The translations under genes and the position numbers were made by a program. A stretch of DNA of 64,000 bases from Sphyrna mokarran. Lineage: Eukaryota. The notes below the pieces were generated by a model. It was not told where the DNA came from. It did no database searches and was given only the letters and a program-made list of their open reading frames with translations. Below are positions 1 to 64,000 of this stretch, piece after piece; positions within the stretch are counted from its first letter, which is position 1, and each line of letters begins with the position of its first letter. Location: assembly GCA_024679065.1 (NCBI GenBank), contig JAGIQG010000009.1, positions 53,816,001-53,880,000 on the forward strand, in the 5' to 3' direction.

Positions 1-260
1 AATAGATAAATTTCAAGAAATTGAAAATGGTAAGGCTCTTGAGAAATACAGATATCAAAAAGAGCTTAAACAGGATTTAGGTGGGCAAGAAGAGGCCAAG
101 AAATGTCCTTGGCAGGCAGGATTAAGAATAATCCCAAGGCTTTTAGTGAGTATTCAAGGAGGAAAAGGCTAGCTAAGGAAAGGGTAGGTTCACTCAGAAA
201 CAGTGGAGAGAGTTTATGTGTGGAGCCAGATGAGGTGAGAGAGGTCATGAGGTCATTAAC
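1..260 (+). mobile_element. CR1-clade LINE ORF2 fragment
   Basis: LAGRIKNNPKAFSEYSRRKRLAKERVGSL is a typical CR1 endonuclease-RT linker. Confidence 0.75.
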
Positions 261-619
261 AAGTACTGCTCTTTGTTCTCTTTGTTAAATAGTCAAATAA
301 AATCATGGGTCCCCACACTTTGCATATAAGAGGGCTTGAAAATCAACTGTAGAAAATTGGTGTTGCTAGATTCTTACTGAGTTCTTACTACCCCAGTCCA
401 ACGCCGGCATCTCTACATCTTGAAAATCAACAACAGGGTTAAAGATTGAAGTTTCACTGCCAGAAGGCCAGATAAGTGAAATTAAAGTGGAAGCACTCTG
501 TGTGGTTTAAAAAGAGGATTTTGTTTGCCCCTTCAAAGAAACATGAGATTCTAGGCAGTATCTGGCATATTTGAAAACAAGGAGTGATTTGCTATATGTT
601 TGAAAAAAAGACATCAGGT

Positions 620-2790
620 CAATTGTGTCCAGGGTAAAAAGGAAATAACTGGGAAGACAGTACAAAAATATATTGAATCGTGGTGTTCATATGTGAAATA
701 GTTTCAGTGCTTTGTACAAGTGAATAAAATTGCAAACCATTTGCTTGTACACAGCTTTTTTCAGTACAATAGGAAGTGAAGCTTTTAATTTGCTCTGGTT
801 CATCCAACAAAGATAGGACCATGACTCGAAAATAATCCTTGCAGAGCATTACCCTCCAAGGTGATCGAACTTCGCGAAACAGTACCAAAGGAATCAAGTG
901 AAAGGCAAAAGTTTTGTGGCAATCTTAAAGAGGCTGACACAACATTGTGAGTTTGGAGAGTCATTTGAATGCACTGTTCAAGATAGCCTAATTTTGGATA
1001 CTACAATTTGGACAATCTAAAGAACATTCCTTACTGAACGTGCTTCGACTTTAAAGATAGCAGTAAAAATTGCAGTATCATTGGAACCGGCTGCAAAAAG
1101 AGGCTTCACAATTTGGTGCAGGAATAAAGATCCACAAATTAGAAACTGCCCATAAGAAGTTAATACAACAACAAGCATCTCTCAGATATGACAAAATGGG
1201 CACTCAGGGAATGAAAGCTGGAGAAAGGATGGTAGATACAAGAATTGTGGCAAAATGGGTCATATTGCAACAGCTTGTTAGTCTAGACCAGACTGCCCTA
1301 AGAAGAATATTCAGAAGAAGCATTTGGATACCTTCAAGAAGAAGAACAAATTTCATTCTACAAAACAAATTTACAACATGGAAGAAAATAATTATGAATG
1401 TCCAGAAATATGATGAACATAGAACATAGAACATAGAACATTACAGCACAGAACAGGCCCTTCGGCCTTCGATGTTGCGCCGACCAATATAAAAAGCAAT
1501 GCCCCTCCAAACTAAACCATTCCCTTCTCTTCCATATACTTATCAACTAACCTCTTAAACACCACCAAACTTGGCGTATCGACAACTGCTGCAGGCAGGG
1601 CATTCCACTCCCGAACCACCCTTTGGGTAAAGAACCTACCTCTCATATCCATCCTATAACTATCACCCCTTAATTTAAAGCTGTGTCCCCTCGTGCTAGC
1701 TTTCTCCATCCTAGGAAAAAGGCAATCACTGTCCACCCTATCTAAACCTCTAATCATCTTATATGTTTCAATAAGGTCTCCTCTTAGCCGCCTTCTTTTT
1801 AACGAAAACAACCTCAAATCCCTCAGCCTCTCTTCATAAGACCTGCCCTCCATACCAGGCAACATCCTGGTAAACCTCCTCTGTACCTCTCCAATGCCTC
1901 CACATCTTTCTTATAATGTGGGGACCAGAACTGCACACAACACTCCAAGTGCGGCCGCACTAGAGTTTTGTACAGTTGCAACATGACGTTGCGGCTCCGA
2001 AATTCAATCCCCCTACCAATAAAAGCTAAGACTCCATATGCCTTCTTAACAACCTTCTCGACTTGACTGCCTACTTTCAGGGATCTATGCACATAAACAC
2101 CAAGATCCCTCTGTTCATCAAGACTACTAAGAATCCTACCATTAGCCCTATACTCTACACATTTATTATTCCTGCCATAGTGCATTACCTCACACTTTTC
2201 CACATTAAACTCCATTTGCCACCTCTCGGCCCAGCTCTGCAACTTGTCCAAGTCTCTTCAGTTGGATGAAGATCTCCAACTGAATGTACAATCCATAAAG
2301 GCTGGGTCACATAGATTCTGTGTGATTCAGAAGTTAATTGGATGACCTATTAAAATGAAAGTTGATACAGGTGCTGCTGTATCTTTAATCCCTGAGGCTT
2401 CATACCAATAAAAGCTGAAGCACCTCCTTTAAAACAGTTAGTGTGATTTTAGGGAAATACACAGAAAACATTGTGCCATTAAAAAGGTACATCATGATCA
2501 AAATAGAGTTGAGTAGAACCATGTGATCCATTGTAATTTTCCAGCTCTATTTGGGCGATCGTGACTGGAGAAGATAAATCTTAACAGGGTGCTGCCAACA
2601 GATAGTTGACGTCAAAAACAGTCCTACAGCACTTTCTGGATAAAAAAGAAGGGTGTATTCAAAAAGACCCTGGGCTCAATGAAACTCAATTAAAGCCTAA
2701 TAGTCAACCAAAACATCTCAAAGCAAGAGCAGTGCCATGTGCAATTCGTCCCAAGGTCAAAGAAGAATTAGTATAACTTGTTACCTCCAA
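620..2790 (+). mobile_element. Degenerate Ty3/Gypsy LTR retrotransposon gag-protease-pol remnant, interrupted by a CR1 at ~1417-2256
   Basis: Gag-like FVAILKRLTQHCEFG (~915-955). Aspartic protease MKVDTGAAVSLIPE (2355-2396). KARAVPCAIRPKVKEEL (~2720-2770). Stops and frameshifts are present. Confidence 0.8.
1417..2256 (-). mobile_element. Young 5'-truncated CR1/HER1 LINE 3' end
   Basis: ORFs 1823-2251 and 1512-1865 encode LYKTLVRPHLECCVQFWSP ... TRGHSFKL ... FFTQRVVREWNALP with one frameshift. Has a (GTTCTAT)n-type tail. Confidence 0.92.
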
Positions 2791-2899
2791 AGGGTACCCT
2801 AACTATCCAAGCAAATCCACAAGGATTAGACATGCTCCTGTCAGGCCTAATCTGCGTATGTTGAATTTCAGACACATCTCCCACCAAAATCACACACGA

Positions 2900-3590
2900 G
2901 TGGAGGCAAACCCTCTGAATCAATCACATCCTTTTTTAGATATGTAGACCAAAACTATGCACTGTTTTCTTGGTGTGATCTCACCAAATCCTGCCATAAC
3001 TGTAGCGGGTTTTCCTTACTCTTAGACTCCAACTGCTTTTTATTAAAGCTAACTTACTTCATTAGCCAATTTAATTTCGTAATGTACCTGCAAGTTAACT
3101 TTTTCTTATTTTTGTACAAGCCCATGCACATTCCCCTGAATGTTAACATTAATTGGTATCAAAATATTCAGTCTTTCTATTCCTTCCATCAAAGATAATT
3201 TCCCATTTCCTCACAATATTCTCCATCTATCACCTTTATGCCCAATCACTAGATATCCTTTTACAGCCTCTACATTCTCCTCAGAGCTTACTTTTCCACG
3301 TGGCTTTGTATCATTGGCAAATTTGCTCACGTGGACCCTCTTCTAAGTCATTGATATGGATTGCAAATAGCTGCAGCTTCAGCATTGACCCTTGTGTCAC
3401 CTCATTAGTTATGCAAAATCACAATGCCTGCTAAACCAGAAATTATTAATTTATTCCGATTTGATGTTTTCTGTCCATTAACTAATCTTCAATCCTTGTG
3501 AGTATGATTCTCTGTCTCAGGAGCCCTAATCTTGTGTTCCAATCTCTTTTGTGGAATCTCACAAAACGTATTCTGAAATGCTAATGCACG
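2900..3590 (-). mobile_element. Old degenerate CR1 RT fragment
   Basis: Decayed similarity to the CR1 RT segments elsewhere in the window. Confidence 0.6.
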
Positions 3591-3814
3591 GGCTAATAGA
3601 GTGATGGCATATGCTATGGTGCCATTTGGCTAATGCTTTATTCCTCAGTAGCATCGCAAGGGAAGAAAATAGAAGGGAGTATGCAACAGTGATTTCAACA
3701 TGAAGCTCAGAGTTCAAGTAACGGCATGGAGGTTTCATAATATGATTTCCTGTCAGTAAATGCACAGAACATTCAGTAAGAAGGAAGAGAGGTAATGTTT
3801 TTGTACAAACCAGA

Positions 3815-4055
3815 AAAACTCTACAGTCCATTGAGTCTACGCTGACAACAATCCCATCGCAAGCCCTATCCCCACAACTCCACACATTTACCTCACTAAA
3901 CCCTTTAACTTACACATCCCAGGACAAAGGGGCAATTTAGCATGGCCAATCAAATTGACCAACACATCTTTGACTGTGGAAGGAAACCAGAAAACCTGGT
4001 GGAAACCCACACAGACACAGGGAGAACATGCAAACTCCACAAAGATAGTAACCAA
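3815..4055 (-). mobile_element. HE1-type tRNA-derived V-SINE
   Basis: V-domain GGAGTTTGCATGTTCTCCCTGTGTCTGTGTGGGTTTCC on the minus strand. Confidence 0.8.
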
Positions 4056-4064
4056 AAGCCATCC

Positions 4065-4920
4065 CCACACTCTCACTTCTTGCCTCAAACAACCCTGCAA
4101 AGAGATTATTGTCTGCAGTAAACTACCCAGCCTTCAGGAGGGCAGTGACCACGACACCACACAACCCTGTCACAGCAATCTCTGCAAGACATGCCAGATC
4201 ATTGACACAGATGCCGTCATCTCACGTGAGAACACCATCCACCAGATACACAGTATATACTCCTGCAACTCGGCCAACATTGTTTACCTGATATACTGCA
4301 GGAAAAGATGCCCCAAGGCATGGTACATTGGGAAGACCATGCAGACACTACGATAACGGATGATTGAACACTGCTCAACAAACACCAGGCAATAGTGTTC
4401 TCTTCCTGTTGGGGAACACTTCAGCAGTCACGAGCATTCGGCCTCTGATCTTTGGGTAAGCTTTCTCCAAGGTGGCCTTCATAACATACAATAGCACAGA
4501 GTCGCTGAGCAGAGACTGATAACCAAGTTCCGCACATGAGGACGGCCTTAACCCAGGCTTTTGGGTTCATGTCAGACTATCTGTAATCCCCCTGACTTGC
4601 ATGGGCTTGCAAAATCTACTAATGTCCTGTCTAGAGACAATTCACATTTCTTTAACCTGTGCTTAATCCTCTCTCCACTTATATTGTCTGTACCTTTAAG
4701 ACTTGATTACTGTAAGGACTCGCATTCCAACCTTTTTTTTAAATTGAGTTTGTGTCTTTATATGCCCTGTTTGTGAACAGAACTCCCAAAAGATGACTGA
4801 ATTTAAAAATATCTAGTTATACTGTGCAGAGACAAAGGAGCAGCACTCCAAAAGTTAGTGGGTTTCGCTACCTAATAAACCTATTGGACTTTAACCTGGT
4901 GTTGTGAGATTTCTTACTGA
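4065..4920 (+). mobile_element. Penelope-like element 3' part (GIY-YIG endonuclease) plus terminal repeat
   Basis: PCHSNLCKTC ... NIVYLIYCRKRCPKAWYIGKTMQTLR is a PLE-type GIY-YIG domain. It is followed by the GGAGCAGCACTCC...TTGGACTTTAACCTGGTGTTGTGAG repeat. Confidence 0.85.
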
Positions 4921-5964
4921 CATCCATCCCATAATAGATCCTCTTCCATGCTAAGATGTGGTCATTACCAGCCTCAAGCTTTTTGACCACGATCCTAATT
5001 GTGCCAAATTATAGGCGAGCATGCTTTATGTGTAAATTAGAAAACCGTTTACCTCCAAAAACCACACTTTTTTAGCCTCTTCAACATTTAGCACAGGAAG
5101 TGGGTGACCCAAGCCGATACAACCAGAACTGATATGAACTTTGCAAATCATACCCGACTTTTAGTACAAGAAGTCAAGTTGTTTATCTAGTTGTTTACCT
5201 TGCAATTCTTGTCTTACTGTTCATCTTGCAAATCCTCTCCTACATCAGAATCATAGATAGTAACACGATTCATTACAAATAGCCTATATTTATTATTCAG
5301 TTGCACATGTTACTTTTTAGCCATTTTATTTATTTTAGATTATAGTTAGCCTACGCTCTGGACATTGTAATGCAAGTAAGGCTAGGCATACAAACATATC
5401 TGAAAAGCAAAATTATTTGAAATCTTGTAAGTGTGATCAGCTCCTAAGGTTTCTGATTAAGGATATACGAGCTATACTGATATAGGACTTAAATTTCTGC
5501 AAGGCAGGATATGTGTTTTTATGGCAATGAAATATTCTGACCAACAATGGTAATATGAGATTAGAATTCACCAAAGAATGTGTTCCTAATTTCAATCCTC
5601 TCAATTGAATTACACAAAATGAATACTCTGTTCTATTTTACTGGGAAATGGTTGACTGAAAATATCTCTTTTGTCCTACCAAGTGGATAAATGTTTTGTG
5701 TACTCACACTTATCTTTCAGACCAAAAGATTCCTGCTTTGATTTTTGATGAGTTAGGAATCAGCTAACAGCGAGTAACCAATGTGTCGATAAAAATGTTA
5801 CAAATTGCCCCAAAGTCCTTGGATGATAAAAGAGAAAATACAATGTGCCAAGGTTCCTAGTCATTGGAAAATAAGTTACCTGGATGACAGACAAGGGGAT
5901 GTTGAATCTTGGTTTTGATACACCCTGCAGAATTAAGAATTCACAGAATCACAGAAATGTTGAA

Positions 5965-6245
5965 GTTTAATTACTAGTGTCACAAGTAGGCTTACATTAA
6001 CACTGCAATGAAGTTATTGTGAAAATCCCCTAGTCACCACAGTCCAGCATCTGCTCAAGTACATTGAGGGAGGATTCAGCCTGGGCAATGCACCTAACCA
6101 GCACTTCTTTCAGATTGTGGGAAGAAACTGGAGTACCCGGAGAAAACCCACACAGACACAGAGAGAAGGTGCAAACTCCACACAGTCAGTGACCCAATCG
6201 AACCTGTGTCTCTATCTCTGTGAGGCAGCAGTGTTAACCACAGAA
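5965..6245 (-). mobile_element. HE1-type V-SINE
   Basis: Same V-domain and the CTTGTGACACTAGTAATTAAACTT-type tail. Confidence 0.8.
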
Positions 6246-6289
6246 GAAAGCCATTTGACTCATCTTTTCTGCACTGGCTTTCCAAATCA

Positions 6290-6650
6290 ACAGCTTACTT
6301 AGTGCCATTCTCCTGTTCTCTCCCCTTAACCGTGCACGTTGTTTCTTTTCAAATAACAGCCTACTTTTCCTTTTGAATGCCTCGATCAAATTTGCCTCCG
6401 CTACGCTCTCAAGCAATTCATTCCAGAACATTACCACTCACTGCTAGAAACAACTTTTCCCATATCACTTTTGCTTCTTTTGCAAATTGCCTTGAATCTG
6501 TGCCCTCTCATTCTCAATCCTTTCACAAATGGGAGCAATTTCTCCCTATTTGCTCTGTTCATACTCCTCATGATGCTGTATACCTCTATCAAATCTTACC
6601 TCAGCTTTCTCTCTTCTATGCAAAATGGTTCCAGTTTCGTCAATCTATGT
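6290..6650 (-). mobile_element. CR1 3' end fragment
   Basis: VMFWNELLESVAEANLIEAFKRK resembles the CR1 ORF2 C-terminus. Confidence 0.65.
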
Positions 6651-9269
6651 TGATCTGAGTTGATTTGTTTGACTTATTAGATTTCATTTTAATAATAATC
6701 TGGGTAACTTGAAACATGTATCCTAGTCAGGGAGAATCATTTCAAAACCATCATCCAAATAGAAAGATTTTTTTGAGAAGTATTCGTGACCAGTGACTAA
6801 ATTAAGCTGTTGAACTAGTAATGAAACTACTGTTGTCTGACGCAGAGCTAAACTGAGAAATCAGCACTTACAAAAGATGACTGAAATTAAAAATATCTAA
6901 TTCACACTGTGCAGAGGCAACAAAGAGATGAACAGACTGCCTCAATAAGATCCAGTGGGTGTGGGGGAGAGAGGCCGTGGAGGTATTTGAACCAGGGTCA
7001 CTAGAGCATTACATTGGCTCTCTAGATTACTGGTTCACTGACAATATCACTATGCAACCACTACCTCCCATAAATATTGACTAAAGACCTTTTGAGATAA
7101 TGAATTAAGATAAGGAAAGAAAAGGAAGAGAGGGGCATGTCATATCCTGGACATATGTTATAATTGTTTCATTGCTCTCCGTTGGATCGATAGCTTGGAA
7201 TTTACTGAAATTAGGACTGCACTGGTTCAAAATGAAGATCTGCCACCATCTTCCCAGAATAATTGGAAATAGGCAGAAAATACAGCCTTATAATCAATAA
7301 GCTAGGTAAAAGCTTGTGACAATGTTCAAATTTGTCTTTTATTAATAAGCATATTGAATGCTGTACAGTGCAATTTTCTTATAAACTAATGACCTATTGC
7401 TTCAATCAGGGCTCACATATAGAACAGCGCACGCTGTTTGGCTAATAAGTGATCAGGTAATAGAAGGTCTCTTTGGAGCAGTAAATTACAGCGCAAACAC
7501 ACAATATGTTCATTTCTGATAACAAAAGAGATTTAAAGCCAGAAATTGGTCTTAAGCTGAATGATTGGAAATTCCCCATTTCCCTAGACACTATGCCTTA
7601 TTATTAATTTTTGATATGAGAAATTATAATGAACGGCTTACATTGCAATTGTATTTTTTTGCTGGGTTTTTAGTGACACAGTAATAGATATTCAACTTTT
7701 TTATGGTGGATGGCTCAGGTGTGTGTTAAGCTATCTTGGAATACAGCCTTGATGTAAATCCCTAGCATGGGGAAGGAGTTTCTATTTTCCTTTCCCCGCA
7801 ATCATAGAGAAAAAAGGGCATTCCTGGATTCAGCTAATTCTGGAATTTTGCCCTTTGAACAATGAATGGCACAATAGCGCTCAATAGAAGGTGCAAGCAG
7901 ATTTTCTTACTGTGTTTTGGAACCTATGACATCTACATGTATTGTGTTCAGTCAATGTACCATTTTTACTTCAACAATTAATAGATAAACCACAACCCTG
8001 CTAGAAATGAAAAAATTTGTGGAAGTCTTCCTGCATTCCAATCAGCCCCTTTTATCATTTGTGTTTAAAATAATACCATTCAATGTAAGGTGATATTAAG
8101 ATGAAAGACAGATATTTGTCAAAACACAACGCATTAAGAATATCCTACTAAATTCTGTTCTAAAATCTATCTCTCCTCCATTAACATATAGCGGTTACTG
8201 TACATATCATCTATACAATGCACTGTAACCTCTCACCACATTTCGTTCCCTTGGATCTATGTAGGACATGATATCAATGATAGTGGGACACCATTAGCCC
8301 CCAAGGTCACCTCCAAGTCACACAGCATCCTGAGTTGGACATATCTCATCACTGATTCTGGATCAAAAGCCTGGAATGTATTGGAATTAGGAGCTTCATT
8401 GGCTCATGGTTCCATGACTGAGGTGGTAGTTGCATAGTGATATTGTCAGTGAACCAGTAATCTAGAAAGCCAATGTAATGCTCTAGGGACTCTGATTCAA
8501 ATCCCCCCCGTGGCCTCCCTCCCCCACACCCACTGCATTTTACTGAGGCAGTTTGTTCATTTATTTTGCATTGGTTCAAAATGAATATCTGTCACCATCA
8601 TCTCAGGAAAAGTGGAAATGGGCAATAAATGCAGTCTTATAATCAAAAAGCAAGATAAAAGCTTGTGACAATGTTCAAATTTGTCTTTTATTAGTTAACA
8701 TATTGAATGCTGTATAGTGCAATTTTATTATAAACTAATAACCCATTGCTTCAATCAGGGCTCAAGTGCTGAATCTGCTCTCGCAGGTTAAGTGGAACTG
8801 CTCAGTCTATAGACTTAGCTCTGAGACCATGAGAACATGTGCGTGGTTGTGCTTTCTTGTTCGCTGTGTGCAAGTTATTTACCTTTGTATTTATGTTAAA
8901 ATTTCACAATGTCTTTGTGGTATTTTAGAGCAAGCACTTCATAGACAAGTGTGATGAACTTTGGGTGATGAATCAACATAATGTATAGACAGAACACAAA
9001 TACCAAAATCATCCTGAATGAAGAAGAAGCGAAAGAGGATTTTTACTCCCTTTTTTAACTTCTCATTTCTGTGGTATTTTATTATGTGTCAATGCGTAGA
9101 TTAACGGCACAAAAGCAACTGTGAAGCCAAAGTGGGTTTTTTAAGTTTAATTGACTAATTTGTGACTGGGGTACTTCAAAGGAGTTGATTAAGCTCTTCT
9201 CTTCACTCTTTTCCCACAATGACCTCCCCCGACCCCTTCCTCCTCATTTGCTTTATTCTGTCAAAAGCT

Positions 9270-9550
9270 ACAGGCATTGCTGGCTAGGCCAGCATTTATT
9301 GCCCATCTTTAATTACACTTGAGAAGATGATAGTGAGCTGTCATCTTGAACCACTGCCCTCCATATGGTGGAGGTACATCCACATTGCTGTTAGGAAGGG
9401 TATTCCAGGATTTTGACTCAGCGACAGTGAAGGAACGGTGATGTATTTCCAAGTTGGGATAATATGGGGTTTGGAGGGGAATTTGAAGGTGGTGGCAATT
9501 CCATGTGTCTGCTGCCTTTGTCCTTTTAGACAGTAGAAGTCACAAGTTTG
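9270..9550 (-). mobile_element. 3' end of a second non-LTR family (GGGCAATAAATGCTGGCC tail); related pieces at ~11700-11880 (+) and ~61500-61810 (-)
   Basis: The recurrent CAGCATTTATTGCCCATC...AATTGCCCTTGA motif is shared with the LINE fragment at 55020-55730. Confidence 0.6.
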
Positions 9551-11222
9551 GAAAAAGAAACTTCAATTTGCAAATGCAACCTATGACCACACAGGCGCAA
9601 TCCACAAATGCACAATGCTACCATCAGTAATGTAAATGTTCCCTGCAGTTTGTAAAACAGAGGATTAAAGACCACCATCCTGACTCAAACTTGTCTTGTT
9701 CCCTTCAGAAGGAGTTGCTATATTTGAACAAGTATGCAGAGGAATGGGTCACAGAGTGCTGTAGATGGAAAATATACAGTTCGAAGTTCTTTGTGGCTTA
9801 CCACAGAAATTTCTAAATTCAACATGTTAACAAGGATTTTGATAACAGTTGTGTGTGGGTGGTCCTGTCCTGCAGAAACTGCTTTAAACAGCATTTGCTG
9901 AAATATTAACAAGTTTTCCTATACAATGCAGTTTATCCATTGTAATGTGAATGCCACAGTTTCTGAGCAACATAAAATGCATGTATGTCGTGATACTGCA
10001 CAGTTTATAGTTCTACTGTATCACCATTCCCACGATGATCAGTAAATACCTTTTGACTTTTTCACCTCTCATCGCAATGGTTGGGGAAGATACTGTTGTA
10101 ATTTAAGGCCAGCACTCGTGTTCAATTTGAAACAGTGGTTTCCTTCAGCAGCTTTGAAACCTGCATCCTTCTACGTACCCTGTTGGATGATGCATCAAGA
10201 TTTAAAAGTAATCAGTCTCCCACCATTACTAGGTATTGCAGCAGACACAGGAATATTCAGAGTGATTCCCTGATCTTTCCAAATAATGGAAATGCCACAC
10301 TCTCAATTCAACTTCCACAAGTTAAAACAAAGACTTATTTTTAGATTAAGTAATACATAGAACATAGAAACAAGAGTAGACTTTTGAGCCCCTTGACCCT
10401 GTTCTGCCATTCAGTTGTATCATATCTTGCTTGCATTTTGACTTCATTTACTTACCTCCACATGCTTTACCTAACTATCCTCTACCCTCCTGGCTAACAT
10501 GAGGTAGTTTCTATATTTTATAGATCCCTTATTTCACTTGAGAACCCTCTCACCCATACAGAAATAACAGATATGTGAAATCGCTAGTAGGAGGCAAGTT
10601 CAACTGCTGGACAATAAGGAGCATCACGGAAAAAGAAAAAACCACGACCGCTACCAAGGACAAGAATAGCCAACACCTGGGATAGCCACCACCTGCAAGT
10701 CACATAACATCCTGACTTGGAATAGTGGGAACAATTCTCCAATCTCACCACACCGTTATGTCACGCCGATCCCAGATAATAGCATGCAGGCCTATAAATC
10801 TGTTTCGCACCCAGTGCCAAACAGTTTGAGATTCTCCTGGCCCCTTCCTAACAACACAAGCCAGACAACACAAGTCCAATTAGCATATTTAAAGTAGTAT
10901 TTAAAAATGTATTGCCCATTCAAATCCCAGTGCACGGAATTCACCAGCCTCCAGGCATGTAACAGTGAGAATCACAACTGGTCTCCAGTAACAGAGACCT
11001 AGCACAATGGTCAAGCTGGAGGGTTTGAAAACCACTGAAGCCTTGGGTAACCAGGGGAATGGCTGAGTGGTACCCATCAGACAGTGGCTACCTGGCAGAA
11101 CACACTTGGTACAGTGCTCAATGACACCATTTGAGTAATACCAGTGAATCAATTGGGAACTGCTAGTGTGCCAGGGGCAGTGTCAAGAGGGTGGGACCTG
11201 ACTAGGGACCATGAAATTAGCA

Positions 11223-11264
11223 GGGGGGGGGGGGGGGGGGGGGGGGGGGGTGGGGGGGGGGGGG
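11223..11264 (+). repeat. Poly-G tract (G28-T-G13)
   Basis: Seen directly. It produces the spurious poly-Pro ORFs on the minus strand. Confidence 0.95.
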
Positions 11265-12459
11265 TGAGAGGGAGGCAGCTACAGATGGGTGGGGGGTAAT
11301 CGTGCATGGATGGATTGTGAAACGCCCTAATGGGGGACAGGACACATGGAAGGAGTTCTGATTGAGGAAGGTGGGGGTTGCAAGCAGGGGTCCTGAAGGA
11401 GGGCATGTCAAAGGTTAAGCAATGTAATCCAATGATGGTGACCCAAGTCAGGGAGGAGATGGGGGAACATGATGATTTTTTTGGGGGTGGTTCTCTGATG
11501 TGCATGGTAGGAGGGAGGTGGCCTCCCAGTGCACTCGTGTGAAACAGCACCCACGTGCACAGAAGCCAACCTTTTCTGTATATTTAAAAACCCTTCCATT
11601 TCTGCACAAAACTCTCAGCTCTCCAAAACATAACTGAGTGTTGGAGGATTGCAGTGCAGAGCCTGAGAAACTGATGCAGATCACTCCATTATTCTCACTG
11701 AGTTATTACCATTCCTTCACTGTCACTGAGTCAAAATCCTAGAACTTTCTTGCTGAAAATACTTTGGATATACTCATATCATGTTAACTGCAGCAGTTCA
11801 AGAAGGCAGCTCATCTTTTTGAGGGCAATTAGGATGGGAATAAATACTGGCCTAGTCAGCAACACCTACACACTATGAATACATTTTTTAAAATCTAGGT
11901 GTCCCAGTGTACCGCAAAAGGCTAGTATGCAGCATGATGTCACAAGAGGTCAGGCAACAATATAGGTCAGGTTCCATGACACTACATACACCAAAGTCCA
12001 AGCAATAAACAAGTTATTAATTAACCCACATGAAGACACAAAGCCAAACTCATAGTCATCAAAACAGGAAAAGTTCTAGCTACCCTCGAAATTCTCATCT
12101 TGTCTTTAATTAAATTCCAAATCAGGTTAGTTATCCACAAAGCCAGTAACCTGCCCAGGCACCCTGCCACATTCCTGACTTTCACCCTAAGGCTTCCACT
12201 CTTAGCAGGCCTCAACACTCTGTTTATCATTTTTTAGGAGGAGGGAGGGAAGTTCTCTGATGCACAAGGTAGAAGGGAGGTGGCACCACTGATAAGGTTG
12301 CACTGCTGATCCTTGCTTGTATTCATTCCTCATCAGTCTATCATGTGACTTCCTGTGGCCACCTCGGTACGTGGGTGGAAATGATCTCGGAAATGGAGGA
12401 GGGAATGTTGGAAACGTTGTTCCTGCAACATCCAATTCCTTGTGACATCACAGTAGGTG

Positions 12460-13250
12460 CAGCAAATAATTAGGAATGCTAAGAGAAAGTTATATTTTCT
12501 TGCAAGTGAAATTGAATACAAAGGTAGAGTATTATGCTTCAATTATAAAGGGCTTTGGTGAAAGCATATTTGGAGTATCAGGCTGGTATTGATCTCATAA
12601 TTGAAGGATAAGGTTGGACAGGCTGGACTTGTTTCTGCTGGAATGCAAAAGATGTCTTATCTTATGAGACCATCTAGAATTAGGGCTCTCTATTTAAAAA
12701 TAAAGTATTGCCCATATAAGGAAGACATAAGGAAAAAGGTTTTCTCTTAGAGAATCTGGAGTCTTTGGAACTCTTAACATTAAAGTTAAAGTTTATTTAT
12801 TAGTCACAAGTAAAGCTTAGTTGTTCAACACCGCAATGAAGTTATACTCTGATGCCTGTTTGGGTCAATGCACCTAACCAGCCTGTCTTTCAGACTACGC
12901 GAGGAAACCAGAGCACCTGGACTAGGCCCATGCAGTCATAGAGAGAACCTGCAAACTCCACACTGATAGTGACCCAAGCCAGGAATCCAACCCAAGTCCC
13001 TGGCACTGCGAGGCAACAGTACTACTGTGGCAACCAAGACAACTCTGCTATCATGTCGAAAAGGCTGTGCTGGCAGTCTTTGAACACTTTTAAGGCAAAG
13101 CTAGATAGATTCTTGATAGGCAAGGGGATGAAAGATTATTGGAGGTTGGTGACAATTTGGAATTTATTATCAAATCAACCTTGACCTTACTGAATGGTGG
13201 AGCAGGCTCAAAGGACTGAGTGGCCTACTCCTGCTCCAAATTCATATTGT
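12460..13250 (+). mobile_element. Degenerate CR1 3' end interrupted by a minus-strand HE1 SINE (~12780-13030)
   Basis: CR1 C-terminal similarity (FKAKLDRFL) and a 3'UTR hairpin TGGCCTACTCCTGCTCC. The SINE V-domain lies inside it. Confidence 0.7.
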
Positions 13251-13359
13251 GGTTTTCTTAGTTTATAGATAAATTTCATCCCAGTTTTCTCTCACAGTTC
13301 AAGAACGGATGGAAGGAAAGTCAGCCAGTGTTTCTATTGCTACGTTTCAGCCTTAGTCA

Positions 13360-13765
13360 GTGACACCATTATTAGCCCTGATTGAGATGGTCATGGGTTT
13401 AAAGCTCACTTCAAATCCAAAATGTATAATGCAGCATTACAATCTGTTGCAGTACGGAAGGAGTGCTGCACAGTCAGAGCTGTTGTCTTTTGGATAAGAC
13501 ATCAGTATTTTGCATTGTTTACCCTCTCAGGTGCATGTAAAAGATTCCATGGTAATATTCAGAGAAGAGTAAGGGGCTTCTTCTGGCCATATTTATCATC
13601 CAATCATCATTAAAATCAGGTATCTACTTTATTTGGTGGGACCTTGCAGTGCACAAATTAGCCACTAATTTTCCCCAAATTACAACCACTTCCAAGTTAT
13701 TTCAGTAGCTGTAAGCCACTTTCGGGATGCCCTAATGTCATTATACTTTAAAAATACAGGCTTTT
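13360..13765 (+). mobile_element. Deu-domain SINE (SacSINE1/AmnSINE1-like)
   Basis: GGAGTGCTGCACAGTCAGAG ... CCCTCTCAGGTGCATGTAAAAGATTCCATGG matches the Deu core as I recall it. Confidence 0.7.
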
Positions 13766-13918
13766 CCTGATTGGTATTCCAGTAGTCACTGCTGAGTGTG
13801 CATTAGTAGTAAAATTTGATGGGATAAAGTTTAGAGCCAGCTGCAAGGACCCTGCAGTGAGTAAGCTGTTAGTATTCTGTTGAGTACTAGCTAGGATTTA
13901 GCTAGTGGACAAAATTAT

Positions 13919-14156
13919 TGTTGTAGTATGCCTTTAAGGGATAGCAGCATACCATCACTTTAAGGAAAGTGTGCCACGTGATCCAGTTGCTGTCTCACTT
14001 CAGCCTGGAGCAGAGTACTCACACACAGGCACTGTTGTCCTTAAGCTCTCCATCTATATATATATGCTTACATGTGGTTGCTCTTAATAAATTAACCCAA
14101 TGTGTTTATATAATCATTTATGAGTGATTGATCTTCATATCATTGTAACCACCACA
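13919..14156 (+). mobile_element. Possible short solo LTR
   Basis: TG...CA termini (TGTTGT...ACCACA) and an internal AATAAA. The TSD is not clean. Confidence 0.35.
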
Positions 14157-14619
14157 ATAAGCAGTGTTTGCTATTGCTCATACAATTGTGCCATTGCACT
14201 TTCTTTGAAAGTGTTCTGATAATGAGGACCCCACTTTAAAATGTATCTGTTATCTGATCCCCTGATCTCCATCAAAAATATGTTCCAGTGCTTAAGAGCC
14301 GAATACTCTTAATTCTGCCAAGAGAATCCATTTGCTAAATAAGGTAAGAAATGGACAAAAACCACAAAATCAACTGATATACTCATCCACAAGTGTCATT
14401 ACCACAAGCCTTAATGTCAAGCCTGATTAGTGTGTCGGAAATATAGCCTAAGAATTAAAGGGTCTTAGTAAAAGATAAATACTGATGGATGATCTATTCC
14501 ATCTTTTGACTCATTCCTGTGTAGACTAAAAGGAAAATGTTAGATTCTAAATACTTGACTCAGACCTGTGCACCATGGAAAAGTCTAATTTGCTTTCATT
14601 GTCTGACTGAAGAAGAAAG

Positions 14620-14990
14620 GTAGACTTACATTTGTACATCATCTTTGGCAACCTCAGTATGTGCCAATATGGACTGCAACTGATTAGGTACTTTTAACTA
14701 TTGTAATGTAGGAAATAGGATAGTAAAGAAATACACAGCAAACTCCAAAAGCAGCAATTACCTCAATGATCTTGTCATCAATTTCAGTTGGTTGAGGGGA
14801 TAAATATTGGCCAGGGTAGCTTCCCTGTTCTTATTTAAATAGTGCCATGGCATCATATGCATCCACCTAAAATGGACCGGGCTTCAGTTTAATCTGAAAG
14901 AAGGCACCTCCAGCAATGCAGGGCTCTCTCAGCACAACATTGAAGTGTTGGCCTGGGTTACATACTCAGTGTCTGAAGCTTCAGTTGCAA
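14620..14990 (-). mobile_element. Deu-domain SINE
   Basis: Reverse complement of the Deu core (GGTTGAGGGATAAATATTGGCCAGG ... AATAGTGCCATGG). Confidence 0.7.
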
Positions 14991-15544
14991 TCTCTGTGAG
15001 GATTTTTGAAAATAAATTTGAACTTCTGGTTGATAGCTCAAAAGATGGCAAGATTAAGTCTTAAATATTAAGACTTTAACTGTAACAAATAGATGGAAAA
15101 CACTATTGACTAAACACTATTTTCATAGGCAACTTGTATTGTAGAGAACAGAACTTTCCATTTTAATTTGAACACAATCAAAAAGTGTTCTTTAAAGGGA
15201 TATTTTAAACCATTCATCATGCAGTTATTTGATTTTTCCATATCCAGTCCAAAGTGATTTTTAGTTTAGTTTACTTCTGTTCCTTTTCCCAGCCTGCTAA
15301 TTTAATTTTTAAACACAGAACTGTCTCCAAAGGTAAGGATTTTTCCTGGAAATTCTCTCTCTAATTCAAGTTAGGTGAAGCATCCAATCTTATTTCAAAT
15401 CTGCATGACTTTTATTTTTTCAAATGAAGCATGAGATTATATCCATATTCCTAAGGTGAACGTAGCAACTTTTGGCCCCTACCTCTCCTTCTCTCTTGAA
15501 TGTTGGCAGATTGCCCATATCTAACAGTTTTGACGACAGCTTAT

Positions 15545-15830
15545 CATAAAAACTTTACAGTGCAGAAGGAGGCTATTCAGCTCATCGAGTCTGCACCTAA
15601 AATAATCCCACCTAGGCCCTATCACCATAACTCATCACATTTACCCCACTAAACCCTCTAATCTATGCATTCTGGGACACTAAGGGGTAATTTAGCGTGG
15701 CCAATGCACCTAACCCATGCATCCTTGGACTATGGGAGGAAACCAGATCACTTAGAGAAAATGCATATAGACACAGGGAGAATGTGCAACCTCCACACAG
15801 ACAGTGATCCAACTGGAAATTGAACCCGGA
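15545..15830 (-). mobile_element. HE1-type V-SINE
   Basis: V-domain and a CR1-like tail. Confidence 0.8.
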
Positions 15831-15835
15831 TAAAC

Positions 15836-16725
15836 TTTTAAACTCCATCCCTAGAGCAATGAAGGACAAAATTTCATTTGCTTTCTTAACTACCTGCTGC
15901 CACTGTGAACAATCATTTTTTGTGATTCTTGCACAAGGACACCCAGGTCCTTCTGCGCAGCAGCATGCTGCAATTTTTTACCACTTAAGTAATAGTCCAT
16001 TTTGCTGTTATTCCTACCAAAATGGATGACCTGGTTAGCCTTGTGCATGAATTGAAAAATGTTGGTGTGTAGGGGCAGCAGCCAACTAAGAAGACAAATG
16101 GAATTTTGTCCTTCATTGCTCAAGGGATGGAGTTTAAAAATAGGGAGGTTATGTTGCAGCTGTATAAGGTGCTAGTGAGGCCACACCTGAAGTATTGTGT
16201 ACAGTTTTGGTCTCCTTACTTGAGAAAGGATATACTGGCACTAGAGGAGATGTAGAGGAGGTTCATTAGTTAATTCTTGAATTAAGGGGGTTGGTTTATG
16301 AGGAGAGATTGAATAGACTGTGATTATACTCATTGAAATTTAGAAGTATGAGAGGGATCTTGTAAAAACATACAAAATTATGAAGGGAATAGATAAGATA
16401 GAAGCAGGGAAATTGTTTCCACTGGCAGATGAAACCAGAACTAGAGGGCATAGCCTCAAAATAAAAGGAAGCAGATTTAGGACTGAATTAAGGGGAAACT
16501 TCTTCACCCAAAGGGTTGTGGATCTGTGAAATTCCCTGTCCAGTGAAGCAGTTGAGGCTTCCTTGTTGAATGGTTTTAAAGCAAGGATAGATTTTTGAAT
16601 AGTGAAGGAAGTTATGTTGAGTGGAGCTAAGTCCACGAAAAGGTCAGCCATAATCTTATTGAATGGCAGAGTAGGCTCAAGGGGCCAAATGGCCTACTCC
16701 TGATTCAAGTGCTTATGTTCTTAGA
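15836..16725 (+). mobile_element. CR1 3' end with an inverted 5' segment (15836-16030 on -, ~16075-16725 on +)
   Basis: LYKVLVRPHLKYCVQFWSP on +. QVIHFGRNN...KDLGVLV on -. Confidence 0.8.
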
Positions 16726-18380
16726 ACTGCTGATTAGCTATTCGTTAAACCTCAATTCTACTTTAATTTAGTTATAAATGAGCAGTTTAAACCATAATTC
16801 TTAACACCATTCATTTGTGACATCTTCCAGGAGTGTTGAAGAGTAGGCTAACTACTGTAAATGCAGATGTTGCTGCTTTTGTTGCAGAGCATGACCACTT
16901 TACACCTTTTCAGCGAAAAAACCTGGGGATCTTTTTAACCTTTAAGATCCATGTCACCTGGACCTGTTGTCAGGCAAACCTCAGAATAGATCACATGATC
17001 CCCTTCATTTTACTATACATTGAGGAGACAGTTCCAAAACATAATAATCTCATAAACTTCAGATTTGTAACACTTTACTTCTAACACCCAGGAGTGCTGC
17101 TACTGAGTCGTGATGCCAAATAGGAGGTAATAGTCATTATTAAGAAGGATTGCAACAAATTACAAGAGGACATGGGTGAGGGAAGGATGCCTCTTTTGCT
17201 GAGGTTTGATGGTGCTCCCCTGATCTCTTGGGCCTTCTTTATATTGTAATTTGATTTTTCCAGACTCAGTCCAAAGTGATTTTTAGTTCAGTTTATTTCT
17301 GTTCTTTTCCTTTCTCAGCCTGCTAACTTAACTTTTAACCACAAAACTGTCTCCTAAGGTAAGAGTTTTTTTTGCAAATCCTCTCTCTAGGTGAATCATC
17401 ACACCAGGTTCACGCTGGCCATTACCAGCCTGGTACATTTCCAGCTGGAGCGGTGGGTGAATTGTATCACCAATAGCATGTTTATGTATTAATTGGGTTG
17501 CCACCTGCTCCAGGCAGTAAGTCAAACATCAGTTGGCGGGACAAGTCGAGTGAATCCCAATCATCTTGATGCCTGCTGGGAAGTCCAATTTTTGGCCAAT
17601 GCCCCATTTAGCAGGGCATTGGGATTCCACAGGTGACTGGTGAGGCTGGAGAATTCCACCCACAGTAGCTAATGTATAGGACAACATCTGTTAGCATGCC
17701 TTGGTTTATCTCCATTTACAAAGCAATGGAACATATTTTTTTGTCAAATAAAAAAACTGTAAGATATATTATAACGGATTTATGTGTCAGAGAAGAAAAG
17801 ACATTTTAATTATTTAGTTACATTCATGTTCTGAGATTGTCCCTTCTTAGCCAATTAATTGCTTTTGAACAGTCTCTTTTGCTGGCATTCAAAAGGAAAA
17901 CCAAGAGTGGCTGATTTTATTAACCATCTGCATTGTTTTCCAAAGAAAGGCTAGTTGTGTTGATAGGTATATTACTGTCAAGATTTGTTTTCTTTTCCTG
18001 GAAAAAGCTACTTTGTTCTAAGGAAACATGGAAAAGATTGCACAAGATGAATCTTTATTAGGCACCAGCCAGCCAGTTCCAGCAACTAACCCTTCTGAGT
18101 GAAGCAATGGCAATTAATTTTGTTTGGCTATGTTCGTGGTAAATGTCCCATACATCATGGGCTGCACTCTCACGCCTTCCTATCTGCTGGGATAGGATTC
18201 ATTGATAGGCCACTAAATGCCACCTACCTCCATTCTGCTCATCCAATGTTGCATATATACTTTTCATATACACTTTCTAGTGGTAAGCCTCATAATGAAA
18301 ATTGATTTGGCAATTTAAGCTTGCTGCAATAAGTCACAACTACTTTTGAAAGAATGACAGATACGCAAAACCAAATAAAA

Positions 18381-19090
18381 AATAAAGTTTATTTATTAGT
18401 CACAAGTAGGCTGTGGTGCTTCGGTCCGCCTTGTTGTCCAACAAGAGGCATGTACGCGATAGGTCGTGCAAGGGCTGCTCTTGGATGTTTTGAGAGTAGC
18501 CTAGTGCTTCGTGTTGTTAGTATATGCTTAAACTGGACCAGCTGATGGGCAACATGACAGCTCAGTGACTATCACTGTTTGCTGTGCAGATATATGGATT
18601 TGGGCCAGTATCTGTAGAGTTTGCGCATTCTCCCTGTGACTGTGTGGGTTTTCTCCAGCTGCTCCAGTTTCCTCCCACACCCCAAAGATGTGCTCTTAGG
18701 ATGATTGGTGTAACAAATTGTCCCTAAATTGTCTCCCTTCAATCTGGTTTCTAATGCAGATTTCCATAAGCATAGACAAGGATCATGGCTGGAAGAGGGA
18801 ACTCACACTGTTAAAATTGTGGCGTGGGTTGTTGGGCCAAAGGGCCTTTTTCCTGTGCTGTGTTGTTCTTTGTTCTTTGTTCAATGAAGTTACTGTGAAA
18901 ATTCTCTAGTCGGCACACTCCAGCACCTGTTCAAGTTACAAGGAGGGAGAATTTAGCTTGGCCAATTCACCTAACCTGCACATCTTTGGACTGTGGGATG
19001 AAACCAGAAAACCCGAAGGAAACCCATGCAGACACAGGGAAACTCCACACAAACAGTGACCTGAGCCTGGAATCAGACCCGGGCCCTGAT
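18381..19090 (-). mobile_element. HE1 SINE (-) split by an insertion (18413-~18880) that ends in a plus-strand SINE
   Basis: The host tail AAAGTTTATTTATTAGTCACAAGTAGGCT stops at 18412 and resumes at CAATGAAGTTACTGTG near 18882. Confidence 0.75.
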
Positions 19091-19094
19091 TTGC

Positions 19095-20640
19095 AACCAA
19101 AGGTTTTAAAGGAAGGAAATGGCAAAGTATAATTCCCCAAATTTCTCTTGATTTGGGAACCTTTCCTTTAGATTGGAAAATTGTGCCTGACACTCTGCTT
19201 TTTAAGAATGAAAAGGAAGAAAACCGGGGAATTATCAATGTATTAACTTAGCATCTGTTTTCAGAAAGTTACTAGAGTTTATAATTAAGGATAGGATAAT
19301 CTCAGAATGAGTCAGCATGGATTTATGAAGGGTCAACAGATCTCATAAATCTGATTGAAATTTTTTAGAGAAGTGAGCAATGGACAGAGCAATATATATG
19401 GATGCTATTTATATGCATTTCCAAAAGATATTTGATAAGTTCTTCGTTAAGAGACTGTTGGCTAAAACTGAAAGCAAATTATTGACATAGTTAGGAAGAC
19501 TGCTGAATTCTAGTCGATAGAATTGGGATAATGGATAGGTAATTGGCAAATTGGTGATATCTCACAATGATCCCAATTGTGTCTTCAGCTAATCACTGTA
19601 CTTACCAATGATTTAGATAATGGGATTGCTAGTGACAGAAAAATAGGCAGCATTGTCAGCACTGTAGATAGAAGCATAAAATTATAGGGAGATTCGTAGT
19701 TTAAGTAAGCTGTGGCAAATTCATTTGAATGCCAGCAAGTATTAGGGCATCTACTTTGAACGTAAAGCAATAGAGCAGAGTAGTTTCTAACTGGTGTAAT
19801 GTGAAAAATAACAGAGACCCAAAGAAACTTGTGATTCAAGTATATGGATAATTAAAATGTCATGAACAGTGTGAGAAAATAATCAAAAACATCTCATGGA
19901 ATGCTTGTCATTATATCTAAAGAAATTGAATACAAGGTGTGTAGAAAGTGATATTGTAGCTATGCAAAGCCCTGGTTATATCACCCCTTGAGTACTGCAA
20001 GCTTTTGAGCACCTCGCTTTAAGAAGCACTTATTAGCCTGAGAGGGAGTCCAGTGTTAATATACCAGATCAATACCAGGTTTTCAAAGGACAAATGATGG
20101 AATGAGATTACAGAAACTCATGGTTTATTTTCTGCAAATTAGAAGCTTTGGATGTGATAGAGTGAAATTAATTCCAGTGCTTGAGTAATCTAGAACTAAA
20201 CATTTAAAGCTAGATCTTTCAGGAGTGAAACACTTTTGTGGTGGAGGTAGGTTGGATTGAGACATTCAAGAGGGATTAGATGGTTATTTGAATAGGAACA
20301 ATGTGCAGGGTATGGGGAAAAGGCAGGAGAATGGCACTAAATCATAATGCTCATTAGGAGAGCCAATGCAGACATAATGGACCAAATGGCCTCTTTCTCA
20401 CTATAAAAACTCTGTGAAATTAGTGAGCACTTCTACATACAGAAAAAGGTAAAAGTATGAAAATCTGTCATTAATGGCAATTGATACCATTTCATTTGTT
20501 AATTTTAAAGCTGAGATTGAGGAATTTTTATTAATGAAAGCCATTATAGGACATGGGGAAAAGATCAGTATATGGTAGGGTTAGTACCAAATCCATCATG
20601 ATCTTACTGAATGATGGAACAAGCTCATGAGGCTAAATGA
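19095..20640 (+). mobile_element. Old degenerate CR1 RT and 3' end
   Basis: AGTCAGCATGGATTTATGAAGGG (QHGF) and TTCCAAAAGATATTTGATAAG (FQKxFDK) remnants. Confidence 0.7.
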
Positions 20641-21867
20641 TCTATTCAAGTCCTATGAGCCTTGGTTTACAAAGCTTCTGGATTAGCATTAAAGAAATGC
20701 TTTAAAGTGAGTGCTCTGTTATCCTGCCTCACAGCATGTCCGATTCATTGGCCCACCATTATTGGCACATCTCAATTTTGAAATCCTTCATTGCTTCAAC
20801 CCTCACTACCTCTTCTAACTCCACAGCCCTCCAAGATCACTGAGCTCATCCAATACTGACTTATTAAGCAACATTAATTTTAATCATACCACTACTACTG
20901 GCCATACTTTCAGCTATCCACATCCGAAGCTCTGGAATTCTTTTCTTAAACTGCTCTTTACCTTTCCTTTCTCCACAGGTACGCCTTAAAACCTACTGCT
21001 TTGGTAAGTTTTTAGTCAGTAGACCTAAATCACCTTACATAGTTTGGCGTTAAAGTTCTTCCGCATAAAGTGCCTTGAAGTGTTTGATTACATTGATTAT
21101 GATGCTTCATAAATGCTAATTATTGTTCTAAATTAAAATTAAAATGTAACTGGCTCTCTCTCTAACGCATTGTTCCCTCCCTTTCAAAACTACCTTCATC
21201 ACACTCTGCCACTTCATAAGGCTCGATCCCTCTGTCTCGGTAAATTGTCACCCACTTCCAACCTCCTTTTCTTTGAATTTATGATCACCTTTTCAAAACT
21301 GCCCATCTTCTTGTAACTGCAGTTTGACACTGACACATCCTACGACACTGAAAACATAGAGAAAAAAAGAGGCCATTTAGCCCATTCAGCCAATTCTAAC
21401 ATTCAAAAGATCATGGCAGCACTCCATTTTCCTTCATCCCCATAGCACTTTGTGTCCAAAATGTAGCAATCCCAGTCCTGAACATCATCAGTAGCTGAGT
21501 ATCTACTTGGGTAGAAATGCCAGAGTTAGGATCCTCTGAGGGCAAAAATCTCTTTATCTCAGATCTAAACAGCCAACCCCTGATCCTGAGACTCTGAAAC
21601 TTAGTTTGAGTTAGATGAGAAAAACAGCCTTCTAGCATCTATCCTGTAAAGCTCAATAAACGTTTTACATCTCCATGAGACCACCTCTCACTTTCCTAAA
21701 TTCTAAAGAAGATAGTTCCAATCTAATGAAGCCTACTCAATGGTACTTTATCAGTCCTTTTGAAAATCTGTGTGATATGTATTGAACTACCAGTGTCAAC
21801 ATTGTCTATTAGCTCTTCAAAAATTTCCACCAAGCTGGCTGAGCAAGAGCTTGCAATTCAAGTACAT

Positions 21868-22596
21868 ACATAGAACAATACAGCACAGAACAGGCCCTTC
21901 GGCCTTCGATGTTGTGCCGACCAAAATAAAAAGCAATGCCCCTCCAAACTAAACCATTCCCTTCTCTTCCATATACTTATCAACTAAACTCTTAAACGCC
22001 ACCAAACTTGGCGCATCTACAACAGCTGCAGGCAGGGCATTCCACTCCCTAATCACTCTTTGAGTAAAGAACCTACCTCTGATATCCGTCATATAACTCA
22101 TACCCCTTAATTTAAAGCTGTGTCCCCTCGTGCTAGCTTTCTCCATCCAGGAAAAAGGCTATCACTGTCCACCCTATCCAAACCTCTAATCATCTTATAT
22201 GCTTCAATAAGATCCCCTCTTAGCCGCCTCCTTTCTAACGAAAACAACCTCAAATCCTTCAACCTCTCTTCATAGGACCTGCCCTCCATACAAGGCAACA
22301 TCCTGGTAAACCTCCTCTGTACCCTCTCCAATGCCTCCACATCTTTCTTATAATGTGGGGACCAGAACTGCACACAATACTCCAAGTGCGGCCGCACGAG
22401 AGTTTTGTACAGTTGCAACATGATGCTGCGGCTCCTAAATTCAATCCCCCTACCAATAAAAGCTAAGACTCCATATGCCTTCTTAACAACTTTATCCACT
22501 TGACTGCCTACTTTCAGTGATCTATCGACACATACACCAAGATCCTTCTGTTCCTCAACACTATTAAGAGCCCTACCATTAGCCCTATACTCTACA
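21868..22596 (-). mobile_element. Young 5'-truncated CR1/HER1 LINE 3' end, same subfamily as 1417-2256
   Basis: ORF 22107-22634 encodes LYKTLVRPHLEYCVQFWSPHYKKDVEALERVQRRFTRM. Its 3'UTR is near-identical to that of the 1.4-2.2 kb copy. Confidence 0.92.
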
Positions 22597-22970
22597 AATG
22601 TGATTATAATTTGTTTGTAGTTGTTTTCCACCACTTAGCATTGATTCTAATATCTTTACCACTGCTGGTGTTAAGCTGACTGATCTACAGTTTCCAGGTT
22701 TCGTTCTTCCCTACTCGGAACAACATTCACTATCCTTCAGTCCTCTGGCACTATGTCCTCTTTTGTGGACATGTAAAACTAGGAAAGTAGGCTTGCCAGA
22801 GCATTCTGTTTCAACTTGACAATTAATATGTCAACTGGTCCTCCTCATCTCTGGCAGTAAACGCCAGCCTGTTCCTGACCAAAGTCAAGCAAGCTCTAGA
22901 ACACTGAAGCTGCCTCAAAATTGAATTACTTATAAACCACACTGGAACCAAGTTGTTATTTGAATTTAAT

Positions 22971-22976
22971 TTTATT
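22971..22976 (-). terminator. Probable distal PTGS2 polyadenylation signal AATAAA
   Basis: TTTATT on +. On the mRNA strand it is preceded by a U-rich tract and UGUA (around 23004-23007), and repeat-derived sequence resumes shortly beyond it. Confidence 0.55.
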
Positions 22977-23525
22977 AGTTTGACATTCACCAAGTTTCTC
23001 TTTTACAAAAAGTACGAAACAATTTTTTTATATAAAGTGCAGCCTGTCAACAGGACTTTTTTTTAACAAGAAGAACACTTTGTAATGGCTGTGAGTGTTC
23101 TGAAACATACAGTAATGCTTAATTGCAGTGGTTTGCAATAATCAAATGAGCTGGCAGAGGTTAACAGTGCATGATTCCCAGCATTGAGGTCTGAATAATT
23201 TTTTATCTTATTGTTAACATTAAATTTCTGGTTACTGTAACTGCTTCTGCAAATGAATCGTCATATATAAAAGACAGTTGTTGCATTGCGCTGTAATGTA
23301 TTTTCTGGTCACAGGTTTGCTGCACAGCAGCAAAACTTTTCTCTAAGAAGAGATACACAAGTCTTACAGTCTCAGCCCATTAATTTGTAGAATACATTTA
23401 AGATCAATTAAGTACAAAAATCAATTTATGAATCGCCTCAAATTAAAACTCCACCAGAGCACAACTGGGGAATGCAATGATTTTACCTTTCCTTGGCATT
23501 TTAGGAAAACACCCAATTTGGAATT

Positions 23526-23531
23526 TTTATT
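23526..23531 (-). terminator. Possible proximal PTGS2 polyadenylation signal AATAAA
   Basis: Canonical hexamer about 110 nt downstream of the ARE cluster. Its use cannot be shown from sequence alone. Confidence 0.35.
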
Positions 23532-23638
23532 GTGCAATTTCTATCTATTTTAATAATTAAAATATAAACTTCAGAAGGCAAGAGCAATAATTCCTGAGCC
23601 TTTTGTCCTTTGCATCAAAAATATTTATATAAACTTCA

Positions 23639-23715
23639 TAAATAAATAAAAACAGTTCTGATAATAATTGCAAATGTCAAGACAATAAATTAATTTGTAA
23701 TAAATAATAATAAAT
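23639..23715 (-). promoter_or_regulatory. AU-rich element cluster in the PTGS2 3'UTR
   Basis: Five AUUUA pentamers on the mRNA strand, including two perfect UUAUUUAUU nonamers (23641-23649 and 23699-23707). Confidence 0.75.
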
Positions 23716-24346
23716 ACAGCAAGTTATTTAAGAACCGTTTAGAGATATCAAAGAGTTTTCCATTCTGTGTTGATGCTGGTGATTCATTCTGAGGCACAGT
23801 TCAAGGGGTCTCAGTGCCCTATGTGTAAGTTAAGACAGTGAATGATTATGAAAAATGTGGCTATGAAAAGATAGTTGTGGCCAAAACTGATGTCATTCTC
23901 ACCAGCTTTCTACATCTGTGCACTGTCAGATACACTGACCAGTTATCAAGCACAAGAGCTACAGTTAATATCCCCTTACCTTAAGATATTAGGGCCAACT
24001 GCAGTGCTATTCTATCTAAATTGGTGGATGAATCTTTAAAATGAATAAATCTCACACACAACTAGAGCTTGACAGGAAAGGGAGCTGAAGATTACATGAA
24101 GAACTATAGGCTAAGATGATCAAATTGTTCATGCTCCAGATGGCTGCATTGCTAAACAGCATTCAGTCAGTGCTTCAGTAGTGGAGATAAGGGGAATGAA
24201 ATATTCTACCATTGTGACATTTGGAATCAGGGATATTTACATAAAAAAAACTTCAGCATATATTAAATAAAATCCCTTTTGAAGTGATCCAAATTGCTTC
24301 TCAGGGTTGCTAAAGTGAGGAATCATTACCATCTTATTTACCATGG

Positions 24347-24392
24347 GACATTTCGAATCCAGATGACCCTTTGTCAAAGCTAAAAGGCATAG
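24347..24392 (-). ncRNA. Truncated hammerhead-ribozyme-like motif (family B) in the PTGS2 3'UTR, sense strand
   Basis: The mRNA strand reads AGCU-UUGACAA-A-GGGUC-aucug-GAUUC-GAAA-UGUC and is then unrelated. 46/46 identical to 25796-25841. Confidence 0.55.
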
Positions 24393-24472
24393 GGTAAATA
24401 AGCCAGGTGTAATGTCTCCACCATTATTCTAGAGTCGTTTATAATTCATTCATCCAATTAAAAATAAGCTTT

Positions 24473-24891
24473 TTAAAGTTCTGTTGATTGCTCTTTCAAT
24501 AGTGCATGCCCCTGTGGATTAACATTGTTCAGACCTGAATTGGAAGATTTGGGACTGATAGAGCCTTGTTTGTTGGGTATAGATTCAGGAACACTGAATG
24601 AAACCATCGGGCAAGACCCCTTTATATTGTTGCAGACCAATTTGCTCAGTGATGCAGTATTCACAATGTCAAAACCAACTTTCCCACCAAAAGTACTAGG
24701 TTTCCAATATTCTGGGGAGCAAATGACGTTCCCCATTAAACCCTTCAAAGAGAAAGGGGCCCCCATCTCAACCATTGTTTCTCCAAATATGGATCCAGGT
24801 CTTGGTTTTTCTATCATCAAAGCAGGATACATTTCTATTGCATCAATATCCCCATAAAGTTCTCTCAGCTCAGCTGCCATCTCTTTTTCCC
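24473..24891 (-). CDS. PTGS2: PTGS2 exon 10 coding part
   Basis: ttacag|GGGAAAAAGAG; [18 protein letters not shown] ... KEQSTEL then TAA. Confidence 0.97.
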
Positions 24892-27800
24892 CTGTAATAC
24901 AAAGAAGAAATTGCAATGAAGTATAACAAATACCAAAAACTTAAAAGCTATTTTAAATGCAATTATGGAAAAGATTTAAATATGTTCTTAAACAAACCTA
25001 AGCGAGGATATTTTAGGTATCATGCATTTTCATTATCAGATGGTCTGTATCATGGTGCTTTTCATAGAAATAGAAATCCTACAGTACAGAAAGAGGCCAT
25101 TCGGCCCATCAAGATTGCACTGACCACAATCCCACCCAGGCCCTACTCCCACATATTTACCCATGAACCCCTCTAACCTACGCATCTCAGGACACTAAGG
25201 GCAATTTTAGCATGGCCAATCAACCTAACCTGCACATTTTTGGACTGTGGGAAGAAACCAGAGCACCCGAAGGAAACCCATGCAGATACGAGGAGAACGT
25301 GTAAATTTTACAGACAGTGAGCCGAGCCAGGAATCGAACCCGGGTCCCTGGAGCCGTGAAGCAGCAGTACTAACCACTGTGTTACTGTGCCACCCAGGAT
25401 AGTTCCACAAGTTCAGATGATCTCTGCTATAAATCTTTGACATGATCAACAAGCAGAGACTAAGGAGTCAGCTTAGTGAGGCATCTCACTCTTTCAAAAA
25501 AATGGAACACTCCACACTGTATTCAGGTGAGCTATGGACTGAGAAATTTGTAGGAATTGAGAAATTTGCCATCGGGTGGTGCATTTATCTACAAAATGGT
25601 AGCGTTTACTTTCACTTGAAATTTGTATCCTGGCCATGAGAATGAGAGTGGGCAGCTGAATATTTTCCAGTTTTTGTCCTCAGCATTAAACACTCACTGG
25701 TGAGGTTTTGCACAAATCAGCAGAAGAGTAAAGATGTAACCAAAAGAGAAAATGCTGGAAAATCTCAGCAGCTCTGGCAGCAGAAAAAAAGAGCTGACAT
25801 TTCGAATCCAGATGACCCTTTGTCAAAGCTAAAAGGCATAGAGAGTGGGGTGTAAAAAGGTGTTGTCTAAAAGGCATAAAAATGGGGGTGGGGTGTAAAG
25901 GGGTGTCTACTCTTTCCAGGATTGCAGCTTAACTCCCAATATCAGAAACATGACAGGCGGGATTTTCCAGCCACGTTCACCCCAAAACCGAAAAATCCCT
26001 CCCGAGGTCAATGAATCTTTCCATGGTCATCCCTCGCCCACTCCAATTCCCATAGCAGGCAGAACAGGAAAATTCAACCTGTATGTTGTCATATAACACC
26101 GTGTTGGCATTGCTATAACATTAATCATGGAAGAGTTTGCCCATTCAATACAATTACATGATAGATGCATATACAAAAAAATTGTAATTGGTTTAAGAAT
26201 ATTCCATTCTGTTGTATGAAGCATAGCATCAGAGAGGATGCCTTCAAATTCAGATTGAGCTAGATCAGATCCCAGAATTTAAAATAAAAAAATAGCCTGC
26301 TCTAATTGATCTTTACCCCTTTTGGTTATATTTGAATTGAATCAAATATTGTTTAAATACAATTTACAGATTAATATACAGATAAAAACTGTACCTGTAA
26401 GATCTTCAAAAGACTCATATGGTTTCATTAAGAAGCGTTTCCTATATTCATTCAGAGATTTGTAACGCATCTGTCGAGTTTGCTCAATAGTAGCGATAGC
26501 CACTTTAATCAATGCTGCATTCATATTTCTGCCTCCAGCAACCTATAGAAATATGAGGATCATTAACTTAACAGCCGCATGAATCCAACAGTTTCACTTA
26601 ATACTGTGAAGGATTTTGTTCTATTTATGAATACTGTGGAATATATTATTCTTTTTAGTCAAAGGTGCATTTTGTTTCTATAGTTACTGAGTTAAGAGAG
26701 TTGGGAGGTGAAGTGAAGCCAAAATTAACAGCAATATAAGGTTTACAATATGGGAGGTGTATATATTTGACACCAGCAGTTCATTATTGCAACAGAAATT
26801 ACTTTCTGTTCTTTTCTTTCCACTATGAGCTGATTCTTACCCTGCCAGCAATTTGCCTGGTGAATGAATCCACCATGTTGGTGATGCCATGTTCCAGCAA
26901 TACTGAGTTATTGAAGAGGAATTCACTGTAACTGTAGTCTCTATTCTCAATGTTGAAAGAATCTGGCATGAGGGGATGCCAATGGTAGAGGGTGTTGAAC
27001 TCTGAAGCAATCCGGTTACTGTACTGGAATTGCTGGTCGAAGAGTAGTTCTGGATCAAATTTCAGCTTGAAATGATAACCGCTTAGATGTTGTACATAAT
27101 CTTCAATGATAATTTTGATGGTCTCTCCTGTAAGCATTAACAACAGTTTGAGGATTTATTTAAAAGCAGCATATTCATGACAAAACTTTTATTTATTCCA
27201 ACTAAACTTCTAAATTGTACAGTTCTATGAATATCTATTTTGCTGTTACATGCAGGACATTGTCTCTGCACCTTAGTATACATTTGTCCAAAAGATCAGG
27301 AGCTATTTTCAAAGGCAGTTGGGTTCACTCACCTATCAGTATAAGTCGGGCTGTTTGAAACAGTCGTTCATCGTCCCAATCAGGATGCTCCACTTTCAAC
27401 ACATCACAGACGCGATTATGTTCCCGCAACCAGATTGTTGCATACATCATCAATCCTGGAACCAATCCAAAGAATTCCTGTCCCACAGCAAACTGCAAGT
27501 GTTCAGGGACATGAGGAGGATAAGTCATCTCTACCCCACTATCTTTAACAGTGGGAGGGTAGACTTCCCCATTGCAAACCTGCAATTAATTTTTGTGGAT
27601 TAGTTAAGATTTCACATAGAGCATATTGAAATAATGAAAAATAAATCAAAGATACCTGGACATGAACATGTAAATGTTACTGCCCTATTAAAATACATGA
27701 CAAGAAGCTCAGATCAAAGTACCTGAAACTTAAGTTTTCCATCTGTAAATAGTCTCAGTTTGTGCTGTCTGTCTAAAGTTTCTCCATAAACATGGCTCAG

Positions 27801-30308
27801 GTCAACCTGCACAATGCAAAACATATTAAACATAAGTAGATTCACAATTTTATACTTAATGTTAGAATAGTAAATATATTTGTAAAAAGCAAGTAAAATG
27901 ATGGATTGTGTTATTTACACCCAATATTAGTGAATTGATTTTGAAAGCAGTTCTCTGGTTTGTACTTACACCATGTCCCAAACCCCTGGTAAATGCAGGA
28001 CCTCGGCTCTGGTCAGTCTTAAAAAACTGGTGGGTAAAATGCTGAGCAAAGAAGGCAAACATCATATTGGTCCTTTGGGGATCGGGTATAAATTTCTTCC
28101 TCATCAAGAATCTTTCTGCTAAATACTTGGCATCAGGCAGTGTTTTCTTTCCTGTGTGTGAAGAGAAAAGTACATCTTGAAAACTGTTGCCATCAGCTAT
28201 TAAAGTGTCACTGTCTCTTCCCAATCCTAAGCAGTTATTTGGATTGTATTTGAATAACTAATCTTTTAAGCAAAGTCAGTACACTACTCCAAACCTACAC
28301 ACACACCACTCCAAATAAAAACCAATTGACTGTATGTGTAAAAGTGGAAGAAATAGGATAAAGAGAGTACTACCCTAAAATATATTTTTACCCATAAGTG
28401 ACATGAATTAAGTATCAGCTTATTTACTGGCAAGACCCCGGTAGAGCACAAAAGATAGGAATAGATGTGATGTGGAGATGCCAGCGTTGGACTGGAGTTT
28501 GCACAGTAAAAAGTCTCACTGCACCACATTAAAGTCCAACAGGTTTATTTGAATCCATTCACCTAATGAAGGAGCAGCGCTCCAAAAGCTTGTGATTCCA
28601 AACAAACCTGTTGGACTTTAACCAGGTGTTGTGATAGGAATAGAAGTAAATTATACAGCCATTAAAGTTAGAAAGGATGTTGTAACAGTAAAGTTTCTCA
28701 TACTATTAACTCACCAACTACTCCCATTGGAGTTGGGCAGTCTTCAGGCGTTGGTGGAAGACATCTGGTGTAGTAGGAGATATTGGCATATGCTTCCCAG
28801 CTCTTGTAATCATAATCTGCATTGTAGGTAGGGGGGCTGTCAATCAAGTTGGACCTGGCTGTTTGGAGTGGAAAAAATGTTTATATTTAGGTTCCATATT
28901 TCAAATTCACAACCAGAAACAATATATGTAGTCCTTACATCATACGGAATGAATAAAATTCACCCATTAGTGAAGAACAAGCTAAGAAATCCTTCACTCT
29001 GTCTAGCAACTGCTCAAATCTTATTAAATCCTTTCTCTTAACTACTTATGGCAGAGACATAAACATTATTTATTTTACCAACAGTACTGAACGTGCCAAA
29101 TTTTCAGAAATACATGTCTTCAATACATAACACCCAAAAGAATTCTTATTCACACTATTTTATAACTGTCCTTTGCAACTTCACGTAATTGACTCACACC
29201 ACGTGGGCTGCACCTTCTCAAGGACAATTCATTATGGACAACACATATGATCTTGCCCACATCCCATAAACGAACAGAAACAATACTATCCCCCTAATAT
29301 TAAACCTCCACATTTAATTATGCCCGTTTGTATTTAGAATGATTCATAGTGCTCCAATAAAAAAGTCATGAGCATGGGTTTATTTTTACTTACAGGTTAA
29401 GACGTAACGCATGATTCTGTCCCTTAAGAAAGGGATTTGATTCACCACGTTCCAGATTCCTGGGTAGTGGGTCAGGATGTGATGGACTGTGTTTGGAGAG
29501 GGTTTCAGGCTCAGTTTCACCCAGGTCCAAAACTCGGCTGTTGGAAGACGGGATTCAGGAGGTGAGAGTTAGCGGTTATCAGAAAGGTGAACGCCAGTGC
29601 ATAACACAAACACAAGATGAAGTGCAACTTACGTTTGGTGCAGTTCACACCGGAAAAGCCAGTCCGGGTACAATCGCATTCGTAAGCGTCCACCCCCACG
29701 GAGCTGCAAACTCCCCGGTTCTGGCAGGGATTCGAGCAGCAAGGGTTAGCTGGGAGGAAAACAAAGAGGTCACTCGGGTTCACAGATCATTTTACAGGCT
29801 CTGGTGAACAGGCTCGTGTTTCTCGCTCACAACACTGGGCTGCAACCACGGTTAATCTCAATTGGAAACGAAAACTCGGTGGGTGAAAATCACTGCTCGG
29901 CATTAAGGTTTGATGTTTATTTAGAATTATTCGAGTTAACAGGACAAATTGCCATTGCTGGGTGCTTCATTGAGGCAGACCCAACTGTTGCCCAGGCCAC
30001 AACCTACCGATTACAATCTTAAATCATATCTAAGAAAAAGATTCTCTAATATTTCTGCAGCTTTCTGTTAAATTCTTTTTTTTTACAATGAGCAGTGATC
30101 TTCCTGAGGATTGAAAGCATTCTCTCTCTCTCGGTACAACAAACGCCTACACACACTTTCTCCCGTTTCCCCTGCAGCCTGTTCTCCCCGTCTGCTGGAG
30201 ACGGGTTTTGCCATCTTTTTCCTCACCTGCTTGGCTGAGAGGAAGGATCCCGGCGAGAAGCAGCAACAACACCCCCTGGCTGTTTAGCGCGCTCAGTTTT
30301 CCTAACAT
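24473..30308 (-). CDS. PTGS2: Prostaglandin G/H synthase 2 (COX-2), spliced CDS of 10 exons, 1854 nt, 617 aa
   Basis: Exons were assembled by hand, with GT-AG boundaries and a continuous frame. Internal exon sizes are 117/144/144/182/84/247/287/148 nt, the conserved PTGS2 pattern. Motifs present: EGF domain [26 protein letters not shown] (R120), NTLYHWHP (Y385/H388) and GAPFSLKGL (S530). COX-2-type V434, R513 and V523, a C-terminal insert and terminal STEL are also present. Confidence 0.97.
25060..25395 (-). mobile_element. Near full-length HE1-type V-SINE in PTGS2 intron 9
   Basis: tRNA-like head with A box GTGGTTAG and B box GGTTCGATTCC, a V-domain and a CR1-like tail. Confidence 0.88.
25738..25841 (-). 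ncRNA. Penelope-associated short repeat (family B) with a minimal type-I hammerhead fold (25792-25830) in PTGS2 intron 9, sense strand
   Basis: AGCU / UUGACAA-A / GGGUC-aucug-GAUUC / GAAA-U-GUC / AGCU gives stem I, a U3:A8 core variant, stem II and a near-palindromic stem III. Confidence 0.6.
25953..26082. mobile_element. Small MITE-like element in intron 9
   Basis: Imperfect terminal inverted repeats ACAGGCGGGATTTTCC ... GGAAAATTCAACCTGT. Confidence 0.55.
26395..26542 (-). CDS. PTGS2: PTGS2 exon 9
   Basis: ctatag|GTTGCTGGA ... CTTACAG|gtacag; 148 nt; [37 protein letters not shown]. Confidence 0.96.
26841..27127 (-). CDS. PTGS2: PTGS2 exon 8 (catalytic Tyr and proximal heme His)
   Basis: ttacag|GAGAGACC ... 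GGCAGG|gtaaga; 287 nt; [19 protein letters not shown]. Confidence 0.97.
27333..27579 (-). CDS. PTGS2: PTGS2 exon 7
   Basis: gcag|GTTTGC ... CTGATAG|gtgagt; 247 nt; [25 protein letters not shown]. Confidence 0.96.
27723..27806 (-). CDS. PTGS2: PTGS2 exon 6
   Basis: gcag|GTTGACCTG ... TTTCAG|gtactt; 84 nt; [28 protein letters not shown]. Confidence 0.96.
27970..28151 (-). CDS. PTGS2: PTGS2 exon 5
   Basis: cacag|GAAAG ... CATGGT|gtaagt; 182 nt; contains [26 protein letters not shown]. Confidence 0.96.
28468..28635. mobile_element. Inverted pair of Penelope terminal repeats (family A) in PTGS2 intron 4, with a decayed hammerhead core (28559-28595, +)
   Basis: TAAAGTCCAACAGGTTTATTTG ... CAAACAAACCTGTTGGACTTTA inverted arms. 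Core reads TCAC-CTAATGA-A-GGAGC-agc-GCTCC-AAAA-GCTT-GTGA. Confidence 0.7.
28715..28858 (-). CDS. PTGS2: PTGS2 exon 4
   Basis: aaacag|CCAGGTCC ... GTAGTTG|gtgagt; 144 nt; [47 protein letters not shown]. Confidence 0.96.
29394..29537 (-). CDS. PTGS2: PTGS2 exon 3 (membrane-binding domain)
   Basis: caacag|CCGAGTTTTGG ... TTAACCT|gtaagt; 144 nt; [47 protein letters not shown]. Confidence 0.96.
29633..29749 (-). CDS. PTGS2: PTGS2 exon 2 (EGF-like domain)
   Basis: cccag|CTAACCCTTGCTGC ... ACCAAAC|gtaagt; 117 nt; [39 protein letters not shown]. Confidence 0.96.
30227..30308 (-). CDS. PTGS2: PTGS2 exon 1 coding part (signal peptide [27 protein letters not shown])
   Basis: ATG at 30308, hydrophobic core, donor CAG|GTGAGG. 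Phase 1 matches exon 2. Confidence 0.9.
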
Positions 30309-30363
30309 CGTGCTTCCCGTTTGAAGTGTCTTCCAGATCTACTCACTGGCACTTTCACCCAGC

Positions 30364-30433
30364 TTTTTAAACTTGCTTTCTTCCGGTGAGTCACAAAAAC
30401 CTGACGTCTTTGAGGTCTTTGAAATCCCGCCCC
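30364..30433 (-). promoter_or_regulatory. PTGS2 proximal promoter
   Basis: TATA-like TTTAAAAA (30364-30371, minus). ETS CCGGAA (30381-30386) abuts AP-1 TGACTCA (30387-30393). CRE-like TGACGTCT (30402-30409). Partial NF-kB-like GGGATTTC overlaps the GC box GGGGCGGG (30421-30433). CpGs are locally retained. Confidence 0.7.
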
Positions 30434-31545
30434 TCGCTTGCAGGGCCCCTGCTGGCTTCGTTTTGGACACAGCCATTTTTCCTTTCCAGCATTCCTCTGG
30501 TGGCTGGAGTTATTATTGAATCTACAACACAAATTCAGGTATATTGAAGATCTCGAACAACTCACTGATCACCCCCCCCCCCAAAAAAAATAGTTTCCTC
30601 TGGCTTCTGGTAACACTTTAAAAATGCCTGTCTTCTGGTGATCACTGCCTCTGAAAACAATTTCTCCTCATTTACTCTAACAAAACAGTTCATGATTTTG
30701 AAACAGAATCTCCGTTTGAACTACGGTGCATTCTGAGGTACCACTGCACCGCCCCTTCTACCCCCTCCCAACCTCTCATTCGAGTAAATCCCTTTGGGGA
30801 CTGCCCGGAAGATCTTTCCTGTGAGGACTGGAGTTCAACAATATACTCCCAATTTTGTGATGTTTTAGCATCAATTCCTCGTTTTTGTTCTCTATTGACA
30901 AACATGGGAATCTCGACTACGTTGTCTAAGGCTGGAAACACACAGAGAGTGGCGTCACCAGAGTCTGAAGGTTCAGTTTGCATCCTTTCTACATATTCTT
31001 CCCACCCGTTATGTTTCCAGTTTCATTCATTGTATTTTGTTTCAGATTCCAAACGCTTTATAATATTCTGCTTCTCACATAGATTTACCAACTGGGATCA
31101 TTTGATAATGATGAGGGAGAACCCTGACTTCAGTATTTTGCCATTCACTTTATATCACAAGGATAAATATAACACAGTGAGCAAATTGTGATACAGTTGT
31201 AAGCTAATAGTGGACAATTCATGAAGGTGTTGTCTCTGTAATATCTATTCCTTCATTTGTTCAGTTTCTTAGACGACTCCTACGCAACTATTTTAATTTT
31301 GTTACCAGACAGAAGATATCTGGAATATGATACTGCCATCAAAATTTGGAATGTAAAAACAAATTTTGATAGCTCAGTGAAGTCAACATTTAGACTATAA
31401 ACTTTACTGAGGAAGTAATTCAGAAAATTCCCCTCCCCTCCCCAATTTCTATCACCCCCGGCTGCCCCCATTCTGCCATCTACCTAAACACATCGCCTGC
31501 AGTAAGTTGGCAAATCTGTTCAAAGATATTTACCAGTATTGGGAA

Positions 31546-31640
31546 ACCAAAAGAGAAAGTGTTGGAAAAATCTCAGCAGATCTGGCAGCAACTGTAAGGA
31601 GAGAAAAGAGCTGATATTTCCAGTCCAGACAACCCTTCGT
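31546..31640 (-). repeat. Family B Penelope-associated short repeat, truncated in the ribozyme core
   Basis: Homologous to 25738-25830. Confidence 0.7.
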
Positions 31641-32039
31641 TTATCAGTATTTTTTTCTGTCAGATACCATTCAATTTCCTTTTAACCCTAACTTCTCTCT
31701 TTCCATTCCATTTAATTGCTGGACAGTGTCAGCCCATTACCCTGCCTGCCTACTGCAGCATTGCTGAAATGATCCTGTTGCCTGAACTGTGATTATGAAT
31801 GACGTACAATTATTGTACAACAATACCCTCAAATGTTAATTCATCGAATGAAATCAACAGATATAAATTGCTAACCATGTCAAAACCTGATATGTTTCTG
31901 TCCTTACTTCACTATTTATTCAAAGAAAGACAGAGTGACATTAAGTAGAAGAGTACATATCATGTACCATTATTCAATAACCAAGGCATTTATAATTACT
32001 TTATTCCTCCAACTTCTTCCTTTTGCCTATTAAAGATAT

Positions 32040-32360
32040 TGGCACAGTGGTACAGTGGTTAGCATTGCTGCCTTACAGTGCCAGAGACCTGGGTTTGATT
32101 CCCGGTTTGGGTCACTGTCTGTGTGGAGTTTGTACATTCTCCACGTGTATGCATGGGTATCCTCCAGGTACTCTGGTTTCCTTCCACAGTCCAAAGATGT
32201 ATAGGTTAGGTAGATTGGCCATGTTAAATTTCTCCTTAATGTCAGAGGCACTAGCTAGGGTAAATGCATGGAGTTATGGGGATGGGCCCTGGGTGGAACT
32301 GTGATTGGTACAGACTCGATAGGCAGAATGGCTTTCTTCTGCACTGCAGGGCTTTGTGAT
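32040..32360 (+). mobile_element. HE1-type V-SINE
   Basis: CAGTGGTTAGCATTGCTGCCTTACAGTGCCAGAGACCTGGGTTTGATTCCC head followed by the V-domain. Confidence 0.85.
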
Positions 32361-33697
32361 TTATGTCAACACTGACTGGGAAACACTGCCATCTTTCACA
32401 AATTCTCATTACTCATGTATTTCTGTTTACAATAAGGTCAGCAAACTATCTGACTGAATGACCTATGTTAATATATTCTTTAGTTGTCTGGGATTCACTA
32501 TAACTTATTTGAAATGTGGCATCCAGTTAAAGAACCTGTACTTGCTATCAGTATCTGGACTCATTTCCTTTTTGTCTCGATGTGTTTAAACACAGTACAC
32601 GTATTGAGACTAGTCTCAACAAGTTTGAACAATGGAAAGGAGCAGATAATTACAGCTGACAGTGAGACTTGGAAGTGTGAATGATGAAATGATAATGGAA
32701 AATATTTTATTTGGAAATTGATCATCATCCCTTTATAACAAGTTGTGTACAATACTAAGAAATTCATTGCTGAATGTCAGTTTCAATGACTGGAAAACAG
32801 TGCAGTTTCTGGTTTAACACTTTGTAAAAAACATAGAAGTTCGTGTTTAAACTTTTCTTGAGAACTGGCAAATTTTGTAAATCCCTCCATTATACTCTCA
32901 AGTAAAAGTCTTGTAGTTCCTTCCAAAACAATCTGATTTGCAAATGTTATGTGGTAAAAGCGTTGTTACGGGATCACGTCAAATAGACGTACTTCAGCAG
33001 TTTAATTTAGCAATAAACATATGATTACTGTGGAACTGTTAAGAAGAATTTATATTTCTGTTTATAAACATGAGGCAAGACTGACCTTATTTCCATTGCA
33101 AATAACACTGCTTGCATGAAAAACCACAGTTGACAATGGGAGAGGGGGTGGTCACAGCACTCCTAACAATTTATTTTATTTATTATTTATCAGTCACAAG
33201 TAAGGCTTACATTAGCAATTCAATGAAGTTGCTGTGAATTCAATGAAATTCCTAACTGACAATTACAGAAATTCACAATTTTAATTTTTAGTAAAGAAAG
33301 ATGTGTATTTATATAATGGTTTAACATCGAGCTCAGATTTTCTTTGAACTGTCATCGCTGTTGGTTAAGTATTCAGACGTGACAGCAAATGTTATAAATG
33401 ATTTCTTAACAAGTGGCATGGGCAATATGGTTACTATAGATGGTATCTCTCTGGAAAATGATATTCTGCAAGCCAGATCCTTAATAATCCTCGCCAAAAT
33501 GATGTAGGAAGAATTTCTCCAGAAGATACATGAAGCCCATAGGGAAATGGAAAGCTGTCAGCTCAGAACATATCAGCTGTATACTAATCCTAACTACACT
33601 GAAATTATGATGTGTACCTGCAGTGTATATCAAAAGTACTGAAATAGACAGCAGGAAGAGGAGATGATAGGTGTACAATAATCATCTTACCGAAGAG

Positions 33698-36060
33698 TTA
33701 TAGAGGTTTACAGCATGGAAACAAGCCCTTTGGCCCAACTTGTCCATGCTGTCCAGTTTTTACCACTAAGCTAGTCCCGATTGCTTGCATTTGGCCCATA
33801 TCCCTCCATACCCATCTTATACATGTAACTGTCTAAAAGTTTTTAAGAGACAAAATTGTATCCGCCTGTACTACTCCCTCTGGCAGATTATTCCAGACAT
33901 TCACCACTTTGTGAAAAAATTGCCCCTCTGGACTCTTTTGTTTCTCTCCCCTCTCACATTAAATCTATGCCCTCTAGTTTTAGACTCCCCTATCTTTGGG
34001 AAAAGATATTGACTATCTACCTTATCTATGTCCCTTGTTATTTTATAGACCTCTATAAGATCACCCATAAGCCTTCTACACTCAAGGAAATAAGTCTCAA
34101 TCTATCCAGTCTCTCCTTATAACTCAAACCATTAAGTACCAGTAGCATACTAATAAAGCTTTTCTGCACTCTTTCTAGCTTATTAATATACTTTCTATAA
34201 TAGGGAAACCAGAACTGCACACAGTATTCCAAGTGTGGCCTCACCAATGTATTGTACAACTTCAACAAGACATTTCAACTCAATATTCAATATATATATT
34301 CAATATTCAATGTATATATTCAATATTTTCACCAATGAAACCAAGGATGCGAATGCCTTCCTCACCATCCTGTCCACCTGTGACTCCACTTTAAAGGAAC
34401 TATGAACACGTACTTCAGGTATCTTTGTTCTATAACCCTCTCCAATGCCCTACCATTAACTGATTAAGTCCTGCTCCGATTTGATCTCCTAAAATGCATC
34501 ACCTCACATTTACCTAAATTAAACACCATCCACCATCCATCAGCCCACTGGCCCAATTGATCAAGATCCCACTGCAGTCTTAGGTAATCTTCTTCACTGT
34601 CTGTTATGCCACCAATTTTGGTGTCATCTGCAAACTTACTAACCACGCCTCCTAAATTCTTATTCAAATCATTCATATAAATAACAAATAACAGTGGATT
34701 CAGCACCAATTCCTGAGGCACACTGCTGGTTGCAAGCCTCCAATTTGAAAAGCAACTCTCTACAACTACCCTCTGTCTTCTGTCATCAAGCCAATTTTGC
34801 ATCCAATTGATTACCTCAATCCCGTGAATTTAACCTTATGCAACAACTTACCATGTGGGGGCTTGTCAGAGACCTTGCTAAAGTCCATGTAGGCAACTTC
34901 GGCCACACAGCCCTCATCTATCTTTTTGTTATCCCTTCAAAAAGTGTAAACAAATTCGTCAGACATGATTTTTCACTCACAAAGCCATGCTGACAGTCCT
35001 TAATCAGTTTTTGCTTGTCTAAATGCCTGTAGATCCTGTCTCTCAAAATACTTTCCAATAACTTACCCAGAAAAGATGTTAGGCTTACTTCCCAGACTTT
35101 TCCATGCAGCTCTTCTGAAACAAAGCCACAATATTTGCTACCCTCCAATCTTCAAGCACCTCACTTATGGCTGTTGATAATTCAAATATCTCTTCTAGGG
35201 AACCTACAATTTCTTCTCTAGCCTCACACAACATCCTGGGATACATTTCATCAGGTCCCAGGGATTTATCTACCTTGATGCACTTTTAAGACTTCCAGTA
35301 TCTCCTTCTCTGTAATATCTACAGTCCTCAATATATCCCTATTTATTTTCCCAAGTTCCCTGACATCTGTGCCTTTCCCAAAATATTCATCATGAGAAAT
35401 ATTCATTTAGGATCTCACCCATCTCTTGTGGATCTGCAAATAGATGACCTTATTGATCCTTAAGAGGCCCTATTCTCTTCCTAATTGCTCTTTTGCCTTT
35501 ATGTATTTGTAGAAGCTCTTTGAATTCTCCTTTGTCTTATCCACCAAGGCAATTTCATGTCCCTTTTTGCCTTCCTGATTTCTCCCTTAACTTTACTCCA
35601 ACCACCTCTACAGTCTTCAAGGGATTCACGTAATCCCAGCTGTCTGTGCATGTCAAATGATTCCTTTTTCTTCTTGATCAGAGCCTCAATATCCTGAGTC
35701 ATCCAGGATTCCCTATTTCTAGGTAACCTTGCCCGTCACTCTAAAAAGGATGTGCTTACCCCGAACCCTGGTTAACATATTTTTGAAAGCCTGCCACTTA
35801 CTAGATGTCAATTTGCCTGCCATTGGACACCTCCAATCAACTTTTGGAAGTTCCTGTCTAATATCATCAAAATTGGCCTTACCCCAATTTAGAATTTTAA
35901 CTTTTGGGCCAGACCTATCATTCTCATAGCTACCTTCAAAACTAATGGATTATGACCATACGGCTCAAACTGATCTCTTACTAACACTTCTGTCACTTGC
36001 CCTTTTTTATTTCCCAAGAGAAAATAAGTTTCATCCCCTCTCCAGTTGGGCCATCCGCAT
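33698..36060 (-). mobile_element. ~2.4 kb CR1/HER1 LINE fragment including the RT domain
   Basis: Broken ORFs encode CQHGFVSEKSCLTNL, SVPQELVLNPLLFVIYMNDL, SKFADDTKIGG and LYNTLVRPHLEYCVQFW. Confidence 0.92.
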
Positions 36061-37154
36061 ACTGAATGTGAAATTCCTCCTGAATACACAAATTCCTCCT
36101 GAATACTAATTCCACATGAACAAGTGACTCTTGCAAGACTAATGTGGACAATGGAACCCAATTCATCTCCAGAGAGCCTTGCTGAACAGTATGGGCTCAA
36201 CCTCAGCACCACATAACCCAAAGGGACATAGGTTTATAGAAAAATACATCCAGGTAGTCACAAGAACCCTCACAAAATGCTAAGAGACAAAGGAAAACCC
36301 AAACTACATCTCTCAATGTTGACGGATTAAATAATCCTACCAAGCAAGATACTCCCTGTGGGAGATGAGGGGGAAATAAGACAACAACTGATTGATGCAC
36401 AGGAGATCAACACTTCAATCCCAGCCTGAGCTGTTGAAAGGATAACTGTACATGTACAATATCCAATGTGAAAGCCTGCAACCTGGCAAAAATTGAAATG
36501 AAGCTGAGACTCCAAGATCATACTAAACCAAAACAAAGCAAATACAAAGGAACAGAGCCTATTTTGACCTAATATGAGCTGGAAAAGCAGAGAAGCTGAT
36601 TGACAACCACAGCCAGCAATTCAACATCAGCAGCATCAACAGCAAGTGCTGCAACATCAACATCACTGGCAAATGGCATAGCATGAGATCTACAAGGAGA
36701 AACATGTACATCACCTGTGTTAACTCATTACTGAAAGCAATGAACCAATGAGATGGAAGAAAAATATCCTATTAGTTTACTGCTTTCATTTTCTGATTAG
36801 AACAGAGGAATTATATATAATTTATAATAATAGAGATGTTCATATTGTTATATTATTCATAACGAGCTCAAGAATTGGCAACTGATATATATTCTGGGGT
36901 CCCATGTTCACTGTCACAATGTGTCCTGTAACAATGGGCTAGATCTTCTGATCAGACGCAATGCTATGCACATCTTTTTCTCTAGGGTCATTGAGTGCTG
37001 ACTTTTTAACAAACTTTCAGCCAGACCTTCTGATCCCGACTGCAAAGCCTTGGCAACCTTTGTGACCACTGGTGAATGGTATCACAGGGCACACAACCCT
37101 TTTTTTTATAACTGCCACCTTTTGTTACGTTTTTAAGAGTTTCAGTGACCTGGT

Positions 37155-37260
37155 ATGTGTTTGTGTGTGTGTATGTATGTAAACAGTTACTGGGTAAATG
37201 GTGGGTGAGTGATTGAGTTGGTGAGTGAATGAGTGAATGCGTGAGTGAATGGGTGAGTGG
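37155..37260 (+). repeat. Degenerate (GT)n and (GAGT/GAAT)n microsatellite
   Basis: Seen directly. Confidence 0.8.
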
Positions 37261-37299
37261 ACACATGAATGCTGAGATGGGAGAGGATAGTTGGGTCAC

Positions 37300-38135
37300 A
37301 GGGTGAGTCATCAAATTCGCTCAAAGTCATAGCCGGGTTTGGGGTGGTAAGGAGGTTGCAATGCTGGTTGAGTGGGAAGGATAAATTGTGAAAGAAAGAG
37401 TTATTCTATTTGTCGCTAAGTTACAGTACAGAGATTCAGCAGTATAACTCTTCTGGGGCAAGTATCCGGGAAAATAGCGGGTATCTAGCTTCCCTGAGAT
37501 ACACGTACGTGACAATCACGGACGAGGCAAACCAGCAGCAGTGTAAACGTGCTAGGAAATGACAGGCCTGTGTGCATGGTGGAACTTACTCGAGGTCCCT
37601 ACAAATCAGTAAGTTAGTGCACCTAGCGCTCTCCGATTCTATCAGTCTATCAGCCAAATGGAGAGTAGAAGGCCTCTTGATCAAGTGTCACTTTGTGTCC
37701 ATCTTGTTGGAACACGGGGACATGCATGAAACAGGGTCTGAAATGAAAATTAAAAACAAACTTTAAGTACCCAGCAGCTTATCTGAAAGAAAAGGAAGTG
37801 GACATCAGATCTGATCCTCCAGGTCCTCAACCCATCGATCCTAAATTTGCTGTATATTTCCAACAATTCGCATATCTATCATTGTCTGCTTTTCGTATTT
37901 AGGTGCTAAATTTGCTCAGACTTCCAGTACACAAGAGTCCGAAAATGTGTCTGCTTCGAGTTTCGAGTTGCCTGCGGGTCTCACTCACATTCCAACGCCT
38001 CTTGGCATGAATCCCAGCTCGCCATTACGCAAAGTTTTTTTTCAAAAGCGCAAGACGCCTAGTTTGTCTGACCGGAGTCACCCCACCGCTACGTGTTATA
38101 TAGGTGTGTCTATATACGTGAGCAGCGTGTCCTGG
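37300..38135. promoter_or_regulatory. CpG-retaining candidate distal enhancer or divergent promoter about 7 kb upstream of PTGS2
   Basis: TGAGTCA near 37304, CACGTACGTG 37502-37511, ACGTG 37547, TTACGCAA 38025-38032, and TACGTG at 38090 and 38115. Not repeat-derived. Confidence 0.5.
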
Positions 38136-39029
38136 TGGGTGAAGGAGTAGATTGGCTCAGGGGTACAAATATCACAATCCCACTGAGAACATATGTATGA
38201 GAGAAATAATGAGTGTGTGGTCGCATGAGGAAGTAAATATGTGTAGACAGTGAGTGTATGCGTGTGTAAGCATGTATGTGTGAGAACATCTGGACCTGTA
38301 TTCTCTGGAGTTTAAATGAATGGGACAGCTGATGCTGAAGTTTGAATCAGTACTTATTTGGAAAAAATGAAAATAACTTATTTCTGAGAAACAACTTTAA
38401 AAGACAACAAGAAAATTGTCACCCATAGAAATCGCATAGAAAATTTCCACTCCCTCCGCCACCACCCTCTGTTTCCAAACCCAATTCAATAACAAAGTGT
38501 CACTCGCACTGGACCCTCATTTGTGTCAGACATTCCCTCGGGATCTTTTCGGGCACTGTTCTCAATGTTAGTAGGAGTTGGTATAACCATCCGCCAATAC
38601 TGAAAGGAATAAGTGTCAGGAATCTCATGAATGATGAGCAGCTTACATTGCATTGTTACTCAGAGGCGACTAGCAACTTTGATGAGGCTAGACTTATAAC
38701 ATCAGGTGGATCTTAAGCAGCACGGGTACTTGTCTCACTGTTTTTTGTATTACCACAGAAAATCAATGTTTCGTATCCATTTCTTTAACATAGGAGTGAG
38801 GGATGTTACTGAACAAGTTTGCTGACATTAACTCCCTTGATTTATGGCTTTCATTAAAAAGCTTTCCACGAAGAAATTGAAATATCAAAAGCCTAGTAAA
38901 TGTCCAGGCAAGCTACACTTGAAATAGAAACAACTGAACATTCAATTCAGACCTGATACCAGAAACAATTTCTTCATGTGAGGTAGTTTAAAGGTAGGGG
39001 AAAACATCAAGGCTCAAAGGTAGGCGAGT

Positions 39030-39320
39030 TTAAAACTAGAGTGCATAGGTTTAAGGTGAGAGGGAAGAGATACAAAAGAGTCCAGAGGGGCAATTTTTTT
39101 CACACAGGGTGGGGAGTGTCTGGAACAAGCCGTCAGAGGTAGTAGTAGTGGGTACAATTTTGTCTTTTAAAAAGTGTTTAGACAATTGCATGGGTAAAAT
39201 GGGTAGAGGAATATGGGGCAAACACAAGCAATTGGGACTTGCTTAGCGGTTAAAAATGGGGCAGCATGGACCAGTTGGGCCAAAGGACTTGTTTCCATGC
39301 TTTAAACCTCTGTGACACTA
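39030..39320 (+). mobile_element. CR1 3' end (same tail family as 33698-36060)
   Basis: AACTAGAGTGCATAGGTTTAAGGTGAGAGG ... GTTTCCATGCTTTAAACCTCT. Confidence 0.75.
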
Positions 39321-39667
39321 CGTAAAAAGTGAAAATAAAAATACGCCAGGGTGGTTAGCCCCGAGTCATCAAGCGTAATGTTGAGCCCATTCAAATACCA
39401 ACATTGGAGTTTTTGTTCGTGTTCTGAATTGTTCTAATATCTTCTTTGCACAATCCAAACTGAAGTTGTATAAGAGCAAAAGAGGATATTACAATCTGCT
39501 GGATCTCTTTTATATTTTCCTGTCACAAATCTGCACATTGTCATAAACAATTTGGGCTCACTTGTTATTATAATCATCATCATATTTTCCTAGCAGTCAA
39601 GAGTTATTAAGACACTGGAACAAGTAATGTTAATTATCCTCACTATAAGATAATGTCTTTTTTTTTG

Positions 39668-39785
39668 CCATGATGTGGAGATGTAGGCATTGGACAGGGC
39701 ACAGTAAGAAGTCTCACAATACCAGGTTAAAGTTCAACAGGTTTATTTGGAATCATGAGTTTTCAGAGTGCTGCTGCTTCATCAT
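39668..39785 (-). repeat. Family A Penelope terminal repeat with a decayed hammerhead core
   Basis: The minus strand reads TGATGAAGCAGCAGCACTCTGAAAACTCATGATTCCAAATAAACCTGTTG. Confidence 0.7.
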
Positions 39786-41829
39786 TTTTTCCCCATATTA
39801 AACAGCCAGTGATCACCTGGACAGTAAGATGGGCAAGGTTGAATCCTCTTTTACACACCAGCCCGTTTTCTTCTGAGATCAATGAGAATGAAAGCTGGAC
39901 AGATTCATCAATCACCACTGCCTGCTTTACATTGCTGCCCAAGACAAACTTATACCCCTTGGTACTTGAAATAGAGCAGAACTGGCTGGAAGGAAATGTG
40001 GGTCAGATTGAGATTAGAACTGCCTGCAATCCACACACTCTTCACAGGTCCTCACTGTGAAGACAGGATTGATAAAGTTACCCTCACATATGACCCTCAC
40101 TTAACCCCTAGAATGTGAGGTTGACTCCTCCATAATGTATATCCTGCCTGATTGAGCTATTTTTGGAAGTTTGCTATGAACATGCGTTGTCATACTTTCT
40201 CTCCTTGTGCATTTCTATCTCTCTCTATCCTTGCCCTTTTTAAATTTTTTTTCTCTCTCTACCTCGCAAATTTTCCAGTTTCGCTGACATCCTGTGAAAC
40301 TGTCCAACTCTTTGATTAATGCTCTGTGGTTTCTAAAGAAAAAGCAGAATCCATGTAGTCACTTGACTGCGGGGAGGGACTGTTCCCTCACACAAAGCGA
40401 TCACATTCAAAATTAATCTAACTGGTGAAATTGTGGCTGGTGCCATCAATAATGACAGTACATGTCCTTGGGATTTGTATGGTTGGTCAATTGGTTGAAA
40501 ACTCAGAATAATTGTCTCCCATCCTCCAATTCATCCACTGGGGCCACATTTGGCTAAAATTCATCAAATGAAAAGATCTAAATGGCAAAGTGATTAAGTG
40601 GCCAAATCCTGTTAATACATTGATCGCAATAAACCATCATCAGCTCCTGCCCCTTCCCACCACCACCCTCCCCCATCCACCATCACCTGGGGACCCAGGG
40701 TATGAAAAAGTAGGCAATCCTTATCACCATTAGAATAGATAGGTCAGTTCAGACATAGAAACATAAAAAATAGAAGCTAGGAGCAGGAGGAGGCTATTTG
40801 GCCCTTCGAGCCTGCTCTGCCATTCATTACGATTACAGCTGATTGTCCAACTCAATAACCTAATCCTGCTTTCTCCCCATTACCTCTGATCCCATTCACC
40901 CCAACAGCTATATGTAACTGTTTCTTAATTACTTCCTGTGGCAATGAATCCAGCTGACATGATGGGCCAAAGGGCCTCTTTCGGTGCTGTAATGACCAGC
41001 AACCCATTCTTCCTACTGATTTGACAAATATCACTGACTCGGCCTAACAGTTCCCATGATATCTGACCCAGAAAAATGTGACCCATTTTAAGTCTCTATC
41101 AGAAAATAAACAACAACGCCACATCCGCCTCATTGTTGCTTATCATTAAAGTCACTCGATATCTCTCTGAACCTAAGAACTCTTTGTGCTTGACCTCACT
41201 TCTTGCAAGAACCACCTCTCATTCTATTTAGATCTGTCCAGGCACAGATATTTTCTGAGCTCTGGGACTGTGAAGATGAAATGGGGTGAATTGCATTGAT
41301 TATGTTGGAAACCTCCACAATATGACGTTTGTGGAATTTCTCTGCCAGTGCTCATCTGATTCTGAAACCACCCACCTATATTCTATACAAAAGCCAAATG
41401 AGAAAGTCCTAAACAAATCAAATGCTGCATATTCAAGGTTTGTGAATGTTTTGCTTTGAGATTTTGTTTTTAAATCTAGTTAACAGAAACTCGTCACTTG
41501 CCAGTTAGATCAAAGTTGCCTATTTTTACTGTCACTCGAAATGGATTCACTGCTGACCTTGTTTCCATCATCCGCAATGTTATCAAACAAATCTCTTAAG
41601 AATTGAAAAGGGCCAAAAATTTTTAAAAACTCTTGGCATGGAGGGTGAAAGAAATAACTCCAGTTCATGATGAGTGCACAGAGGTTTGGCGAATTGGCTG
41701 AGCTCAGGCAGCCTGCAATCAGGATTTGAAGGAGACATTGTGCCACCTTGTGGAGTTATATTGCATGGCAGCAGAGGTGGCTGCTTTCAATTTCAGTCCA
41801 TTCATTAAAGTACTATGCCAACTCAGTCA

Positions 41830-42226
41830 TCATAAGAAGTCTGACAACACCAGGTTTAAGTCCAACTGATTTATTTGATAGTAAACTCACAAGCTTTCGA
41901 GGTGTCCCTCTTTGTCAGGTGAATGGAGAGTTCTGGCCTCAGACAGTACATAAAGCAGCACAGATGACTGATTAGAATGCAAATCTTTACACCTAACCTG
42001 CTATTCAAGGCTTAAAGTGGCTAACAGTGTGAGTGGAAGGAGCACTGAGCACTGGTTAAAGAGATGTGTATTGTCTCCAGACAGTACAGTAAGTGAAGTT
42101 TTGCAAACCCAGGGAAGTCATGAGGGTTACAGATACTGTGACATGAATTCAAGATCCCTGTTGAGACTGACCTCATGTGTGCTTACTGTGTTTACCCCAG
42201 TCCAATGCCAGCATCTCCACACCACA
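41830..42226 (-). mobile_element. Penelope-like element 3' end with a family A hammerhead motif (41885-41924) and an inverted terminal-repeat piece (42181-42226)
   Basis: 42040-42180 is the reverse complement homolog of 4530-4680. The minus strand reads AUUCAC-CUGACAA-A-GAGG-gaca-CCUC-GAAA-GCUU-GUGAGU. Confidence 0.78.
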
Positions 42227-42354
42227 ACTCAGTCATCTGTTAGTCAGTCTGTGTGATCTTTACTCCAGTCATTTATTTCTTGATTTTTCCTTAGGTATTG
42301 CTTAATGTTAAAAACTATGCTGCCATAAATTTGTAATGAACACCTTCTTTAAAG

Positions 42355-43040
42355 ATAAAAAGACATGTATCGTCATATGGCACCTTGCACAACCAGCAGA
42401 CATCTCAGCGCACTTTACGGCCAATGAAATACTTTTGAAGCATAGTCAATGTTGTAAGGTAGAAAATAGAGTGACCAATTTGCGCAGAGCAAGCTCTCAC
42501 TACCAGATAACAGCCAGGTAATTGTTTTGTGCACTGTTAATTGAGGGATAAGTTTTAGCCGATGTTAAGGTTTACCTTTAATAGGAATATATTGAGCATG
42601 CATAAAAGAAGTTAGGTCACAAGAGGTATCACTCACTCAGTGAGTTTGTCTGAGCAATATCTCAAAAAGCAGCTTCAGCTTTGCATTCAACCCTGGGTAA
42701 ATGGTCACCACATAAATAAATGTTTTTGAAGAAAGACCATCATTCCCCCCATCACTTTTCTTCCCCAACCAGATCTCTTCTAGAAAAAGAAGCTAACACA
42801 ACCCGAGATTAAAATATTGATAGCAGAGTCAGGACACCAGAGATAATTCTCCTGCTTTTCCTCAGAATAGTGCCATGGGATCTAATTCCAGGTGCAGACT
42901 GCCCTTGGTTTAGCGTCTCATCCGAAAGGTGGCCTTCCAATAATGCTGCATTCCCTTGAGAGTTAGCTTTGGTCTTTGGACCTGGATTCTGACCTTCTCG
43001 CTCAGAGGCTAAAATGTTACTAGCTGAGTCACAATTGATA
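42355..43040 (-). mobile_element. Deu-domain SINE, interrupted at ~42560-42830
   Basis: AATAGTGCCATGGGATCT...GGTTTAGCGTCTCATCCGAAAG matches the Deu core in reverse. Confidence 0.7.
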
Positions 43041-44479
43041 CCTCAGCTTCTTCTGCATGTTTCGGTGCAAGGAGAGATAGGACGTGGTTTTACAATCAGA
43101 TTACCAGGCATTGCACTGCAGTGACTAGTTTACTGCCGCTTTGATGGAGATTTATAGAGAAGGCACCATATTCTGTCAACCCTGTATGTACATTCCAAGC
43201 AAACCTCTGTCCTGACTGCAAGCACACTCTCTCTAGTGGTATTTTTAAAAAATAGCAGGAACAAAATAAAGCAAAACGAAGGACAATAGGAATTAAAAGA
43301 TTAAAACCACTAACTCTTGCTTCTCTTCACAGAAGCAGCCAGACCTGCTCAGTCTTTCCAGTATTTTCTGTTTTCATTTCAGATTTCCAGCATCCATGGT
43401 ATTTTGCTTTTATCCGAGCTAATTCTTTTATTTTTCTCTCCTGATGTTCTGAAGAGTCTGATTGGTTGCTTGGTCCTGATTGTACAAGTGTTAGCAAGCT
43501 TGGGTTATTAGTCAAAATAGCTATTCTTCATGTACAAGGCTTGGCAGTGAATGTCAATGGTGGTTAAAGTGAGGAGCATGGTTAATGAGCTAAATGCCAT
43601 TCTCGATCTGTAGGATCAAAGAATCTTACCACAGTCAAGAAGATGTACTTTATGCCAAATAATGATTTTTAATCCCTCAGCTGAAAACCTGAATTGAACC
43701 CAAAAACAGACTTTTTATAAACACAGTGACTAAACTGATTTGAACTCACAGCCCAAGTTGGCTAATCTCAGTTTGCATAACCCCATAATGGGTATAAACC
43801 TGATTTTAATACATCTTCATACAACTAAACACCTGCCTTGCCACATTTTCCCCCACCCCCCAGGTGTATTTTTGTCAGCACTCAGATAGGAATATAAAGG
43901 TGAGTATGGCCATGCAATGGTCAGGCACTGCTTTCTGACACAGGGTTGGCACTAGGAGGGGGTGGTGTCAAGGGTGGACACTAATGGGTCTCATTTATTT
44001 GTGGTGTTGGGTGGTGAAATGCAGGTGTGAGGTCTGGGGATGCCGGCAATGATTGTGGGGAAAGCAGAATGCAGGCATTGACTGGTGGTGATGCTAGCGA
44101 TGTTTGGGGGAAAGCATTGACTGTTTGAAGGGGGAATGCTGGCTCTAATTGCAGGTGGGATAAGTGGAGAACGCTGGCTCCAAACATGGGGGAAGCAACA
44201 GTGGTGCTGTGAGGTGCTGGCTCTGATCCTCAATACAGGGGCCCTTTACAATGGCCCCTGATTTCAGTGGAGCCAACCTTTGCTGGGGTATTTAGTCTCT
44301 GTCCCTCAGTATGATGGCTAAGAAAACGCTCACCTGTTTCTTTTGACAAAACGTCAGAAAAGCTGGAGAGATCTGGAGATGTCTGAAGTGAAGCACACCA
44401 GTTTTAAGTTAGATCCTGACACTTTGCCAAATACTGGTAAGGTCACCCCCAATGGCTTCAGGGGAATGTGAATGGCTCA

Positions 44480-45281
44480 CACCACCAATCTCATTAGCAA
44501 GACATCAATGTCAACCACCTGAGGTATTCAACTATTGGAGATAGGCCTTTAAGACTAGTTATTTGGACAATGGGACCCTGGTTCCAGACATGAGATAAGC
44601 AAGGTATTTTTGGAAAACATGAAGAGTGATTTTTTTTTTACATTCCCTGATTGCTGGCAAAGCCAACTCCTGGTATGTTTATGAACATGTGTTCTCAGCA
44701 GAATGAGGACAAGCAATTTAGGGAAAAGGTCTAAATGGGATCCCTCTTGTCTCCTTCTCCCTCCAACCCACCTGAGAAATTTCCAAGTCCTGTTTACTCA
44801 CTGTGATCCTGTAGCAACTCCGCTGTAGACAAAGTCCTTAAAAAGAATCTAACCCAGCACTATTGTCTCCCAAAGGAAATCAATTCAGTCATCTACATTT
44901 TTAAATAGGAAACATCAAGAACAACAGGTTTAGCCTGAAGCCAGCTGAGTCACCGAACTACAGACTGTGTACACTTTTATACTTTTATGGACTCTAATTT
45001 AGCCAACCTATCCTTCCGCACTGTGTAATGTGGATGTCTGGGTGTGTATGTGAAAGTTAGTACATCGTTTATTATTTTGCTTAGATTGTTTTAAATACAA
45101 TAACACCTATCTCTTTCATTGTTAAAGTCAAGAAAAATTTATCCCATTGATTCTTTTATGTAGCAATTAAGTACTCACTGAATTGGCAAATATATCATTT
45201 TCAAATAAAAATAACCTGTTGTGGTCAAAGAAGGGGAGGGCAAAGGAGAAGCCACTTAATTCCTCCTGACTTGACCATAAC
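44480..45281 (+). mobile_element. Possible solo LTR
   Basis: LTR-like composition ending ...CCTCCTGACTTGACCATAAC. The left boundary is uncertain. Confidence 0.3.
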
Positions 45282-45504
45282 CAGAAGGAGACAGCTTGGC
45301 TTATTGTGCCTCAGTTGACTTGTAAGGACTACCAGCTACTTCCCTTCACCTGCTTTCAGCATAGCACTTCATTCTTTTTTCATTTTGAGTATTTATTGAG
45401 TCCCCTTTTGAAAAGGAACAGTATTTTTAGTTCTAAATTGGAGGGATGGAGGGGTGCTCAGTCAGTGGGAGGAGAAATTAGTATGATATTAGGATTTGGA
45501 TGGG

Positions 45505-45690
45505 ATGGCACAGTGGTTAGTATTGCTGCCTCACAGCACTAGGGACCCAGGTTCAATTTCAGCCTTGGTTTACTGTGTGGAATTTGCATGCTCTCCCTGT
45601 TTCTATGTTGGTTTCCTCTGGTGCTCTGATTTCCTCCTAGTCCACAGATGTGCAGGTTAGATGGATTGACCATGCTAAATTACCCATTAC
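45505..45690 (+). mobile_element. HE1-type V-SINE
   Basis: TGGCACAGTGGTTAGTATTGCTGCCTCACAGC head followed by the V-domain. Confidence 0.8.
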
Positions 45691-46393
45691 AGTGCCTTTC
45701 CCTCATTCAACCTCTGTTAAGAATGGAAGCAGGAAAGACCAACATTTTTAAAATTTTATCTTCCTACTTGATCAAAGCCATCCACTCTTAATCGGTCAGT
45801 GGGGTCTCGCACATCATTGATTCCAATGTGGGCCAAATCTCCCATTTATCTGCTGAATGTTCTGCATCTGCTCAATATGTCTTTTAACCTGACACCAGAT
45901 AGTTATGCATACCCTGCAGAAGTCAGCGATTGCAGAAACTGCTGGTTAGCTCCTGATTGGATCTCTTTGATATTAGCATTTGTTGGTCCCTTTGTTCAGT
46001 CCCCTACACATCTATTTTCCAGCAGGGTTCAAGCAATGATGATGATGAGTAAAAAAACCTCATTTCATTTTTTTTGCCTGTTCCATGACTCACGTTGAGG
46101 TCACTATCATCCCACTGATGTCAGCCAATAAATATGGATTCTGTAGATTGTCTGTTCAGCTTAGTACCATGCTGAGCTTATTTTATCTTTACATTCAATC
46201 AAACATTTAATTTGAAAGTGTAACTACTTTTTACGTAAAATAGTGAATCAGGGTTATTAATTTATAGTAACTGAATAAGTCAAATGAGATACAGGACAGA
46301 ATTTGACAAAAATATTCTTCTTGGGTGAGTTTGAAAATGCAAGCTTATTGCACTTAGGGTGCCAGAATGTGACTCTTGCCAGCAGGAGGTGAC

Positions 46394-46497
46394 AGAGCTT
46401 TGACAAAGGGTCATCTGGACTCATAACATCAGTTCTTTTCTTTCTTTACAGATGCTGCCCGACCTGCTGAGATTTTCCAGCATTTTGTCTTTTGGTT
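46394..46497 (+). repeat. Family B short repeat with an inactivated hammerhead core and an apparent ~14-bp TSD
   Basis: AGCT-TTGACAA-A-GGGTC-atctg-GACTC-ATAA-CATC-AGTT, flanked by GGAGGTGACAGAGC (46385-46398) and GGGGGTGACGGAGC (46498-46511). Confidence 0.72.
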
Positions 46498-48264
46498 GGG
46501 GGTGACGGAGCCAGCTCGTTGGGGAAGCTGGCTGTTCTAGGGATGCCATTGCACAGACACCCAGTCAATCCAGAGTATTGGGAAATCTCCTGCCATATCC
46601 TGCCACCCACCCATTGACATCAAACCCCCCGCCACCACTGCCCCATCCCGGCAGAGTTACCCCTTTCCCTCCCTCCCCGGCAGTTCCCCACTTCCTTCCC
46701 AACACAGCAGATTTCCCTCCCTCCCATCCCTGCAAGCTACCCACTTGTTTGTTCCTCATCATGGCCCTGCCCTCTGGCTCTTGTCCCACTCTGGTTCCAC
46801 CCTCTCAGCACTTTCAGTAAAGTGATGGTGCCGAATGGGCATGCCAGGGTGCCCAGTGGGCAGTATCAGGATGCCAGGCAGTCAGTGGCAGAGTGCCAGG
46901 CTGGGGCTCCTATCCCACCGGCGAGGCTGTCACGTCTTCCTCCCATTGATAGGGATCATAAGTGACTCTTGACAGTGAGAGAATCACGAACAGTGAGGTG
47001 GTAGAGATAAGTAGGTGTTAGCATCCAGGACTTGTTTAACATTTAAATTGGCTTCACACCTTAACTGGGCCCAAAGTCAATTTTGCTAGTAAAAGAGTGC
47101 CATTAAGATTGGCAGAAGCAACAAACCTGATTTTTCACCTGCTGCCAATTTTACCGTCCCACCACACTGAATGTTGGGCAGGATGAGGTCATAAGATTGC
47201 AGGCACAATTTGTAAAAAAAATTGGTAAATTTATGAATCCATTTATATATAACAGGAGTTGCTGCTTCACAGTGATGATTAATCAAGAATTCCGTTTTTT
47301 AATATCTTAACCTTTACCAGTTTTTTTTACGGATCAAATTACAGGAGGCAACAGTTAAATCATAACTCAGTCACCCTGAAAACAAATAATAAAAAGTAAC
47401 ATTTGAAGGGAGATCCTGGCCACACAAGAACTGTGGCAATTTTGGAAAATCTGTTGGCATTAAAGAATCACGTTCAAAAAGGTCTGACTCATTTGCTTGT
47501 TGTAAATTTAGTAGCTCTGTATTCCTGAATTGTCGGATTCCAACAAAGCTTCCAACACACCTTCTTCCTTGAACAATAGCCCTTTTTTTGTGGACGACCA
47601 TGCATTTATCTCATTGTTTAATTTGCTTGAAGGAGATAAACCTGCCACTGGACTGGAATTCTACTGTTTTGCTTTATTTCTAACACAGACCAAAGTCCTA
47701 ATGTATAGAATAAAACAGCAATTGTTCCATTCTGATAGGCTATGCATGTCTGCAGTTTCTCCTGGTTCTTATCTACCTACGCTTAAGTCCTCTGCGCTTA
47801 GGGTAACGGAATGATTTCCTGCAAGGGAAAAGTACATAGTCCATATCAGCAGTCTCCAAATGAGAGGTAGCTTGCTTCCACACTTAACAAATTCTAATTT
47901 CTTTCCATCATGTTTCTCCCCCTCCAAACCCCTCACTGTCCCTCCATCCCCACCCCGCTAGGGCTATCTGCCACCAATCACATGCCTAACATCTTGCCCA
48001 ACACCTACAGCACCTTTCCATGCAATCATAGAAAGAATAACGCCTGCCCCCGTATTTCTTTCCTGCTCACCATCCCAGGGCCCAAACACTTTCCCGGTGA
48101 ATCATCTCCTTTAATCTGGCTTGTTGCATTCATTGCTCCCAATGTGGACTAAGCCATATCAAAGAGCTCGAATGCTGACTGGGTAACTCATAGAATCCTA
48201 TAGTGCATTAGAAGGCCATTTGGTCCATCGAGTTTGCACCAATCATAGTCCCCTGCAATCTCAG

Positions 48265-48406
48265 GACGCTGGAGGGTACACCTTACCGGGTGCCGTTTAA
48301 CTACATCCCAAATAATGAATGGGAGCTGTAAGTTCAGTCTGGAAATATAGTCTTCCTGCTGAAGAAAGGACAGAACAACTGGGTCACAGTCACATTTAAC
48401 AATGAG
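48265..48406 (+). pseudogene. NCF2: Isolated pseudo-exon encoding most of an NCF2 (p67phox)-like first SH3 domain
   Basis: tctcag|G ACG CTG GAG... translates TLEGTPYRVPFNYIPNNEWEL*VQSGNIVFLLKKGQNNWVTVTFNNE. Human p67phox (recalled) reads [47 protein letters not shown]. In-frame TAA at 48329-48331, donor GAG|gcaagt. Confidence 0.8.
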
Positions 48407-48544
48407 GCAAGTTCCAACGGAGGAATGTGCAATCTCCAGAGCTAACTGATGAGTGACTGACTGAATAAAACCATAGATTGCAAGTGACTGGCCAATAGTC
48501 CCAGGATTATATTCCAGAATCTTTTATTGTAATAAGAGGCAACA

Positions 48545-48830
48545 CTACTGGTTGCACTGCAGTTTCAGTGCCAGGGACCAGGTTTCAATTCTGGCCTCGG
48601 TCAGTGTCTGTGAGAGTTTGCTTGTAGTCGCTTAGGTTTCCTCCAGGTGCTCCGGTTTCCTCACAGAGTCAAAAGACGTGTGGGTTAGGTGGATTGGCTA
48701 CGCTAAATTGTCCCTCATGTCAGGGGATTGATAGGGTAAATGTATCAGGTTGTGAGAATAGGGCCCCAGTGGTCAGTGCAGGTTTGATGGACCGAATGGC
48801 CTCCTTCCGTACTGTAGGAATTCTATTCTA
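48545..48830 (+). mobile_element. HE1-type SINE at the 3' end of the inserted NCF2-like fragment
   Basis: CAGTGCCAGGGACCAGGTTTCAATTC head, V-domain, and tail ...GTACTGTAGGAATTCTATTCTA. Confidence 0.8.
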
Positions 48831-49374
48831 ATCCCACCCAGGCCCAATCCCCATAACTTCTCACTAGACTCCCTGACACTAAGGGGCATTTTGGAATGGT
48901 CAATCAACCTAACTCACATGTCCCTGGACTGTGGGAAGAAATTGGAGCACCCGGGGGAAACCCATGGAGACAAGGGGAGAATGTGCGAACTCCACACAGA
49001 CAGTGACCCAAGCTGGGAATTGAACCCCTGGCACTGTGAGGTAGCAGTGCTAACCTAACTATGCTGCCATGTCACCTTCCTATTGCTTTCCATTTCAACA
49101 CACCATCCTGTACTCATAGCACGTCTGCCCTTGCCTGCTGCAATGTTCTCACGAGTCCCCACGCAAACTGGAGGAACAGCACCTTATCTTCTGATTAGAC
49201 ACTTTACAGCCTTCTGGACTGAAAATTGAATTCAGCGACTTCAGAACTTAAACTCTGTCCTCCAATTCCACACCATTTCCATTTATTTTATTTCATTTCT
49301 CCTTCTCATCTTATTAATACACTTTTATTACTTTATGCGGGTGACACTTTATTTTTAAGCAGTGAGCTCTAGAT

Positions 49375-50710
49375 CAAGATTCTCCCACAAGAGGAAACAT
49401 CCTGTCCACATCCACCCTGTCAACACCCTCTCAGGATCTTACATATCACCTTTTAGACAATTCTTACTATTCTAAACTCCAGCAGGCACCAGGCTAGCTG
49501 TCCAAACTTTCCTTATAAAGCATCGTGTCCATTTCCAGGAATGGGCACATTCCAGGAAAAGTTATTTGAACTGCTTCCATTGCATTTACATACTTCTTTA
49601 AATGTGATGAGTAATATTGTATACAGTAATCCAATGTAGTCTCACGGGTACTCTGTATAACTGAAGCATAGTGTCTCTGCTTTTGTATTCAATTCCTCTC
49701 ACAATAAATTATAACGCTCCATTAGCTTTCCTAATTACTTGCTGTACCAGCATACTAGCCTTTCTTGATTTATGCATTGGATATCCAGATCCCCCTGCGT
49801 CTCCAAACTCTGCAATCGCTCATTATTTAGATAATATGTTTTTATTCTTTCTGTCAAAATGCACAATTTCACATTTTCCCACAGTATATTCCATTTACCA
49901 GATATTTGCACACACACTTGACAATATCTTTTTGTAGCCTTATCGTGGTCTCTTCACAGCTTACTTTTCTACCCATCTTTGTGCCATAAGCAAATTTGGT
50001 AACCATTCCCTCAATTCCTTCATCCAAGTTATTTATACAAATTGCAATCAGTTGAGATTCCAGCACTGATCACTGTGGCACACCATTCATTACATCGAGC
50101 TAACTTGACAACCAGCCAAACTTCTATCCATACCAATGTAGTACCCCTATATTATGAGCTTTGATTTTCCACAATAGCCTTTGATATGACACTTCAAAAG
50201 CCTTCTGGACACTTTAGTACAGTACATCCATCGGTTCTCCTTTAACAAAAGCACATGTGACTACCTTAAAAAACTCCAAGTTCTATTGGCTAAACATGAT
50301 TTCCCTTCCACAAAACCATTTGGACTCAGTCTGATTACCATGAGCTTATCCAAGTGTTCTGCTATAGCTTCTTTAATAAAAGCTTCTAACATTTGCTGTC
50401 TGAGAGATGTTGATTCTCACTATCTCCTCTGTTTTTGAATAATGGAGTTACATTTGCTATCTTCAAATCCACTGGGACCTTCTGCAGATCTAGGGAGTTT
50501 TGAAAAACTTAAACCAATGCTTCAACTATCTCACTAGTCTCTTCTTTAAGAGTCTTGGATGAAGTCCATCAGAACTCAGCACTTATCAGCCTGCAGCTCC
50601 ACATATCACTTAGTATCGCTTCCCTGGTGACTGTAATTTTCCTCAGTTCCTCCCTCCCTTCCATTTCCTGATTAATAGCTATTTCTGGTATGTTTTATTG
50701 CCTGTTCTCA
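49375..50710 (-). mobile_element. Degenerate CR1 RT fragment
   Basis: INNLDEGIEGMVTKFAYGTKMG is a decayed FADDTK motif. Confidence 0.8.
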
Positions 50711-51429
50711 GACTGAATTTATTAATTTATGTCCTGTGCTGTATTCAACATTATTTTTGCACCTCGGAATATAATGGTTTCCCTCATCTGTACTTTTCAT
50801 GACTAAAGTCAGTCCAGCTCTGAACCAAGGGAGTGACTGCAAACTGCTGTCACATTTTAATGACTCTGTCTTAACTTCCCAGTGCCACACGCTCCTTGAG
50901 CTCCTGCTGCTGGAAAGGATATGATGCTGTTGTGGGTGGGAGTTTTCCTAATAATATTTACAGCACAATTGGAATTTGTAACGTTCCATGCCAGAAGCTT
51001 AAATTCAGGGTTGTTGAGTTATCAGCTTTTTCTGAAATGGTTTTTGCTACTTTTCTCATGGTTGTTACCTGTGTTGCAACTCCAAGTTCACCGCTCAATA
51101 TTTTGTGCTGACGTGAGACTTTCTGGCCTTGTCATCACCTCACTTTTGATCCTTTCTATTGGACCACACACACCAATAACTCCACGTTTATCACCATGCA
51201 TCTTTAATGTGATAATTGGGAAGCAGATAGAAAACTACAAATGCTGCAAGTGTGAAAGAAAAACAGGAAACGCAAGAAATACATGATAGACCTACCAGCA
51301 GCGGTAAATAGCAAACCCATTTTAATTAGATTGTCAACTTTCTTCCGAACTGGAAAGTGAGCAAGTCCCTTTGAAGAGTAGAAATCTGGGGAAAAAAGAA
51401 TTTGGGGGAAAAAGGCACAATAGATAAGT

Positions 51430-51650
51430 TTTACTGTGAAAATCACCTAATTACCACACTCCAGCGCCTGTTTGGATATACTGAAGGAAATTTAGCAAGG
51501 CCAATGCATCTAACTAGCACATCTTTCACACTTTCAAACCGAAGCACCAGGAGGAAACACAGGCAGGCATGGGGAAAATGTGCAAACTCCACACAGACAG
51601 CGACCCAAGTTAGGAATTGAACCCAGGTCCCTGGAACTGTGAGGCAATAG
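51430..51650 (-). mobile_element. HE1-type V-SINE
   Basis: V-domain and B box on the minus strand. Confidence 0.78.
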
Positions 51651-52569
51651 TCATTAAGAGGACATTAATGGGTTTAGAGAGCCTGAAAAGAACATCACTA
51701 TGGTAGACTGCATTTATTTTGGCAGAAAATAGCTATGGGATATCCCAAGTTGTGAAGAATGTTACATACATGTGTGATCTTCTTTCATTCTTTTACTCAG
51801 CGGAGGAAATGGAGTGTGTCAAATAATATAAATGACCAGAAGATCAAATGATGAAGGGCTTGAGATCAAAAGTAGAAGTGACTGCAAATATTCAGAAGAT
51901 CAGGCAGAGTCTGGTGAGAGAGAAGCAAAGCTAATGTTTCAGGTTGGTTTACCTTCCTGAAAATTGAGTTCAGTGAGGTAATGAAAGGGATTAAAAGAGC
52001 AACAGATGCTGTGAACAGTGAAAATCAAAGGAATGGCATGAGGTGGGGAACAAAAAACAGGTAATTCCAGAATCATAGTAACTTTGCCAATCCCTAAAAG
52101 AGAGAATGTGTATGAAGACACTTTTGACACGGAAGCCTATAGCACAGCTGCTCTCTAAGTGAATGTCGAGGCTGCCTCCCAAATCCTCACAAATCACAAA
52201 ATAATTAAAACAGACTTTCATAAACAAACCTCAAAACAAACTGAGCTGAATGCAGCTCAGTTGTCTGAGAGATTGTAAATTGACTGGATTACATTTAAAG
52301 CGGTCTGTCTGCTCTAAATGGATGATTTTAAACTTATTTTACTTATTCCACTGATTATCTTTTAGATGAAGAAGCTTTTCATTGCAAAATCTAATTTCAT
52401 CATGTAACTTTTAAATGTTGTCATTTTCCTCTCCACAATGTCAGGAGATACACATTTTCACATGCAGCGCATTGCACTCTAGGTCGTTTTCCTAGCAAAT
52501 CACTACAGGGATATTATTCTGATTCACAACTCCCTACCAGAAGAAGCAACTGGATGCACTCTAGATGGT

Positions 52570-53000
52570 TACTGGAGTTGAGAGGGTTGGCTTATGAGGA
52601 GAGACTGACTAGACTGGGACTATATTCATTGGAAATTAGAAAAATGAGGGGGGATCTTATAGAAACATATAAAATTATGAAGGGAAAAAGATAGAAGCAG
52701 GGAGATTGTTTCAACTGGTGGAAACAAGAACCAGGGGGCATTACCTCAAAATAAGGGAGAGCAGATTTAGGTATGAATTAACAATGAATTTCTTCACACA
52801 ATGGGTTGTGAATCTGTGAAATTTCCTGCCCAGTGAAGCAATTGAGGCTACCTCATTGAATGGTTTTAAGGCAAAGATAGATAGATCTTTGAACAGTAAA
52901 GGAATTAAGGGTTATGGTGAGCGGGTAGGTAAGTGGAGCGGAGTCCACGCAAATATCAGCCATGGTTTTATTGGCTGATTCCTGTTTCTAGTTCTTCTTT
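52570..53000 (+). mobile_element. CR1 3' end, same subfamily as 16260-16725
   Basis: Collinear high similarity to 16270-16720. Confidence 0.8.
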
Positions 53001-53248
53001 TCAGCCCTTCATTCCCATCTGCGAGTACCCCACCTATTTAATACCAACTCAACATTCACAAGTTGATTCCCTGCCTTCCAAGGACCTTTCTCATGTCAAA
53101 GCTTTAACATTTTCCAAATGAATAGAGGCAATGGAGCACTTTAAAAATGTGAACACCAGCCAGTGCAGGAGGTCATAATAATTGAAGAAATGAATGCGAA
53201 CTTCAATGGTCTGCTGACATTTCTACTCCAAACTTTTTCTCACAATTT

Positions 53249-55016
53249 GCAGCAACACCCGCATCCTGTGAAAGAATTTAAAAAACCCAGAAACACTGGG
53301 AGTTGTGGTCTTCAACCTGCATCTAGGCAGTCCTTAGGTGATAGTTGGTCTTTAGATATGTGTGAAAGCAGCATCTGATGGATTAACTATCCATTGAAGG
53401 ATAGTTAGTCTATCAAACTACTGAATGTCTGTAGTTCAGTAGTTTACTGAAGGTTGCTCAGCAGACCAGCTGTGATTTTGATCCAGCAACAGTGAAGAGG
53501 TAGCAATATAATACCTTTCTATTGGACCACAGGTAGTGGTGTTTCCATACATTTGCTGCTCTTGTACCTGGCGATAGTTATGGGTTTGTCAGGTACTGTC
53601 AAAGAAACCGGGGTGAATTGTTGGGAGTGTCTTCATTTTAGTCTTGTGACCCTCTGAACTATTTCAAATGCATCAGGATCCATTAGAGAGGATCCAAAAT
53701 GTCGCAGAAGATCATGAGTGGGACTATGCCCACAAGGACTTTGATTCCAACTTGCACCCTTCATTGTTCAGTGCTTGATTAACTTTATTCATTGCAGCTT
53801 CACACCGACTGGAATTTTCCAGTGAATAATCAAACATTGCACCCATACCCTTTTCCTTTTCCATCACTGCCAACTTGAGATGATTTTGTCACTGGGTGAA
53901 CATTGATCTGATGTTACTTTGATAACCTGAAGTTTTTCTATTGGCACAGTATAGTAAAGCTGTTAGAGTTTGCGTGCTTATGATCCAAATGGAATGGATT
54001 GGTTACAGCAGACTAAGTGGAGATAAATCATTAAACTGCAGTGACAAATAAACACAGGAAATGACCATAAAGCTATGTGGCGGGTAAATCTAATGGGCAT
54101 TAGTTTAAAGTACGCAGCAGTATTATTGAAGTTGTGCTGTAACTTGGGAAACACAGTGAATGAATACTATTTGCAATTAAATGTTGTTTCCCTTTGTTGA
54201 GGCATTATAAATTGTTGAGTATTTTAGTTTCATGTAACTAATGGAAAACATCATTAGAAAAATCTTTATCCAGGTTTGCCAATAAAATCGACAGGATGTG
54301 CCGCAACAGCTGTGGAATTGCCCAGAATCTCATATTACAGACCTGCGGAAACCATCTGTAAGCTTTCGCTAACTAGGGCAGCACAGGCTGTAGCTTCAGC
54401 AAAGACTTTGTGGCAGATTTCTTATTGCTCGAGAATGTCCAAGCTGTGAATGATTTCATCATCTTCTGTGGGTCTTCTCCTGGCTAAAGAATCACGGGGG
54501 ATTGGCAAGGACATAATATTAACAGCGGTTCTCCTTTAGACCTCATTTTATCTGCTTCTCTTATCAGCCCATTTGATTGGCACTTTATTGCATCTTCAAC
54601 ATACGCTCCCAACAAGCTGCATTGCAACAATTCACCCCAGTTTCTTTGACAGTACCTGACAAATGCATAACTATCACCAAGTACAAGAGCAGCAGATGTA
54701 TGGAAACACCACTACTTTGGTCCAATAGAAAGGAAGTATATTGCCACCTCTTCACTGTTGCTGGATCAAAATCATAGCTGGTCTGCTGAGCAACCTTCAG
54801 TAAACTACTGAACTACAGACATTCAGTAGTCTGATGGACTAACTATCGTTCAGTGGATAGTTAGTCCATCAGATGCTGCTGCTGACTTTGATGCTGCTTT
54901 CGTACATATCTAAAGACCAACTACCACCTAAAGACTACCTAGAAGCAGGTTGAAGACCACAACCCCCAGTGTTTCTGGGTTTTTTAAATTCTTTCATAGG
55001 ATGCAGGTGTTGCTGC
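53249..55016. repeat. Long inverted repeat: arms 53249-53623 and 54625-55016 around a ~1 kb unique spacer
   Basis: The arms align in reverse complement along their whole length, with scattered substitutions and one ~17-bp indel. Confidence 0.9.
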
Positions 55017-55019
55017 TAG

Positions 55020-55730
55020 GCCTGCATTTATTACCCATCCCTAATTGCCCTTGAAAAGGTAGTGGTAAGTTGCCTTCTGGAGGTGCTGCAGTATGTGGTG
55101 CAGGGAGACTCGCAGTGCTGTTAGTCCAGGATTTTGATCCAGCAACAGTGAAGAAATGGCAATATAATTCCAAAATGGTGTGTGGTTTGCAGTGGAGCTT
55201 GCAGGTGGTGGTGTTTCCATGCATCTGCTGCTCTGGTACTTATAGTAGCAATGAAGGTTTGGAAGGTCCTGTTAAAGAAACCGTGGTGAGTTGTTGCAAT
55301 GCAGCTTGTTGGGAGTGTCTGTTGAAGGTGGTAGATGAGGTGCCAATCAAGTGGGCTGCTTTGTCTTGAATGGTGATGAGCTTGCAGCGTGTTGGGCAAT
55401 CCAGACAAGTGCAGCATATTCCATCACACTCCTGAACTATGCATTTTAGGTGGTGGATAGGCTCTGGTAAGTCAGGAGGCAAATTACCCACCACAGAATT
55501 CCTAGCCTTTGACCTGCGCCTGTAGCCGCACAGTCTAGTTCAGTTCCTGGTCAATGATAACACCAAGAGTGTTGATAGTGGGGGAATTAATAAAAGTAAA
55601 TGTCAAGACGAAATAGACAGATTCTCTGTTGTTGGCGATTGTCGTTGTCGGCCATTTTTGTGGCACAAATGTTATTTGCCACTAATCAGCCAAAGCCTGA
55701 AAATTATCCGGGTCTTTCTGAATATGGGCA
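55020..55730 (-). mobile_element. Non-LTR retrotransposon RT C-terminus and 3' end (CR1/L2 group, clade not resolved)
   Basis: IQDKAAHLIGTSSTTFNRHS on the minus strand, plus the GGGTAATAAATGCAGGCC tail. Confidence 0.65.
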
Positions 55731-56384
55731 CAGTCTTCTTCTTGGGGTGGCAGAGTAGCACAGTGGGTTCACACTGCTGTTTTACAGTGCCAGGGACCTG
55801 GGTTCAATTCCCTGCTTGGTTACTGTCTGTGCACATTCTCCCTGTGTCTGTGTAAACCTAAAGGATATGAATTATGGCCTAGAATCTACGATCTAATATA
55901 CTCATAAACTCCCATTTTAAACCACAGGTGCACCATAAATTGTGACTAAATTCAGGAACAGAATATCTTTGCCATACCTTCAGCCTTCAAAATTTGATTC
56001 ACTCCTTTGTCTTGGAAGTTTTATCTTATACTTAACCACTTCTACTTTTCTATTTTTATGAAAATCTGTACAATTTCCAATTATCTGCTAACCATTTCTC
56101 ATATTCCGCTTTAATTTTTTTTTAATTCCCCTTTTAATTTCCCTGTTAGCTTTTCTGTATTCTTCAAGATTTTCTTTAGCATTACTTATCCTAATGATAT
56201 CACTTGACCTTTCTTAATTTAGTTGTAATTTTTTAATTTATTGAACTTCATTATTGCAATTCCCTCCCAATTATTGCCATTTTCAAACTTTTTATTTTCT
56301 ATCTTCTTTTCATTTGAACATGTGCATAGGTCAGTTTGCCAAATATTCTATCCAGTTAATTTGGTCAGTCCAAAGCCCATCTCT

Positions 56385-56710
56385 GTTATAGATAGGGCTG
56401 ACAGTCAGCACCTTTTTCCCAGAGTTGAAATGTCTAATATTAGAGGGCATACATTTAAGATGAGAGGGGCAAGTTTTTTTTTACACAGAATGATTGGTAT
56501 CAGGAACACACGGCCAGGGATAGTGGTGCAGGCAGTTACAATAGAGGCATTTAAGGGGCTTTTAGATAAGCATATGAACATGCAAAAAACAAAGGGATAT
56601 GGACCAAAGGCGAGCAGACGGGCTTAGTTTAATTTGGCGCCATTGTTCAACACAATATCATAGGCTGAAGGGCCTGTTGCCAAGCTGCACTGGTCTATGT
56701 TCCATATTCT
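56385..56710 (+). mobile_element. CR1 3' end
   Basis: DRADSQHLFPRVEMSNIRGHTFKMRG...AFKGLLDKHM. Confidence 0.8.
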
Positions 56711-57034
56711 AAACGCAGAGAGATTCTGCCTAATTAGCTTCATGTTTGTCAGAGCCTCAAACATATGTGTGGGTAAATATCATGTTGTTTATAAATCACT
56801 GCACCAAAACTAGAAGTATGATTTAATCATGATTGCATGAGTTAAATTCCAATTTAACAAACTTTTCTGGGAATATTGACAGTGATTTTAAGAACATAAG
56901 AAATAGGAGCAGGAGTAGGCCATCCAGCCCTTTGAGCCTTTGATGATAGTGTTCCATAAATGTGGTCATTGCTGAGTAATGGCAGAACTTGATAGAGCAT
57001 CTAAATATTGTGCACTGACAGAATCTAATGGGGC

Positions 57035-57355
57035 AACATGGATAGAGGGATAAGCACTGCTATCTCATAACACCAAGAACCTGGATTCGATTCTGGCTTT
57101 GAGTGATTGTGTGGAGTTTGCACGTACTCCTCATGTCTTGCATGGGTTTCCTCTGAGTGCACTAGTTTCCTCCTACAGCCCAAAGATGTGCAGGCTGGAT
57201 AGATTGGGCATACTAAATTGCCCCTCAGTTGTCCAAAGACAGCCATGGTAAATGTGCAGGGTTATGGAGATAGGGTGGTGGGGTGGGCCTAGGTAAGATG
57301 ATCCATTAGAGAATCAGCAGACTTGATGGGCTGAATGACTTCCTTCTGTGGCTTT
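57035..57355 (+). mobile_element. HE1-type V-SINE
   Basis: B box GGATTCGATTCT, V-domain and tail. Confidence 0.78.
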
Positions 57356-57864
57356 ATGAAATCCAGGATGACCTACTTTCCGGAACTTTAGTTATATTTG
57401 CATAATGCTGATTTCATGACACCAAGAGACAGACGTTCCAGAGAATGGTCATATTGCTGTTTATGTGATCAATCTTATTGAAAATATATATCATAAGATT
57501 TTCTGCAAGGATGCAGAAGATAAAAAGATAACCATTGGAATTTAATTGTCGTGAGCTTCAAAAACCTTGCAGTTAATACCAAAATGTTAACTGGTCATTT
57601 TTTTGTCTTCTGCAGACAGATTCCCACATGAAACAGTGTGAATTTGTTCTGACAGAAACTCAAAGAACATCCCTGAGATACTGCTCTCCAAGCTTTCCAA
57701 TGAGTTGCAACCAGGTAATACCTATCCTGAGCAACAAAATGACTAAGAGATGTTGGGCGCCCAGTATTATTACATTGAGACTGTTTCCGCTTCTTCTGAT
57801 CTCACCATTGTTTTCTTAATTGCTAAACACCAGGAGCTGTTCAGATTGCCTTCACAAACCACAT

Positions 57865-58680
57865 GAGCATGAGAAATAGGAACAGGAATAGAACATACAG
57901 CCTGATAAGCCTGCTCTGCCATTCAATATGAAACCAGTTGATCTTGGGGCTTTGACTCCACTTTCCCACCTGTTTCTCATATCCCTTAATTTTCTAAGAG
58001 CCAAAAATCTGTCTATCCCAGTCTTAAGTATATTCAACAATGGGGCGTCCACAATGTTCTGGGACTGAGAATTCAAGAAGTTCCCTTTAGTGAAATAATT
58101 TCTTCTTATCTGAGTTCTAAACGATCAGCCCCTTATCCGAAGATTGTGCCCTGGTGTTTTAGATTCCCTGACCAGCGGATGCAATCTGTCAGCATTCACA
58201 CTATCAAGCCCCTTCAGAGTGTTGTAGGTTTCAATGAGACCACCTCTCGTTCTTCTAAACTCTAATTTATGTAGCCCCCATCACAGGACGAGACTCTCAC
58301 CGCAGACACCAACTTAATGAACCTTTGCTGTACTGCTGCTGACATGAATGAATCTTTTTTCAAATGTTGAGACCGAAATTGTACGTAGTATTTCAGAGAT
58401 GTTTTCATCAAAACCTGTATAAACTGTGCAGAAAGATTTCTTTATGCTCGTGTTTCAATCCTCTTGCAGTAAGGTCAAAATGTCATTTGCCTTCCTAATC
58501 ACTTGCTGCACCTGCATGCTAACTTTCTGCATTCCTCGTACCAGCCCACCCAAGTCTCTGAATATCAACATCTGGTTTCACATCTTTTAAACCATTCTGC
58601 TTTTCTATTCTTATGGCCAAAGTGAATAACTTCCTACATTTTACTCCTTTGCCATCTTGTTGCCCAATCATTTAAACTTG
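57865..58680 (-). mobile_element. Degenerate CR1 3' end
   Basis: LNILKTGIDRFL and a CR1 3'UTR hairpin. Confidence 0.72.
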
Positions 58681-59379
58681 CAGTAGGTACCGTTCCTATT
58701 TGTAACCACCTTGCCTCCCTAAGCATACATTATATTCAGTGGGTGGAATTAAATCCAGCACAGCACAATGGGAAAAATAATGGCCAAGGACAATAAATCA
58801 GATTCATAGCAATGGAAAAATGCCTCCACCCAAACTGCTTGCAGTAGGAAGGTAATGAGGCTCATTAATGAGCTTGTTAAAACCACTTAAAGATGAATTT
58901 ATCACAATTTCATGCTGACTGCCAAATTAAAAGTAAACCCCACAGTGAATCCATGGCTACTGTAACCCAATCAAAGGATTGTCCTGAGCTGGCCTGCTGT
59001 AAACATTAAATCTGTCTCAGTGCTTGCATCCAGGTTGAATAATTTGAAGCTTCACAGAACTGGCTAGAGTTTTGTGGGGGCAGGGCCTCTCATAGTTAGC
59101 TGTCAGAGGGCCACACTCTCATGGCAGGCTTACTTTGCAGGGAGTGACAATGGGGTTTAATTCACCAGGTATTGTTGAATCCATTTGGATTTGAAGGAAC
59201 ACATGTTGAGTGTCAGGACAAGGTTGCAGAGGCATCAGAACAGGTCCCCCAACAGAAGGTGCAGCAAGCAGTGTCAGACTTGTGTACAAGGTAGCAGGGG
59301 AATCGCAGAAAACAGTACTAGGCCCAACCTAGGGGTTTTAGGGGTTTATCTAAAGTAGAATGAGAGGCAGTGCCAACAG

Positions 59380-60300
59380 CAAGGCCAGCACTGCGCAATG
59401 CAGCCTCATGCGGAGTGTCAACATCATGGCAGTCACACTTAATATTAGCTACATTGAATTTCTATTCCATTAGCTCCTCCCAACGCTTGACCAGGGAGCT
59501 CTAAGGAATCTATGAATTCAGGCAATCGTCCACAACTGCATCAAGGTGATTGGTGCTCTATTCTAAGGCTGGTCACTTTGTGAAATATCAAACAGACTGG
59601 AACAGCCAGGTGGCACAGGCCATGGGCTTTGCAACTATGGCAGGGTTTCCAAAGTAAGAAGCCCCCATAACACCAGGTTTAACTCCAACCAGTTTATTTT
59701 GATAGCGGGATTACTATCAAATAAACAGGTTGGACTTAAACCTTCTTATAACTTATAAGAAGTCTTATAAGTTATAAGACTTCTTACTGTGTTTACCCCA
59801 GTCCAACACCGACATCTCTACATCTGGGTTTCCACACTACAGGGTGTGATCTACTGTACACATATCACCATTGGGAATTCTCTGACCAACCAGCTGCTTT
59901 TGTGAATCAGAAGGGGTTCTGCTGTTTAAATATCTGGATGGTGTGTAAATGCCAGAAAAGGATTCTTCAGGTTGTGTGTCAGATGTCCAGGCAGCAGCCT
60001 TACTGCCTACATACTGCAATATTCCTTCATGTTACAGTTGTTCACTCCACAGCAACAGCTCAATATGTGAATTCTTGGGCACCAGGGATATCCATTCTGG
60101 ACCATGATGTCTTCGAGAAATCGCCACACTGAAGAGGAGGAAAGGCATAATGCCAATCACAGCAAAGCGTGGGTCCTATAGAGCAAATGATAGAGTTACT
60201 GAAGATGCATTTTGATGGACTGGTCAGATAAGAAGAGGCTGACCCCCAGAAAGGGGTCCCATGCATGGTGTGGTGTGCTGCAACCTCCACAATTTGACTT
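59380..60300 (+). mobile_element. PIF/Harbinger (HARBI1-like) DDE transposase pseudogene remnant
   Basis: AMGFATMAGFP|TLQGVIYCTHI, FVNQKGFCCLNIWMVC, LGHQGYP, EERHNANH...IEQMIELLKMHF and CCNLHNL match the HARBI1-family motif order. Confidence 0.82.
59652..59825. mobile_element. Fold-back family A Penelope terminal-repeat insertion with a perfect 9-bp TSD
   Basis: GGGTTTCCA at 59643-59651 and 59826-59834. Removing the insert restores GFPTLQG of the transposase. Confidence 0.85.
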
Positions 60301-60944
60301 GATAAAGGAAAGAACACCTGAGAAAACCCAGATGAGGTCACTGGGGAGGCAGAGATTGACAAAGGAACATCAACATTCACGTGGTGCAGATGCTTGAGGG
60401 GTGGAGACCAATGCAAGGGAAGCACAAAACAACTTTATCCCACTATCTCAATCTCAGCATCCAAGATGGAGCGAGCATCCTGCTTCCCTACTTACTCCAC
60501 TACTTTTATCATGGTATCAGCAGGGTGTCTGGCACTCTCCTCTCTCCCTTGTCCTGTAAGCTTAAGAGGAAAGCAGGTGAGGATTCAAGTGCTACTGAGG
60601 AGAATCACTTCCATTTCTACTAGAGGAGTGCCATGAGGCTTATGGTACCAGCTGTCCTTCTAAATCTTATGTACTCAAGAAAGGTGGGTGATTGGGGAGA
60701 GGAAGAAGCAGATTCCTATCGCACACACACATAGCGAATGTGAGGGGCACAGGCCCACATCACAGTCATCCAAGTGTGCAATAACGGAGTGAACCTTCTG
60801 TCCCTGCCCATCCTCAATTATGATTTTTCTCAAATGACGCTCACATCCCATAAATGTACAAACTATAAGTGGAAGTTTTGGCCTCAATCTTTCAAACTTT
60901 TTTATAGCCAAAGGAATGGTGTCAATGTAATGAGGGGGTGCAAA

Positions 60945-61490
60945 TGTTACACAATTGTTTAAAAAAGAGAAGATGGTTAAAACAGATAACTACAAACTAG
61001 TACCAGTCAGTCTAACTTCAGTGGCAAGGAAATCTTTAGAGACAATAATCTAGAACAAAATTAATTGCCACTTGGAGACAACATAAGTTTGTTAAAGGCA
61101 GGTTGTGTTTGACTAATTTGATTAGGATCTCTGAAGTAATGGAAAGAGTTGGTAAAGATAGTGTGGTTGATATTGTCAACATAGACTTTAAGAAGATGCA
61201 TGATAAGGTACCACATAATAAGACTTGTTGACTAAATGAAAGCCCGTCTGATCAAAGGAAGTGGTAGAATGAAGACAAAATTGTATAACGTACAGGATGA
61301 AGTGAATAAATGCGAATGGCTGTTTTTCAGAATGGAGGGAAGCATAAATTGTTGCACTCCAGGAGCTGGTATTTGGACCATTGTTCTGTTTAATATAGCA
61401 AATGACTTGGACATAATTTTAAAGTTCACAGATGAGACACAACTAGGAAAATAAGTAATAGTGGGGGAGACTAATAGATTTCAGGAAAAT
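60945..61490 (+). mobile_element. Degenerate CR1 RT fragment
   Basis: NY.PVSLTSV, DFKKMHDKVPHNRL and ANDLDIILKFTDETQLG remnants. Confidence 0.72.
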
Positions 61491-61809
61491 ATATTTTAAA
61501 ATTCATTTACAGGATGTGCATGTTTGGCTGGGTCAGCATTTATTGCCCATCCTGAATTGCCTTTGAACTGAATGGTTTATTGGGCTATTTTAATGGATAT
61601 TTTCAGAGTCAACCACATTTCTGTGGATCAGGAGTTATGTAGGCCAGACCAGGTTAGGATAACAGATTTCCTTTCCTGAAGGATACCAGTGAACCAGGAG
61701 GAATTTACAGCATTGGCAAATTGTTTCATAGTCATCATTAGACTTTTAAATCCAGATTTTTATTGAATTCAAATCCTACCTTCTGCCATGGTGGGATTCA
61801 AACCTGGGT

Positions 61810-62222
61810 CATAGAATCCCTACGTGCAGAAGGGGGTCATTCAGCCTATCATGCCTGCATTAACTCTCTGACAGAGCATCTTACCCAATCCCTTTCCCCC
61901 ACCCCATCCCCGTAACCCCAGTCATTTATTATTGTTAATACATCTATTACACACATCTTGGATTTTCACAATAAATTCATTACAGTGTTAATGTAAGCCT
62001 ACTTGTGACACTAATAAATTTTAAGGGGCAATATAGCATGGCCAATCCACCTAACCTACACATCTTTGGAGTATGGGGGGGAGGGGGGGGGGGGTGATCT
62101 AGAGTACCCGAAGGAAATTCATGCGAACATGGAAAGAATTTGCAAACTCCACAAAATCACATAAAGCCAGAATTGAATGGTGTCCCTGATGTTGTGAGGC
62201 CACTGTGCTAAGCACTGTACCT
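61810..62222 (-). mobile_element. HE1-type V-SINE (rearranged)
   Basis: Tail, V-domain and head on the minus strand, with an inverted tail piece at ~61975-62020. Confidence 0.7.
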
Positions 62223-63592
62223 CCAAGGTGGAGTGTTTGAACTCAATTCCAAATTGATTGGCAAGAAACCTGCCTCCCATGAAATTCGAACTTGTGTCTA
62301 AGAAATTAAAGGCTAACATTATTTCACTGCATTGCCCAGAGCCCCCAATATTTTTGTCATGTGATAATACTGACATAATTTTTAGGAGCTGGGTAAATTC
62401 GGACTACTTTATTATAATACCCTCTTTAGGATTTGCCTTCAATGGCCATTGCTTATTTCACAGGTAATTTTTGGGAATTTGGGCATTGAACCCTGATGGC
62501 ATTGATTGAGAGTTCTATGCTTAGAGATATTTTCTGGCAGCTCTTGGCTACTTAAAGTTTAAAGTTTTAAAATATAAAGTAAAAGTTTAAATAAAGTTTA
62601 TTTATTAGTGTCACAAATAAGCCCACTTTAACACTGTGAAATTACTGTGAAAATCTCCTTTCAATGGCTCTTCCTTTTCTACTTTTCTGCAGCCTGTGTA
62701 AAGATGAATAGATGATGGTTCCATGGGGAGACTCAAAGATGCTTAAGTTCAGCAAGGTTTACTATGTTCCAGAATCAGTCTTATTTGGCTGCATTTCATT
62801 GTTTGATAAATATGTGTTGTAAGTTAAATGTATCCAATACAATGTATTTAATGTTTACTTTTTATAAACTTGATCTGCAGATTTGTAGTTAATTCTAAGC
62901 CAAATAGTCCTTAGAAAACTGAATGGATGAACAGATCTTCAAAAGGTAAGCACTTGTCTGTTTAAAGCAAAAATTAACTCATAGTGTTTTAATTTTCAGA
63001 TAATTTAACAATTAACCACTTATCTTTCTGATTGCACAAGTTAATAACTGGGATAGCAATCAACATGTCCTGGATGCATTATTTTTCTTCCAATGGTCTC
63101 CCTCAGCATCCTTCCCTGATTTTTTTTTGATGTAACCACTGCCAATGTATTTGTCATTGCACTTCCCTTTGCAGTTCAGAATTTTGCTTTAAGTTGTCTT
63201 GCTTTAGATGCAGACTCTCTTCCTTGTATTGTGGGCAGAAATTCTTAATCCTGCAGTAATTGTTTGCCACATTAGAAATTCCCTGCAGCGGTGTGGCAGT
63301 GAACCTGTGTCTGTGTGTTTCAGATTTTTGGGCTTTCTGCAGTTACATGATTAAAATTAAGTATAATAAATCATTTTCAGCAATGTACTTTACAAACTGA
63401 GGTGTGATCTATATGTGCAATAATTCAATAATGTAGCATTGTCCTGAGTGATGACATGCATCTCCCAGTGTTCACCTATTTAGTTTTGTAAGGACTAGTG
63501 TCTTAGAATTAGCTGTGAATCTACAGATCAAGTTTATGAAAAGTAAACATGAAATACATTAATATCTACATTCAGTATTATTCTTTGCTCTT

Positions 63593-63688
63593 AGCTCTAA
63601 GGCTCATCTAGATTCGAAACGTTGGCTCCATTCTCTCCCCACAGATGCTGTCAGAGCCGCTGAGATTTTCCAGCATTTTGTTTGTTTC
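63593..63688 (+). repeat. Family B-related short repeat with the hammerhead core partly deleted
   Basis: AGCTCTAAGGCTCATCTAGATTCGAAACGTTGGCTCC...ACAGATGCTGTCAGAGCCGCTGAGATTTTCCAGCATTTT. Confidence 0.7.
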
Positions 63689-64000
63689 AATACTATTCAG
63701 TTTATTTTACCCTAGTTCACTATGTGTCTTCCTCTTATTCAGTACAATAGCCAGTGATCATTCTGCTGCTAGTTAAGCATGTTATCGTCAATGGGTACAT
63801 CAGTGTGGAAGTGGATGAGAATATAGATTGAAATAAACATGCCTCTGAATCTAATCTATTGTGGTGGAATAATGCAGAATGCGCAAATAAGTATACACGA
63901 GCGAGAGATGATGGTGACAGGAATGGTGAAGCAGTGCGATGTTAAGTGCTAGATTAAAGAGAGTTCACGCTATTATCAATAAAACAATGCGGAACGACTG

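Follow-up and report, generated by a model that had tools for sequence, protein, structure and literature searches.

How does a single exon of ncf2, together with a piece of the intron that follows it and a SINE, come to lie inside a second SINE upstream of ptgs2? The question is raised by an insert in a 64-kb stretch of shark DNA, which was analysed as a whole and is referred to below as the window. A first-pass annotation of the window had ascribed the insert to LINE machinery that recognised an intronic SINE tail in unspliced ncf2 pre-mRNA and copied upstream from it, and had seen in the result a route of exon shuffling.

Results

An insert between two halves of a SINE

The insert takes up 576 bases (48253-48828) and, as read in the sequence and by alignment within the 64-kb window, splits an older antisense SINE. 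On the plus strand it is bordered by TAGTCCC on the left (48246-48252) and by TAATCCC on the right (48829-48835), the two 7-mers that the first-pass annotation had taken for its bounds; they are alike at six of seven bases, and pairs of 7-mers drawn at random from the window match in at least six places in 0.2% of 200,000 draws. Since the motif is single in all three intact SINEs of the same family, and since the two halves of the host SINE are collinear across it in the alignment, the flanking 7-mers are a target-site duplication, and the proposed bounds stand. The first two bases of the right copy also complete the tail repeat. The left motif, taken with the base before it (48245-48252), recurs exactly over 8 bases at 48495-48502 inside the captured intron, possibly by chance.

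Alignment with intact copies assigns both flanks to the minus strand as halves of one host SINE, as had been proposed, with the 3' tail part on the left (48190-48252) and the body and head on the right (48829-49076); the host differs from a leave-one-out consensus at 32 of 199 columns (16.1%). Beyond it, translation reveals the two parts of a repeat remnant on the plus strand, with approximate limits at 47930-48189, where depth is multi-copy in four of four runs, and at 49077-49260. We take this remnant, by resemblance, to be Penelope-like, its left part recalling the GIY-YIG region; Pfam gave no match for any of the six flank frames of these two parts (three left, three right), and none of the eight proteins tested brought Pfam support for the names Penelope or CR1. 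As regards capture by a DNA transposon of the Pack type, no terminal inverted repeats were seen, none of 24 inverted pairs joining both ends of the insert.

From exon to SINE tail

Positions 48265-48406 (plus strand) hold a copy of the ncf2 exon that encodes most of the first SH3 domain, as identified by translation, by protein matches and by the source contigs described below. The exon is 142 nt long, consists of one leading base followed by 47 codons, stands behind an AG at 48263-48264, ends at the donor GAG/GCAAGT and carries a premature TAA at 48329-48331. In the PDB it comes closest to residues 240-284 of human NCF2 (E 4.7e-12), with the family ranked second at E 1.8e-4; 40 of its 47 residues are identical to the NCF2 of three sharks, and only two of six candidate proteins for the exon peptide matched it, both of them NCF2 proteins, from two sharks, NOXA1 sequences not being among those returned. 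The p67phox-like SH3 exon of the first-pass annotation, with its one stop and its GCAAGT donor, is thereby confirmed, and the peptide, whose possible unlikeness to NCF2 had been named as fatal to the proposal, is NCF2. The earlier failure to recognise any further NCF2 exon also holds, none being found in the 64-kb window with all five shark NCF2 proteins used as queries.

The exon is followed by 131 bp of unspliced ncf2 intron (48407-48537, plus strand, delimited by the source contigs), a stretch correctly noticed earlier but put at about 140 bp. It starts with a GC donor (48407-48412) that is the same in the source copy; being weak, this donor might favour retention of the intron. An AATAAA at 48464-48469 lies upstream of the SINE, and the end of the insert is not near it. 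The signs of a processed pseudogene are absent from the insert, which keeps its intron and has neither a poly(A) nor any added tail. No RNA data containing 48253-48540 were found, and a metagenome scan returned one short unrelated match only.

The remainder (about 48538 to 48828, plus strand), characterised by family alignment, contigs and folding, is an old SINE of the ncf2 intron, in the same sense as the exon, with a damaged head and a CR1-type stem-loop tail; this tail is the 3' end of the insert and, in the alignment with family copies, the tail of the family. By resemblance, we take the element to be a putative HE1 SINE. When 13 window copies are used for a leave-one-out consensus, it departs from this at 34 of 186 columns (18.3%); 19 columns hold gaps, and its head has gaps and changes at the sites of the polymerase III A and B boxes, as these are generally placed in SINE heads. 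The tail still folds into the nested stem-loop of the family, with an inner stem that contains a mismatch, and the fold is no better than that of shuffled sequences (z -0.47, 63 of 200). It aligns with LINE-like 3' ends in the window, which have a similar fold and are presumably of CR1 type; the two best-preserved of these ends have a related but different tail, in which the flank of the stem-loop differs. Pfam gave 0 matches for the LINE-like region 1512-1910, and no tRNA genes were called in the window. Two LINE 3' fragments (1415-2257 and 21860-22634) are 96-97% alike over their last 70-93 bases, as members of a fairly young family, and their tail resembles the one on the second candidate insert described below. 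HE1 and HER1 are listed as a SINE/LINE pair of sharks (and rays) in a review of tail-dependent mobilisation (PMC3747384), and UnaSINE and UnaL2, together with stringent tail recognition in such pairs, are likewise described (PMC3747384, PMC4824008).

The source of the copy

Eight sequencing runs contain part of the unique stretch of the insert, and the contigs of four of them (X1, X2, X6 and X8) were compared with it at 80% likeness, X3-X5 and X7 being left out. Such contigs drop near-identical or rare copies and merge close variants, and the counts of differences between copy and source are to be read as lower bounds. Run X1 comes from the window's species or from a very near one: its records 3 (48455-48591) and 4 (48796-48953) both match the window with 0 differences, and the latter crosses the 3' junction of the insert. 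That record 4 starts at 48796 was considered as a sign of another copy diverging at the tail, an idea that was dropped because any SINE with that 31-mer would do.

X1 also contains a second copy, with an open frame, in its records 1 and 2. Record 1 (48262-48484) differs from the window at 6 positions, 5 in the exon and 1 in the intron; four of the five exon differences restore the residue of all three shark NCF2 proteins and the fifth turns the stop into Lys, all five lying on the insert copy's side or creating its stop. Record 2 (48455-48591) has 6 differences and 0 gaps, and shares its letter at 48496 with organisms B and C; it extends 54 bases into the SINE, and over this length the same SINE stands in the same place with the same private head gaps. 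Judged by these sequence relations, the second X1 copy is the ncf2 gene itself and the source of the insert; at least 3.6% of the bases compared (12 of 330) separate the two, and the same comparison shows that the captured SINE sat in the ncf2 intron before the copying, its insertion being older than the insert. Because its distance from the consensus so exceeds that between copy and source, the captured SINE was old when it was copied, and was no young master copy. The main prediction of the first-pass annotation, that the ncf2 locus has the exon, the piece of intron and the same sense SINE, is borne out as far as 54 bp into the SINE; the further expectation that homology ends at the SINE tail agrees with the copy, which ends at the tail of the family, the source having been compared only to 48591.

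The depth of the unique bins in X1 is accounted for by two copies, a surplus at 48273-48291 corresponding to two paths that join at 48262; the contig depths of 12.4 and 17.9 were not taken as copy number or zygosity. Organisms B and C gave one contig each, with 20 differences in 278 and 280 bases, and X8 had 14 in 223; since such contigs lose close variants, the single contigs need not mean that B and C lack the insert. Among the differences listed, those at 48388, 48433, 48483 and 48505 are found in B and C but in neither X1 copy, and since the two X1 copies agree at these four sites the copying is later than that lineage split. The contigs of X2 and X6 end 28 and 26 bases past an aligned end near 48540 (for X6, on the minus strand, this depends on how the coordinates are read), as expected if the repeat starts there too. 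The codon at 48329 encodes Lys in the source ncf2 of X1, and Glu in organisms B and C and in three named sharks.

The 5' junction

Likeness to the source and its orthologues begins at 48262 in X1, X2 and X6, the last two having unaligned letters upstream of it. The CAG at 48262-48264 (plus strand, from the contig alignments) is all that was captured of the ncf2 splice acceptor, and the 9 bases before it (48253-48261, plus strand) are extra and non-parental. The earlier statement that the exon was copied with its splice sites consequently holds for the donor, which is whole, but not for the acceptor.

These extra bases have counterparts further inside. Duplication and extra bases together (48247-48261) are complementary at 13 of 15 positions to 48475-48489 in the captured intron, where 48428-48436 is in addition identical to 48254-48262. 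In tests that were chosen post hoc, random 15-mers from the window reached 13 of 15 in 33 of 20,000 cases against the non-SINE part and in 137 against the whole insert, and random 9-mers shared 8 bases in 454 of 20,000 cases and in 882, respectively. The 9 extra bases were probably copied from inside the captured intron. This intron also has a perfect 8-base inverted repeat (48428-48435 and 48475-48482), both arms of which match the extra bases. Two other origins were considered and rejected, namely the target flank, whose best match of 7 in 9 is expected 0.29 times by chance, and a preceding ncf2 exon spliced on at the 5' end, the translation differing from NCF2.

It may be that the overhang of the target served for a short time as a primer on the sense strand, which would be the RNA if the copying passed through RNA; against such priming counts that no 5' inversions were found for ZfL2-1, whose overhang was considered too short (PMC4245944). 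Duplications of 3-5 bp are given there for the L2 and CR1 clades and of 1-8 bp for ZfL2-1, and about half of the native ZfL2-2 copies are described as having additional bases at the 5' end (PMC4245944).

Surroundings of the insert

The ten coding segments of ptgs2 were located by protein alignment at 24476-30308 on the minus strand, and among 15 cartilaginous-fish proteins the one closest to them is that of Mustelus (93.5% over the aligned segments). Two stretches with approximate limits, one past the ptgs2 stop (24345-24392) and one in its last intron (25797-25841), are alike over about 45 bases by eye and are probably two copies of a small repeat. NCF2 and PTGS2 are on the same chromosome, their contigs being equal in length, in all three sharks having both, Scyliorhinus canicula, S. 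torazame and Mustelus asterias, and their RefSeq numbers are 15, 6 and 16-17 apart, respectively, which, assuming that the numbering follows position, suggests a short distance between the two genes in these species. We infer that they share a chromosome in the window's species as well, and the insert may lie near its source.

The insert has no evident function and is one dead copy. Compared with the source, its exon shows a stop and four altered residues, and the acceptor upstream of CAG is lost; ptgs2 is about 18 kb away on the opposite strand, with the exon upstream of it and facing away. A search for a host exon on the insert's strand between 30.4 and 64 kb gave 0 Pfam matches in 119 of the 139 plus-strand frames of at least 48 codons, a scope outside which non-coding and short exons fall; the other 20 frames were left out, being judged to lie in repeats or to adjoin the ptgs2 start. 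With the exon broken, the acceptor reduced to three bases and no host gene found in 30.4-64 kb, the term exon shuffling was an overstatement.

A second example had been suggested at 18413-18880. Alignment and consensus distance place there, at 18413-18881 on the plus strand, a 133-bp flank followed by a much-decayed sense SINE, nested in another SINE as the suggestion requires, but about 13 bp of the target are deleted and there is no duplication. The SINE of this candidate is 32.3% from the window consensus, as against 19.7% for its host, a decay consistent with an old copy having been mobilised again, though it may instead stem from membership in a different subfamily; the tail has a good fold (z -2.14). 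The flank (18413-18545) has no recognisable frame and no match elsewhere in the window; it is a CpG-rich stretch.

Discussion

The insert shares with 5' transductions a source that has the same element with its upstream flank, a single enclosing duplication, and an element in the sense of the promoter. We consider it probable that it arose by one such event, in which a CR1-type reverse transcriptase primed at the intronic SINE tail in unspliced ncf2 RNA. The course of events would have begun with a sense SINE that, as the source locus indicates, lay in the ncf2 intron, 131 bp past the exon of the first SH3 domain, and decayed there. A germ-line ncf2 transcript, unspliced at this GC-donor intron, would have offered the CR1-type stem-loop tail as an internal handle; a CR1-type LINE protein would then have nicked a target within a further SINE that lies upstream of ptgs2. 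With some 2 bases paired at the tail repeats as primer, synthesis would have run back along the SINE, the intron and the exon and ended 3 bases into the upstream intron. The 5' end would have been joined with the 9 extra bases taken from inside the insert, leaving a target duplication of 6-7 bp, after which the insert would have decayed to the state that its differences from ncf2 display. Since 276 bases upstream of the SINE head were copied, an upstream promoter was required. We infer that RNA was involved, that the enzyme was of this kind, that the GC donor helped to delay splicing and that ncf2 is expressed in the germ line. The copying mechanism put forward in the first-pass annotation is accordingly supported in part, by the source junction, the end at the tail and the duplication, while its RNA intermediate, no intron having been lost, stays conjectural.

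In favour of 5' transduction are the end at the tail, the sense orientation, the short duplication and the extra 5' bases. Weighing against it are the retention of the intron, a duplication that is alike at only 6 of 7 bases and a little beyond the 3-5 bp at which CR1 and L2 peak, a tail whose fold does not surpass that of shuffled sequences, the differing tail of the two best-preserved LINE ends, and the possible closeness to the source, which is unexpected under ordinary retrotransposition. Closeness would suit a nascent RNA template still bound to chromatin as well as repair from a DNA template, and this is the main reason why the latter, although we hold it to be unlikely, is kept as a rival. 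In such a repair a staggered break in the host SINE would have been filled, through strand invasion or joining of the polymerase-theta type, by copying 570 bp from a nearby ncf2, without RNA or LINE protein. The shared and possibly close chromosomal location of NCF2 and PTGS2 in all three sharks, the lack of splicing in the insert, and extra bases templated from the donor, which DNA offers from either strand, all suit this account; templated extra bases also arise in end-joining repair. On the other hand, the 3' end falls within a few bases of the SINE tail repeats, and a break point has no reason to pick a tail; seen from that end, both the SINE and the exon read in the direction of transcription, and the insert stands between the copies of a short target duplication. 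Nor can the joint be SINE-SINE recombination, host and donor SINEs being antiparallel there.

The remaining accounts fare far worse. It is very improbable that the insert belongs to a multi-copy composite SINE family headed by the ncf2 exon, or that it is the relic of a larger ncf2 duplication: contigs that drop near-identical or rare copies leave room for more members, but the X1 depth fits two copies and X2, X6 and X8 show one contig each, and a larger duplication is contradicted by the absence of a further NCF2 exon from the window and by flanks that are the halves of one host SINE. Slighter still is the chance of a template switch or RNA ligation, in which reverse transcription would have started from an independent SINE RNA and then switched to ncf2 pre-mRNA, the exon-SINE junction being made at insertion; such chimeras are described as common for L1 (PMC13174262), but the intron-SINE junction with the same private gaps pre-exists in the source, by which this account is largely refuted. 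An assembly artefact fusing ncf2 sequence into the SINE can practically be dismissed, for although none of the contigs listed spans the whole insert or its 5' junction, X1 record 4 crosses the 3' junction without a difference, record 3 agrees with the window letter for letter and the exon by now differs from its source, evidence that is not fully independent in that X1 may be the sample behind the window.

If 5' transduction is accepted, the insert bears on how host RNAs are selected. Stringent tail recognition is usually thought to keep CR1/L2 machinery off host RNAs; the present case suggests the converse, that a host transcript containing a SINE tail may be a substrate, even when the SINE is decayed by about 15% and its promoter is damaged. 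It shows how worn-out intronic elements could move exons, and it supplies a signature that can be counted: a target duplication, extra bases, host exon or intron, and an old sense SINE running to its tail, with the source SINE in the intron. A further prediction is that such copies lie near their source. We would go beyond this single event only tentatively, in the conjecture that a shark LINE reverse transcriptase might routinely grab decayed CR1-type SINE tails in nascent, chromatin-bound pre-mRNA and paste the upstream exon with its donor near the source. Were this true, dead SINEs would serve as handles for a local, poly(A)-independent duplication of exons in genomes thought to be poor in retrocopies, the introns of sharks being crowded with decayed SINEs that have CR1-type tails.

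Relation to known systems

Orphan exon copies are known, for instance of ATM exon 30 and CFTR exon 9. The snoRNA retroposons carry host-gene sequence including exons (PMC1687206), and the insert resembles them in that LINE machinery would have inserted pieces of a pre-mRNA whose processing was incomplete, exons and splice signals included; the snoRNA retroposons are driven by L1 and poly(A), whereas the 3' end of the insert is a pre-existing SINE tail. As to flanking DNA moved by SINEs, a survey of AluY elements sought 3' flank transductions and, as described there, confirmed none (10.1101/2024.04.29.591526); it asks the same general question, which the insert poses for the 5' flank instead. 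The transductions mentioned in PMC13756887 are 3' transductions of L1 only. A literature search of partial coverage brought to light no account in which a SINE with a CR1 tail takes along a host exon on its 5' side.

The SVA element with a 3' Alu is comparable in another respect. A 3' Alu is described as raising SVA mobilisation about 25-fold, and in SVA_F1 with its 3' AluSp, as proposed for the insert, the LINE machinery finds its handle in a 3'-terminal SINE of an RNA made by polymerase II; SVA_F1 uses L1 and poly(A) and gave rise to a family, whereas the insert is a solitary dead copy (PMC3287187). With the pairs HE1/HER1 and UnaSINE/UnaL2 the insert would have in common a shared stem-loop tail that starts reverse transcription (PMC3747384, PMC4824008), and its short duplication and extra 5' bases are as in L2/CR1 inserts (PMC4245944); unlike in those pairs, the proposed template is not a polymerase III SINE RNA but a pre-mRNA made by polymerase II, in which an old tail lies internally.

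In form the insert resembles 5' transduction as described for SVA (PMC12593883) and the promoter-less or damaged intronic L1 that rides on a host transcript (RAP1GDS1/L1PA2; PMC13174262), since upstream host sequence is copied between target duplications from an upstream promoter in these as in the insert. They differ from it in element, RNA and lineage: the insert has as its element a tRNA-type SINE in a decayed state, ending in a CR1-type tail and not in poly(A), its presumed RNA was unspliced, with exon, GC donor and intron kept, and was not spliced onto the element, and its host is a shark and not a primate. While 5' transduction itself is known, an old CR1-tailed SINE that takes a 5' host exon with it would be a new form, seen here in one event.
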